Program-made: the position numbers and the translations under genes | Notes under the pieces: generated by a model | Seen by the model: the letters and a program-made list of their open reading frames with translations, nothing else | Told to the model about the DNA's origin: nothing | Databases searched by the model: none | Shown here: positions 1 through 64,000 of the stretch, piece by piece | Position numbering within the stretch: position 1 is the stretch's first letter | How the letters are laid out: each line of letters starts with the position of its first letter | Assembly: GCA_964016885.1 (NCBI GenBank) | Contig: OZ024745.1 | Coordinates: 107,074,001-107,138,000, forward strand | DNA length: 64,000 nt | Direction of reading: 5' to 3' | Source: Eledone cirrhosa | Taxonomy: Eukaryota

Positions 1-267
1 CTTCCTCTTAGTTTTATATATTCTTGATGTTTTCTTTCACAGGAGTGAATTGTTTGCACACACAAACTCTATCATGTCATTGTTGTTCTTGAGAAAATAA
101 ATGTAAATTTGAATAGTGTTTGTTCAAGTTATACTAAAAGGAATGTAAGAAAAGAAACTTTTCTTGTATTTTTTTACTTATCTCAGTCAGTAACGCGGCC
201 ATGCGGGGGTACTGTCTTGATTCAGTCGATAATTTCGACTTCAGCATCTATTTTTCAATTGACGCTG

Positions 268-372
268 CACACCAGGTCCGAACACAGAAGAGCCGAACTC
301 CCACTGTTATCGCCTCCATCTCTCTCGCTCTCCCCATCTCTCTATATTATGAGGAAATGGGGGCCCACGTGC
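268..372. repeat. Dispersed ~105-bp repeat, second copy at 34278-34381
   Basis: caccaggtccgaa..aactcccactgt..ctctccccatct..tattatga..aaatgggg.cccac aligns at both loci. Confidence 0.7.
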
Positions 373-1520
373 TGGCCGTTCAAGTTATTGTTGTTGCTGC
401 ATTTGTGTTTGTATTATTGATATCATTTTTTGTTTTTTTTTGTGTAGTTGTTTGTTCATTGTCATTGTTTAAATATGGTTCCTGTTGGTTTATTATTATT
501 GATGTGTTGTTGTTGCTGTTGTTGTATTTTTGTTTTTCACCTGCTTAACTCACAACTCACATACTACATTTCTCTATTTAGTCTTGAGAATCAGCAAAAA
601 CCACTTCGTCTTTTAGACATAATCATCTCCCACACCGCAGGGTCACATTCATCACTAGGTGAGAAGTCTGTGGTAGCAAATGTTATGTCCATTTGAATTG
701 ACTGATTTGTTTTTTTTAGCAGAGGTCACTCCTCTGCGACTATAGTAGAAATGGCAGTTCTTGCTGTATCGTTTGTGTCTTTCGATCTTCATGGTGATGT
801 TTTTGACAATGACAAACCAACATTGTTGTTAATAATACTGCTTTAATATTAGAGATAGCAGCAGCAGTGTTTTAGTTTATAGAGTCTCTGAGAGAACGCT
901 TAGAGCGTTTAAATTTTCTTTCGAACACACGTATTATCTAGGAAAGTTAGCCTTCAGTATATTCAATAACATTTCTGAGATACTATGAAACTCCCAGGCG
1001 CAAATAGAATGTACTTCACATATTCCCTCTCTCATATGCTCTGCACACGATTATAGAAAGTCCCGCAGTTGAAAATGTCATGGCCATTGAATAATTTAGG
1101 CATTATGCTCCTTACTATCACTATCATGGTTTGAACCCTTTTAGTCCGATATTAGTCGGAAATTTCTGTAAAGATTCAGGTGTAGTCTACATCGAAATCT
1201 CCAGCTACATCTTCAAGTGTGTATATGTGTGAGTGTGCTAGTATAAATATAAATAGGCGCCTTAGTGTGTATGTGTATCTCCATTTTAAGTAAGCATAAA
1301 TATGTGTATGTATAGTTGTTTACAGAAATATATGTGTATGTAACACTCAATTTATGCGCATATATGTATACATTTCTGCATGAATATGTGTGTGCGCAAA
1401 TGTGTGTTCATGCATATTTATTTCTAAAGAAACAACAAAAGTGATTCAATTTATTCCGATTGATAAGAAAATCATAACATCACACAAACAAACATAGTCA
1501 CAGGAAGACATCTAGTCAAT

Positions 1521-1572
<52 letters not shown>

Positions 1573-1584
1573 ACACATATACAT

Positions 1585-1677
<93 letters not shown>

Positions 1678-1691
1678 TACATACACACACA

Positions 1692-1747
<56 letters not shown>

Positions 1748-2210
1748 TATAGCGTCTAAAGTATGGAAACTACACAACAGACAGAATAACTGAATTATTG
1801 AATAAATAAATAAATAAATATATTTAAACAAGAAAACAAAATTATAAACATATAAATATTATATCAATAAGAGAGCGGCAAGATTACCAGCTTGATAAGG
1901 TTTCGAATCACTTAAACAGATTCCAACATCACCGAAGGGGAATTGGAAAAAGACAAAGACTGGACAGTATGACTCCGCAGAAAATGAGGGACTTTACGCT
2001 ATGGGTCAGCCTTTACGAGACCTTTCCTCGAACATCAATGTTTGCTTGTTTTTTCCCTTTCCCCTTATCTGCATATACATCTATCTCTCACCCACGCTTT
2101 CTCATTCATTTTGTGTCTCTTTCATTCACTATCTTATTCTGTCACCGAATTTTCACAAACTTTACCAAACAATTTGTCTCCATTTTTTTTATTTACTACA
2201 CATACAGATA

Positions 2211-2256
<46 letters not shown>

Positions 2257-2668
2257 ATGCACACGCACAAACACACACATACACACACAGATACAACATA
2301 CACACACACACATACAGACAGACAAATACACACGCATACATACGTTCACTTTTACACGCCCACGCATTTACAGAAACATGTACCCATCTTTGTATATTTG
2401 TGTATATATTCTTCTTTCCTTGTGTTTTATTCGTAGGTGTATAATGAATATACGTGCATAGGGTATATATGTGTGTGTAGGTGCACGTGGTGTATGCGTG
2501 GAACAATATGTATAGATACAAACTGTATAATTTATTATTCATGAAATAGTTTCATAATATTACTTAGAGAAAGTTTTACACTTTCCATGGTAGAATCAGT
2601 AGAGCCGGACAAAACCACATATTTTCTCGAATAATGTTTGTAAGCTGCGCATATACATACATATAATT

Positions 2669-2738
<70 letters not shown>

Positions 2739-2743
<5 letters not shown>

Positions 2744-2946
2744 AACGAGTAGGACCCCGACGGCTGAGCTCAAGCCGTTTCGACGGCTAATTCTGGACGG
2801 CTAATAATGTCCAGAATTAGCCGACGAAACGGCTTGAGCTCAGCCGTCGGGGCCCTACTCGTTCCTATTACCCACTCTACTACCCTAACTATTGAGTACT
2901 TTGGTGTGTTATGGTCCACTTGGTTCCTTACCACATTTCCTTCGTT
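2739..2946 (+). mobile_element. Fold-back element in (TA)n with 3' half of a hammerhead, copy 1
   Basis: ~60-bp inverted arms spanning 2739-2868; GAAA-cggct..agccg-TC; shared tail tacccactctactacc..ggttccttaccac. Confidence 0.85.
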
Positions 2947-3112
2947 ATATATATATATATATAAACACGTGCGCGCGCACATACACACACATATATATAT
3001 TTATACATATATATACACACGCGCGCGCGCATATACACACATATATATATATTTATACATATATATAAATATAAATATATATATATTTATTATTTATTAT
3101 AAGAACCGATTA

Positions 3113-3165
3113 AAGTTTAAGCAAAGAATCGCTGCTTTCACCCTTAACGGTATCTTCTGAAACTC
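3113..3165 (-). ncRNA. Hammerhead-like fold with variant core CAGAAGA
   Basis: rc: gagttt CAGAAGA t accgttaagggt GAAA gcag..ttgc TT aaactt; related fragment at ~16413-16460. Confidence 0.5.
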
Positions 3166-3201
3166 AGAATTCCTAATTAGCTGTCTTCTATTTGCTCTAC
3201 A

Positions 3202-3718
<517 letters not shown>

Positions 3719-4130
3719 ATATATATATATATACATTTATTAAAATAACAGATTATTATTATTACTATATGACATAACCTGTGTATTTGCTGGCATGGGC
3801 GTGCATCTGTGCGCTTATGTTAGTTGATATATTAAATTATCTATATTTATCTCCAAATCACTGATTTGTCGAGCAAACTTGTCAAAACCACTTCTAAAAA
3901 AAATTTTTTTTGGGGTGTTAGTAGGCGTCAGTCATCTTACCATCCCATTCCTTCTAACTAGCCTCTGTGTCACGTGATTGATTCTTTAGAATCGGCCATT
4001 TGACTTGAAGCAGTGAGAATTTCGGTACATAGAATCCAGTCCTCGCAAGCTGTTCGATCTACCGAATTATTATTATTTTTATATGAGCCGCCAGTGTCCG
4101 CGCATTGCCTGGAGACTTAACTGAGAATAG

Positions 4131-4212
4131 ACTTCCTGATGACGCAATGAATTCTCGACAGTTGGATTACGTAACTGTCTTTATCCCATTGCAGAAACTA
4201 ATTAGTTGGAGT
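4131..4212 (+). ncRNA. Type I hammerhead ribozyme with extended stem II
   Basis: acttc CTGATGA c gcaatg..[gacagtt/aactgtc]..cattgc a GAAA ctaatta GTT ggagt; palindromic stem III. Confidence 0.8.
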
Positions 4213-4689
4213 GAAAATTTAAGTAAGAAAAAAATTTTTTTTAAATTTTTTTTAAAAAAATATTTTCTTATTTTACGTCCTTTATATTATTGTTCTGCAT
4301 TCTCCTGCATTGAACCACCTAGGTACTATGACATAACCTGTGTATTTGCTGGCATGGGCGTGCATCTGTGCGCTTATGTTAGTTGATATATTAAATTATC
4401 TATATTTATCTCCAAATCACTGATTTGTCGAGCAAACTTGTCAAAACCACTTCTAAAAAAAATTTTTTTTGGGGTGTTAGTAGGCGTCAGTCATCTTACC
4501 ATCCCATTCCTTCTAACTAGCCTCTGTGTCACGTGATTGATTCTTTAGAATCGGCCATTTGACTTGAAGCAGTGAGAATTTCGGTACATAGAATCCAGTC
4601 CTCGCAAGCTGTTCGATCTACCGAATTATTATTATTTTTATATGAGCCGCCAGTGTCCGCGCATTGCCTGGAGACTTAACTGAGAATAG

Positions 4690-4771
4690 ACTTCCTGATG
4701 ACGCAATGAATTCTCGACAGTTGGATTACGTAACTGTCTTTATCCCATTGCAGAAACTAATTAGTTGGAGT
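4690..4771 (+). ncRNA. Type I hammerhead ribozyme, second tandem copy
   Basis: Same sequence as 4131-4212. Confidence 0.8.
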
Positions 4772-4838
4772 GAAAATTTAAGTAAGAAAAAAATTTTTTT
4801 TAAATTTTTTTTAAAAAAATATTTTCTTATTTTACGTC

Positions 4839-4875
<37 letters not shown>

Positions 4876-4918
4876 CCTCATCGAGCCCTCTTCGGATTTT
4901 AGTCTTCACATTTATTAT

Positions 4919-4960
<42 letters not shown>

Positions 4961-5099
4961 TGTATATACATATTGTTTGATATAGAAATGGCTTCGTGTA
5001 TGTGTGAGTTTTCATGTCTGTATGTGTTTGTGTTTGTGTCTCCAGCTTTGAATGTTAACAGATAGGTTTCAATATCTATTAGTGTGCGTATGTAGTTAT

Positions 5100-6265
5100 T
5101 ATATCCTAAATTTTCTGGAATGTTTGACATATTTTTATAGTTCATTAATAAACTGTACCTGCAACTTACTAATTACCTGTCTTCTTCCTGGCTCTGTGAT
5201 GCCCATCTTCCCCCGGTTTTGTACGGTGGCAGTTAATATATCCAATTGCCCCAATGACACCCAAATTTAAATGTATAGTCAGAATGGATTATCTGTAGAT
5301 TCCTTATAAATTCGGTATACATATTTTTCCTTTCACTGAACTGTAACCCTATTTTATCATCTGCTTGGCAGTTGATTTCCATTATCGTAGATGCCTTCTT
5401 TTCCGTGTCCCACATCATTATGTCTGAATACTTATATCTATATTTTATTGGGATTTTGACTGGAACATTCCAACAATACCATTTCATATTATGTATGCAA
5501 ACGCCCTCCACATCGCAGTGACGTTTGAAATGTTTATCCTCGGCACTATCCTTTCTATGTATTGCATTGTGTAGGATTTTGGACACCACATCGTTTTTAG
5601 GTAGATAGTATCAGGATGAAATCTTCGAATACTTGCTTATGATGTAGATGATATCTTCTATGTTTATTCTGCATAGGGATCATCTGTTGTCATATCTAGG
5701 TGTTTGTCTACATAACTATCTCTTTTCTATACCAGGTATTTCGTTGTTATTCACTGTTTCTGGATTGCAAAAGTATATCCTTCTAAGTAAGAACAAATAT
5801 ACCGATTGTTCGACCAAGATAGACTAATTTTGTTATCTCTATTACTCTTACATTGAAGCTTTCTGACGATATAGCCATACATGAGTGTTTGCTGATAAGC
5901 ATACAACTTTTCTTCCACTGATTTGTTACGGTAGTGCTATGCAATTTCCTTGGGTGAGAGATTTTCGTTATCATTCAGAAAGTACTTCTCAGAAAGCCCT
6001 TTCCCAAATCATATGATTTTATCTGGCTGAAGTAGGGAGACTTGTTCTGTGACCGGGATTGATTCTACGTTTGATGATAAGTTGATACTGTTGAAAGGTA
6101 TAATGCGACATTCAGACGGCATTTAGATCAATGCCAAGCCTTTGCCTCCCTGTTTACAATTTAGATAAAAGTGGTTTATGTCATTATTGATGTGGAAATT
6201 TCCGTTGTCGGTTATTAGAATTCTCCAGGTTTTAATATTATTGAATCGGATCCCTTCTACAGTTA
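5100..6265 (-). pseudogene. Decayed R4/Dong-like non-LTR retrotransposon 3' part (post-RT region, CCHC remnant, RLE nuclease)
   Basis: Translated motifs GNFHINND..KQGGKGL, GYTFAIQKQ*ITTKYL, LCRINIEDI, DVVSKILH..WNVPVK..SDIMMWD..IMEINCQADD; many stops. Confidence 0.75.
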
Positions 6266-6274
6266 AGTAGTCCA

Positions 6275-6644
<370 letters not shown>

Positions 6645-6648
6645 TATA

Positions 6649-6720
<72 letters not shown>

Positions 6721-6722
<2 letters not shown>

Positions 6723-7331
6723 GGTGGCTGCCAACTCGTTTTCGAGTACGGCCACTACTTTATATCCATGTAGGAGGACCCCTACCGATGCGCTGAACGA
6801 GTGTGACTTTTCAGTCCGGCCAGCGACTTGAAAACCCCGGTACAAACACTACACATGTGACAATTATTGACACATAGTGCTGGGCCCATGGTACCATGTG
6901 ACGACAAGTGCAGAGAGATCTCCAGATATAAAGCAATGCCTGTGCCGTGAAGTTTTTATAGTGAGCAAAGGCACTGCACAAAGCCAGTCCCACTCTCTTA
7001 ACCAAGATGATATTTACCAAAAAGAAGAACAAGTCAACATCATTGGATATCATCAGGGTTGCAGGTGTGATATCAGAGTTTTCCTTCTCCTAGAATTCTG
7101 CCTTGACAAAGGCTAAGGGGTCATCTCTCCCGGTGATTTTGGATGGTCATTGACTCTTAAGAGCTCCTTTGCCCTTTGACAGGTTTTGTTTTTAGTCCTG
7201 CAGGATGTCCAAAGTCACCCTCCTCACCAAGAAAACTTGGTGGGGTTGCCAGTTTAGTCGCCAACGACCCGACCATGGGACAGGTTGTACTGGGATACAT
7301 GTTACCAGTAGCACCAACTGGTGACCTGACA
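6721..7331 (-). mobile_element. Non-autonomous RTE-related retroelement, longest copy
   Basis: rc contains ttagcctttgtcaaggcagaattctaggagaaggaaaactctga (RTE 5'UTR-type motif); ends in (TA)n; no ORF. Confidence 0.65.
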
Positions 7332-7621
7332 TAATATACATACATACATATATACATACATACACATATATATACATACATACATATATACACACATACA
7401 CATACTTATACATACACATATATATACATACATATACATATACATACATATACATATACATACACATATACATACATATATATACATACATACATATACA
7501 TACATACATATATATATACATACATACATATACACACACACACATACATACATACATATATATATACATACACACATATATACATACATATATATACATA
7601 ACATACACATATATATACATA

Positions 7622-7653
<32 letters not shown>

Positions 7654-7685
7654 CATACATGCATACACATATATATACATATATA

Positions 7686-7717
<32 letters not shown>

Positions 7718-7750
7718 CATACATACATACATATACATACATACACACAT

Positions 7751-7783
<33 letters not shown>

Positions 7784-7914
7784 CATACATACACACATAT
7801 ACACACATACATACACACATACATACATATATACATACATACATACATATACACACACACATACATATATATATATACATACATATATACATACATATAT
7901 ATATACATACACAT

Positions 7915-7947
<33 letters not shown>

Positions 7948-7948
7948 C

Positions 7949-8358
7949 ATGGTGGCTGCCAACTCGTTTTCGAGTACGGCCACTTCTTTATATCCATGTA
8001 GGAGAACCCCTACCGAAGCGCTGAACGAGTGTGACTTTTTAGTCCAGCCAGTGACTTGAAAACTCTGGTACAAACACTACACTTGTGACAATTATTGACA
8101 CATAGTGCTGGGCCCATGGTACCATGTGAGGACAAGTGCAGAGAGATCTCCAGATATAAAGCAATGCCTGTGCCGTGAAGCTTTTATAGTGAGCAAAGGC
8201 ACTGCACAAAGCCAGTCCCACTCTCTTAACCAAGATGATATTTACCAAAAAGAAGAACAAGTCAACATCATTGGATACCATCAGGGTTACAGGTGTTATA
8301 TCAGAGTTTTCCTTCACCTAGAATTCTGCCTTGACAAAGGCTAAGGGGTCATCTCTCC

Positions 8359-8361
<3 letters not shown>
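7949..8361 (-). mobile_element. 5'-truncated second copy of the 6721 element
   Basis: Highly similar to 6721-7133. Confidence 0.85.
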
Positions 8362-8396
<35 letters not shown>

Positions 8397-8401
8397 TATA
8401 T

Positions 8402-8464
<63 letters not shown>

Positions 8465-8767
8465 ATATATATATATATATGTATATATATAAATATATAT
8501 ATATAAAATATATATATATCTATATCCAAAATTAAGATAAATCAAAGTGAATTTAATTTAAATCAAAACTATGGGTGTCATGCCAGAAAGGCATGCGCCA
8601 TATCACCCGTAAAATAAGCTCCAAGATTCTAATGAATAGGTCCGAGCATTTTATAACAACTAGAAATTGATTAACATATAAATAAACATATAAACATATA
8701 TATATATATATAATATACATATATATAATATATATATACATATATATATATATAAATATATATATAC

Positions 8768-8818
<51 letters not shown>

Positions 8819-8847
8819 CATATATATATATATATGTATATATATAC

Positions 8848-8904
<57 letters not shown>

Positions 8905-8982
8905 GGAGGTGAGTTTTATTGTAGTACAATAAAGCAATGCAGATATCGGATAAGAAGCACTCTACAGTTTGTAGGACTGGAG

Positions 8983-9250
8983 TATACATAATATAAGATC
9001 AAAAGATGGTTAGAGGAGTTCCATGTATTTTATTATGCACATTTCAAAAACAAACATCATCATGCAATAATATTTGTGTTTTCATCAGATAAAACAGGAG
9101 AAAATGATATGAAGGCTAAAGAACACTTGTGGATAGTGCAGTTTTAAATCAACATTTAAATCAACAAATATTATTGCATGATGATGTTTGTTTTTGAAAT
9201 GCGCATAATAAAATACATGGAACTCCTCTAACCATCTTTTGATCTTATAT

Positions 9251-9258
<8 letters not shown>
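8983..9258. mobile_element. Inverted duplication (~95-bp arms) of a hammerhead element
   Basis: Arms 8983-9077 and 9164-9258, ending in (TA)n. Confidence 0.85.
9028..9094 (-). ncRNA. Type I hammerhead ribozyme (AU-rich)
   Basis: rc: ttttat CTGATGA aaac acaaatat..atgtttgt tttt GAAA tgtgc ATA ataaaa. Confidence 0.7.
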
Positions 9259-9310
<52 letters not shown>

Positions 9311-9970
9311 AGTGTTTGTGTTTGTGTGTTCTATGAATTTTACTAGAATGAATCACCGTATGAAATTACAACAATTTCCAATCCGGGGAAGCAATAATTT
9401 TAATATGAAAAATTATTTAAGGAATCTTAAATTTAGAAAGACATAAACTAAAATAAAAATATAGATATATAAATAAATACATATCCAGTTTGGCGCGAGG
9501 GTTTATGAATAGAGAAGAAATTGAAGTAGGGTGCAATGAACAGAATGAATGCAAGAATAGTGGCTGAGATGAAATGATAAAATGAACGAAAGGAATGAGA
9601 AATGGAACGAGGAGAAATATAAATTAAAAGAGACGAAATAAGAATCACAGTTGAGAGTTAGAAACATATAGGTTTTAGCGAGATAGATAGAATAGATAGA
9701 ATAGACAGATAGATAGATAGATAGATAGATAACTTTCTATTTATTTGCCACCAGGGCATCAAAGATTGGGACAAATACAAGGGAGGGAGGAGTTTACAGA
9801 TATTTCAAAGGACGTGTAAAAACATATAACAAATAAAATTCAACAATCGAAGTCCTCAATAGGGAGGGGGCGTTGACGTGGGTCGCACACACCCCCGAAA
9901 AAAATGTGCAACCCTCCTCCTCAGGAGCACACAGAGAGGGTGCTCCCTTCCTCTCCTCTTTCTTCTCCTC

Positions 9971-12900
9971 TCACCTACAGGCTGATATATAGAGAGAAGG
10001 CCCATTCACTCGGGCGATTCTCGCCTCTTTCACCCACCTTTCATAAAACTTGCTGGGGTAGAGCACCTCTCTCTCCATTCTGATCCTTCTTCTAATATGG
10101 TACTTGAAAAAAAGGACCAGTTGTTGGCCGGAGAGAAAATAGTCTGACCTCAGCCCATTCAAACTCGTCCAACATAGAACCTCTTTCGCCATAGCTATCA
10201 CACAGAGGAAAACCGCCTCTCCTTCGTTTTTGAAGGGGGGAGGCGGTTTGATCGTGACAATGTACTCGGTGGTCAACCGGATTGGTGCCACCCGCGACAG
10301 TAGTCGTTCCACATAGCCCCACAGGTCAGCAACGCCCGGGCAGTGTACGAATGCGCACGCGACGGTTTCTTCGTCACGCACGCATCTCGGAGAGATCTTC
10401 TTCGAGTGTTCCCTACCCGGGGACCCGTCTATGTAGAGCTTGTCCCGAACGGGTAGAGCTCCTAGGTAGCAATGCCAAGCCAGGGACTTTTGGAAATTGT
10501 CCATCGGTCCCGGGCCAAACGTCTTCCCGAACAGATTGGCTAGCTCGTCTTCTTCCATGCCCAGAGCCTCTCCGAGAGCGTCGTCGCACTTGCTGCGCAC
10601 TTGCTGCGCACGAATCCTCTATAGAATGTTGAGGTTGAGTCTCCACTGATTGCCGTATCCGCTTGTCAGAGGGCTGTGAGCGCCTGGGCACATTCAATAT
10701 GCCAGTCGCCCATTTTTTTCGGTATTTGCTTGACCCAGGATTGCAGCTCGGTGAGTGAGACGAGTCTCGGAAAGGCTCGCCTCACAAAAGGGACCCACAC
10801 CGGCTGACCGGTGAGGAATACCTGGAGGTGCCGTAGCCTTAATGCGTGTCTACGCATCTTCAGCCACGGCATCCCCAGCCCTCCGTTCGAAGGGTGTTGA
10901 CAGCAGATGGATCTTCTCACAAAATGGGCCCGCTTCTTCCAAAGGAATCGGAAGAGCGCGCGCTCTATTTTGGCGAGTCTTTTCGCTGGGCAAGGCACGA
11001 CGGTCAAGCGGTAGTAGATGACGGACGCTATATAAGTGTTCGCCACCTCCGCTCGACCTTTCAGGGATAGTTTGCACTCGGCCCACTTCTGTGCGAGTGC
11101 AAACACCCTGTCCGTTACCTCGTCCCAGTTTTTCTCCACCTGGAGGTCTGGTCCGAACTAGACCCCGAGTAGCTTCACAGGTCCCTCCGTCCAGCGTCCG
11201 ACGACGCCGTCGGAGGGCATCGGTTTGCCTCTCTACGCTCCGAGTTGCAAACCAACGGACTTGTCCCGGTTCAGCTTGGCTCCTATAAACCTTTCGTATT
11301 CCTCCAGTAAGGTGCCGATCTGCCCGATTTCCGAGGCGCACGACACCATTACCGTCATGTCAGCGGCGTAGGCCAACACCGCCTTCCGCAATCCCAGTTC
11401 CAAGGGGATTCCCTGCAACAGCTCCAACTTCCGCAGTAGTGGCTCGAGAGCCAGCACATACATAAGGGAGGAGAGAAGGCATCCCTGTCGGATGGATCGC
11501 GATTTGGAACGGCTCCGAGATGTAGCCGTTCACCTTGACTCTCGAGCAGGTGTTGCTGCTGTGCATTGCAGCAATCCAGCCCCTGAAAACGGGTCCGAAG
11601 CCTGCCGCTGCGAGCACCGCATCCAACTACCGATGGTCGACCCTATCGAACGCCTTAGATTGATCCAAGTTGATCAGGGCCCCACCAAAGCCGGATTCGT
11701 TCCCTACCCTCTCTACGATGTATCGCATGAGGTGGAGGTTGTCGTGTATGGACCTGGACGGGATTGCGCATGTCTGCGCTTCTCCCACCAGGTTCCCGAC
11801 GACAAGCGCCAACCTCTTCGCTAACACCTTGGCCAAAATCTTTAACTCAGTGTTTAGCAGAGTTATGGGCCTGAAGTTATCTATGTCATGCCCCTTGTTC
11901 TCGTCCTTCCTCACCAGCGTGACTATACCCTTGGTCACATAACTGGGAATTCTCCCGTTCTGTTGCCAGTTGTAGTAGACCGCCTCAAGGAGATTGGGGA
12001 ACAAGTCCGGCATCGCTACATAAAGTTCGTATGGTAGACCATCGAGACCGGGAGATTTGCGTTTGCCGCATTGGCTCAGCCCTTCCCCTATCTCTGAAAA
12101 CGGCCTTTCGCACGACTTCGCCTCCCCGTCCGAGAGCTGCGGCAGACCGTCAAGCTATAGACCGAAATCCATGGCCTCACCCGGCCCGCCGCCCCTCCCG
12201 AACAGTCGTGCAAAGCGCCGTTGAAAGGCCGCGCACATCCGCTCAGGTTCAAGGATCACGCGTCCATCCTGGTCCTTCAAAGACCGAATCGTGGACTTGT
12301 TTCCACTTTTTGCCTCTGTCACTCGGGCCCAGCTAACAGCTTTGGCTCCCTCGTTACCAAGAGCACGTATATTACTCCTGACAACGCAGCCCTCGTGCTT
12401 CACGTCAAAGAACTCATCTAGGGCCGTTCTTGATGCCAGCACGCCGGCCACGTTGCCACTCCTAATTGACTCTTCTACTCTATTTGTTAATTCCCTTTCA
12501 GTTCTATTCCTATCTGATGCTAATTCCTGACTAAAACCTATCGATTCTATTCTAATTTCTCTCTTGAGAGAGCCCCACCACCTGCTGTTGACAATGGCCC
12601 TCGTCAACCGCTGCTTAACTAGTGTGCTAATCCGCTTACTGTAAGCTTTGTTTGTCGGTAAGGACAAGTTTAGCTTCCAGTAACCGGGTCCTTGTCTATG
12701 GGTTCTATCAAGGTTGACCACTCCGGTCACCAACTTGTGATCCGAATAGTCAACCATGAACATTCGTGGACAGCTTAATATGTCCCTATCCTTATTTCTA
12801 ACTAGGAACCTATCTAGGTACGACCTAGATGTTCCGCTGCGATTAGTCCACGTCCACAGTGGCACAGTCGGAAAATCTAGTCGATATCTATCGGCCAGAT

Positions 12901-13417
12901 CAAATCGGCCGATTAACCGTTTGAGGCTGTTACACCCCCCTCTATTGGGACATGCCCCTACATATTCCCAACGTGCATCCATGATACCATTCCAGTCCCC
13001 CACTAAAAGCAAGGAGCGAGATGTTCCCGGAAAAGTCTCTAGGCGTTGGAAGAAGTTCGGTCGCGGTGTCCCAGATGGGGCATACGCTGCCACCAGCCTG
13101 AAGGCTCCACCTTCACTACTGCCGAGGTCTAGAACCACCAGTTGGCCCTCCGGGTCCAGGAGTAGCTTCTCTGTTGCGAGGCCCCGGTGTTTTCGCAGCA
13201 GAACGACCACCCCGCCCCCACTCCCCGGCTGACAGTGAGATGCGTAGATCTCAAAGTCGTCGAAGATGGGGGCCAGTTGGTGCTCGCTGCTGATCCTGGA
13301 CTTGCAAATAGCTATCACATCCATTATGTGCGACCTGCGGTCATTTAAGAGTTTGCCCTGCTTCCAGGACATTCCCAGGCCGCGCACATTTAAACATCCA
13401 ACTCTTATAACAGCCAT
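9971..13417 (-). pseudogene. Tx1-type ORF2 (APE endonuclease + reverse transcriptase), disrupted
   Basis: CLNVRGL, GDWNG, SYLDRF, SDH; FRPITLLNTELKILAK, LDQSKAFDRVDH; YADD mutated to YAAD; frameshifts and stops. Confidence 0.92.
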
Positions 13418-13484
13418 GTTGGTGGTGAAGACTTTAGAGTGGAGAAAAAGGAAAAGACACCTACCTGGGGACCAGGCTGCACAA

Positions 13485-15286
13485 TTACCACGGGGGTATC
13501 GGCGGGTTGTTTGGTGGGGTGGTGGTTTGTGATGTGGTGGGGACGTCACTGTGTGGTGGGGTGTGGGTGTTTGGTGGGGGAAGGGTGTCTGGGGTGGTGG
13601 TGGGGAAACATTTCAAGAGTACGCGGTTGCTAGGTCTAGTACAGGGGTTCCCCACGTCCTTGGGAAAGTTCTGTTTGAACATTGCGTAGGTGTCCTTTGG
13701 GACACTAATCATTTTTAAATGCGGTTTAGTCGCCGCGTTGGTGAACATTTTCCTTTCGGTTTCCACCGCAGGGTCTTTGTCTATTGTTTGCACAAGTGTT
13801 TTGTTGTTTGTGTTGATGTATGTATACTGTTTTTGTTGTGTTGTGTTTGTTTTTGTTTGTTGTTCTTGTGTGTGATCGCGTTTTGTAGTATGTGTTATGT
13901 TTTCGGGAGGGGTGGGTTCTTTTGTTTGTGCTAGTGTCTGTGTTATTGTTGAATTTTTGTTGATGTGGTGTCTTCTTTTCTTTCTTTTTTACCGGTTGAA
14001 AGGGTTCTCCCTCGTCGTCACTGGGTGTCCTCGTCGTAAGATGTCCTCTTCCGTGTTGTTGGCGAAGGGTATATTTTGGGGTTTTGTTGTGGTTGCTTTT
14101 GTATTTGTTTTAGGTGGGGAGGGGTTGGGTGGGACAGTGTCTTGTGTTGTTATTTTTTCGTATTGTTGTGGTTGTTGTTGTGGTGGTGGTTTTGTTGTTT
14201 GTGTGGGGTGGGCAGAAGCGTCTTTTTTTGGTGGGCATTTAAAAGGGGACAAGAAGCCCTCAGGTGACCACTTCTTGAACAGTGGCAGCATGAAGGCCGC
14301 CTGCCCTCAACAGAAATGTTTATGAAGGCGACTCCATCCAGGGACACACGCTGCGGTATTCTTGCTATCCATTCTGGTCTCATTTGGACCAGAACTTCAA
14401 GACTATTACCGCCGAATACGCCCCAGTGGATTCGTCTATCGAAAGGATTGTGTCCACATCTTCTAAGAATCCCGTTAGCACCCACCAAATGCTCACATTT
14501 GGCCTGATGCCCGAGATTCTTATCTTTTGAGTTCTTTCCCCAAATATGTGGGGAAAAGGTGTATGCTTTGGATACAATTGGCGACACAGAATATTTCCGT
14601 GTCGCCAATTCATCTTGCATTAAAACAGATATGCCTCGATACAGTTTCCCTTTCTGTATGAAAGCGATATCCTTCCAGGCACTACTAAGGACCAGCTCAA
14701 TTTCGCTTTGGGACAATTGAGCCGGTTTCCTAGTCGCGTTCGAAACTGTCATAAAAATTACGGTTCTGAGGACTGTGTCCCTTCTAATTTCTTCGGGGCA
14801 GGTAATTGTGAATTCCCCATCTTCCCCGTACTTACACAATCCCTTGCTTCTTTCAGCAATTTCTTGGCATTCGAGATGTCCAGTGCCTTGTATGTCTGCG
14901 TTTCTCGAACCGCCTGTGGCTGTGGGTCCGTTTTCTTTCGTGTTGTTATCATTGTTGTTGTTGTTATCCGTGTTGGCTTGCTTTTTTCCTTTGTTGGTGT
15001 TGTCATTATTGCTGTTGTTGGTTGTGTTGTTATTGTCATTGTTGCTGTTGCTGGTTGTGTTGTTATTGTCATTGTTGCTGTTGCTGGTTGTGTTGTTATT
15101 GTCATTGTTGTTCTTGTTTGTGTAATTGTTACTTTTGGGGTTTTCACCCATTTCCACAATTTTTTCTTTTGATTCCGTGGTGTCTTTTGCGGGGGTGAGG
15201 AGGGAAGGTTTACAGCGTTGTGCTGCTACCTTCTCTCTATCACTTTCCTTGAGGGGCGTGGCATGCGTCGTGTTAATGGCGTCCAT
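13485..15286 (-). pseudogene. Tx1-type ORF1 (Asn-rich repeats, CCHC knuckle, Pro/Thr/Lys tail), frameshifted
   Basis: ISVEGRRPSCCHCSRSGHLRASCP = Cx2Cx4Hx4C; ORFs 14150-15286, 13989-14291 and 13485-13793 overlap or lie in series. Confidence 0.8.
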
Positions 15287-15505
15287 TGTTACTAAACGAC
15301 TTTTTATCGATAACTTATAACTATCAAATTTCGCCCCAAAAAGGGGCGAAATTTATTTTGCCCAACGTCTGCAGGCCCAGACGAGGGGTTAAACACAACA
15401 AATAACAAGTAGCTTAAACAAACCTACCGCTTCTCGTAATAATTTCCGACAAAATGCAGGAGCGAAACAAAAACACGTCTATCTTCTTCGAGATAGATAG
15501 ATAGA

Positions 15506-16280
15506 TTTCTTTATTAGCCACAAGGGCGCAACAAGAAAGGGGACAATACAAAGACATGTCGGGGATTTTACATACAGTCGTGTAAAAAATATAAAAACAA
15601 ACAATTTCAACAATCGAAATCCCCAATAGGGGGGAGGCGCCACAAATGGGTTGTTTAATACCCCGTCGATAGAACAACCCTCAACTCAAGGAGCGTGTTG
15701 TGCAAGTGCTCCTTTCTTCCTTTTGCTCTCTTCCTCAACCTACAGGCTTATAAACAGAGAAGGCCCAATCACTCGGGCCATTTTCGCTTCATTCACCCAC
15801 CTTTCAGTAAATTTACTGGGGTGCAGTGCCTCTCTCTCCACCCTGATTCTCCTTCTAAAGTGATACTTAAAGAATGGAATCAATTGTTGTCCGGAGAGAA
15901 AGGCATCTGTCCTCAGTCCTCTCAACCTCGTCCACCATATAACTTCTTTCACCATAGCCACCGTACAGAGGAAAACCGCCTCTCTTTCGTTTTTGAAAGA
16001 GTCTGGCGGTTTGATCCTTACTATGGACTCGGCAGTCAACTGTATTTGTCCCATACGCGACAGCAGTTGTTCTGCATAGTTCCACAGGTCACTTACGCCC
16101 GGGCAGTGTACAATTGCGTGCAGAACTGTTTCAATGTCCTGCGCACATCTTGGACACGTCCTCTTGGAAGGATCCCTGCCAGGGCGTCCGTGCCTGTAGA
16201 TCTTGTCACGAACCGGTAGAGCTCCTCGGTAGCACTGCCAGGCCAGGGACCTCTGGAAGTTGTCCATAGGTCCCGGGCGG
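15506..16280 (-). mobile_element. 5'-truncated copy of a related Tx1 LINE, (GATA)n on both sides
   Basis: PGPMDNFQRSLAWQCYRGALPVRDK..GPSLFISL is homologous to 9971-10520; similar 3'UTR. Confidence 0.9.
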
Positions 16281-16356
16281 AAAGATAGATAGATAGATAG
16301 ATAGATAACTTTCTTTAGACAAGCATTAGACAGACGCAGTGAGAGACACAACCAGA

Positions 16357-16387
<31 letters not shown>

Positions 16388-16503
16388 TTATTTATTTATT
16401 AAAATAACATATTAAACTTTAAGCAAAGAATCGCTGCTTTCACCCTCAACGAGATCTTCTTATCAAGCCCTCTTTGGATTTTAGTCTTCAAATTTATTAT
16501 TAT

Positions 16504-16577
<74 letters not shown>

Positions 16578-16607
16578 GGGGAGAGAGAGGGAGAGAGAGA
16601 TAAATAA

Positions 16608-16667
<60 letters not shown>

Positions 16668-17017
16668 GTAGAAGGTTTTCTAGAGAGTAAAGCTATTTTT
16701 GTGTAGTTATTCCGAAGAAATGCTTGCGTGAGTCGTATTAATAACAAATAGTTCTTACCCAGTATGGAATTCATTCAAAATGGCAGACAGAGATATTTCG
16801 GATAGACAAATAGATAAGAATATATATAGAGAGAGTAATGGATCTCTCTATAATGCAATATGGTGAGGCAGATAGATAGATCAATAATGAGGCAGACCTA
16901 CAGCTGCATAGAGAATTACATTGATATATGTGAGTGTGTGGACACAAATGCATACACACACACATACAAACGCACACAAACACACACACACACATATATA
17001 TATATGTATATATGTAA

Positions 17018-17064
<47 letters not shown>

Positions 17065-17125
17065 TACATATATATATATACATATACATATATATATACA
17101 TATATATATATACATATATATACAC

Positions 17126-17158
<33 letters not shown>

Positions 17159-17189
17159 CATACATATATATATATATATATACATACAC

Positions 17190-17225
<36 letters not shown>

Positions 17226-17838
17226 GGGGAAGATAATGAGGAACAGAGAAGTAGAGATAAAGAGTGAAAAGGCGAGACAAACAGAGTAATCAACTGCAAT
17301 ATAGTCACCTGACATTCGACTTAGGAAAGTCATGTCAGCCGACATTGCCAAATAATGGACAATTACCATTATTATCACTCGGTAATATGGACGCCTTTTC
17401 AGATTTCGGTCTCCTCATTGTTACTTTAGAACCATATTTACCCAGCACAACATGATTTTATGCAATATTCTATTATTTCTGTATGCATAATTTCGTAGTC
17501 ATCTTAGCCGTCTCAAAGACACATTTTGACATTCTTCAAAAGACCTCATTCTTGAATATTGCCTCTATTTCTTTTTATTTATTTTAGAATTTATCTTTGT
17601 TTATTTTTATGTTCTGTTCAGATGTTGCTCACGAGGATGATGTTCATCATCATGATCATAGTCATGATGATTCTAATGTTCAATATGATGTTTCGGATGT
17701 TGTTGTTGATAGAATTAGTGGTAGTATTAGAATTATTAGTTGATGAATTCATTGAAACTAAGAAACAAATAAATTAAAATAAGCAGTTTATAAATTAACA
17801 AATAAAATAAAGTAGAAAAATATATATATTAAATATAA

Positions 17839-18150
17839 AATAATTGTTTCTACTTTAGGCACAAGGCCAGCAATTATCCCAGTGCTTTATTTTAGGGTTG
17901 GACGCCATGCTTTCTAGCATAGTTACGTCCCTTTACGGTCTGAGTTCAAATCCCGCCAAGGTTAACTTTGCCTTTCATCCTTACGGGGTCGATAAAATAA
18001 AGTACCAGTAATGTACTGGATAATTGCTGGCCTTGTGCCTAACGTAGAAACATTTATTTATTTATTACTTTCTTTCTGGAGGCTTGACTCACAGTTATTA
18101 TAAACATGACTATTGCCTGAAGTAGAAATCATCATCACCATCATCATCCC

Positions 18151-18205
<55 letters not shown>

Positions 18206-19226
18206 GATAAAATAAAATACCAGTCATGGAGTGAGGTCGATTTAATCGACTAACCCCTTCCCTTCAAATTGCTAGACTTGTGCCAAAATAGAAAGAATTA
18301 TTTTTATTATTATTGATTGGCAGTATCGGTAGAGGGTTGGACGCCATGCTTTCTAGCATAGTTACGTCCCTTTACGGTCTGAGTTCAAATCCCGCCGAGG
18401 TTAACTTTGCCTTTCATCCTTACGGGGTCGATAAAATAAAGTACCAGTAATGTACTGGGTATTTGCTGGCCTTGTGCCAAAAAGTAGAAACCATTATTAT
18501 TGATTGGCAGTATCGGTAGAGGGTCGGACGCCATGCTTTGACGCACTGAGTTAAGGCCCTTGCCATTCTGAGTTCAAATCCCGCCGAGGTTAACTTTGCC
18601 TTTCATCCTTACGGGGTCGATAACATAAAGTACCAGTAATACACTGGGGTAATAGCTGGCCTTGTGCCAAAGTAGAAACAATTATTATTATAGTTAAAGT
18701 GAGGGCGGTCAATTTGCAGTATTGGTAGATAGTCAGGCACTATACTTTGCAACATAGAGTTACGGCCCTTTACGGTATGAGTTCAAATCCCGTCGTGGTT
18801 AACTTTGCTTTACAGGGTCGATAAAATAAAGCACCAGTAATGTATTGACGTCGATTTAATCGAATTTCCCCTTCCCAAAATTGCTGGCCTTGTGCCTGTA
18901 TAAGAAACCATTATTAAAGGCAGTGAAGGCGGTGGAATGGAAAGTATTGGTAGAGCTTCGGATACCTTGTTTCATGGCATAGTGTCACGACCCTTTACGC
19001 TCTGACTACAAATTCCGGTGAGGTTAGCTGCGTGGTTAGCTTAATAATAGCAATAATAATGAGAAATTATTATTATATTGCAGCATAGAGTTACGGCCCT
19101 TTACTTCTGTGTTCGAATTACGCTGGGTTTAGTTTTACATTTCATCCTTATGGCGTCGATAAAATAAAGTACCAGTCACGCACTTTCCCCTCACCAAAAA
19201 TGTGCGTAAATCAGAAACCAATATTA
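17839..19226 (+). mobile_element. Cluster of ~8 full or partial tRNA-derived SINE copies (Meta-domain-like core); first piece inverted
   Basis: A box tggcagtatcgg, B box gagttcaaatcc, core actttgcctttcatccttacggggtcgataaaataaagtaccag, (tta)n tails. Confidence 0.9.
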
Positions 19227-20146
19227 TGTTCGATAGTTTAACATTGTCTAGTATATATGTAAACATTCGTTACACATATTTACGATAGAGCCAGTGCGAA
19301 ATTATAACATATTCTGTGTGGGTTAATTAAAATGATGACGTATGATCTTTGAAAGAATTGAATTATATAAATTGAAGCTTCCCGTGTATCACAAGTATTT
19401 GAAGAATACACTATTTAGCATGGAACTATAATTCATTCCTGCTAATCTAGGCTTATACCAAGCTTGTCTCTTTCAACAAATAGTGCTCATCTCAAAGAAA
19501 CGTCTTTGCAACTCACCCTCTTTAAACATAAATTGTATGCGACTATATTAATCGAAATCAGTCCAAATACTAGGCATTACATTCCCAGTAATTCTTACAT
19601 CATTTGCCTTACATATATCGAAAGAATACGTCTCGATTTCATTGTTTTGTAACGAGTTCAATTGGAAATAATTCGCGACAAAACATATTCCAGAGCACAC
19701 TTGTGAAAGAATATTACAGAATCAATATTAATTATATATTGTAATACATTTGACAAGGTACAATATTAATCAGAATCTAAAAATAATACTTGTTATACCT
19801 AAATTATACCTATATAGCTGTTCCGAATATTCACAGAAAAAAATCCACTAATTGCCATGGTTAAAATAAACAAGGTAGAATTAGTGAACTTTTAAGTAAT
19901 AGTTTTTATCCTACTTTCTTTTGTATCTTGTATGCATTAACATATATGATTAATAATGTTTCTATATATATAGAAAAATTATTAATCATATATATATATA
20001 TATATATAAAGAGAGAGAGAGATAAATCGACCAAAATATAGGGTAGTGTCCAATCCGTATGAAGAACTCAATGTAATCCAAATATCAGGAAAAGAGAAGA
20101 TACATTCAAAAATTTTCGATGAAAATCATAGGAAAACAGAGTCAAG

Positions 20147-20559
<413 letters not shown>

Positions 20560-20882
20560 ATAATAAGAGAATGAAAAGTAGTTTCAGATGTTAAAGTCCT
20601 TTATTGATAAGGCTGTGATACATATTTCTATGATGACAGTGGCCACGCGATTCCGCCTAAACAGTGACATGATCTCATCAGACAGCTTCTTACATAAAAA
20701 GGTTACGTTCCCGAGGCAATACAAATTGAAACGACAAAGGAACGGACAAGGTGATGTTCTTGAGGTCTTCGCCCGTTCCTTTGTGAGCCCCAATCCGCCT
20801 CCGCCTAAATATATTCCATCATTCCTACGTGGTAAATGTACGTTAAGTGCTTGAATTGAATTGCATCAATATTTACCGTAAG

Positions 20883-20987
<105 letters not shown>

Positions 20988-21145
20988 GTATATATATAAA
21001 CACACACACACATACATATATAAATATATATATATATAGATATAAGTATTGAAGTTTCCGTTGAAAATTGAAAAAGTCATGGGAGTGAAGAGTGCTCTAT
21101 GTAAGTTACAGAGCTAAATTTAATGTATAATAAACAATACAATAT

Positions 21146-21223
21146 AATTACCTCATTACCATAGATTTCCCGAATAAGACGAATACAAGAAACGTCCGCA
21201 TTCGTTCGTCAGACAAGGCAATT
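21146..21223 (-). ncRNA. Type I hammerhead ribozyme with 11-bp stem I
   Basis: rc: aattgccttgt CTGACGA a cgaatgcggacg..cgtcttattcg g GAAA tc tat g GTA atgaggtaatt. Confidence 0.8.
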
Positions 21224-21502
21224 TAAAACATAGTGAAATATTTGAAAAATCTCCTCAAGAAAGGCAAAAGTTTAACGGGCAAAACAAATATATAAATAAA
21301 AGTAATGCAAGAGATATATAAAAATAAATAAGGAAATATAGTAAGGGTATGTGTATAAATGTGTGTATATGCACCTACAAATGTACATATGTGTGTATAT
21401 AGTGAAAAAATGTGTGCGTAAGTACATACATGAGGGCAAGCATATCAGTGTATGTGTGACCACAAATACGTATATAATATATGTTGAAAAAGGAATTGTA
21501 AG

Positions 21503-21545
<43 letters not shown>

Positions 21546-21703
21546 ATACTTTGGGAGGGTCATGTTGCCAATAAGAAACACACGCACCAGTTGCTTTCAC
21601 TTCAATTTATTATATATTTATAAATTTATAAATTTACAAATCTACAAACCTATAAATTTCTGGTTGGTTGGTTGGTTCCACAACCAGATAGTTGTTTATA
21701 TAT

Positions 21704-21748
21704 AGTCATAGTCCTTTCGTCACACACTCTGTGACCTCTTCAGTGACT
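21704..21748 (-). ncRNA. Type I minimal hammerhead ribozyme
   Basis: rc: agtca CTGAAGA g gtcaca gagtg tgtgac GAAA gga CTA tgact. Confidence 0.8.
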
Positions 21749-21889
21749 GGGGATTCCTTTCTTTGTTTCTGTGCCTTTCCTTTCTTCTGTCCTACGCTAT
21801 TTTTCTGAAGTCGGCGATCTACTTCTGTCGCGTTAAGTCACATCATGTCGTCTGCAAATTCCAGCCGACAGATTTTACTACCGTAGATA

Positions 21890-22100
21890 GGCAGAATCAT
21901 TGGAGCATCGAACAAAATGATTTGCGGCTTACAGTTACGGTTCTTTGCGCCCTGAATTCCAATCCTGCAGAGGTTTGCTATGCCTTTAATTCATATGGGG
22001 TCGAAAAAATAAAGCATCAGTAACACACTGGGTTGATTTAATCGAAATTTCCTTTTCCCTGCAAATTGCTGGCCCCGTGTCGAATGTAGAAACAATTATT
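21890..22100 (+). mobile_element. Diverged tRNA-derived SINE
   Basis: Degenerate match to the 18315 consensus. Confidence 0.75.
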
Positions 22101-22277
22101 TATGTGTGAATGCGTATGCATGTGAATGAAACTGTGTGTATTCATGTTTGTGTGTGGGTAGATGTAAATAATCTTGTATATATATACATATAATATATTT
22201 ATGTGTATCTATATATATTATATATATATAATATATGTATGTGTATCTATATATATATATGTATGTGTATATATGTA

Positions 22278-22382
<105 letters not shown>

Positions 22383-22418
22383 ATACCTATATATATATAC
22401 CTATATATGTATATGTAT

Positions 22419-22481
<63 letters not shown>

Positions 22482-22488
<7 letters not shown>

Positions 22489-22832
22489 TGCCCCCTCGTC
22501 ATCGAGTATAGCCATTGCACGATATAACATTATCAATAATTATTAATTAATTCTATCGTGCAATGCCTGTGCGTGAAGATATTTTTTAAAGTGAGGAAAG
22601 ACTGTGCACTGAGCCAATCCCACTCTCTGAGCGACAGTAGCTATAACCCGAAAAGAAGAAAAGATCAACATCATTGGTAACTACTGAGCCGCAGGTTTTA
22701 TATCGGAGTTATCCCAGTTTCCTGAGTTGCCTTCTCCTAGAAGAATGCCCTGACAAAGGCTTGGGGTCCTTTACTCCCAGTGGTTTAACCGCGCGGTCGG
22801 GTGTCCAGCCCGACTATTTCTATGTCCCCGCG
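22482..22832 (-). mobile_element. Diverged relative of the 6721/7949 RTE-related element
   Basis: Shared blocks gcaatgcctgtgc, cccactctct, aaagaagaa..tcaacatcattgg, ccttctcctagaa..tgacaaaggct. Confidence 0.75.
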
Positions 22833-22870
22833 TATATATATACACATGCACCCATGTATATACATATACA

Positions 22871-22984
<114 letters not shown>

Positions 22985-24335
22985 TATTTATGTTATGTGA
23001 GTAACTTGTTTGTGTGTGTGTGCGTGCATGTGTGTGTGTGTGTGTGTGCATGTGTGTATGTATATGTGAGCATGCACGCGCATGCACATATACACGCATA
23101 TACACGTAAACCTGTCTATAAAATGCTACGTGTATTCATCCGGAGTTGATGCTTATAGCGTACTTGTTTGTTTATTCTTCGCAAGGGGACTTGATATAAC
23201 TACAATAGTGTGTTCCCCTGTCCTCTACCCCTTTTCTTCTCATCATTCTCGCCATGAATCTCGAGAATATATCTGTTTATTCAAAACATAAGCATAAAGA
23301 CAAAATCAAAAATAACATAACGACTGCAATCTCGGCAACAACAATTGTAACAACAACACTTGTAAGAACAACAACAATTGTAACAACAACAACACTTGTA
23401 ACAACAACAACAATTCTAGCAACAATAAAGTTGTATTGAGAGAGAGAGAGAAGAGGAGAAAAAAAAACAACGCACCTTGTTTTGCTGCACAAAACAAAGG
23501 TAGCCAATATTGTGGCGCCATCTGCCGATAGAAAAGCATTCCATGACTTTCCTAGTATTCATCTCTCGTGCAATTAGAATTCATCATCATCATCATCACC
23601 ATCATCATCACCAGCACCACCATCACCAGCACTCTCATCACCAGTACCACCATCATCACCAGCACCATCATCATCATCATCATCACCACCACCATCCTCA
23701 TCCTTCTCATCATCATCATCATCATTATCATCATCATCAACATCACCAGCACCATCATCGTCATCAATGTTATTTTTTAACGTTTTCATTCTTCTCCCCA
23801 ATTTTCTAGTTTGCTTCTTTTTTCATTGATTGATTGATTCTTTCAGTCATTCTTTGATAAATTCATTCACAAATTCCTTCACTCCATTCATTCTCTTCTA
23901 TTATTTAATATCTGCTGTGTTTATTTATTGTTGCTTTTTTACCTTGTTTATTAATCTCCTACCGATATTTTACAGTTATATTCTCTTATATTACCGTCGT
24001 TTTAATCTATTTCTCCTATTTACACTGCAGATCAAAAGATCAAAACCACCACCTCATTTCCCTCCTCCTCCTCTTCCTCCTCCTCCTCCCCCTCCTCCTC
24101 CTCCTCCTCATCATCATCATCATCCTTCTCTTCCTCCTGTTCCTTCTTCTTCTTCTTCTTCTTCTTATTCTTCTTCTTCTTCCTCCTTTTCCCTCTCATC
24201 CTCCTTCACTTCCTCCTTTTTCTTCTTCTTCTTCTTCTTCTTCTTCTTCTTCTTCTTCTAACTAATAGTAATAACACTATCACATTAACTAATAGTAATA
24301 ACACTAATAGTAATAACACTATCACATTATTAAAC

Positions 24336-24522
24336 TGTGGTGGGTTGGCAGTATCGGAAAGAGGGTCGGACGCCATGCTTTGCAGTAAAGAGTTACGTCC
24401 CTTTACGATCTGAGTTCAAATCCCGCCGAGGTTAACTTTGCCTTTCATCCTTACGGGGTCGATAAAATAAAGTACCAGTAATGTACTGGGATAATTGCTG
24501 GCCTTGTGCCAAAAGTAGAAAT
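24336..24522 (+). mobile_element. tRNA-derived SINE
   Basis: Matches consensus. Confidence 0.9.
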
Positions 24523-25237
24523 AAATATTAAACTGCATCGCTTGACGAAATAGAACGAAGGCGACAAGAAAAAGAAACAAAATAAAAATGACCATAGCAA
24601 GCTAAGAAAAAGAATTCCAGAAAAAAGAAAATATAAAAAATACAATAAAAATACGTGTTAACGAATATAGCAAACAAAAAGTAATAAAATAAAATAAAAT
24701 AAAAGTAATAAAATAAAATAAAATAAAATAAAATAACTATCTAGAAAAAAAAAAATTGTTCGTATGGAAAAGGATATTACAAGAGCTATGTTCAATAACC
24801 AATAGATCTTGGAGCGTTATTCAGTGTTAGAATTTATGGTGGACGGACATCAATTCGCAATGCCATAGCAACGACAAATGGCAATCAGACAGAAGAAATG
24901 ACAAGGCAAAGAACTAGAACCACTTTAAAAGATGGCGCTAGGATATTACGGAATAGCGAAGAAAGCAACATTTTCCTTTGTATCGTACGACGCCAAGGAA
25001 ATCCCCAAAAAAAAAGACAAAAAAAAAATATAACTGAAAAAAATTATCAAAAATGTATAGACATCAGAAAAAGAAAATACGGCTCTAGAAAATAACGAAT
25101 ATTGAAGAATGTAGCAATTACGAATTGTCTTGCAGCTTGGTATTTTACTCACATGATTAATAATAGATCACATATCACACAGACACACACACACATGTTC
25201 ATTAATATATAGATACATATATATAAGTATTGTTTTA

Positions 25238-25273
<36 letters not shown>

Positions 25274-26930
25274 TGTATGTATGTATGTATGTATGTATGT
25301 ATGTATGTATGTATGTATATGTGCATGTTACTAGTTGCAGCTAGTCGTTACTTTCAGCCAACTTATTTGATCATATGTTCATTTGATTCAAGTCGGATAT
25401 TAGCTTATTTTAGCACTAATGTACCACACTTTCTTACTTGCTACTTCTCTTCTTCACAAATTATATAGCACTTTGTTACCTAGCAACTCCCAAAGGAAAA
25501 TCTCCAAATTAGTCTCGGTTGCGTAACTGTCTGCTCACGCCAAATGTGAGCTACCATCTAAAACCGAATACCTCTTTCGTAAAACTCATTGAATTTTGCT
25601 GCAGAAACATCAACTTTCTATATTTTGTAACACGCTTTTCATAATCATATAATAGCGTTTTACTAAACATATTTTTATCGTCCCTGTCACATTTTGGTTG
25701 AGTTGACGCTTGCTTATTAGGCGTTTTCTCCTCTTCTTACCTATTGCATTCCTGTATTTGTGTCTATATGTTGTTATGCATATTTAGTATTACCCTTGTA
25801 ATTAAATAGTTCGTCAATAAATTTATCATTAATACTGATTTTACTACATCATATACGAGTATCTTACATACAAGGGAACATTTCCTGGCTTTCAAATTTT
25901 CTGAGTACCTGCCACAAGCTGCATTGTTTACAGTGTCAAATACCTCAGTGACGTCAAATAAGACCGTGACGTGAGTGCTGTCCTGAATATTTCTCCTGGA
26001 TTTGGTGGACCATATCTATTGTGCGTCTTCCATTTTTGAATACGCAATGTGATTCAGGCAGAACTACTTGGATTTTCTTTCTCGACCTCTTGAGCGAAAC
26101 ATTTGTGAGAATCATAATTTTCCGGATTATAGCAAGGAAATTCTCTCGGTGGCTCCCACAATACTTCTTATCACCTTGTTTTAAAATGAGGAAAATACTA
26201 GCATATTTACAGTTTTGTAAGACAGCACAAGTCTCTCATGATTCCAGCAGCAACTATCGAACACTACAATGTTACGAAACAGAGGAAAGACTGGTTAACC
26301 TACACAATAGTTTTGTGTCTTTTTGAGGTGGAAAGGTACATTTATATGGCTATAGGTTGCTAGACAAAACTACTAGAATACAGGAGTATTGAAAATGGAG
26401 TGGAAAATTATTTTGGAGTGGAAAACCTAGAGGAGAGAAATACGATTCTATTGGTTTTACTGTACAAAAGGTATTATGGCCAAATTAGACGGAAGAGCAA
26501 CGACTTTTAGCTAGCGGTTCAAGTGCTACCTTTGAAGAAGGATGCCATGTAAATCATGATGGCGCAGAAGAGGTGATTTACAATACAATACACGTAGTTA
26601 TGTTCCATTGGAGAAGACACACGTTCCTTTATTGCATCTTGGTAAAGTTTTCATTCGTACTCGGAGTGATGTATAGCTAATAGGTTACTTAGTAAACGGG
26701 GCGACGCGACTACATGCACGATACTTAAGAATTAACATTTTAAAATAGTGTAAATACCAGTATCTAGTCAAATATCTGATAGTCAAAGATCTGTTAATAA
26801 TGTAAACCAGTTCAATGTTTTCATAGTCGGGTTGTCAGTGACAAAATCGACAATAGTTCATGATACTATAACCTAATGAATAGTAAGATTTAAGGAGTAT
26901 AAAATTTAAAGCAACTATATATATATATAT

Positions 26931-27127
26931 ATAGGAACCAGTAAGACCCCGACAGCTGAGCTCAAGCCGTTTCGACGGCTAATTCTGGACTCCAGAATTA
27001 GCCGTCGAAACGGCTTGAGCTCAGCTGTCGGGGTCTTACTGGTTCCTATTACCCACTCTACTACCTCAAGTATCGAGTACTTTGGTGCGTTATGGTCCAC
27101 CTGGTTCCTTACCACATTTCCTTCGTT
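26931..27127 (+). mobile_element. Fold-back half-hammerhead element in (TA)n, copy 2
   Basis: Essentially perfect palindrome 26931-27049 centred on ctgga-c-tccag; same tail as copy 1. Confidence 0.85.
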
Positions 27128-27663
27128 ATATATACATATATATATATATACGCGCGCGCGTATGTGTGTGTTATGTGTATGTTATGTGTGTGTTGTGTGT
27201 GTGTGTGTGTGTACCTTTATTTCGCTATTAATTTAGTTCTAAATTAATAAAATACATGGACGTTACGATATGGGTATTATATAATTATATATAAGAAACG
27301 TACTTATTTATATCCTTTATACATATTAATTTTTGTTTAATTTTATTACTTTAATACTAACTATATTACATAGACCCCATACAAAATGAGCCTTTTATAG
27401 GACACTTCTGGCAAAATATCCATATATATGTTTAATACAGTTTTTGCAGTTATATATATATGGAGTGATATTCCAATTATATATATTGCGAACATGAATT
27501 CTTTATATATTTTTGAGCACAATGTATGATATTCTATCATACAACATTTGTCATATTCCTTTTGATGTTTACTTCAGTACATTATATTTATAGCATTTAC
27601 AGTGTATATTATTTATATTATGAATGGAGATGCCTGTATGAATACTAATTTAGGTGCATGCAA

Positions 27664-27824
<161 letters not shown>

Positions 27825-28060
27825 TTGTTTTGCGAGGCTTTTGATATGAAATCGTGTGTCGAAACAAATAATGTTATACTTGGGGAGGGTCATATTGTTG
27901 TAATAATATTACCAGAAATAATAACAGAACACACTCACTATTTGGTTGGTTTTCGCTTCTGTATCTTTTATATCTCCACAGTTAATTCATTTGGTCCTCA
28001 ATGTTTATCATCGACTGACCAACGGTCAAAAATTCAGATATAAACACATATATATAGTCT

Positions 28061-28103
28061 AACAAAGTTCTTTCGTTGCACATCTGCAACATCATCAGTG
28101 GTA
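28061..28103 (-). ncRNA. Type I minimal hammerhead ribozyme with weak stem I
   Basis: rc: acca CTGATGA t gttgca gatg tgcaac GAAA gaa CTT tgtt; element terminus at 27872 resembles that at 21542. Confidence 0.65.
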
Positions 28104-28214
28104 CTATCATGTTCATCCTGAGACATATATAACATCAGAATTAACTAATATAATTTAAAACCATATATTTAGGGAGTATAACGACCATTATCACCTGTCT
28201 TTATTCGCTTTGGC

Positions 28215-28332
28215 AATAATTGTTTCTACTTTAGGCACAAGGCCAGCAATTACCCAGTGCATTACTGGTACTTTATTTTATCGACCCTGTAAGGATGAAA
28301 GGCAAAGTCAACCTCGGCGGGATTTGAACTCA
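28215..28332 (-). mobile_element. 5'-truncated SINE
   Basis: rc of SINE consensus. Confidence 0.85.
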
Positions 28333-28584
28333 TTGCTTTGGCAATAATGGTTTAGAAATATATACATAGATGTATATATGTAATTTTTCACTTAGTAGAA
28401 TTAATGCGTAGGAATAATTTATATCAAGGTAAGGTGATATATACCTTATTCAGTAAATATTCTTTTTATTTAAAATTAAATCATTTGATTAGATTAGTCA
28501 GTTACCTCCTCCTGTATTCAAGTACTATCTCCTAGTTCTGGAAATAATTATTAACTATATATAACCAGTGACATCTATAAAGCC

Positions 28585-28748
28585 TCTTTACAGTCTGAGT
28601 TCAAATCCCGTCGAGATTAGCTCTGCCTTTCATCCTTATGCAGTCGATAAAATAAACAACCAGCAACCAGTAATGCACTGGGGTCGATTTAATCGACTTT
28701 TTCCTCCCCTAAAATTGCTGCACTTGTGCCTCTAGTAGAAATCATTAT
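28585..28748 (+). mobile_element. 5'-truncated SINE
   Basis: B box, core and tail present. Confidence 0.8.
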
Positions 28749-29751
28749 CTATAAAACCCCTAGCTCAAACTCTATGTAAATTCCTCCTACTCTGTATTCC
28801 CGTTCTTTTAGCATATTTGTAAAGTATTCTTATAGTAAGAAATTGTATATTTCTTCAAATTATAGCGAAGTATATTTTTCAAATATTTTTTTTAAATTCA
28901 CAACTTCATCTGTAGTTCGGAAAATTGTTCTTTGCATTGATACATCGGAAGGAAGAAATAATATACTGATTTTAAACTTCTTCAACCTAATTGTTTACTA
29001 ATTATTTCTCAAATATAATCGACTGCTTCTATTATATTAATCTTGGTTTTTGATTCTATGATAAACAAATTGATTCTACGATAAAGAAATCGATATATGA
29101 TAAACAAATAAATAAATATATAATATAATAATAAGGAAAAAGAAAAACAAAAAGAAAACAGCAAATCAGTAACGAAGAAAGGTCTGAGCTGTAAAATTCA
29201 GCTGCGTCCCGCAAACAAAATTACGAGGCACTGCTGCGGAGAATGACCACCTACATCCTCTGCAAAACCCACCCTACTTTACTGGCCTCTTTCCTCAAGT
29301 AGGCTCTGTCTTTCCAATTTTACAGAGGAAAGAAGTAGGACACCCGATGTCTTGACGGCGACCAGCACGAACAGGAAGTGCTCGATCGACTGCTTAAATT
29401 TGAATATATAAAAAATATATACTCATGTTCACTGTGTGTATGTCCTGACGCTCGATACATAATAACTAATAAATAAACTTGAAATGAAATTATATACCTA
29501 TATCTCACTAGTCAAACAAAACAATACAAACATATTTCTACAATCGCATCGGACATTCCAATGTAATGTTATTTCCCATTTTAACTTCTGTTGTTCTTTT
29601 CTTTTTCTTGGCTCCTTTATCTTTCAATATGTCTTCCACTTTTTACCATTCCCCCAGCCCCTATTTCCGCCAGTCACTTTTCGTTCCTCTCTTTCTTTCG
29701 CTTACATCTTTCCTCTAACTAGTGTGTATTTTCGTTTGTAGTATTTTTAAA

Positions 29752-30343
29752 TAATAATTGTTTCTACTTTTGGCACAAGGCCAGCAATTATCCCAGTGTA
29801 TTACTGGTACTTTATTTTATCGACCCCGTAAGGATGAAAGGCAAAATTAATGTCGGCGGAATTTGAACTCAAATAATAATGGTTTCTTATATAGGCACAA
29901 GGCCAGCAATTTTGTGGGGGTGGGGGTCGATTAAATCGACCCCAGTGCATTACTGGTACTTTATTTTATCGACCCCGTAAGGATGAAAGGCAAAGTTAAC
30001 CTTGGCGGGATTTGAACTCAGATCAGAAAGGGCCGTAACTCTATGCTGCAAAGCATGGCGTCCGACACTCTACCGATACTGCCAATCCACCGCCCTTAAT
30101 AATAATGAAAAAACAGTCACACCTCATCACATGTTATAGATCTCTAAAGAACTATAGACATAATTGTTTCTACTTTTGGCACAAGGCCAGCAATTATCCA
30201 GTGCATTAATGGTACTTATTTTATCGACCCCGTAAGGATGAAAGGCAAAGTTAATCTCGGCGGGATTTGAACTCAGAATGGCAAGGGCCGTAACTCTATG
30301 CATCAAAGCATGGTGTACGACTCTCTACCAATACTGCCAATCC
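29752..30343 (-). mobile_element. Three SINE copies in tandem orientation
   Basis: rc consensus at ~29752-29872, 29874-30100 and 30161-30343. Confidence 0.9.
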
Positions 30344-30514
30344 AAGACATTATGGCACGATTTTACAACCCGCAATGTGATCTAGAAATATAAGAGTAAT
30401 TAAGAAAGAATACATGAAAATATCCATTATATTCCAAAAAATTAAATTAATAAACAGGAAAAATTATATATATAATATATTTAAAGAAATATAATCAAGT
30501 AAAAATAAAATAAA

Positions 30515-31740
30515 ATGTCTGACAATATATTTCAAAAACCCAGGAAGGAATTGAAAAAAGGTGTTTGCGGATGCATTTGTTACATCTGTCAAAAAATAGA
30601 AGCAAAGTGTTGTAGAAGCGTTGATTTCGTCTCTTATCTAGATAAACTGGTAGAAAGTGGAAATATAGTGCTTACTATTGCTTGCATCAAAATCAAAACT
30701 CTGATGAGATATATCAGATTAAGGAACCTGATTTCCATCATATATTCAGGATAAAAGGGATTAGAAATCTTAACTAACGGACCTTTTATTTATTGTTTCT
30801 ATTTGGTATATATTTTGGTTACAAGAGAGATTTCGTATGTCACTATTATTAAACTTAGATTTAACAATTGTTTTGTACATATTGTATAAATCAGGGGCGT
30901 GCAACAGGCGGCCCGCGGTCCTCAATCCGGCCCGCGAGACCAGTCAGAGTGGCCCGCGATGACCGTTTTTAATTTTTACCTTGTAGACTTATTTAGAATT
31001 TTTTTCGTAATCGTAATACAATTTTCTGTTAGTTGACCTATTCTAAAGGGCTTCACTGGTAGGGCTATGTGTGTTATAATTTCTCAGTTCCATGTTATGG
31101 AAAGAATTTGTGGTGAATCTTTGGAATAGTGCTTAATAAATATTAATGGTCCTAATAGTTGTTCCAATGTTAAAAAGTGGCCCACCAATGGAATATGTTG
31201 TACACCCCTGGTATGAATAATGTTATAGTTTTACAAATGGATACTTTAAATAGAATTCTATCCTATGTTATATATTCAATTTTACATCCTTGATTCTTAA
31301 GGTTAGAAATAGACAGAACGGGAATAGAATTTGTTCACATTGTTTGTAAAAGTAGCCATGCCATATTTTTAAAAAGGTTGAATTTGAACTTAATTTGCTA
31401 ATTAAAGTAAATTTTAAAATTCTCATTCATAGTATTTCAAGGAATAAAATACATAACTTAGCATTACTAGCTTGAAATTTTAATGAGAATAATTTGATAA
31501 GGGAAATCATATTGATATAAATAAGAGAGGGAATTGGAACCAAAAGATTATTTTAACTGACTCAATCTCTAGTAGTTTCAATAGAATATTTGAAGAACTA
31601 TTTTCAATAGGAGCAAACTGAATCCTATTGGATACAGGTTCCTTTACTCAAATGATTGCATACATATTAAAATTATAAGACTACGCTTTTGTAAAAGTTT
31701 TGAGACTAACTGAATCAAACGCCTTTGGATTTCTGTGTAA
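30515..31740 (+). pseudogene. Possible decayed ankyrin-repeat coding sequence interrupted by a MITE
   Basis: Peptides ESGNIVLTIACIK, DRTGIEFVHIVCKSSHAIFLKRL, IDINKRGNW..FEELFSIGAN*ILLDTGSFT; stops present. Confidence 0.35.
30892..31210. mobile_element. hAT-family MITE
   Basis: TIRs caggggcgtgcaaca / tgttgtacacccctg; 8-bp TSD gtataaat/gtatgaat; subterminal ggcccgcg repeats. Confidence 0.88.
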
Positions 31741-34700
31741 AATATATTTATCATTATTTTTATTAATTTCTTTTACCCAAATATCAAGACATGAATGCAA
31801 TCAAGCGATTACTGAGTGAGTTGGTATGAGGCCATGTTGATTAATTGATATAAATTTGTTTTGTGCTAAATGATTTACAATGATTTTTCTAATAATAGAT
31901 TCGAAGATTTTGCTACATGTATTTAATAAACTAATTGATCTAAAGTTTTTTTTGTTTGTTTTTGAAATCAGAAGCTAGGTTCTGTTTGTGTATAAGAAAA
32001 ACTTTGGCAATTTTCCAAACGCTGAATGTGTGAGCAGTAGAATATAAATATTAAATGAATATGATGAGTTGAACTAATTCAAATACAAATCCTTTAATGT
32101 AATTGTGGGGAATGCCGTGAAGACCGAAAGTTAATTTTCGAGGAAAACGATTTTATATAAGCAAAATATTAGTTGAAGTTCAAATGAAAGCACAATTTGT
32201 AATATCTAAATTAAGTAAGACCAATCCCATTATCTCAAGAAGAATCCGAAGAAAATTACTAATTAAATAAAACAATTATAGCAACGTTTTAAGAGTAATA
32301 TAATTATCGCCAATTAATTGAGTGATAGTATATATTGAATTTAGTCTAGAATTTACATAATGCCAAAACTTTTCAGTGTGTTTACTTTTCAATGTTTCCT
32401 TTTCAGAGTTATAAATCTTTCTACGTCTTCCTACATCTGTAACACATAAAAATCACTTATATCTGTTGTTAATTTAAAGGGGTTTAAATATATATATATA
32501 TATATTCCAGATGGGCTTTACACTGTCTTCTGTACATTTTAAGAGTATCAAATATCAATTTTTCACATAGCTAGAGAAAGGGCAGGGTTGCAAGAATTAT
32601 AGAGGTGAGGAGGAGAAAGCACTACATTTATTTGAATATGGAGTTAATCCCCCAACGGAAACCTGGCCTGAATGATGATAACAAGTCATATGGTGGTTTT
32701 AGATCAGATGACGGATTAAATTTAGTACCTATCTGATGGACTTGCTTACAGTTCATGTCTACCCAATTTGACGATGCTATCTCAAAATACACTTTCCAAA
32801 GATGGCTCACTGGAGAAACGGAGCTGGAAACACTTCTTTGAAAAGCGGAGCTCTTACATGATATATTTTTACATAGAATGAAAATATTGGATAGATTAAA
32901 ATTTATTGATTATTAATGAAGTATACTTAGAATTCAATACATAGAAGTCTTTAGTAGTTTATTTTGACTGATCCAGTAGCCTATTGCTCTATATGGTAAG
33001 TTCTTCAGAAAGAACGAAGAAGTATATATCTCTTGCTTCACAATTAAAAATTATTTGATAAGGATGTATTGATTTTCAGTTATAGGTCTTCATATTGATT
33101 TGTTTGGCGTATGGCCTGCAAACAATCGAACGTTTGTTATCGAAACACATATCTACTAAAGCATATATTCCCTGCTTTAGTCTGATCTAATCTGATATCA
33201 TTCTGTACACCCCATCATCATGTGTTTCAATCATTTAAATCCAAATCCTACCCGACAGAAAGGAGTCACGAACCATAACATAATCTTAGATAATCTGAGA
33301 TAATCATTGTGTGATTTTAACTCAAATATTCGCGGTACTAGGTCTATCTCAGGTTGTCAAAGGATAGGGGTGGTGGTGAATTTCTCCAGACACTGAAAGA
33401 TAGGCGCGTAAGACGATGCAAAAAATACATGGTACATGCACGGAAAAATGAACAGGGAGAACAGAAGAAGGTTTAACTTATCGAAGATATATTTTTATAC
33501 AAGCAATAAAATAAATTAAATATTACAATAAGGCAAAACAAAGTAGCACCTGTCGGTGATTGAAGATAAAAAGAGAGAGAAAAATAAAAGCAGAATTTAA
33601 CCGAGATAAAATAAGGATATTCATAGGACTGGGGTGAGGGATACAAAGAGAGAAAAAGGTGAAAAGGTGAAGGAGAGAGAGAGAGAGAGAGAGAGGACAA
33701 CCAGGGAAATATTGCCATAGCGAAAAAAAAAAAAATATATATATATATAGTAGTTCGAACACGGCGGCTGTGTGCACTACCGTAAATATTAAACAATCCT
33801 AGATTATGCACGAAAAAATAGAAGCACGAACAAATGCGACAGGGGACACAATAACATCATTTTCGCTCATTAGCCGCCAAAGTGGGATAGACACTGTATG
33901 ATTTCAACTCAATTAGTGACGCTATCGGAGTATAGCTCAGTCTATTAGAGGATAGAGGTGGGCATTTAAATACATGTATATAACGTCTTTCTGTTTGTGT
34001 GTGTCCTATATCCATGTTTGTCTATTAGCTGCCTGTTACAATATGAAGAAATATATTTTACATTTATTTGGATAGTTATTTCAAATTCCTCATTATTTTC
34101 AAAATTATTCGAAAATCAGTGGTTAATGTCTTTCCTGAGAAATATGGAACCGAAAGGGTTAATGACTGAAACCAGCTAACTGTATTCTTTGTTAACATGA
34201 AAGGAACAGTTAATTCCTGAAAGAAGTAGGAGCACCCTTACAGTAAACACAAAGAAGCAAACATACACACACACGTACACCAGGTCCGAATACAGAGGAG
34301 GTGAACTCCCACTGTCATTGTCTCCATCTCTCTCCCTCTCCCCATCTATCAGTATTATGATCAAATGGGGTCCCACACGCTACCTGCCCTACGGCCCCAG
34401 AGGACAGAATAGAGATTTTTGTTGTTGCTGCTTAGTTTATATCAGCCGACATCTAACAGACGTATAAAAACGATGCAACATTAAACATTTCTTTCTCCCA
34501 GATACATGCATCAGAAATTATTCATTATTCATTATTTATTTCAGTTTTCTAACATATTTGGGTATGATTGGAGGAATATTTGGTGAATACTTTGAGTAGA
34601 AATGTTGCAGGGTAATAGTTGTTGTTGTTTCGTCAGCTCTGATCCAGAGGATTAGTGATCAAATCTGTTTCAGGCTAGACCATACAAACTTTACTTTTCA

Positions 34701-34829
34701 CTTTATATAATGTGTACTGTGTTTTTATGTAAACTGTATTGGCAAGTTTTGTAGTGTATGAAATGCTAATATATTTATTATAAAGAAATGGCGTAACAAA
34801 TTGTAAATATTCTATCTATCTTTGTAGGG

Positions 34830-35000
34830 CGGGTAAAATTCCAGAGATCCATGGACGAGTTCTCTACAATGATCTCGATTTTTCATTATCGCCGCTGTCC
34901 CGCTTTTCCCAGAGACCAGTGTCTGTCCTTAGGGCATCAACACATGTCACCATCTGCCTCCCTCTTCCTGTGTGTCCGTGTAGGGGCTCCCACAGGAGAT
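34830..35000 (-). pseudogene. RTE-clade LINE 3' fragment
   Basis: rc LLWEPLHGHTGRGRQMVTCVDALRTDTG. Confidence 0.6.
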
Positions 35001-35960
35001 TGTAAACATTATAAAGAATAAATTTAGCGATTCAGGCCGTAGTTTGTCACGAGTAACAAATAACCAACGGAAACGATATTAACTTTTCTTTGTATCATAA
35101 AATCCCTGGAATATTCTATAGGTGGTTATCGCTTGAATGGAATTGAAACGCTGATGTATGTTTTCTTAGCTGGAGCAAACCAAACACATAGCCAGCCTAT
35201 CTTTCCTGCTTTGCTTGCAATTTTCCGCAAAGCAAACGTAATATAACAGATTTCATTCGTAATTTTCCTATTTATTTATCTCTGTATCTATTCATGTATT
35301 TTATTTATTTATATTTTTTTTATTTTTTCGGTTGGGGTGAAGATGAGGTTTTGGGATCCCAGGTGTGGGGATGGGAGTTAACATTTGATGGAAGATCCTA
35401 ATTAGATCTGTACGTCATATTATATGACATTGGTCAGCGTCCCTATAGCAGCACTAATACAACAATACCGAATGTCTTTCTATAATATCGATTAAGTGCT
35501 TATTTCATATTCGGACGGACGTACACCAACACCATAACTAAAACTATCACAACCACCACCACCACCACCACCATCAATATTAAGTGTGCCACAGCAACAT
35601 TCTTCGTTCCTGTATATCAGATACTATATAATGTTGGTATGCGTCTTACTGTTTGTTTGTGTGTAGTTAAATTATCTAGTATATGGTTTCAGTTATTCCT
35701 TGATATATTCATGTAACGAAACACGAGCAACTCTGTTCCTTGATAGAAAGCTGGTATGTCTTGTTTCTACAGTAAGACCGGACAGAAATCCCTTTGAGTA
35801 TTCTATTCTAGTTTCCATCAATGTTGATGTCCAAATTGAAAGTAGCTGTCGTTTTCATATGACTTAAAGGTCCCAACCTTACCTCTCATTATTTCTTCTC
35901 TCAGTGTGTTTAATGGTTAAGTGTGACAACGAAGATATGAATACACACACACACACACAT

Positions 35961-36026
<66 letters not shown>

Positions 36027-36065
36027 TGTGTGTTACACCTTTATTCTTTTAACTATATATATATA

Positions 36066-36297
36066 TAGGAAAATGTTCAAGACCCCGGCGGCAGAGCTCA
36101 AGCCGTTTCGACAGCTATTTCTGGACGCGTCCAGAGTGGGTAATAGGAAAATGTTCAAGACCCCGACGGTAGAGCTCAAGGCGTCAAAACGGCTTGAGCT
36201 CTGCCGTCGGGGTCTTGAACATTTTCCTATTAGCCACTCTACTACCCTAAGTATTGAGTACTCTGGTGCGTTATGGTCCACCTGGTTCCTTACCACA

Positions 36298-36299
<2 letters not shown>
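36066..36299 (+). mobile_element. Fold-back half-hammerhead element in (TA)n, copy 3, doubly rearranged
   Basis: Two inverted segments (36066, 36137) precede the sense arm and the common tail. Confidence 0.8.
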
Positions 36300-36355
<56 letters not shown>

Positions 36356-36427
36356 CTTAATACAAAGAAAGCTTTAAGCTACAGAGAAAGCTTTAAGCTA
36401 AACTCATGTATATATATGTATATATAT

Positions 36428-36462
<35 letters not shown>

Positions 36463-36792
36463 CAAAACAACACACCTTCATATAGACACACATAGTTAGA
36501 GATATAGATATATAGGTATACAAATATACTGAGCTAGACATATACACGTATGCACATCTTCAAAATATGAATATATATATATATATATACACATACATGT
36601 ATGCATATGTGTGTGTGTTTTGTATTTTGAAAGTTTCTATATATATAAACGTAAGTGATTATATCTGTGGGTGGAATGTTTATAACAATATACAGATGCT
36701 TGAACACAAACACACACAAACACATTCACACTCGCACACATACACACATACACACACACATATATATACATATATATATGTATATATATATA

Positions 36793-36851
<59 letters not shown>

Positions 36852-36919
36852 ATATATATGTATATATATATATGTATATATATATATACATATATATATA
36901 TATACATATATATATATAC

Positions 36920-36951
<32 letters not shown>

Positions 36952-36954
36952 GTG

Positions 36955-37078
<124 letters not shown>

Positions 37079-37116
37079 GCATATACATTTATATATATGC
37101 ATATATATATATATGC

Positions 37117-37178
<62 letters not shown>

Positions 37179-37188
37179 ATATATATGC

Positions 37189-37320
<132 letters not shown>

Positions 37321-37335
37321 GCATATATATACACG

Positions 37336-37432
<97 letters not shown>

Positions 37433-38038
37433 TCGCTCACAAAGCGACAGAAGCATATCTATTATAATTCTTGTTGGGGATCGTTTTGCAACATGACCAA
37501 TATGACGCACTATATTCATTCGTCAATCACAGAAATTCATAGTCATTGTCGTGGCCATCGTTATCACCATCATCATCATCATCATCATCATCATTATCAT
37601 CGTCGTAGTCATCGTCATAATCGTCTTCTTCGCCTCCACCGTCGTCAACATCATCATCATCATCATCATCCCCAGCCATCATTACAATCATGATTTGCAT
37701 CGTTATCATATCGTCATCGTCATCAACGACAAAGAAGTATGATGCATATGACCTTTAGCCATGATAGCTGCCACTTGAACTGCTGCCTGACCCTTCGTCA
37801 GCGACCAATCTTCCTATATAACCACCACCATGATTTCACCATCATCCTCACTATTACTAGCATTATCACTACAACAGCCACCGCCACTAACGTTCTTATT
37901 TTCGTCATAACTGCATCACCAGAACCACATATGATGATCACCACTACCATGGCAACAAATACCACTTCATTGCCCACCACCACACGACATAACATCGCTA
38001 CTACTACAACCATTATTATTATATATATAACTATCAAG

Positions 38039-38228
38039 GGCGATGGATTGGCAGTATCGGTAGAGGGTCGGACGCCATGCTTTCCAGCATAGTTACGTCC
38101 CTTTACGATCTGAGTTCAAATTACGCCGAGGTTGACTTTGCCTTTCATCCTAACGGGGTCGATAAAATAAAGCACCAGTGATGCACTGGGTAATTGCTGG
38201 CCTTGTGGCTAAAGTAGAAACAATTATA
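38039..38228 (+). mobile_element. tRNA-derived SINE
   Basis: Matches consensus. Confidence 0.9.
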
Positions 38229-38244
38229 TATATATAACTATCAT

Positions 38245-38530
38245 ACCCACCAACACCATCAACACCACCAACACCAACACCACCAACACCAACACCACCA
38301 ACACCAACACCACCAACAATAACACCACCAACATCAACACCACCAACACCAACACTACCAACCACCAACACCACCAACATCAACACCACCAACAACAACA
38401 CCACCAACATCAACACCACCAACACCAACACTACCAACCACCAACACCACCAACATCAACACCACTAATACAACACCACCAACATCAATACCACTAACAA
38501 CAACACCACCAACATCAACACCACCACACC
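38245..38530. repeat. ~15-bp minisatellite (caccaccaacaYcaa)n
   Basis: Direct observation. Confidence 0.85.
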
Positions 38531-38769
38531 AAGAATGATCAGCATCAACAGTCTCACCACTATTACCACCACCACCACCACCACCACCACTACCACCACC
38601 ACCACCACCACCATTATCATTAGCGAGTCTCATTCTCAAGAAAAGCAATATTTCTAACCTTGCCAGCTACAGTCCTATAACCTTCACTTACAATATCTCA
38701 AACGTATGGAAAACAACCATTAACAACAACATACCTCAACACCTTGAGTCCTTCCCTCTCTTTCTAATG

Positions 38770-39860
38770 AGTTCCTGTATGGCTTTCATAATGCTGGATC
38801 TATTGGAGTCCTACTACTCTAGTGGCTTCCCGCCAATATAGAAATTTGGCGAAAGCAATGTTGTTGCTCTCGAAATAAAGAAAGCGTTGAGCCATGTCTA
38901 GCTCGTGATTCTTATGTCAACATTGTCCTTCCTCTTTTTGACTAGGAACATTTCTTTTCGATCACTGTATCGCAGCTTATGTTGATAGAACGCTCTCTGA
39001 TCCATATATTATAAACACTGATGTGCTATAGTGTTCGGCTTTGCCCTACATAGCAATGACCTACTGCTTCTCTTCTCCATCGTCACTCACTCATAAGCAG
39101 ATAATATTACTCCTCTCTCATTTCTCTCTAACACCCTACACCGAAGTTTTATCCCCATCCAAACAAAACAATTCACACCAAGTTTACATCGACTTGGCGA
39201 AGGAAGACCATGAAATAATCCCCCAATAGAGTTATGCAAACTTGATAAACACAACTAGCTAAAGAAAAATAACACACAATCACTTCAAATACCCATAAAG
39301 CATTATATCAACATCACTCCCTTTAGACATGAGTAGCACACGACTAGAGAGTGTGAAATCGCCTCATAATCACTGAGCATGTTTCTGTGGTAACGGACAT
39401 CCTCAAGATTGATTTCAACTCAAAGAATGACATTTCTATTCTCATCTATAAACTATATCAGAATTTAATCCAATTTGTAAATTTCCAGTCCTCACAAAGG
39501 GCAGCGATTTTGTAATCAGTAGCTTCGTAGTGGAGGCATAATAATCTTCTATAAATGTGTCCGAACACGGGAACTATATCAGTACCCAACAACTATGAAT
39601 TTTTTACAAGGCTTAGTAGTGACCTCACCTTGATCACTAGTCTCACATCTAGAATGATGCTGCTGCTACTAGGCAATCCAGACTCAATCTTGTTCCAATT
39701 CTCGTCATACATGTTGTGCCCCACGCACCTATCTCAATAAGACCTATACCAAATCATTCCCCCGCAAAATACCTGATCCGGGAATTCCTTCTCTGTACAA
39801 GTCGTTTTTTAGTCATTGATTTACAAATTTAAGCTGAACGTTAACAGCCTCAATTTCGCA
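38770..39860 (+). pseudogene. Highly decayed CR1/L2-type LINE RT and 3' end
   Basis: FGESNVVALEIKKALSHV (cf. ALDISKAFDRV), SNDLL..HS*ADN (cf. INDL..HSYADD), terminal FKLNVN. Confidence 0.55.
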
Positions 39861-40841
39861 GTTCTCGCGGGGTTTGCGAGTTCCATAAACAGTGTCCTTT
39901 CATTTAGACTTAGAAGAATAGATAACACATTTCCATAACCACAACGACACCACCTAGGGCATTAATAATTCAAAAAAATAAGAACAAACAACACGAAATT
40001 TGTTCAAATCCATTTACAAAATCAATATTACAGGTTAGTTATATGATTCTTATGTATAAATTACTATTTTCTGTTTATCTAAAACAATTTTTAGTGGTGG
40101 TTGTGGGGTGACCATACATTTGATAATTATATATAAACAAATAAGTAAAAATCAAACGGCCAATTAGTAAATTAAGAATTAAGTTCAATTGAATGAAATG
40201 TTCTGTCATTTGGGAGGTAAAGATGAAAAAAACAAAATGCAAATATGCAATGAATGCAGTTTATACTTCAGAATAAATATATTGGAATTAATAGAGCTGA
40301 TTATGTTTGACGCTCCACGCAAACAATGGAAAGATAAAAGAATTTTTTTTTAAAATCAATACCCTAGCGAGGAAGTATTTAATAGGTTTTAATAGTTGAG
40401 ACCAAAGGTGAAGTCAACAATGAATGAAAATCTATAGTAATATCAGCATTTAACAAAACATTTTAAATATAATTTAGCAATAATTTCAACTACAATGGCG
40501 TATGCAATAACAACCTCAAGCAGCAGTACTACAGAAGTCAACATCATCATCATCAGGAACAACATTTACGGTAAAAATAGCAACGCCAATAATAACTACT
40601 TTAATAACACACTTTCTGTAACAACTACAAAAGGAAAGTGAAAATGTTATTGGTAACGAGAAAAGGTAATGGTGATAGTAAGATAACTCTAGTGCTACCA
40701 AATATCACCACCACCGACAAGAAACCAGTGGTAACAGCAGCAAGATCTACTACAGTTATGACATATATAACATAACAGCTCCAACAGGAATTCTACAGCA
40801 ACGACAATTACAATTCTCTAGAGAGTTATACAGATATCATT

Positions 40842-41030
40842 TTGGCAGTATCGGTAGAGGGTCGGACGCCATGCTTTTCAGTAAAGAGTTACTTCCCTTT
40901 ACGGACTGAATTCAAATCCCGCCGAGGTTAACTTTGCCTTTCATCCTTAAGGGGTCGATAAAATAAAGTACCAGTAATACACTGGGATAATTGCTGGCCT
41001 TGTGCCAAAAAGTAGAAACAATTAATATTA
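40842..41030 (+). mobile_element. tRNA-derived SINE
   Basis: Matches consensus. Confidence 0.9.
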
Positions 41031-41296
41031 TCATGGCCGCCGCCACCACCACCACCAACATCAACAACAACAACAGCAATAACACCAACAATGCAATTCT
41101 CCCTCCTCCTCCTCCTCCTCCTCCTCCTCCTCCTCCTCCTCATCATCATCATCATCATCGTCGCCGTCGCCGTCGTAATCATCATCATCATCATCATCAT
41201 CATTGAGCTTCATGAAATGCGCAAAATATTTAACATAGAAATATACCAACCAGAATAAAACTTTGTTTATGACATTTTATTATATTTCGTTTAACT

Positions 41297-41488
41297 GGCG
41301 ATGGATTGGCAGTATCGGTAGAGGGTCGGATGTCATGCTTTGCAGCAAAGAGTTACGGCCCTTTATGATCTCAGTTCAAATCCCGCCGAGGTGCACTTTG
41401 CCTTTCATCCTTACGGGGTCGATAAAATAAAGTACCAGTAATACACTGAGATAATTGCTGGCCTTGTGCCAAAAGTAGAAACAATTAT
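41297..41488 (+). mobile_element. tRNA-derived SINE
   Basis: Matches consensus. Confidence 0.9.
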
Positions 41489-42525
41489 ATTTCGTTTATT
41501 TACTGTTAAACATACTTTTGTTTTCTCAAAATACCTTACTAACTAAAAAATCTAAATTAATTATTTTTCTAATCAAAAAATCTTCGTTAATGTCTGTTAC
41601 AGTATTTCTAGGTATAAAGTATTCTTAAGTTTTTCTATCTAGAAAAGAACAGGTTTCAGAAAAATAAACTCATAACGTACGACGTTCTCCTTGATAAGAT
41701 GTTTCCCTATGGAATATCTCAGCTGCTTAGTTGCAAAACTATGGCCTACAACTTGTAACATACATACATTCATTTATGTATGTAAAGATAACATTATAAC
41801 CGATAATAAAATAAAAGGAAAACAAAGTAATGTCTTTACCCCCTGCTCTTTTCTTATCGAAATATTTACGACTAAGATGAAACCTAATATGAAAACTGGG
41901 GGTTTTAATGTGGGGAGGTTGTTATAACGCTGGTTGACACCCTGGCCGTAAAGATATCTTCTCAGTGGGAATGGTATCAGTTTATCAATATCTGACATTT
42001 AAAGGTGATATATTGTCGTAGCCATTGTAATTCATTCATCAGACACCTGTGTGTGAAACTTGTTCCCAACCAGCCAACGAAAAGAACGAGTTTCTATGTA
42101 GCCGTGTAGTCAACTGGTCAGTTGATTTGCTAAGAACAGTAACCAAATCTCAAGTAAATTTTATGTTATCCTGTTAAATGTTGGATAATGTGATCCTGGA
42201 TTCTTTAAAATGTAAAATGTGAAGTTTAGGATAACGTTGGACATAGATCTTCTCGATTAGATTTGAACGGAGGCCCAAGAAGAACGGCGAAAATGTGCTT
42301 CGAACCAGCTTGCGAGAGAAAAAGTATATATACACACATGTTGTTAGTTCATCACTAATGTCTATCTTTAAGTTTGTTTTTTCTTGTATTAATTTTACAA
42401 TTAATATAATGCCATGTAGTGATTTTTGGGTGGTGTCCGGAGATTTGAGCACAGAGGGTTAATTTTTTCTAAAAAAATTACCCTTGGCTTGTGCTCAAAT
42501 GCTGAAAAAGTTTTAAAAAACTTTA

Positions 42526-43174
42526 TTGGGGAAAACACCGTCAGAAGCACTGGGATTGCCGCAGCAAGTGTATGGAGATGAGACGATGTCACGCTCACGT
42601 GTTTTTGAGTGGTGCAAGATGACCTCAGGAGCGGAAGGCCCTCAACAACCAGGGCTGAGGTCAACGTTGAGCGCGTCAGGCAGTTGTGCGTAGCGATCAT
42701 TGGCTCACTGTTCGACTGATGGCAAATGAGCAGGAATCGGGATAGCGTCTGGAAGATTCTCACTGAAGATTTGGACATGTGGAAAGTCTGCGCGAAGATG
42801 GTGCCAAAACTGCTGAACGATGACCAGAAGGGTCGTCGCATGCAAGTGTGCCAGAACATCCTCGAGCGTCTTGAAACCGAACCAGACTGGCTAGGGACAG
42901 TCATCACAGGTGATGAGTCATGGACCTTCGAGTACGACCCGGAGGGGACCCGTTTTGAAGACGTGGACGACATCAAAAAGGCCGTGACGACGGAACTGCG
43001 GAGGATCCCGGAAGAATCCTCCCAGGAGTGCATGCAAGCGTGACAGAAAAGGATGGAAAAGTGCATTAGATTCCAGAGGGAGTACTTTGAAGGAGAAAAC
43101 TCTTAGTGTGAAGTTTGGGTTTGAAATAAATCTTTTGTGACATCAGTCCTGGAACTTTTCTGACACACCTAGTA
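42526..43174 (+). mobile_element. Mariner transposon remnant with catalytic core deleted; 3' TIR and TA present
   Basis: VYGDETMSRSRVFEW, RSGRPST, KVCAKMVPKLL, VITGDESWTFEYDPE fused to GTRFEDVDDIK..EYFEG; end ggaacttttctgacacacctagta. Confidence 0.9.
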
Positions 43175-43200
43175 TACAATGTTCTCATTATCCTTATTAG

Positions 43201-43352
43201 CGTTACGGCCCTTTATGTTCTGAGTGAACTTTGCCTATCATCCTTGCAGGGTCAATAAAAAAAGTACCACTCACGCACTTGGTTCGATTTAATTGACTTT
43301 TGTATCTAACAAAACTGTTGGCCTTGTGCTTAAGTCAGAAACCATTATTATT
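43201..43352 (+). mobile_element. Partial diverged SINE
   Basis: Core and tail present. Confidence 0.7.
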
Positions 43353-43367
43353 ACGATCATCATTGTC

Positions 43368-43423
<56 letters not shown>

Positions 43424-43838
43424 CAGCAGTAGTAGTAGAAGTAGTAGTAGTAGTTTCATATATAGTGTTATGTTTTGCGGTTAGGATACTTCTAAAAGGA
43501 AAGCCAGTAACAAGCTTATAACGTATATTTTAATTACACCTATTTCTGATTAAGTTTCTGAGTAAGTTGACATATATGAATTATTACATTGAACTTTGCT
43601 TTATATTATGGGGAAATAATTGATGTAGAAGGAAGATGATTAAGTGTGGAAAAGATTGCCCTAGATACTCTTGTTCCATTATTTTTTGTATTTTCGAAAT
43701 ATTTTCTACTTCAGTTCACCTAGCTGTGAGAAATGTATGGAGATACGACATTAATATGGACACTTTTATAATTTTATATACGATAGATTGGCCGTTGAAA
43801 TCTATAAATTGTTTTCATAATTTCGTCAGTGTGTATGT

Positions 43839-43869
<31 letters not shown>

Positions 43870-44059
43870 GGCGTGGCTCTACCTACGACTAATATCGTGC
43901 CAAATAAAGAAATATTGATAGGAGAATTAAACTAAACACAGATTGTTAAAAACCTAAGTATCAAATAATTAAACAGCATATAACACAAACAACCGAAAGA
44001 AACAATTTAAGAAGGAATTTTGTAGAAGCAATATATTAATACTGAAAATAGACCCTACT

Positions 44060-45010
44060 AAAAAGAAAAATTAATACTCTAGCTGTCTCAGTGATATGTT
44101 ATAATTATAATATCTTCAATTTAACTCTAAATGAACAAAAAAGAATAGACAAAACAGGACAAAACAACTGTATGTAGACTACACGAACTGACTTGGTTAC
44201 AGATGGATTATATTTGCCATCCATACAAGGATAAATGTACTTATGCTACTAGAAAACTACAATAAAATATGCATTGTAGAAACACAAATATGTCATGTAA
44301 AGAACCATAGAAATCTGTTCCAAATAGTTACAAATAACTGTTTTCTCTCTTTAGAGATGTCGGCAGATGTAAATCAATGTTTGAAGTAAAATACAAGAAT
44401 AAATAACAGAAATCAAGAAAAAAGTAAGCACTTTGTTTAGAATGTGGCTATTATGTGCCATGGCAGCGCAGGTTTCTGCATGACCAATATCTGAGATTAC
44501 AAAACAGGGAAGAAATAGATAAGGAGAAATCTTGGCACTGGCTAAGAAGCATAGGTCTCTAAGCTGGGACTGAACTGATTTTAATTGTGACACGGAATCA
44601 AATCCTTCCCGCCAGAATGTGTCAAAAGCGAGTAATGAATCAGAATACATCATATAGCCATAAGAGAGTTAGAAATTATGCCAGTATTATGAAATACTGA
44701 CAAGAACGAGATTGTATAAATAAATACTAGAGTATGACAGAGCATCAATACATTGGGATATGCTAATCTACACAGACAGAGAAATCAAAACTAATCAACC
44801 GATGTTATTGTCCAGAACAATAAAGAAAAGAAATGCCTCCTGATCGCAGAATCAGTCCCAACAGACGATAATATATTTCTATAAGAAATAGAGAAATTAT
44901 GCATATATAAAGATCTAGAAATATATGAACAGAATGCTGGAATTGACAACATAAACAAACTTTACAATAATATGTAGCTTCTGAATGATTGCAAAATGGC
45001 AAATACATAA
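44060..45010 (+). pseudogene. Decayed R4/Dong-like RLE LINE fragment
   Basis: KINTLAVSVICY, DGLYLPSIQG, IHWDMLIYTDREIKTNQP/DVIVQNNKEKKCLLI..VPTDDNI..YKDLEI. Confidence 0.75.
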
Positions 45011-45040
45011 CTAAAACGTCCGTGTTCACAAACCCCACAC

Positions 45041-45090
<50 letters not shown>

Positions 45091-45886
45091 CCTCACACGC
45101 GCGCGCACACACACATACACACATTACATTCCCAAAATAGCCTACGTAGGCACTGGCTACATGTGTAAGGCACTTTAAACGCAAAAGAAAGCATGTAGCA
45201 AAATCAAAGAATTGCACATACTCAGTGTTCATAGAGCTGCGCTAATTTTGGTGGTGAAATCATGCAATAATAGTAGACTACTGAAAAATAATAAATAGAA
45301 TATAACATATTCATAATATAAACATGCTGAATTTTTCATATAAAACTATAATGTTTTATAAAAAAAAAAAAAAAAAATGATTAACGAGCGAATATCATAA
45401 GCTTGTTTTTCATTCCTGTCTACAATTGGTGCTTGCAACATATAATATAGCATAAATTTAAAGTTTATAATGTGAAAAACAAAATTACCCGCTACCACTT
45501 TTGAATCAATTTGATCGTATCTTCTGGCAAGTGTGTAGTTGGTAACTTGATATTTCTATCAAACTGTAATACTACATCTAAACACAGAGGGGAAACTGGT
45601 AAATTCAGCGCCAGATGAAGGCTTCGTTGCATACCGTGAAGATCCGGAGCTGACAAAGTACTAGTGGAAGTAAAAATGGTGGTTTTGGTCCTAGATCCTC
45701 TTCCCTACATGAGGCGACCATGACAGATATGGCTATCCCCTAGAAGGAATCCTGCGAGATAGGCTACATTTTTTAAAGAATCACTCTTTCCTATTCATCA
45801 CTGTGTTGGCCGGGATTGTCAGGAAACATCTATCTTACGTTTTGCAAAGAACATAGAATTCTACCAGTATATATGTATGTATATAA

Positions 45887-46001
45887 GGCGTGTGGGTGAG
45901 TGGTTAGAGAATTGGATTCGCAATCGTAAGGTTGTGAGTTCGATTCCTGGACCAGGCGATGCGTTATGTCCTTGAGCAAGACACTTTATTTCACGTTGCT
46001 C
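45887..46001 (+). mobile_element. tRNA-head CORE-type SINE, 3' truncated
   Basis: agtggttag A box, gagttcgattcc B box, CORE-like tgtccttgagcaagacactt. Confidence 0.75.
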
Positions 46002-46155
46002 CTTCTACCTGGAGTTGCGACCGATAGATAGTATTAGCAATTGGAAAGACCAACGGAAACATTGTTCCCTCGGTCCGATTTGACGAAAGTCGATCGTTCC
46101 TTAAAAATACATATATATCAGTTTGGCCAAAAGTCACTTCTTACCTATTAATCCC

Positions 46156-46260
46156 TCCGAGGTTAACTTTGCCTTTCATCCTTACGGGTCGATAAAATAA
46201 AGTACTAGTAATACACTGGAATAATTACTGGCCTTGTGCCAAAAGTAGAAACAATTATTA
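46156..46260 (+). mobile_element. 5'-truncated SINE
   Basis: Core and tail present. Confidence 0.85.
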
Positions 46261-46603
46261 GTTGTGTGGTGGGCCAAGAGGGTGGGAGCGGTGAAACTGA
46301 GTAGTGTGTTATTGGGGGATGTGTGTGTGTGGGGGGGGGGTCGAAGGCTAAAGGAATAGGGGTGGGGAGTTCAGGTCGGGGGGGGGGGGTCTGTAGGGTG
46401 AAGATGGTGTGTTGTTCGACCGTGAGGCGGGTGGCGGGTGTCTCTAGGCAACGGTTCTTATATATCTGATATATATTTATCCTTATCGAGCCCTCTTTGG
46501 ATTTTAGTCTTCAAATTTATTATTATTACTATAATAATATATATATATATATATTATATATATATATTTATTTATTCATATATATATTTATTCGTATACT
46601 CAG

Positions 46604-46637
<34 letters not shown>

Positions 46638-46649
46638 GTGTGTGTGGAT

Positions 46650-46686
<37 letters not shown>

Positions 46687-47235
46687 ATGAGAGAGACACG
46701 ATGATAAATATACAGCTGAATGGATGAATGGACAGAAGATTGAACGACGGATGAACGGTGTAAATACTGTAGATAGAGTCACATATTAAATCTGCATACA
46801 GGGGAATATCCGATTAACTGGTATTCTATTGCACCATTATATTCATTAATGAGATAGAAATTATGCATACAGCGTATTATATGTTCAGTTTATCGCCGCA
46901 GTGTAGGTTTTCTGGAGCTGCGAGAGAGCAATAAACTTTGTTCGAACCTTTAATAAACCATATTTACACAATATTGCACCTGTATCCAGTATCAGTAGAA
47001 ATAAACAGTTAAAAGGCTAATGCATATGGAAAAGACTCTTAGGTTTCTAGAATTGATGACTTGTTCTACAGAGATTAAGAGTTCGCTGGGTGTTAAATAC
47101 ACTTTGAGTGTTAAATGTATACATGTATCTGTAAATGTATTTATGGCGATTTCTACAAGCTATTTCCAGAAACACAAGTACAAGCATAAAAACGTACATA
47201 ATGATATGTAGATGTATGTATGTATATATGTATGC

Positions 47236-47268
<33 letters not shown>

Positions 47269-47352
47269 TGTTTGTATATATACATATATAAAACCAGATG
47301 ATTATGTTTCTTATTTTCTTTCGTAAACACACATACATACAGACACACACGC

Positions 47353-47447
<95 letters not shown>

Positions 47448-47850
47448 CATACATACATATATATATATATACGCACATATATATACATATATATATATAT
47501 TCATATATATATATACATATACATATATATATATATATAATTGCATATTCAAATGAGAATAAAACATACACAAACATATAGGAAATCTCACTTGTGAAGA
47601 TGAGTGTGCTTGTGTATAAATAGTGGGATTGAGAGGGAAAGAAAGTGAGAAAAGTTTCAAATGTATATACGAATCTACGTAGAGTTAATATGTAGAAGCG
47701 CACTCATTGCTGAAGTAGTTATAAACGTAGGAATGTAAGTGGTATGTAAAAATGTATAGGCATTCAAATAGACTGAAAGTGAAACGGTCAAAAGGATATC
47801 CATACACACACACACATATCTATCTATCCATCTATCTATCTATCTATCTC

Positions 47851-48007
47851 TCAAACCGCCAACTTCTTTCAAAAACGAAAGAGAGGTGGTTTTCCTCTGT
47901 ATAGTGGCTATGGTGAAAGAGGTTATATGGTGGACGAGATTGAGAGGACTGAGTACAGATGCCTTTCTCTCCGGACAACACCCATTCCCTTCTTTAGATA
48001 CCACTTC
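47851..48007 (+). mobile_element. Tx1 LINE fragment directly after (TATC)n
   Basis: KPPTSFKNEREVVFLCIVAMVKEVIWWTRLRGLSTDAFLSGQ is homologous to 15860-16013. Confidence 0.88.
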
Positions 48008-48429
48008 CTCACACTTCCACTCACTTACTCTCTGTTTCTCGCCTTCTCACTTCCTCCCGTTTGGCTTGTAGTGGGTCTTTTCTTGCTTACATCTCACACA
48101 CATCGGACGGTCTGTACCTCTCTCACTCATGAAATCCACCCAGTTTTTGCTGAACGGACAACCATGTTGCTTGTTTATTTTCCTATCTTCGGTTTGCTTT
48201 TATCCTTCTATGTTGTTTACTTGTCCCCCTCGCTTTACGCGAATTACTGGTCCCAATAACTTTTTTTAGTTATTGCTCGCACCAACCTGAGGTATATGAT
48301 TTTTAATGCGATGAAATACCAATGATGGTTGGAAAATCACTGACGAAGGACTATTTTTATCATATGTAACCCATTTGCAACCACGCAGTATTCTTCTTTC
48401 TTCTCATGTTTATATATATATATATATAT

Positions 48430-49027
48430 ATATGAAAATTAGAGATAAAACTCAATTGGAACCCTGTAACTATTAAGCTCCAAGTATAAATACTGAGCCG
48501 ATTAATAATATATAGTAAGAAACACAGTAAACCGTGTGTCTAAAATTACAAGGGTTGAAAAACCACATTTGTTTGAAATATTTAACCAAGAAGCAGACAG
48601 AATGATAAAATAAAAATATATTATTATACATTATTATACAAACCGCCTCAATAACCATTATATCTCTCGGACAGATTATCCCTAATCTGTTTCGCCCTGA
48701 GTGTGTTTGTAACAGATAATCCCGGGCTTCATCAGCGAGAGAATCTGATTACATGCCACAAACACTATTTGCCAACGTTCACACAGAAAGATGAATTTGT
48801 CACCTCGTGCTCCGCTAGTCAAACGTGGTAAGCGTGTATTGAATAGAAATAACAATCCAACACACACAACTTAATAAGCTCAACTTGTGAGGGAGCAGAA
48901 ATATATATGAAAATTAGAGTTAAAACTCAATTGGAACCCTGTAACTATTAAGCTCCAAGTATAAATACTGAGCCGATTAATAATATATAGTAAGAAACAC
49001 AGTAAACCGTGTGTCTAAAATTACAAG
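48430..49027 (-). mobile_element. Hammerhead element as a partial tandem (475-bp period, ~123-bp terminal direct repeat) in (TA)n
   Basis: 48430-48552 is nearly identical to 48905-49027; internal HHR. Confidence 0.88.
48664..48741 (-). ncRNA. Canonical type I hammerhead ribozyme (GUC site)
   Basis: rc: ctctcg CTGATGA a gccc..gggc GAAA cagatta ggga taatct GTC cgagag. Confidence 0.9.
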
Positions 49028-49194
49028 ATATATATATATATATATATATATAGTAAAAAAATTGAACGGGGACAAAACAGAGAGGCAGTACGAACAAAGG
49101 TTTATTAGTTTCACGCTCTTGAGAGTGGGGTGGTGATATATATATATATATGCGCGCGTGCATATAAATATGTATCGAGAGCGATCTCTCTCTC

Positions 49195-49292
<98 letters not shown>

Positions 49293-49509
49293 TCTCTAAC
49301 CCTCCCAAATCTCATGGTTCTGTCGTCCCCCCCAATAACACCTATGTTATACCTCTGCCTTATTAGAACCTACCTGAGACAAACCACCAACAACACCATT
49401 ATACTGCTTTTGTCATTTATTTACTTATTCTTTTCATTACGCATTATATTTTACTTTGATTCTATTCTTTTTCTTTCCTTAATTACACACTTTTAAAACC
49501 AACTTTCTT

Positions 49510-49696
49510 GGATTGGCAGTATCGGTAGAGGGTCGGACGCCATGCTTTGACGCATAGAGTTACGGCCCTTACCATTCTGAGTTCAAATCCCGCTGAGGTT
49601 AACTTTGCCTTTCCTCATTACGGGGTCGAAAAAATAAAGTACCAGTAATACACTGGATTAATTGCTGGCCTTGTGCCAAAAGTAGAAACAATTATT
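49510..49696 (+). mobile_element. tRNA-derived SINE
   Basis: Matches consensus. Confidence 0.9.
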
Positions 49697-50006
49697 TTAT
49701 TCACCTTTTGCTATTAATTAGTATTCATTTCATATCTTTTTATCTTTTATAGTTCAGTTTTTCATCTTTCTTACATAAAATTAATTTTTTTTTAATGTAT
49801 TTTTTCATTTCATCGTTTTCCTTCATTTCATTCCCTTACTTGTTATTTTCTTGAACTTTATTCCCCTTTCTTCATTTCTTTCTTTCTTTTTCTTCATATC
49901 TTCCTTTCTCCCTTTGTTTGTTTGTTTGTTTGTTTGTTTGTTTGTTGCTTTCTTTCTTTCTTCCTTTCATCCTTTCTTTCTTCATTTCTTTCTTTCTTCC
50001 TTCTCC

Positions 50007-50049
<43 letters not shown>

Positions 50050-50669
50050 TCGTTCGTTCATTCTTTTTCTTTCTTTCTTTCCTTCTTTCGTTCTGCAATA
50101 TCATTCTGCTACCGTTCTTTTTTTTAAATTTAATTCGCCTTCCTTTTATTTCGTTTCCTCTCTCGTTTGGCTACATTGTCTAATATTTCTTTTTTACCTT
50201 TCTTTCCTTCTTTCAATCTTTCTATGCTCTTAATTCTTTCTCTCTACCTATCATTCTCTTTTTAATTCGTTCTTTCTTCCTTCTCTTCCTTCTTTATCTA
50301 TTTCGTTTTTCTTTCTGTTTATATACCTATCTGTCTTTCCTTATCTCCCACTTCCTCTTTCACCTTTATCACCTTTCCGTACCACCCTGCCCACTTCAAG
50401 TTTTTGTTTTTGTCAGTCGCCCCCTAACCCTACCGCCCCTTGACATACACCACCTCTGGTATTGTGTAGCAGAAATCTTCAGCACATTTGCCAAATGTGC
50501 CGCAGATCTCAGGCTGCAGCTTGTTACCAAAGACATGTTAGGTCCAACAATGGCACCGTATGTCAGATTCTTCGACACTTGTGTTCAATCAAAGCTTGGA
50601 AAATAATGTACAAGTACGTAATTTGTGCATACAGTTTGTATATAGATAATAATATTTTCGTACATATGC

Positions 50670-50689
<20 letters not shown>

Positions 50690-50706
<17 letters not shown>

Positions 50707-50825
50707 TATGTACATACATACAATCATATATACAAACATACATACATACATAAATGTATATATATATATATATATAAGTATGTACATACATACATTCATA
50801 TATACAAACATACATACATACATAA

Positions 50826-50890
<65 letters not shown>

Positions 50891-51203
50891 TATGTAGATA
50901 CATACATTCATATATACAAACATACATACATAAATGTATATATATATATATATATAAGTATGTACATACTTACATTCATATATACAAACATACATACATA
51001 AATGTATATATATATATAAGTATGTACATACATACATTCATATATAAAAACATACATACATACATAAATGTATATATATATATATATATATATGTACATA
51101 CATATATTCATATATACAAACATACATACATACATAAATGTATATATATATATATATAAGTATGTACATACATACATTCATATATACAAACATACATACA
51201 TAA

Positions 51204-51248
<45 letters not shown>

Positions 51249-51427
51249 TATGTAGATACATACATTCATATATACAAACATACATACATAAATGTATATA
51301 TATATATATATAAGTATGTACATACATACATTCATATATACAAACATACATACATAAATGTATATATATATATAAGTATGTACATACATACATTCATATA
51401 TAAAAACATACATACATACATACATAA

Positions 51428-51464
<37 letters not shown>

Positions 51465-51580
51465 TATGTACATACATAAATTCATATATACAAACATACA
51501 TACATACATAAATGTATATATATATATATATATATAAGTATGTACATACATACATTCATATATACAAACATACATAAATG
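50690..51580. repeat. Composite minisatellite: ~12 units of agtatgtacatacatacattcatatatacaaacatac..aaatg plus variable (TA)n
   Basis: Direct observation. Confidence 0.85.
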
Positions 51581-51974
51581 CGTACGTACAAGCATAACCG
51601 CATAAATACATACAAACACACATACGTACATACATACATAAATACATACATATATACGTACGTACATACATAAATACATACATATGTATATCATACATAC
51701 GTACGTACATACATAAATAAATACATACATATATACGTACGTACATACATATATACATATATGTTTATCTATATATTTGTATATATATTTATATCTATAA
51801 TTTATATATATATGAAAAGATCGATTGCGAGGGTGGAGGATGCGCATATATAAACACTTGTATGTGATGAATATATATATATATATATATGGGGGGGGGG
51901 TATATATGTGTGTGTGCATGCATGTTTGCATATATAAAAATATGCACACACAACAATTAGGCATATTATATATC

Positions 51975-52005
<31 letters not shown>

Positions 52006-52106
52006 GTGCGTGTGTGTGTGTAGATATGTTTATTTATATATATATGTATATACACACACATACATGCACACATGTTTATGTATTGCAATATATGTATACA
52101 TGTATG

Positions 52107-52144
<38 letters not shown>

Positions 52145-52333
52145 CATATAATTATATATACGTACGTACATACATACATGCATACATACATAAATACGTA
52201 CATACATACAAACATATATACATTTATGTTTATCTATATATTTATATATATTTTTATACCGATAATGTATATATTTGAAAAGATCGAATAGGAGGGTGGA
52301 GGGTGCGTATATATAACCACATGTGTGTGATGA

Positions 52334-52417
<84 letters not shown>

Positions 52418-52445
52418 ATTTATATATATATATATTATATATATA

Positions 52446-52529
<84 letters not shown>

Positions 52530-52540
52530 ATTTATATATA

Positions 52541-52707
<167 letters not shown>

Positions 52708-52779
52708 GTGCATGCTTGTATTCATTTATACAACTATGCACACAAGAGAATTAACTATATGTACGATATACATATGAGT

Positions 52780-52888
<109 letters not shown>

Positions 52889-53376
52889 TACATATATATA
52901 TATACATATATATATACATATATAAGTATATACACATACATGCACAGACACACACATATATATATATCAATATATATATGTTTGTATGGATGTACCTTCA
53001 TACACACATACATACATACTTTCATACATACACACATTCATACATATGTACACACACAAAGCCATGTCGCTCCGGATTTATACATACATGTATATATGCA
53101 AGGGGAGCAATATTAATTCCATGCAGGCCCGCAAACAAACACATAGGAAAACGATAATATAACATTAAAAATATGAAATTAATATAATAATTTCTAAAGT
53201 TTTCATCAATTACAAATGTGAAATCACATTCTGGTACATACTTTCAAAATCCGTTCACAGTGGTATAGCCTAACACTCAGATAGTGTTAGACTATACCAA
53301 ACTGTGCATCTATGTATACGTACACATTTGCTAACATCTAGATATATATGACATGTGTTGAAAGATACCAAACTGT

Positions 53377-53387
53377 ATATATATATA

Positions 53388-53433
<46 letters not shown>

Positions 53434-54018
53434 ATTAATTATACTATTTATGGTTATGTAAATACATGAAGTCCATAACATAACGCTCTGCATTTCCAAT
53501 ACTCTTAATATTTTTAATGCTTGCACTATTTTTAATGCTTATATCATTTCTCCACACACAGACTATAACAATCATAAAAAGAATTTGCCACCAGATCAAC
53601 CAACCTAACACTCTTGTTTACCTACCTAAGTGCTTCTACTACACGTAACTCTCTGCCACACTACATAAACAAGACGCACGTGCTTGCCACACATATAACA
53701 TTTGCACTATATAACCGCTTATTTTCATGTTGTATTTTAACCTGTATTTTTGATTTTTGATTGTACCTTTTAATATGAATGTAATCTCTAAGTGTGTACT
53801 GCCACTCTAAATGCTGTAATGAATGTTGACCCACAATATTTGCATATGTATCTGTATGTCTCTTGGGTGAAAAGGAGGTCATATAACTGTCCATTCATTA
53901 ATAAATTGCTCCGAAGAATCCAAACCTCGGTTTGGAGGAAACAGTTGTAAGCACAAAAATGTTTTGAACAGTTCTTTGATTCTTATATTTCATATATATA
54001 TATACTGTATATATATAT
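53377..54018 (+). mobile_element. PLE-pLTR-like hammerhead element with TA runs at both ends and an apparent 12-bp TSD
   Basis: ataccaaactgt at 53365-53376 and 54019-54030; HHR near the 3' end. Confidence 0.7.
53907..53953 (+). ncRNA. Type I hammerhead with CCGAAGA core variant
   Basis: tgct CCGAAGA a tccaaac ctcg gtttgga g GAAA c agtt GTA agca. Confidence 0.7.
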
Positions 54019-54227
54019 ATACCAAACTGTGCACCTATGTACACATTTGCTAACATCTAGATATATATGACAACATGTGTAGAAATCCATACGCGCATAC
54101 AGATACATTTTAACGTATACAGTCACACACTCAGCACACACACACACATACATTTCTTTTCTCCTTCATTTCACTTCTTTTCTCTTTTCTACTTTATCTT
54201 TTATTGTATTATTTGCAAATTTAAGGA

Positions 54228-54443
54228 CGGCGGATTGGTAGTTACGGTAGGACGTCGGACACTATGCTTTGTGGCACATAGTTATGACCTTTTGCGTTCT
54301 GAGTTCAAATCTCACTTAGCTTAACTTTGTCTTTCATCCTTACGGGGGCAATAAAATAAAGAACCAGTAATGTCCTGGGGTCGATATAATCGATTTTCCC
54401 TCATCCAAACTGCCGGCCTTGTTCCTATAGTAGAAATCATTAT
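54228..54443 (+). mobile_element. Diverged tRNA-derived SINE
   Basis: Matches the long-form consensus. Confidence 0.8.
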
Positions 54444-55099
54444 TTGCTAATTTATTTAAACAACTGAAGCTGGCATTATATACAAATGAATATCTTCAGA
54501 AGATGTTTATATGCTAAAAGTATATACGGTCAAAAGCGAATGAGTTTATCACCGATGACAGATAAAAATTCTGAAACGCTAACGTGTGGAGTTCTCACAC
54601 AGCTACTGAGATAGCTATGACATGACCACTGCTTTAAACTTGCTTATTATATATAAACATATTTTGTTTTCATATAAACCTCTTATGTTTCAGGCCCTGT
54701 TAGTGCTATGCTACCGCTAAATATACAGAGAGCATTACTCCCTCGGAGACTGAGGATGTTATATAAAACGTGAACTAAACCTTGCCTGCCCGGTCTGTTT
54801 GACTTGACTGACATATGTGCCCATCACGCTCGCAAAGAAAAAGAAAGTACGCAAAATGCGGCTGTAAACTGAATATTTCATGTTGAAATGAATATATTAC
54901 ACCGGCTGAGAAATGAACCAGGAAGATTTTAAAGTTAAACAAAATCCTTTTCTCCGGAACTTCGATGCAAAAGATAGAACTAATTGGCAAACATAGAAGT
55001 ATGTGGGGATTTTTGCTGTAAGAAAAATGAGCAGCAGATTCATGCCGCTATAACTTCGTGACGAATGTAGTCTTTAAATTACCAGCACTAACTAATTCC

Positions 55100-56350
55100 A
55101 TGCATAAATGAGATCATATAACAACCTGGGTGCATCTAAGCACTAAAGCGTGACACATGCTGGATTGCTTATCATTCGCAAGCAATATATTCATGATATC
55201 GCTAGTGTCAAGTCATTACATAGCTCAAAGTTTTGGACGAACGATTATTTAATGCGAGCAAAATTTCAGTTGTTAATTAGAGGAGGAGAATGAAGAGGAC
55301 TAGTTGGGATTTTTCGACGTTCGTATTTCCTTAAGATATATAATCGTGCTGGAAGAAAGGATCATCAGAATTGTTTATTAAACTTCGAAGATATGAGAAC
55401 ATAGGGAATGTTTCTAGACCAGGTTTTCCAATGCCTTGCTTGAACACATGGGTACGTGTCAGTTAGTCATAGGAATGGACTGGATTGATGAAAATGTTAT
55501 TAAGGTTCAGAGAGTCATGTCTGAAAAGCGTAATATCTCTGCAATATTCCCAGTTCAGCAGCGACATTTAGCACCTGTTCATTAACATAATAATCTCAAC
55601 TCCAGCAAGTACCCAGACGCATGCAGAAATTTTGATGGGAAGATCACGTTCAAACCTTCAAGCTACTACAGATACTAATGACACTAAGAAGTTTTTTTCA
55701 TCTCACAAATCACGCATATGGTCTTAAACGTTCAGCACCAGTTTCTTTTCTTTCCAAAGATTCTTTTACTCTCTTCACTAAATCAACAGAGTTTGCATAT
55801 TACTGGACTGAGAGCTCTGAAAGTGTGAATTTATGGATGATGCAGTAACTGATATCATTGAACAAAGACCTAGAGTCACTTCAATTGATGTAGTAATGCC
55901 AGTTAAAGAATTGAATTTTGATAAGGTTACTAGTAATGATAGAGTGTGTGCTGAGGTCTTATGTCACATATAATCTTCGCGAACCAATTAATGATTAGTG
56001 TAGTCTGTTGGAGAAGGCGCTATTCTCAAGAACAGAAAGGATGTAATGGTTGTCAGAAGAAAGTGCGGCAACCAAAGAAACATTTCTATACTGTTAGCTG
56101 TTGGCAAATTTCTGCCAAGTATTCTTCTCACCCACAGTTGATGTCTTTTTCTGAATTTCGGTAATGGTAGAAAAATAAATGTATATGATTTTCACAAGAT
56201 AGGCAAATGATATAATCAGAAGCTGGATCTTATCCAAGTTTTCATTGATCTAACTAAAAACCTTCTGTAGAGAATCCTTTAGGAAAATAATCCGCAAATC
56301 CGTCTGTCCAGACAATTTCGAATTAATAATTAAATCATTTCACGATGAAA
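55100..56350 (+). pseudogene. Decayed RTE/BovB-like LINE (APE end to RT start)
   Basis: IIRKQYIHDIASVKSLHSSKFWTND; KCGNQRNISILLAVGKFLPSILL; VFIDLTK; CPDNFELIIKSFHDE. Confidence 0.7.
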
Positions 56351-56685
56351 CTCAGAAACCCTGAACTACGCGGTTGTCAACTTTAATTCACAGCCAATGT
56401 TTATATTTATAAGCATTCAAAGTATTATTTTATTAAATACATATGTTTACAATTAAATTTTTCTTTTGCTTTTGAGACGAGTATAAAGTATGTTATAATG
56501 AAATATTTGATTCACGATTAAGTTATTATGCTATTAATTATATCGACTATACCAGTTGTTTAAAGCATGAAATTAGTTTGAACAAATTAGTGTAAGTCTA
56601 AAGGCATCAGTAACGCGGCATTATGTTGTAAATCATAAACATCGTGAGACCCTAGCTCCGCCTATAATTATGAATAAGTTTTGAA

Positions 56686-56731
<46 letters not shown>

Positions 56732-56753
56732 TATATATATGCATATATATATG

Positions 56754-56896
<143 letters not shown>

Positions 56897-58579
56897 TATA
56901 TATATATATGATATATATATATATATATATATATATGCATATATATATATGATATATATATGTATATATATATATGTACATATATATATATATATATAAT
57001 ATATATATATAGGCAGGATTATACATATTGTGTAAATTAACTCTCAATTCGAACTAATTAAGTTAAGTCAAAACAAGATTATTAACACTGTGGGGTTTTG
57101 GGGGGTGGGGTGGAAGTGGAGGAGTTTTTATTATTTATTTTACTGACGTACATTGTCTAGAGTATACGGGGAATCACAATGAAATTGTGAGGCGTTAATA
57201 CAATGTTCAAAAGTACCAGGGAGTTCCAGCTGTTATATTCTTCCAGATATAGCACATCCATAACTATATCAAATTTTAAGAGAGTGGCAGGAGATTTTAG
57301 CGACGTTTGCCTGTTATTTGGCTGTGGTTTCTAGCAGGTCGAGTGTCTACGTAGACAGTTACTCGTGTATGTGTCCTGGTATGATTGTTTTACTGTAATA
57401 CAGGGATTCTATTATACTGTGGTATCTACTGTGTTATTATGGTCTTCATGTGTCACTATATGGTACTTCCGTAATGTAGCCGCTGTTACTTAGACAAATG
57501 TTAGTATTGATTGAGCAAAGTTTTTCCAGCCATGGCCATTATGTCTAAAATTCACAGTTATTTAGTACTACATTATCTAATGTGCCCTTTTAAAAAGAAA
57601 ATAGGTGAGATTTAAGGACTTTGGGTTGCTGCATTTTGTAAGGGCTGTGACTGTATTACTTTATGCAGCTTTGCATAGTGTCGTTTTGAGTGATTCTAGT
57701 ACAGTACCACCACATCTAAAATGGCTACCACAACCACCACCACCACAACCACCACTACCATCATCATCATCATCATCATGAACACTAACACAAATGAAAC
57801 AACAATCACATCATCACCAATACCAACACCATATGCATTATCACGAAACCAACCTACACCTCTACTACTACTACTGCCTACACCTTTACTATTACTATCA
57901 CTACCAACATTACCACCACTAACCGTGCCATTACAGTATGAAACACAACACCACTGTAACATCCATTCTTTCCGTAGATCACAACAGTCACCACCATCAC
58001 CACAATAACTAACAGCATTATAACATTAATTACGTCATACCAACCAATATTCGTAGCTTCATCAGCGGTGTCATCTTAATAGCAAACACGTCAGCACTAT
58101 TCCACCATGTCCTCCCATGCCTACCACTAAATTACCACCTCTATCACAGAAATTACCACCACAGTAACCCCCCCCCCCCCCCCACACACACACACATCCA
58201 CTAACAGCCCTACCAACACTAATTCTACCATCACCTCCAATACCATCAATACCAACACCGAAAGAACATCAACAACCATCTCAATCATTTCTATGCCCAC
58301 TAGTAATACAATCACTAATTTTAAGAATTTATCACCGCCACCACCACTACCGCCACCACCACCACCAGCACCACCAGCACCACCACCACCAGCACCACCA
58401 CCATCGCCACCACCACCGCCACCAGCACCACCACCAGCACCAGCACCACCACAACTATCAGCAAGGTCCTCCACCTCAACTAAAATCAACACCACTACTA
58501 GCAGTTATCAACATCACCAGTTACCACCACATATACACTCATCACTCTCAACCTGCACCAGCCACCGGCCAAACCAAGG

Positions 58580-58800
58580 AGGGAGCCACTAAGTAGCCAT
58601 CTGACTTGCTAGAAATAACAGGCAAGTTTGTCTCAAACTGCACCGTCCCCTATCTTACTAAAGGATGTGTTATATAATATGATCCTAATTTTACTGCATA
58701 TTAAATATAAAATACGTGATAGTCTCGGCTGGAATGTCTTTGATTATAGGTACGCTTGGTCAGGACTGACTTAGGGCTAAATAGCAACACAAACAACAAT
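58580..58800 (+). mobile_element. 3' part of an old SINE-like repeat ending in (caa)n; weaker relatives at ~34410-34690, 42100-42220 and 57290-57650
   Basis: gacttgctagaaataaca..ggctggaatgtctttgattatagg..ggctaaatagcaacac; diverged. Confidence 0.45.
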
Positions 58801-59134
58801 AATCATCGTCCACCAATCCCACATCCATCATTCTTACACAAACATCTGAGCTTTCACTAGAACCACCACACACTACATAACCACCAAGGGTACCACTTCA
58901 ATACCATCGCTGTCGCCACTACTACCACCAACACCAACAACACCATGGCAAGCACCGTTAATTCCACTACCACTATAGCAGCGCCACCACCAACTCTATA
59001 ACAACAAGGCCATAACGCCGTTACGACCTCTACCACATCCATCTCCAACGATAAAACCACCATTACCAAAGCATTAACACTACTATCACAACTACACCAA
59101 CACCGACACCGCCACCAGAAAAGGGACAAAACCA

Positions 59135-60200
59135 CCACTCTAACACCACCATCATAACACCACCACTCTAACACCACCAGCACCACCATTCTAACAGCAC
59201 CATTCTAACACCACCACCATAACACCGCCACTCTAACACCACCACTCTAACACCACCACTCTAACATCACCACTCTTAAACCACCACTCTAACACCACAA
59301 CTCTAACACCACCACTCTAACACCACCACTCTAATACAACCACTCTAACACCACAACTCTAACACCACCATTCTAACACCACCATTCTAACACCACCACT
59401 CTTAAACCACCACTCTAACACCACCACCCTAACACCACCACTCTAACACCACCACTCTAACACCACCACTCTTAAACCACCACTCTAACACCACCATCCT
59501 AACACCACCACTCTAACACAACCACTCTAACACCACCACTCTAACACCAACATTCTAACACCACCACTCTTAAACCACCACTCTAACACCACCACCATAA
59601 CACCACCAACACCACCACACTAACACCACCACTCTAACACCACCATTCTAACACCACCAATCTTAAACCACCACTCTAACACCACCACCATAACACCACC
59701 AACACCACCACTCTAACACCACCACTCTAACACCACCATTCTAACACCACCACTCTAACACCACCACTCTAACACCACCACTCTAACACCACCATTCTAA
59801 CACCACCACTCTAACACCACCACTTTATCACCACCACTCTAACACCACCACTCTAACACCACCACTCTAACACCACCATTCTAACACCACCACTATAACA
59901 GCACCACCATAACACCACCACTCTAATACCACCATTCTAATACCACCATTCTAACACCACCACTCTAACACCACCATTCTAACACCACCACCATAACAGC
60001 ACCACCATAACACCACCACTCTAATACCACCATTCTAATACCACCATTCTAACACCACCACTCTAACACCACCATTCTAACACCACCACCATAACAGCAC
60101 CACCATAACACCACCAACACCACCACCATAACAGCACCAACACCACCACTCTAACACCACCACCATAACACCACCAACACCACCACCATAACAGTACCAA
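59135..60200. repeat. 14-bp minisatellite (ctctaacaccacca)n with higher-order variants
   Basis: Direct observation. Confidence 0.92.
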
Positions 60201-61200
60201 CACCACCACGACTGCCAGCGCAGCCATCACCACCACTGCTACCCCCACCACCACCACAACCACGACATCAACACCGACACCATCACCACCATAACACCGC
60301 CAACACCACCAATCTAACAGCACCACCCTAACACCGCCAACACCACGTATTTCACAGCACCACCATAACACAGCCAACACCACCACGACTGCCACCACAG
60401 CCATCACCACCACCGCCTCCCCCACCCCCACCCCTCACTACCACCACAACCACGACATCAACACCGACACCACCATCATCATCATCACTACCTAACACCA
60501 CCACCACCACCACTACAAGTACCCATTCCCTCACATTTCACTTTACTACCTGGCCATTCAGTACACGCATAATGAAGACGTCTAAAAGTCGCTCACTCGA
60601 TGTTAAAGAACACGCACGCACACGAACACATATAGAATCCTACAACGCACATACACTCACGTACACACATAGAAAGGCACATTCGCACACGCACACCCAC
60701 TATATTTGATATATGTGAGACAGATTTCATTCTCCCATACTTCCTTGTTTGTTTCTTTGTTTATGTGTGTATGTGTCTATGTGTGTGTGTGTGTGTGTGC
60801 GTTCGTGCGCGCGTGCGTGCGTGTGTGTGTGTGCGCGTGCGTGTGTGTGTGTGTGCTTGCCTGCGAGTGTATGTGTGTGTATGTGTTTGTGTGTGTGTGT
60901 GCGCGCGCATGTGTGTGTGTGTGTGTGTGTGCCTGTGAGTGTATGTGTGTGTATGTGTATATGTGTGTATATGTGTGTGTGTGCGTGTGTGTGTACGTGT
61001 GTGTGTGTGTGTGTGTGTGTGTGCCTGCGAGTGTATGTGTGTGTATGTGTGTCTGTTTCTTAATTATTGCCATTATTATTATTTTTATTTTTTCGAGTTT
61101 GATGGATTACATGCTGCCCGAACAACTAAGAATTGTAATACATACATGGACAAAGATACGTCCATACATATTGGCTACATAGAAACAGAATTATACACGA

Positions 61201-61297
<97 letters not shown>

Positions 61298-61308
61298 TTA
61301 TATATATG

Positions 61309-61339
<31 letters not shown>

Positions 61340-61407
61340 CTGTGTGTGTATACATGCCTCTATTAACTTATACATCTTATGCATATATGTCTGTAGATAT
61401 GGATATA

Positions 61408-61643
<236 letters not shown>

Positions 61644-61710
61644 TATATGTCAGTGTTTGCATGTGAGTATATATCTATATATATATGTATATATATATAT
61701 ATATATATAC

Positions 61711-61838
<128 letters not shown>

Positions 61839-62283
61839 TCACATGCAAACTCTGACACAGACACACATACACACACACATATATATATTTACATATATGG
61901 GTGGGTGTACGTGTGAGTATGTATATAAATATATGTATTCCATTCGTGTGCATGTGTGTATGTGTATGTGCATACTATGTTGCATATATGAACACCTTAT
62001 GTGTGTAAATAGAGGAATTGATAAATAAATTTGAAAACTTTCAAACTGACAGCCAAATTGATAATTTTACTTGTTCATGTATGGAGTGTGTAGAAATGAG
62101 TAAAGCGTGTGCGTATACATGTATTGTCTGGTTGTGTGTGTGTGCGTATATGTTTGTGGGTGTCTGTCGTTGTGCATGAATGTGTGTGTTCATGTTTTTG
62201 TTGGGGTGTGTACGTGTGTATAATGACTTTGGTATTTGCATGTGATCCGCATTGATCTATCTCTCGGTTTATGTATCTATATT

Positions 62284-62377
62284 AATTTTACAGAATTAAT
62301 TCTGTTTCGATTCTTAAAGTGTCTGATTTACGAATATTGTGATCAGTTTCTTAAAGAATTAAAGCAGAATTAATTCT
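62284..62377 (-). repeat. Imperfect palindrome containing a half hammerhead
   Basis: rc: ..ctttaagaatc GAAA cagaattaattct GTA; an inverted copy replaces the CUGANGA side. Confidence 0.5.
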
Positions 62378-62489
62378 CTCGAACTAGAATACACTTAAAG
62401 TTAATTGTAACACGTCAAACCATATAACCTAATACAATTTAATTATAGGGTAAATCCAAACGGGTAAATACATGATAGGTTTCATGCCG

Positions 62490-63158
62490 CGTGCCTCATG
62501 GCTGCAATGAAAGTCAGTGCTGCGAAAACTGAAACACCCATCCAGTCAAGGAAGCCTGTGCAGTGCACTCAACACGTAAATGGAGTTCCACTGAAGCAGG
62601 TTTAGAAGTTCAATTATCTCGGGGCCGTGTCCCCAAGTGATGGAAAGTATGATGCTGAATTAAGTGCAAGAATTGTAGGAGCAATTCGCTATCTTCGATT
62701 CGGTATTTGTGCAATCCCTTACTTGTTATCATGAATCTTGGGTAATAACGGAAAGCATACGATCGCGAATACAAGCGGCCGGAATGGGTTTCCTTCGAAT
62801 GGTCTTTTGTGTAACGTTAATCGATACAGTGCGTAGTTCGGGGATCAGAGAGTCACTCCAGGTAGAGCCGCCACTTCTCTGTGAATTGAGAGATCACAGA
62901 TCCGATACTATGGGCATGTGGTTAGAATGTCTCAGGAAAGAATCGGTGGACAGATTTTACGGGTAAAGCCAACCGACAGGAGGCCCAGGGGTAGACCCCG
63001 AGAAAGATGGTTGGATAACATCCGTGAGTTTGGCTGGTCTCGCTTGGGGATCCAGTCGGATCAGTTGGAGATGGTTGGTTCTGACAGGATCCGCTGGAGG
63101 GAGAGTTTGAGGACAGTCTCCACGACCCTCTCAGGAATAAGTGGGCGAAGAAGAAAAA
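62490..63158 (+). pseudogene. RTE (Expander/Rex3-like) LINE 3' fragment
   Basis: [47 protein letters not shown]; (gaa)n tail. Confidence 0.85.
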
Positions 63159-63188
63159 GATTACACACATTATCTTTCTCTCTCTTTC

Positions 63189-63238
<50 letters not shown>

Positions 63239-63292
63239 CACACACACGCACACACACACGCACACACACACACACGCACACACACACACACG

Positions 63293-63370
<78 letters not shown>

Positions 63371-63371
<1 letters not shown>

Positions 63372-63545
63372 GAAAGACGTAAAATAAGAAAATTATAAAA
63401 ATTAACTTACTTACTAAAATTTCACTCCAACTAATTAGTTTCTGAAAGGGAATAAACATGGTTTCCGAATGGAAACATGGAGAAATCCTTTCGTTATCAG
63501 GGAAGTCTATTCTCAGCTAAGTTCCCAGGCAATGCGTGGACACAG
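63371..63545 (-). mobile_element. Diverged relative of the 559-bp tandem element; HHR at 63424-63506 with core CTGATAA
   Basis: rc shares gtgtcc.cgcattgcctgg..ctgagaatagacttcc, gaaactaattagttggagtgaaa and ttcttattttacgtc, then (TA)n. Confidence 0.85.
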
Positions 63546-63715
63546 AGAACTTATACAAAAATAATTCAGTGGATGAAAAAAAATGGATTTACGAACATTT
63601 CGTTAGACTAAAAGGAATGAATATTCTTTTTCCGCAAGTATAACTCCTCAGAATCTACATTTTACCGTCTCAGTAACAAAAAAAATGAATAAACCAGAGC
63701 GAAGAACGTAAACAA

Positions 63716-64000
63716 TTACTTACCTAGAAGCTGCTGCGTCATGAGACGCATTAGGCAGCCAAAGTGCTCCAATGACCACGACCAGTTGCATCTATCAATA
63801 CATTGTTCTAACTTTTGTTGACGGGTTGATCTTGATACGTCCTCTTCGCATCGTTCTTGTAGAGGATATTTGTAGAGGATCTGATCAGCATATCTCTCAC
63901 TTGGAAGTCGTGTGATGTGCCCCAACCAGACATGTTGACGCTTGCACATGATGTTAGACACATGTTTTTGGTAGGTTCATTGACGGCCTTTTATGTTAGT
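63716..64000 (-). pseudogene. RTE-clade LINE 3' fragment
   Basis: KRQHVWLGHITRLPSERYADQILY. Confidence 0.65.

What the first reader, a model, noticed from the sequence alone, without database searches (positions are those of the whole stretch)
3768..4846. Young identical tandem that could release a 559-nt self-cleaved monomer (retrozyme or circRNA candidate)
Two apparently identical units each contain an intact HHR. Cleavage after 4207 and 4766 would excise exactly 559 nt. The palindromic stem III (aactaattagtt) suits the dimeric cleavage known for minimal PLE and retrozyme HHRs. Identity implies recent activity or an assembly duplication. Circularisation is inference.
Basis: partly seen in the sequence, partly recalled or inferred. 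Interest (0 to 1): 0.78.

Follow-up and report, generated by a model that had tools for sequence, protein, structure and literature searches.

The report
Ribozyme repeat riding Hydra Penelope retrotransposons
This is a young copy of a 559-base, hammerhead-ribozyme-bearing repeat found thousands of times in this animal genome; it inserts with the same two fixed end points as Hydra-type Penelope retrotransposons, so it likely borrows their enzyme and may travel as a self-cut RNA circle (untested).

Summary
Observation confirmed: 3768-4287 equals 4327-4846 exactly (1.93 units, period 559), each with a type I hammerhead; predicted cuts after 4207 and 4766 release 559 nt. It is not an assembly artefact but one copy of a large non-LTR retrozyme family: 12,110 exact ribozyme-core matches genome-wide, 1,376 of the young subtype, with compensatory changes in stems I and II. 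Copies sit in (TA)n and end at two fixed sites, A and B, about 120 nt apart. Of 77 head-to-head two-armed insertions, 69 pair one A end with one B end, none is A+A or B+B, and 8 are unresolved; 16 of 18 came from a held-out sample. A young autonomous Hydra-clade Penelope-like element obeys the same rule (10 of 10), and four such families share a CTCC..GTYGAGC motif just past B with the repeat. Both arms carry the same private variants. Likely mechanism: a Hydra RT-endonuclease primes both broken DNA ends on one RNA, probably a circle. Cleavage, expression and circles are untested. Known kind, unusually clear mechanistic footprint.

The parts
3768..4326 (+). First repeat unit (559 nt) of a single-armed retrozyme insertion; its 5' end is a truncation point, not a fixed family end
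4327..4846 (+). Second unit, 520 nt, identical to 3768-4287; ends at fixed 3' site A
4131..4212 (+). Type I hammerhead 1 (GUU triplet, predicted cut after 4207; C.A at 10.1/11.1; palindromic stem III)
4690..4771 (+). Type I hammerhead 2 (predicted cut after 4766)
4208..4766 (+). Predicted cut-to-cut monomer, 559 nt, 36% GC, longest ATG ORF 79 codons
   Evidence: prediction
4285..4287 (+). Fixed 3' end site A (internal copy; the terminal copy is 4844-4846), about 80 nt past the cut
4288..4405 (+). 'Tail' between sites A and B, about 118-122 nt
4404..4406 (+). Fixed 3' end site B (also at 3845-3847); not used as an end in this copy
4410..4433 (+). CTCC-N(3-16)-GTYGAGC motif just 3' of site B, shared with four autonomous Hydra PLE families (also at 3851-3874)
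4847..4873 (.). (TA)n target run at the 3' end of the insertion
3381..3720 (+). Separate neighbour: 3' end of an autonomous Hydra-clade PLE family (849-aa ORF elsewhere), ending at its own site A, with a hammerhead-like motif at 3627-3671 (cut after 3668)
3332..3383 (-). Short inverted arm of that neighbour PLE, matching its tail end (site B)

Best explanation
The tandem is one young insertion of a non-coding hammerhead-bearing repeat family (a non-LTR retrozyme) that is likely copied into (TA)n runs by the RT-endonuclease of Hydra-clade Penelope-like elements, probably from a ribozyme-made RNA circle. SHOWN: a dispersed family in (TA)n; two fixed 3' ends A and B; two-armed insertions pair one of each; both arms share private variants; arms cross up to 15 ribozyme sites; autonomous Hydra PLEs have the same architecture and a shared motif past B. 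INFERRED: (1) arrays are transcribed, and paired hammerheads cut to 559-nt monomers that a host ligase closes (about 0.6); (2) the Hydra protein binds near the motif past B and cuts both strands of a TA run; one DNA end primes at A, the other at B, on the same RNA or on sibling RNAs (about 0.8); (3) both cDNAs run on across the ribozyme site for 0.1-15 units and their 5' ends are joined head-to-head; when only one end is extended, a single-armed copy such as this one results.
For: Family size and youth. Ribozyme fold kept across units 69-100% identical: 94.7% of cells paired, 48 cells with changes on both sides against 18.4 shuffled, slid controls 34-47% paired. End rule: 25 of 25 two-armed insertions among 39 top-hit arrays, 28 of 34 among 60 position-ordered loci, 16 of 18 among 32 held-out loci after the prediction was written down; none A+A or B+B, while single-armed young copies end at A and B about equally (15 and 13). 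Autonomous 784-aa element: 10 of 10 loci A+B in (TA)n, with the Hydra marks RWK, DKT, CxCX5C, CxxC, CxH (defined in PMC8557442 section 11). Motif past B in 4 of the 4 PLE families where that junction was held and in 18 of 22 monomers, against 1 hit in 118 kb of background. One source per insertion: 14 of 39 arrays are fixed for a substitution, and 13 of 13 such substitutions covered by both arms are in both; the partner arm differs by 12 substitutions per kb against 48 for the median other arm (67 of 81 pairs testable). A cut linear monomer would give at most about 80 nt from A or 200 nt from B (sequence arithmetic). Dimeric active fold -44.8 kcal/mol against 2 x -19.9 for separate inactive monomers. 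A PLE protein cuts and extends both strands and starts internally at two sites in vitro (PMC11167929). Similar repeats make circles in coral, mussel and axolotl (PMC7229834).
Against: No cleavage, expression or circle was shown. The monomer's best fold is an inactive one (-19.9 against -17.4 active); the triplet is GUU (slower than GUC, recalled) and 10.1/11.1 is unpaired. Only 1 of 9 frog retrozyme dimers cleaved in vitro (bioRxiv 2026.07.22.740005); the anole PLE ribozyme needed protein and was dispensable for insertion in vitro. Three of 39 arrays carry a substitution in some but not all units (L038 2 of 10, L043 6 of 16, L050 2 of 7), which a single monomer circle does not explain. No autonomous element with extended similarity to the unit was found among the loci fetched, so the helper is assigned by architecture and a short motif found after looking. 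Two of the 8 unresolved two-armed copies (L206, L243) pair a B arm with an arm that stops inside the tail and could be exceptions. In 20 of 67 pairs some other locus was closer than the partner arm. The unit-by-unit register of tract variants between partner arms was mixed.
Confidence: 0.62

Rival explanations
1. Same Hydra helper and same two priming sites, but the template is an uncleaved linear multimer transcript; the ribozyme only sets RNA ends or level, and arrays regain length by template jumps or DNA-level expansion.
For: Uncleaved RNA was the main substrate in vitro and no RNA-seq ends lay at the cut for the anole PLE (PMC11167929). Mixed arrays L038, L043, L050. A few rare tract variants lie in register on partner arms (L049, L067). 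Non-canonical ribozyme positions.
Against: Arrays are mostly all-or-none for substitutions, up to 15 of 15 units, which needs amplification from a single unit in each lineage. The ribozyme is kept with compensatory changes in all sampled subfamilies. L038's variant is in one arm only, not in register.
Confidence: 0.27
2. The inverted arm arises by fold-back self-priming (for example on an antisense RNA), not by a second target-primed synthesis.
For: Proposed for rotifer Penelopes from junction palindromes (PMC3846280 passages). 6 of 40 junctions have the two 5' ends within 20 nt of the same phase.
Against: 34 of 40 junctions join unrelated phases; both outer ends lie exactly at A or B in (TA)n, which fold-back alone does not predict.
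Confidence: 0.05
3. A satellite-like repeat spread at DNA level, with a dead ribozyme relic.
For: Local DNA-level duplication is likely in a few arrays.
Against: Fixed 3' ends, variable 5' truncation, TA targeting and inverted arms match retrotransposition; covariation in the ribozyme.
Confidence: 0.04
4. The dimer at this locus is an assembly duplication of one unit.
For: The two units are identical over 520 nt; no long reads were seen.
Against: 34 of 39 sampled young arrays have two or more near-full units, with array-specific variants; the copy ends exactly at site A like 5 other single-armed arrays of that set.
Confidence: 0.02

Closest known systems
Metazoan non-LTR retrozymes (PMC7229834; bioRxiv 10.64898/2026.07.22.740005)
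   Same: Tandem non-coding units with one type I hammerhead each, GC under 50%, thousands of copies, dimers to multimers, structured predicted circle, co-occurring PLEs.
   Different: 559 nt is above the 170-400 nt given for invertebrates but inside the 51-972 bp range of the 2026 preprint. Two fixed 3' ends, two-armed insertions, TA targeting and a motif shared with a named helper clade are not described in the parts of those papers that I read. No RNA evidence here.
Hydra-clade Penelope-like elements (PMC8557442, section 11)
   Same: (TA)n target, hammerhead near the 3' end, partial tandems, inverted 5' arm, tail at one end; in this genome also the A+B rule and the motif past B.
   Different: No ORF; no extended sequence similarity to the families fetched; tail 97-145 nt in these Hydra families and about 120 nt in the repeat, against 30-40 nt in the literature.
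Poseidon PLE of the green anole, PAc (PMC11167929)
   Same: Internal start of reverse transcription at two sites that bound the tail; AT-rich target; both strands extended.
   Different: In vitro no difference in start site between strands was seen and the tail was called optional; here two-armed insertions never repeat the same site (0 of 77, with 8 unresolved).
Non-autonomous Chlamys elements such as MRC1 (PMC8557442 passage)
   Same: Non-coding PLE dependants with multicopy head-to-tail insertions.
   Different: Most Chlamys lack hammerheads; those elements share 3' sequence with their helpers.

Membership tests
Type I hammerhead ribozyme | Core CUGANGA / GAAA / NUH with stems I-III | tested here: met
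   Core letters invariant in 18 diverse copies; the 3' core was the search key for these copies, so its invariance is not independent.
Type I hammerhead ribozyme | Watson-Crick pair closing stem II (10.1-11.1) | tested here: not met
   C.A in 62 and A.A in 2 of 65 distinct copies (one further row was a mis-parse); a U.U mismatch there is reported in an active axolotl ribozyme.
Type I hammerhead ribozyme | Self-cleavage activity | not testable with these tools
   Energy predictions only.
Non-LTR retrozyme | Tandem units each with a type I hammerhead, no coding ORF, GC under 50% | tested here: met
   (36% GC, longest ATG ORF 79 codons).
Non-LTR retrozyme | Dispersed multicopy family with signs of retrotransposition | tested here: met
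Non-LTR retrozyme | Expressed as unit-length linear and circular RNA | not testable with these tools
   No raw RNA reads were available to lay; see Tried and rejected.
Hydra-clade PLE dependant | Same target, tail and inverted-arm architecture as the autonomous element | tested here: met
Hydra-clade PLE dependant | Extended sequence homology to an autonomous element's terminal repeat | tested here: inconclusive
   None in the PLE loci fetched, only a short motif; about 60,000 endonuclease candidates exist and 150 were scored in each of two searches.
Autonomous PLE | RT plus GIY-YIG ORF | tested here: not met
   No long ORF in the unit.
Plant LTR retrozyme | Type III hammerhead in LTRs with PBS and PPT, 4-bp TSD | tested here: not met
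   Type I topology; arrays of many units; ends in (TA)n.

The most novel reading that the evidence does not exclude
A Hydra-clade RT-endonuclease pair primes the two ends of one broken TA run at two fixed, non-interchangeable sites on a single ribozyme-made RNA circle, and both copies roll round it. This would explain the PLE 'tail', the inverted arm and the tandem arrays in one step, for the 559-nt retrozyme and for the 3.2-kb autonomous element alike.
Probability: 0.35. Interest if true: 0.78.

Novelty: new variant of a known kind. Interest (0 to 1): 0.55.

Why it matters
How animal retrozymes move, and how Penelope-like elements make their tail and inverted arms, are named as open questions in the papers read. 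This genome holds a young helper with near-identical intact copies and a 559-nt non-coding passenger with two mapped start sites and a shared short motif. That gives exact predictions for an in vitro assay: which strand starts where, whether a circle gives multi-unit cDNA, and which motif the protein needs. The element class itself is known.

Tried and rejected
(1) Genomic footprint of cleavage: 5' ends of arms were enriched in the 25 nt past the cut in the first two samples (15 against 4.7 expected, 140 arms), but the held-out sample did not confirm it (2 against 1.2, 42 arms, P 0.34); there the ends piled up in the A/T-rich tract further 3'. Rejected as evidence. (2) Expression: no RNA holder listed; two runs guessed to be RNA laid 0 contigs on 3768-4217; neither bears on expression. 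Three runs of one sample hold 85-89% of the words and may be the source. (3) Rfam at gathering threshold: nothing. (4) Pfam did not name the three full Hydra ORFs; one endonuclease piece gave a weak GIY-YIG match, E 0.003. (5) Search for a sequence-related autonomous parent: none in the loci; a 4.6-kb gap between two ribozymes on contig C1 showed only simple-repeat ORFs. (6) A 121-nt tail query returned no candidates, an empty answer that shows nothing. (7) Register test of tract variants between arms: mixed. (8) The scan's earlier notes held nothing by place, words or sequence. (9) No fold or complex prediction was run.

Full report
1. The observation. The window is AT-rich and full of (TA)n runs and lies in a 3.0-Gb assembly. 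Bases 3768-4287 equal 4327-4846 exactly, period 559, so the array holds 1.93 units. Each unit has a type I hammerhead, with predicted cuts after 4207 and 4766. The triplet is GUU and positions 10.1/11.1 are C.A. Rfam finds nothing at gathering level.

2. It is a family, not an assembly error. The unit gave 238 matches at the 40 places scored of 487 candidates, mostly 99-100% identical. A 19-nt piece of the ribozyme core occurs 12,110 times and a 26-nt piece of this subtype's stem II 1,376 times; both reversed controls give 0. Cut-to-cut monomers of 522-571 nt span 69-100% identity (21 monomers from 60 position-ordered loci). In 18 diverse ribozymes (18 of 65 distinct: the window's plus 17 of 20 picked for diversity) 94.7% of cells pair, 8 of 19 pairs change on both sides, and slid controls pair 34-47%; relatedness inflates the shuffle control, and stem III was the search key. 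Contigs from runs of two other coded organisms carry long pieces about 88-99% alike.

3. Insertion anatomy. I mapped three samples: 39 top-hit young arrays including this one, the first 60 loci along contig C1, and 32 further young loci fetched after writing down predictions. Copies lie in (TA)n or neighbouring simple repeats, are 5'-truncated at many points, and end at one of two sites: A, about 80 nt past the cut, and B, about 120 nt further on. Many have a second, inverted arm joined head-to-head. One arm ends at A and the other at B in 25 of 25, 28 of 34 and 16 of 18 such insertions; none is A+A or B+B. The other 8 have one arm ending elsewhere, and two of them (L206, L243) could be exceptions. 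Single-armed young copies use A and B about equally (15 and 13), so independent choice would give the same site half the time. The window's copy is single-armed and ends at A.

4. One source per insertion. Outside the homopolymer tracts, 14 of 39 arrays are fixed for a substitution, up to 15 of 15 units, and 13 of 13 such substitutions covered by both arms are in both. The partner arm differs by 12 substitutions per kb against 48 for the median arm elsewhere; it is strictly closest in 22, tied in 25 and beaten in 20 of 67 testable pairs. Three arrays are mixed (L038, L043, L050), which points to later DNA-level duplication or a multimeric template.

5. The likely helper. The neighbour at 3332-3720 is the end of another family (1,670 candidates) that leads upstream to a GIY-YIG-type endonuclease and an 849-aa ORF. 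Searching with such endonucleases found families with 784- and 798-aa ORFs. All three carry the R-W, CxCX5C, CxxC and CxH marks, and two carry DKT; these define the Hydra clade, which targets (TA)n (PMC8557442 section 11). The 784-aa family is very young and shows the same build: two arms, A plus B, in 10 of 10 loci. Distances from cut to A are 51-58 nt and from A to B 97-145 nt in the PLEs, against 79 and 118 in the repeat. Just past B, four PLE families and 18 of 22 monomers share CTCC-N(3-16)-GTYGAGC, against 1 hit in 118 kb of background; the motif was found after looking. No longer similarity to a PLE was found, so the exact parent is unknown.

6. Mechanism. Shown: sections 2-5. Inferred: the Hydra protein binds near the motif, cuts both strands of a TA run, and primes one end at A and the other at B; the two cDNAs are joined at their 5' ends. 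This extends the in vitro behaviour of the anole PLE, which extends both strands and starts at two internal sites bounding the tail (PMC11167929). A cut linear monomer offers only about 80 nt 5' of A and 200 nt 5' of B, yet arms cross up to 15 ribozyme sites, so the template is a circle or an uncleaved multimer. All-or-none variants and a conserved ribozyme favour the circle; mixed arrays and the anole data keep the multimer alive. The monomer ribozyme prefers an inactive fold (-19.9 against -17.4 kcal/mol), while two copies paired through the palindrome reach -44.8 in the active form (artificial linker), which fits cleavage in multimers and stability of a monomer circle. The circular monomer folds at z = -5.1 against 30 shuffles, probably helped by its A/T palindromes. 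An apparent excess of 5' ends just past the cut failed in the held-out sample and is dropped.

7. What is known. Non-LTR retrozymes and their circles are described in PMC7229834 (I read parts 2-4 of 6; supplement unreadable), and their PLE origin is argued in bioRxiv 10.64898/2026.07.22.740005 (parts 1-3 of 5), where 1 of 9 dimers cleaved. [quoted passage not shown] So the asymmetry is known in words. A strict one-of-each count, a tail of 100-145 nt, and a retrozyme that follows the rule and shares a motif with Hydra elements were not found in eight full-text searches, which miss most subscription journals and Repbase. The lower activity of GUU is recalled, not from a call.

8. Verdict. The added value is the insertion rule and the named helper, which make the PLE and retrozyme cycle directly testable. 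Interest 0.55.

Noticed in passing
window 3332-3720: Two-armed 3' fragment of an autonomous Hydra-clade PLE family (849-aa ORF, long 3' UTR) with its own hammerhead-like motif.
   Followed up: yes
L157 (G000:C4:39640000-39649999): Very young 3.18-kb Hydra PLE with a 784-aa ORF in many near-identical copies; long-stem hammerhead; Pfam does not name the protein.
   Followed up: partly
L168:5300-7001, minus strand: A second tandem family with a 310-nt unit and a compact hammerhead (at least 5 copies in a row), also ending in (TA)n.
   Followed up: no
L170:4122, L215:653 and 166, L222, L224, L228: A third recurring compact hammerhead (palindromic CTAG loop); two copies 487 nt apart in L215.
   Followed up: no
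window 21157-21212, minus strand: Hammerhead-like motif with an 11-bp stem I (G-U rich) in a repeat that matches 4 fetched loci; may be chance.
   Followed up: partly
window 2740-2870: Near-perfect 130-nt hairpin repeat between TA runs; matched 49 of the fetched locus records (some overlap); MITE-like.
   Followed up: partly
window 4874-4925: Short repeat end beside the array, found in 23 fetched locus records, usually next to TA runs; perhaps the end of another TA-targeting element.
   Followed up: partly
window 9971-16387, minus strand: Broken LINE-like element(s) with endonuclease- and RT-like ORF pieces (label by eye, not tested).
   Followed up: no
window 6341-6481: Inverted repeat around a short TA run, followed by fragments repeated at 6425-7089 and 7192-8317.
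   Followed up: no

Follow-up and report, generated by a model that had tools for sequence, protein, structure and literature searches.

Here we report that the TA runs flanking a Penelope-like element (PLE) in Eledone cirrhosa were likely made by its insertion, and that the family to which the element belongs normally splits (TA)n that is already in place. Whether PLEs make or choose their flanking microsatellites has been hard to test, because target-site duplications (TSDs) become invisible within repeats. In this family the question can be answered: the duplication is fixed at 12 bp, the TA was mostly there before insertion, priming often leaves a footprint of realignment and recopying, and a birth of TA runs, supported by an empty allele, is rare. 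The window, to which our coordinates refer, is the whole stretch of 64,000 nt that was analysed (contig OZ024745.1, positions 107,074,001 to 107,138,000).

A TA-free target in the window

The insertion is bounded by the 12-mer ATACCAAACTGT, which starts at 53294, 53365 and 54019 and has no fourth occurrence within the window. Between the second and third 12-mers lie 54 added nucleotides, a 561-nt insert (53431-53991) and 27 further added nucleotides. On the plus strand, the left 12-bp TSD (53365..53376) is followed by the new (AT)5, ACC, (AT)18, ACTGT (53377..53430); beyond the insert, the new (AT)6, ACTGT, (AT)5 (53992..54018) leads into the right duplication (54019-54030), which together with copy B of a ~70-bp unit (54018-54085) is likely the original downstream DNA. 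In all, (AT)n accounts for 68 nt of the added letters and target scraps (ACC, ACTGT, ACTGT) for 13 nt; every scrap can be found, together with the TA next to it, in the opposite junction. Read directly, these letters bear out the initial annotation, which had described a hammerhead-type element bounded by a 12-bp repeat with TA runs and scraps inside both ends. Its interpretation of the repeat as a target duplication is likewise supported, since the family TSD as measured by the marker-distance test below has the same length. Copy A of the unit (53294..53364, plus strand; aligned over 53293-53363) is 85% identical to copy B over 74 aligned nt, with substitutions and indels of 6 and 3 nt. The unique left flank has no second match anywhere in the genome.

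An empty allele is present in contigs of runs X1 and X2 (one sample; two of four runs) that span the junction. They carry the left flank and copy A up to 53353, followed by 30 of 30 letters of 54073-54102, that is, by copy B from 54073. This allele holds a single ~70-bp unit, with TATA at the cut and no TA run, so that neither added stretch occurs in it and all 81 letters (68 nt of TA, 13 nt of scraps) are new. With the 12-bp TSD lying outside the TA, the proposal that the runs at this site are products of the insertion holds. The X1/X2 sample may be the assembled individual, in which case the empty allele would represent its second haplotype. No run contig showed the filled allele (depth 0 at 53364-53378), which hence comes from the assembly; run X3 gave no coverage of the window junction, and RAD-seq X4 and X5 gave none at the junctions of the window or of L094, a second locus where the allele comparison yielded a contig identical to the assembly that stops ~20 nt into the TA run.

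The initial annotation had also taken the copy at 53294 to preserve the empty site. The TA-free site is indeed there in copy A, in agreement with the empty allele; the greater age implied for the duplicate is not borne out, given the single unit of that allele. As the duplicate begins at most 1 nt from the cut, it most likely arose in the same event as the insertion, and was probably made then rather than before. Copy A is thus likely the target plus 59 nt of re-copied downstream sequence. Further upstream, at 53040-53206, the two alleles differ by 7 listed substitutions and 1 indel, with none in the next 147 nt, a possible conversion tract.

The element family and its two ends

The insert is a short inverted copy of a Hydra-clade PLE family. 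Its main piece (53460..53991, plus strand) is a pseudo-LTR fragment, 96-98% identical to dozens of copies, whose terminus is what we call the "short" 3' end; a short overlap joins it to an inverted piece of the "long" 3' end (53431..53466, minus strand), and positions 1-37 of the insert, used as query, match inverted and ~135 nt past the short end of other copies. Family copies stop at these two fixed points, ~170 nt apart, at TTTC|ATATA (short) and ACT|AT (long), each of which precedes an AT spot of 2-5 nt. A typical insertion is inverted, with one short and one long end facing outward, and the window copy is of this type. In the continuous element both end sites are internal (81 short and 8 long internal sites were found), so the TA is not a tail carried from the donor, and we rejected donor-tail transduction on this ground. 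One family end motif is matched exactly at 519 places in the 3.0-Gb genome. Both initiation sites are followed by AACTGC, which is seen again at an internal (AT)4 spot (internal sites of L016 and L034) and is a candidate protein-binding or template-boundary signal.

Positions 1864-3894 of locus L042 encode YRDD and IIY..YVG, a reverse transcriptase (RT) with a C-terminal GIY-YIG-type endonuclease as in PLEs of the EN+ group, and at L034 a pseudo-LTR fragment flanks the RT/endonuclease frame. The frame is split in the copies read (178 + 677 aa in L042; 610 aa in L034). Pseudo-LTRs in tandem or inverted, with an optional tail, also agree with EN+ PLEs. Protein atlas neighbours at 0.94-0.98 carry RVT_1, GIY-YIG and HTH_animal. 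Pfam and PDB sequence searches with the family protein returned nothing significant. The Hydra motifs are present: RWR (RWK-like), DKT in place of DKG, CNCRANKTC (the CxCX5C linker), CNLC (CxxC) and CQH (CxH), with no CCHH in the endonuclease and one cysteine between IIY and YVG. At least 10 nt of TA lies on at least one side of 114 of 121 insertions, consistent with the (TA)n insertion of Hydra elements. Judged by its motif set and TA insertion, the family belongs to the Hydra clade. The available text of Craig et al. 2021 (PMC8557442) gives these C-terminal EN+ PLEs the same features (RWK-like, DKT, CxCX5C, CxxC, CxH, no CCHH), together with a pseudo-LTR hammerhead, an inverted 5'-truncated partner and insertion into (TA)n, which it treats as the target. 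Membership in Naiad or Chlamys, whose TSDs are there described as often not discernible, was rejected, since these have an N-terminal endonuclease and no canonical hammerhead, and the endonuclease of our family is C-terminal.

A minimal type I hammerhead-like motif lies at 53907..53953 on the plus strand, with a TGCT/AGCA stem I, the core CCGAAGA...GAAA and a near-palindromic stem III; cleavage is predicted after 53949. The core differs from CUGANGA, and the topology appears to fit a type I minimal hammerhead, a form described for PLE pseudo-LTRs in the accessible part of PMC6765202. The motif recurs across the family, and core CCGAAGA with an intact stem I occurs in the two commonest forms, which make up 154 of 197 family motifs. 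Rfam returned no hammerhead match at gathering score or at E<=10. A type III hammerhead using an upstream GTC was discarded because its stem I fails to pair. Elsewhere in the window, a second hammerhead-like element of related type (3590-3715; core CTGACGA) terminates in a short TA run, and a hammerhead-like core CTGATGA...CGAAAC on the minus strand (~48690-48780) has flanks that look complementary.

Duplications and stutters at family insertions

Family TSDs were measured by a marker-distance test, in which the distances from both ends to a non-TA marker base near the end are summed. The 72 two-ended rows comprise 25 that were unselected, 31 selected for an early marker on one side and 16 more; in selected rows only the unselected side was tested. 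A 12-bp duplication touching both ends, with nothing added, was found in 32 of the 72 (two with one mismatch, and two possibly one locus assembled twice). Another 8 gained 2 nt and 4 gained more, namely the window copy (+81, by hand), L261 (+52), L128 (+12) and, doubtfully, L119 (+4). The remaining 28 rows gave no clear reading (25) or were dropped as spurious (3, first-base mismatch only). Additions therefore amount to 0-2 nt in 40 of 44 resolved copies, and the gains at L261 and L128 may reflect a longer duplicated run that expanded afterwards. A longest-shared-word test for inner TSDs did not discriminate (24 against a null of 13-24). At L149, which lacks a TA tail, a TSD of 12-14 bp touches the element and is confirmed by a paralogous empty site, the only clean one among the fetched loci.

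Outward short ends repeat the element's last 7-11 nt, one to four times, in 19 of 71 cases (2 of the 71 being misclassified internal sites), and such repeats are absent from all 81 internal short sites (p=1.2e-7). Long ends stutter in 13 of 109 outward cases against 0 of 8 internal ones, a comparison with just 8 controls (p=0.6). In each subfamily the stutters match that subfamily's end variant. Their position is between the primer and the body of the element, so that their template, judging from strand polarity, should be element RNA. This pattern points to a short internal template that is copied more than once, with realignment of the kind seen in telomerase. The initial annotation had suggested reiterative, telomerase-like TA synthesis or slippage: priming can indeed be reiterative, yet as a rule the idea fails, marked targets mostly gaining 0-2 nt. 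Later slippage from TATA alone is unlikely, because the internal 8-nt AT seed never exceeded 10 pure nt in 93 copies.

Origin of the new TA and comparison with known systems

We somewhat favour a reading in which repeated abortive priming wrote the new TA and scraps at a TA-free site before the element joined. The endonuclease would cut both strands 12 nt apart, and each 3' end would serve as primer for reverse transcription at an AU-rich spot inside the RNA (short TTTC|ATATA, long ACT|AT). The enzyme may then copy a few bases, release and realign, the AU spot alone being expected to yield (AT)n. Because (AT)n can pair with itself, the two tails could anneal and serve as templates for each other, which would account for the ACC and ACTGT scraps, and the left end would also copy 59 nt of downstream target, probably through host repair, to form the 70-bp duplicate. 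At ordinary TA targets priming would usually succeed at once, adding the 12-bp duplication and a further 0-2 nt. For another PLE, initiation at internal sites and cutting of both strands have been shown in vitro, according to the accessible part of PMC11167929, and we count the gain at L261 (+52 nt) as a second large one in favour of abortive priming. For the new TA this reading draws on one locus, the letters of which would fit either the RT or a host polymerase as writer. That a non-AT primer causes idling was rejected, as 7 copies with a GT-ended primer joined with nothing added.

A host polymerase is the strongest competitor, possible in our view though clearly less probable than abortive priming. 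After the same 12-nt endonuclease cut, polymerase-theta-type end-joining would have primed repeatedly on DNA of the flanks, be it the TATA at the cut, the (AT)4 within the unit or arrays close by, and so have produced the TA, the scraps and the 70-bp duplicate; slippage would later have lengthened the runs. The scraps and the 59-nt re-copy suit this enzyme equally well: the re-copy is DNA-templated, the occurrence of a long flank duplication at 1 of 121 insertions, the window copy, marks the event as abnormal, and the available text of PMC5068794 describes POLQ inserts copied from within ~20 bp of the break, with single-base priming and the other end as template. It leaves unexplained the stutters at element ends, with their element RNA template, and templates of 4-8 nt are short for a product of 68 nt of pure TA. 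We consider it improbable that an earlier lesion left a short TA run between two 12-mers, into which the element later inserted with duplication of ACTGT(AT)5-6ACCA (19-21 bp). That string does stand at both junctions and the family strongly prefers TA, but three events would be needed at one spot, 19-21 bp differs from the family's 12 bp, (AT)18 and (AT)6 stay inside the duplication with the last ACTGT unexplained, and the empty allele contains no such run. Equally improbable is a derived empty allele, from which the element was lost through recombination between copies A and B, so that the ancestral state would not be on view and the duplicate might be older. Its 5' part is A and its 3' part B, as in a crossover, and the absence of differences over 53207-53353 stands against 7 substitutions and an indel over 53090-53206. 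Only 4 differences are informative, however, and 5 of 16 random patterns resemble one crossover; the duplicate starts at most 1 nt from the cut, and compared with the empty allele both indels are deletions. Even with a recombinant empty allele, copy A is without TA and the main local claim survives.

The generalization in the initial annotation, that these elements routinely make TA at TA-free sites and build much of the genome's TA load, we regard as very improbable. It was assessed on 121 complete insertions, made up of the top matches of the insert search and the first 100 of the 519 end-motif matches, a sample neither random nor chosen by flank. The window locus and L261 speak for it, and 45 of 69 two-ended copies sit in pure TA, where additions cannot be seen. 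A 12-nt stagger, however, implies at least 12 nt of TA beforehand in the pure-TA copies, and would require a TA-free target to show a complex outer TSD. Outer matches of at least 8 nt were found at 6 of 85 copies with TA on both sides (shuffled mean 1.1), five of them low-complexity; a complex duplication outside the TA runs is confined to the window copy (1/85), and the other two-sided copies, where the initial annotation had said to look for outer TSDs and had named their absence as refuting, have none (0/84), so that the generalization is already largely refuted. The 36 insertions without TA on both sides show no outer TSD either, their single TSD being the one that touches the element at L149. 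In 10 of 11 paralogues of the host repeat at L142, a TA run occupies the insertion point, and 101 of 121 copies abut another microsatellite or a TA-tailed repeat (a count that has no matched control). The family thus normally splits existing (TA)n, and with marked targets mostly gaining 0-2 nt it lends no support to PLEs as direct authors of the bulk TA load. We infer a direct gain of ~12-14 nt per insertion, which over the whole family would come to no more than some tens of kilobases; 7% of the window consists of pure TA.

Telomerase adds repeats processively to chromosome ends from a dedicated RNA, copying a short internal template, realigning and copying it again. The family resembles it only narrowly, realigning and recopying for up to 4 cycles, whereas its repeat addition is occasional and abortive, uses no dedicated template RNA and is followed by copying of the element. 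We did not class it with telomerase, because its insertions are interstitial, the template is the element's own RNA and resolved copies mostly add 0-2 nt (40/44). PLE and telomerase RTs stand in a sister relation (PMC8557442, available text), and the stutter footprint is a genomic hint that telomerase's sister group is capable of limited repeat addition on an internal template; it also indicates which RNA sites and DNA substrates an in vitro test could use.

Poseidon PAc of Anolis (Frangieh et al. 2024, PMC11167929) is similar in that both strands are cut and extended at an AT-rich target and two internal RNA start sites define the tail. The PAc start site is not homologous to the target, whereas both sites of our family have AU micro-homology to TA, and repeat addition is not reported for PAc in the accessible part of that paper. 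In LINE 3'-repeat slippage (UnaL2 TGTAA, I-factor TAA; PMC3747384, as far as available) the RT also slips on a short repeat at initiation; there the repeats are terminal RNA tails, while here the template is an internal spot of 2-5 nt and two ends prime. Polymerase theta insertions share flank-derived scraps and repeated priming between two break ends, but are host DNA-templated and do not cover copies of element RNA ends (PMC5068794, accessible part). Relative to the Hydra elements in the available text of PMC8557442, the 12-bp TSD, the end stutters and one resolved case of de novo TA are additions, and the initiation sites lie ~170 nt apart as against a tail of 30-40 bp. TA preference is already known for Hydra; the 12-bp Hydra TSD, end stutters, allele-supported TA birth and cruciform targeting by PLEs were not found in the literature searched, mainly non-subscription, and supplements of PMC8557442 (file S1) may list TSDs.

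The TA-free target lies in a 21-bp imperfect inverted repeat (53256..53306) whose 3' arm holds the 12-bp target, the cut ending 1 nt from the foot. Its DNA fold (-16.4 kcal/mol, z -6.5) was equalled by 0 of 200 shuffles, and a position within 8 nt of such a foot is shared by 0.4% of complex DNA. This arrangement, noticed post hoc at one locus, hints at hairpin recognition. Cruciforms are among the substrates of some GIY-YIG nucleases (PMC10287932), and the secondary structures that expanded TA repeats adopt are cut by SLX4 with MUS81-EME1 (PMC8599992), as stated in the available portions of these papers. At the rebuilt L149 site no hairpin is significant, 75 of 100 shuffles folding as well, and the cuts in 45 pure TA runs are evenly spread (9, 10, 7, 11 and 8 by fifth), lending no support to a cruciform. 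We think it rather unlikely, and offer only tentatively, that the Hydra endonuclease recognises extruded hairpins or cruciforms instead of TA sequence, which would account for its use of both (TA)n and this TA-free inverted repeat, and that an RT idling on its internal AU template, much as a primitive telomerase might, founds TA microsatellites that become targets for later PLEs. If true, PLE insertion and TA birth would form a self-feeding loop in TA-rich genomes.

Several minor observations concern the junctions and the window. At L034, L037, L064, L112, L146 and other loci, ends of other repeat families, some hammerhead-like, meet the PLE family across a single TA run, and TA tracts look like hubs of nested insertion. 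At L038 (600-720 and 3740-3800) a unit of TTAAAA plus TA recurs several times on each side of the insertion, perhaps target-derived or starting with element letters. Five 5'-truncated copies (L029, L043, L094, L144, L233) carry a tiny inverted short-end piece (~9-13 nt), as if second-end priming had stopped almost at once, and at the 5'-truncated junctions of L178, L194, L204 and L206 the flank finishes in a few letters that are reverse-complementary to those following the 3' end. Within the AT-rich window, 10001-15000 reaches 46-56% GC and is possibly coding or another element, and 59131-60176 is a C/A-rich satellite of 75 copies of the 14-nt unit ACCACCACTCTAAC.
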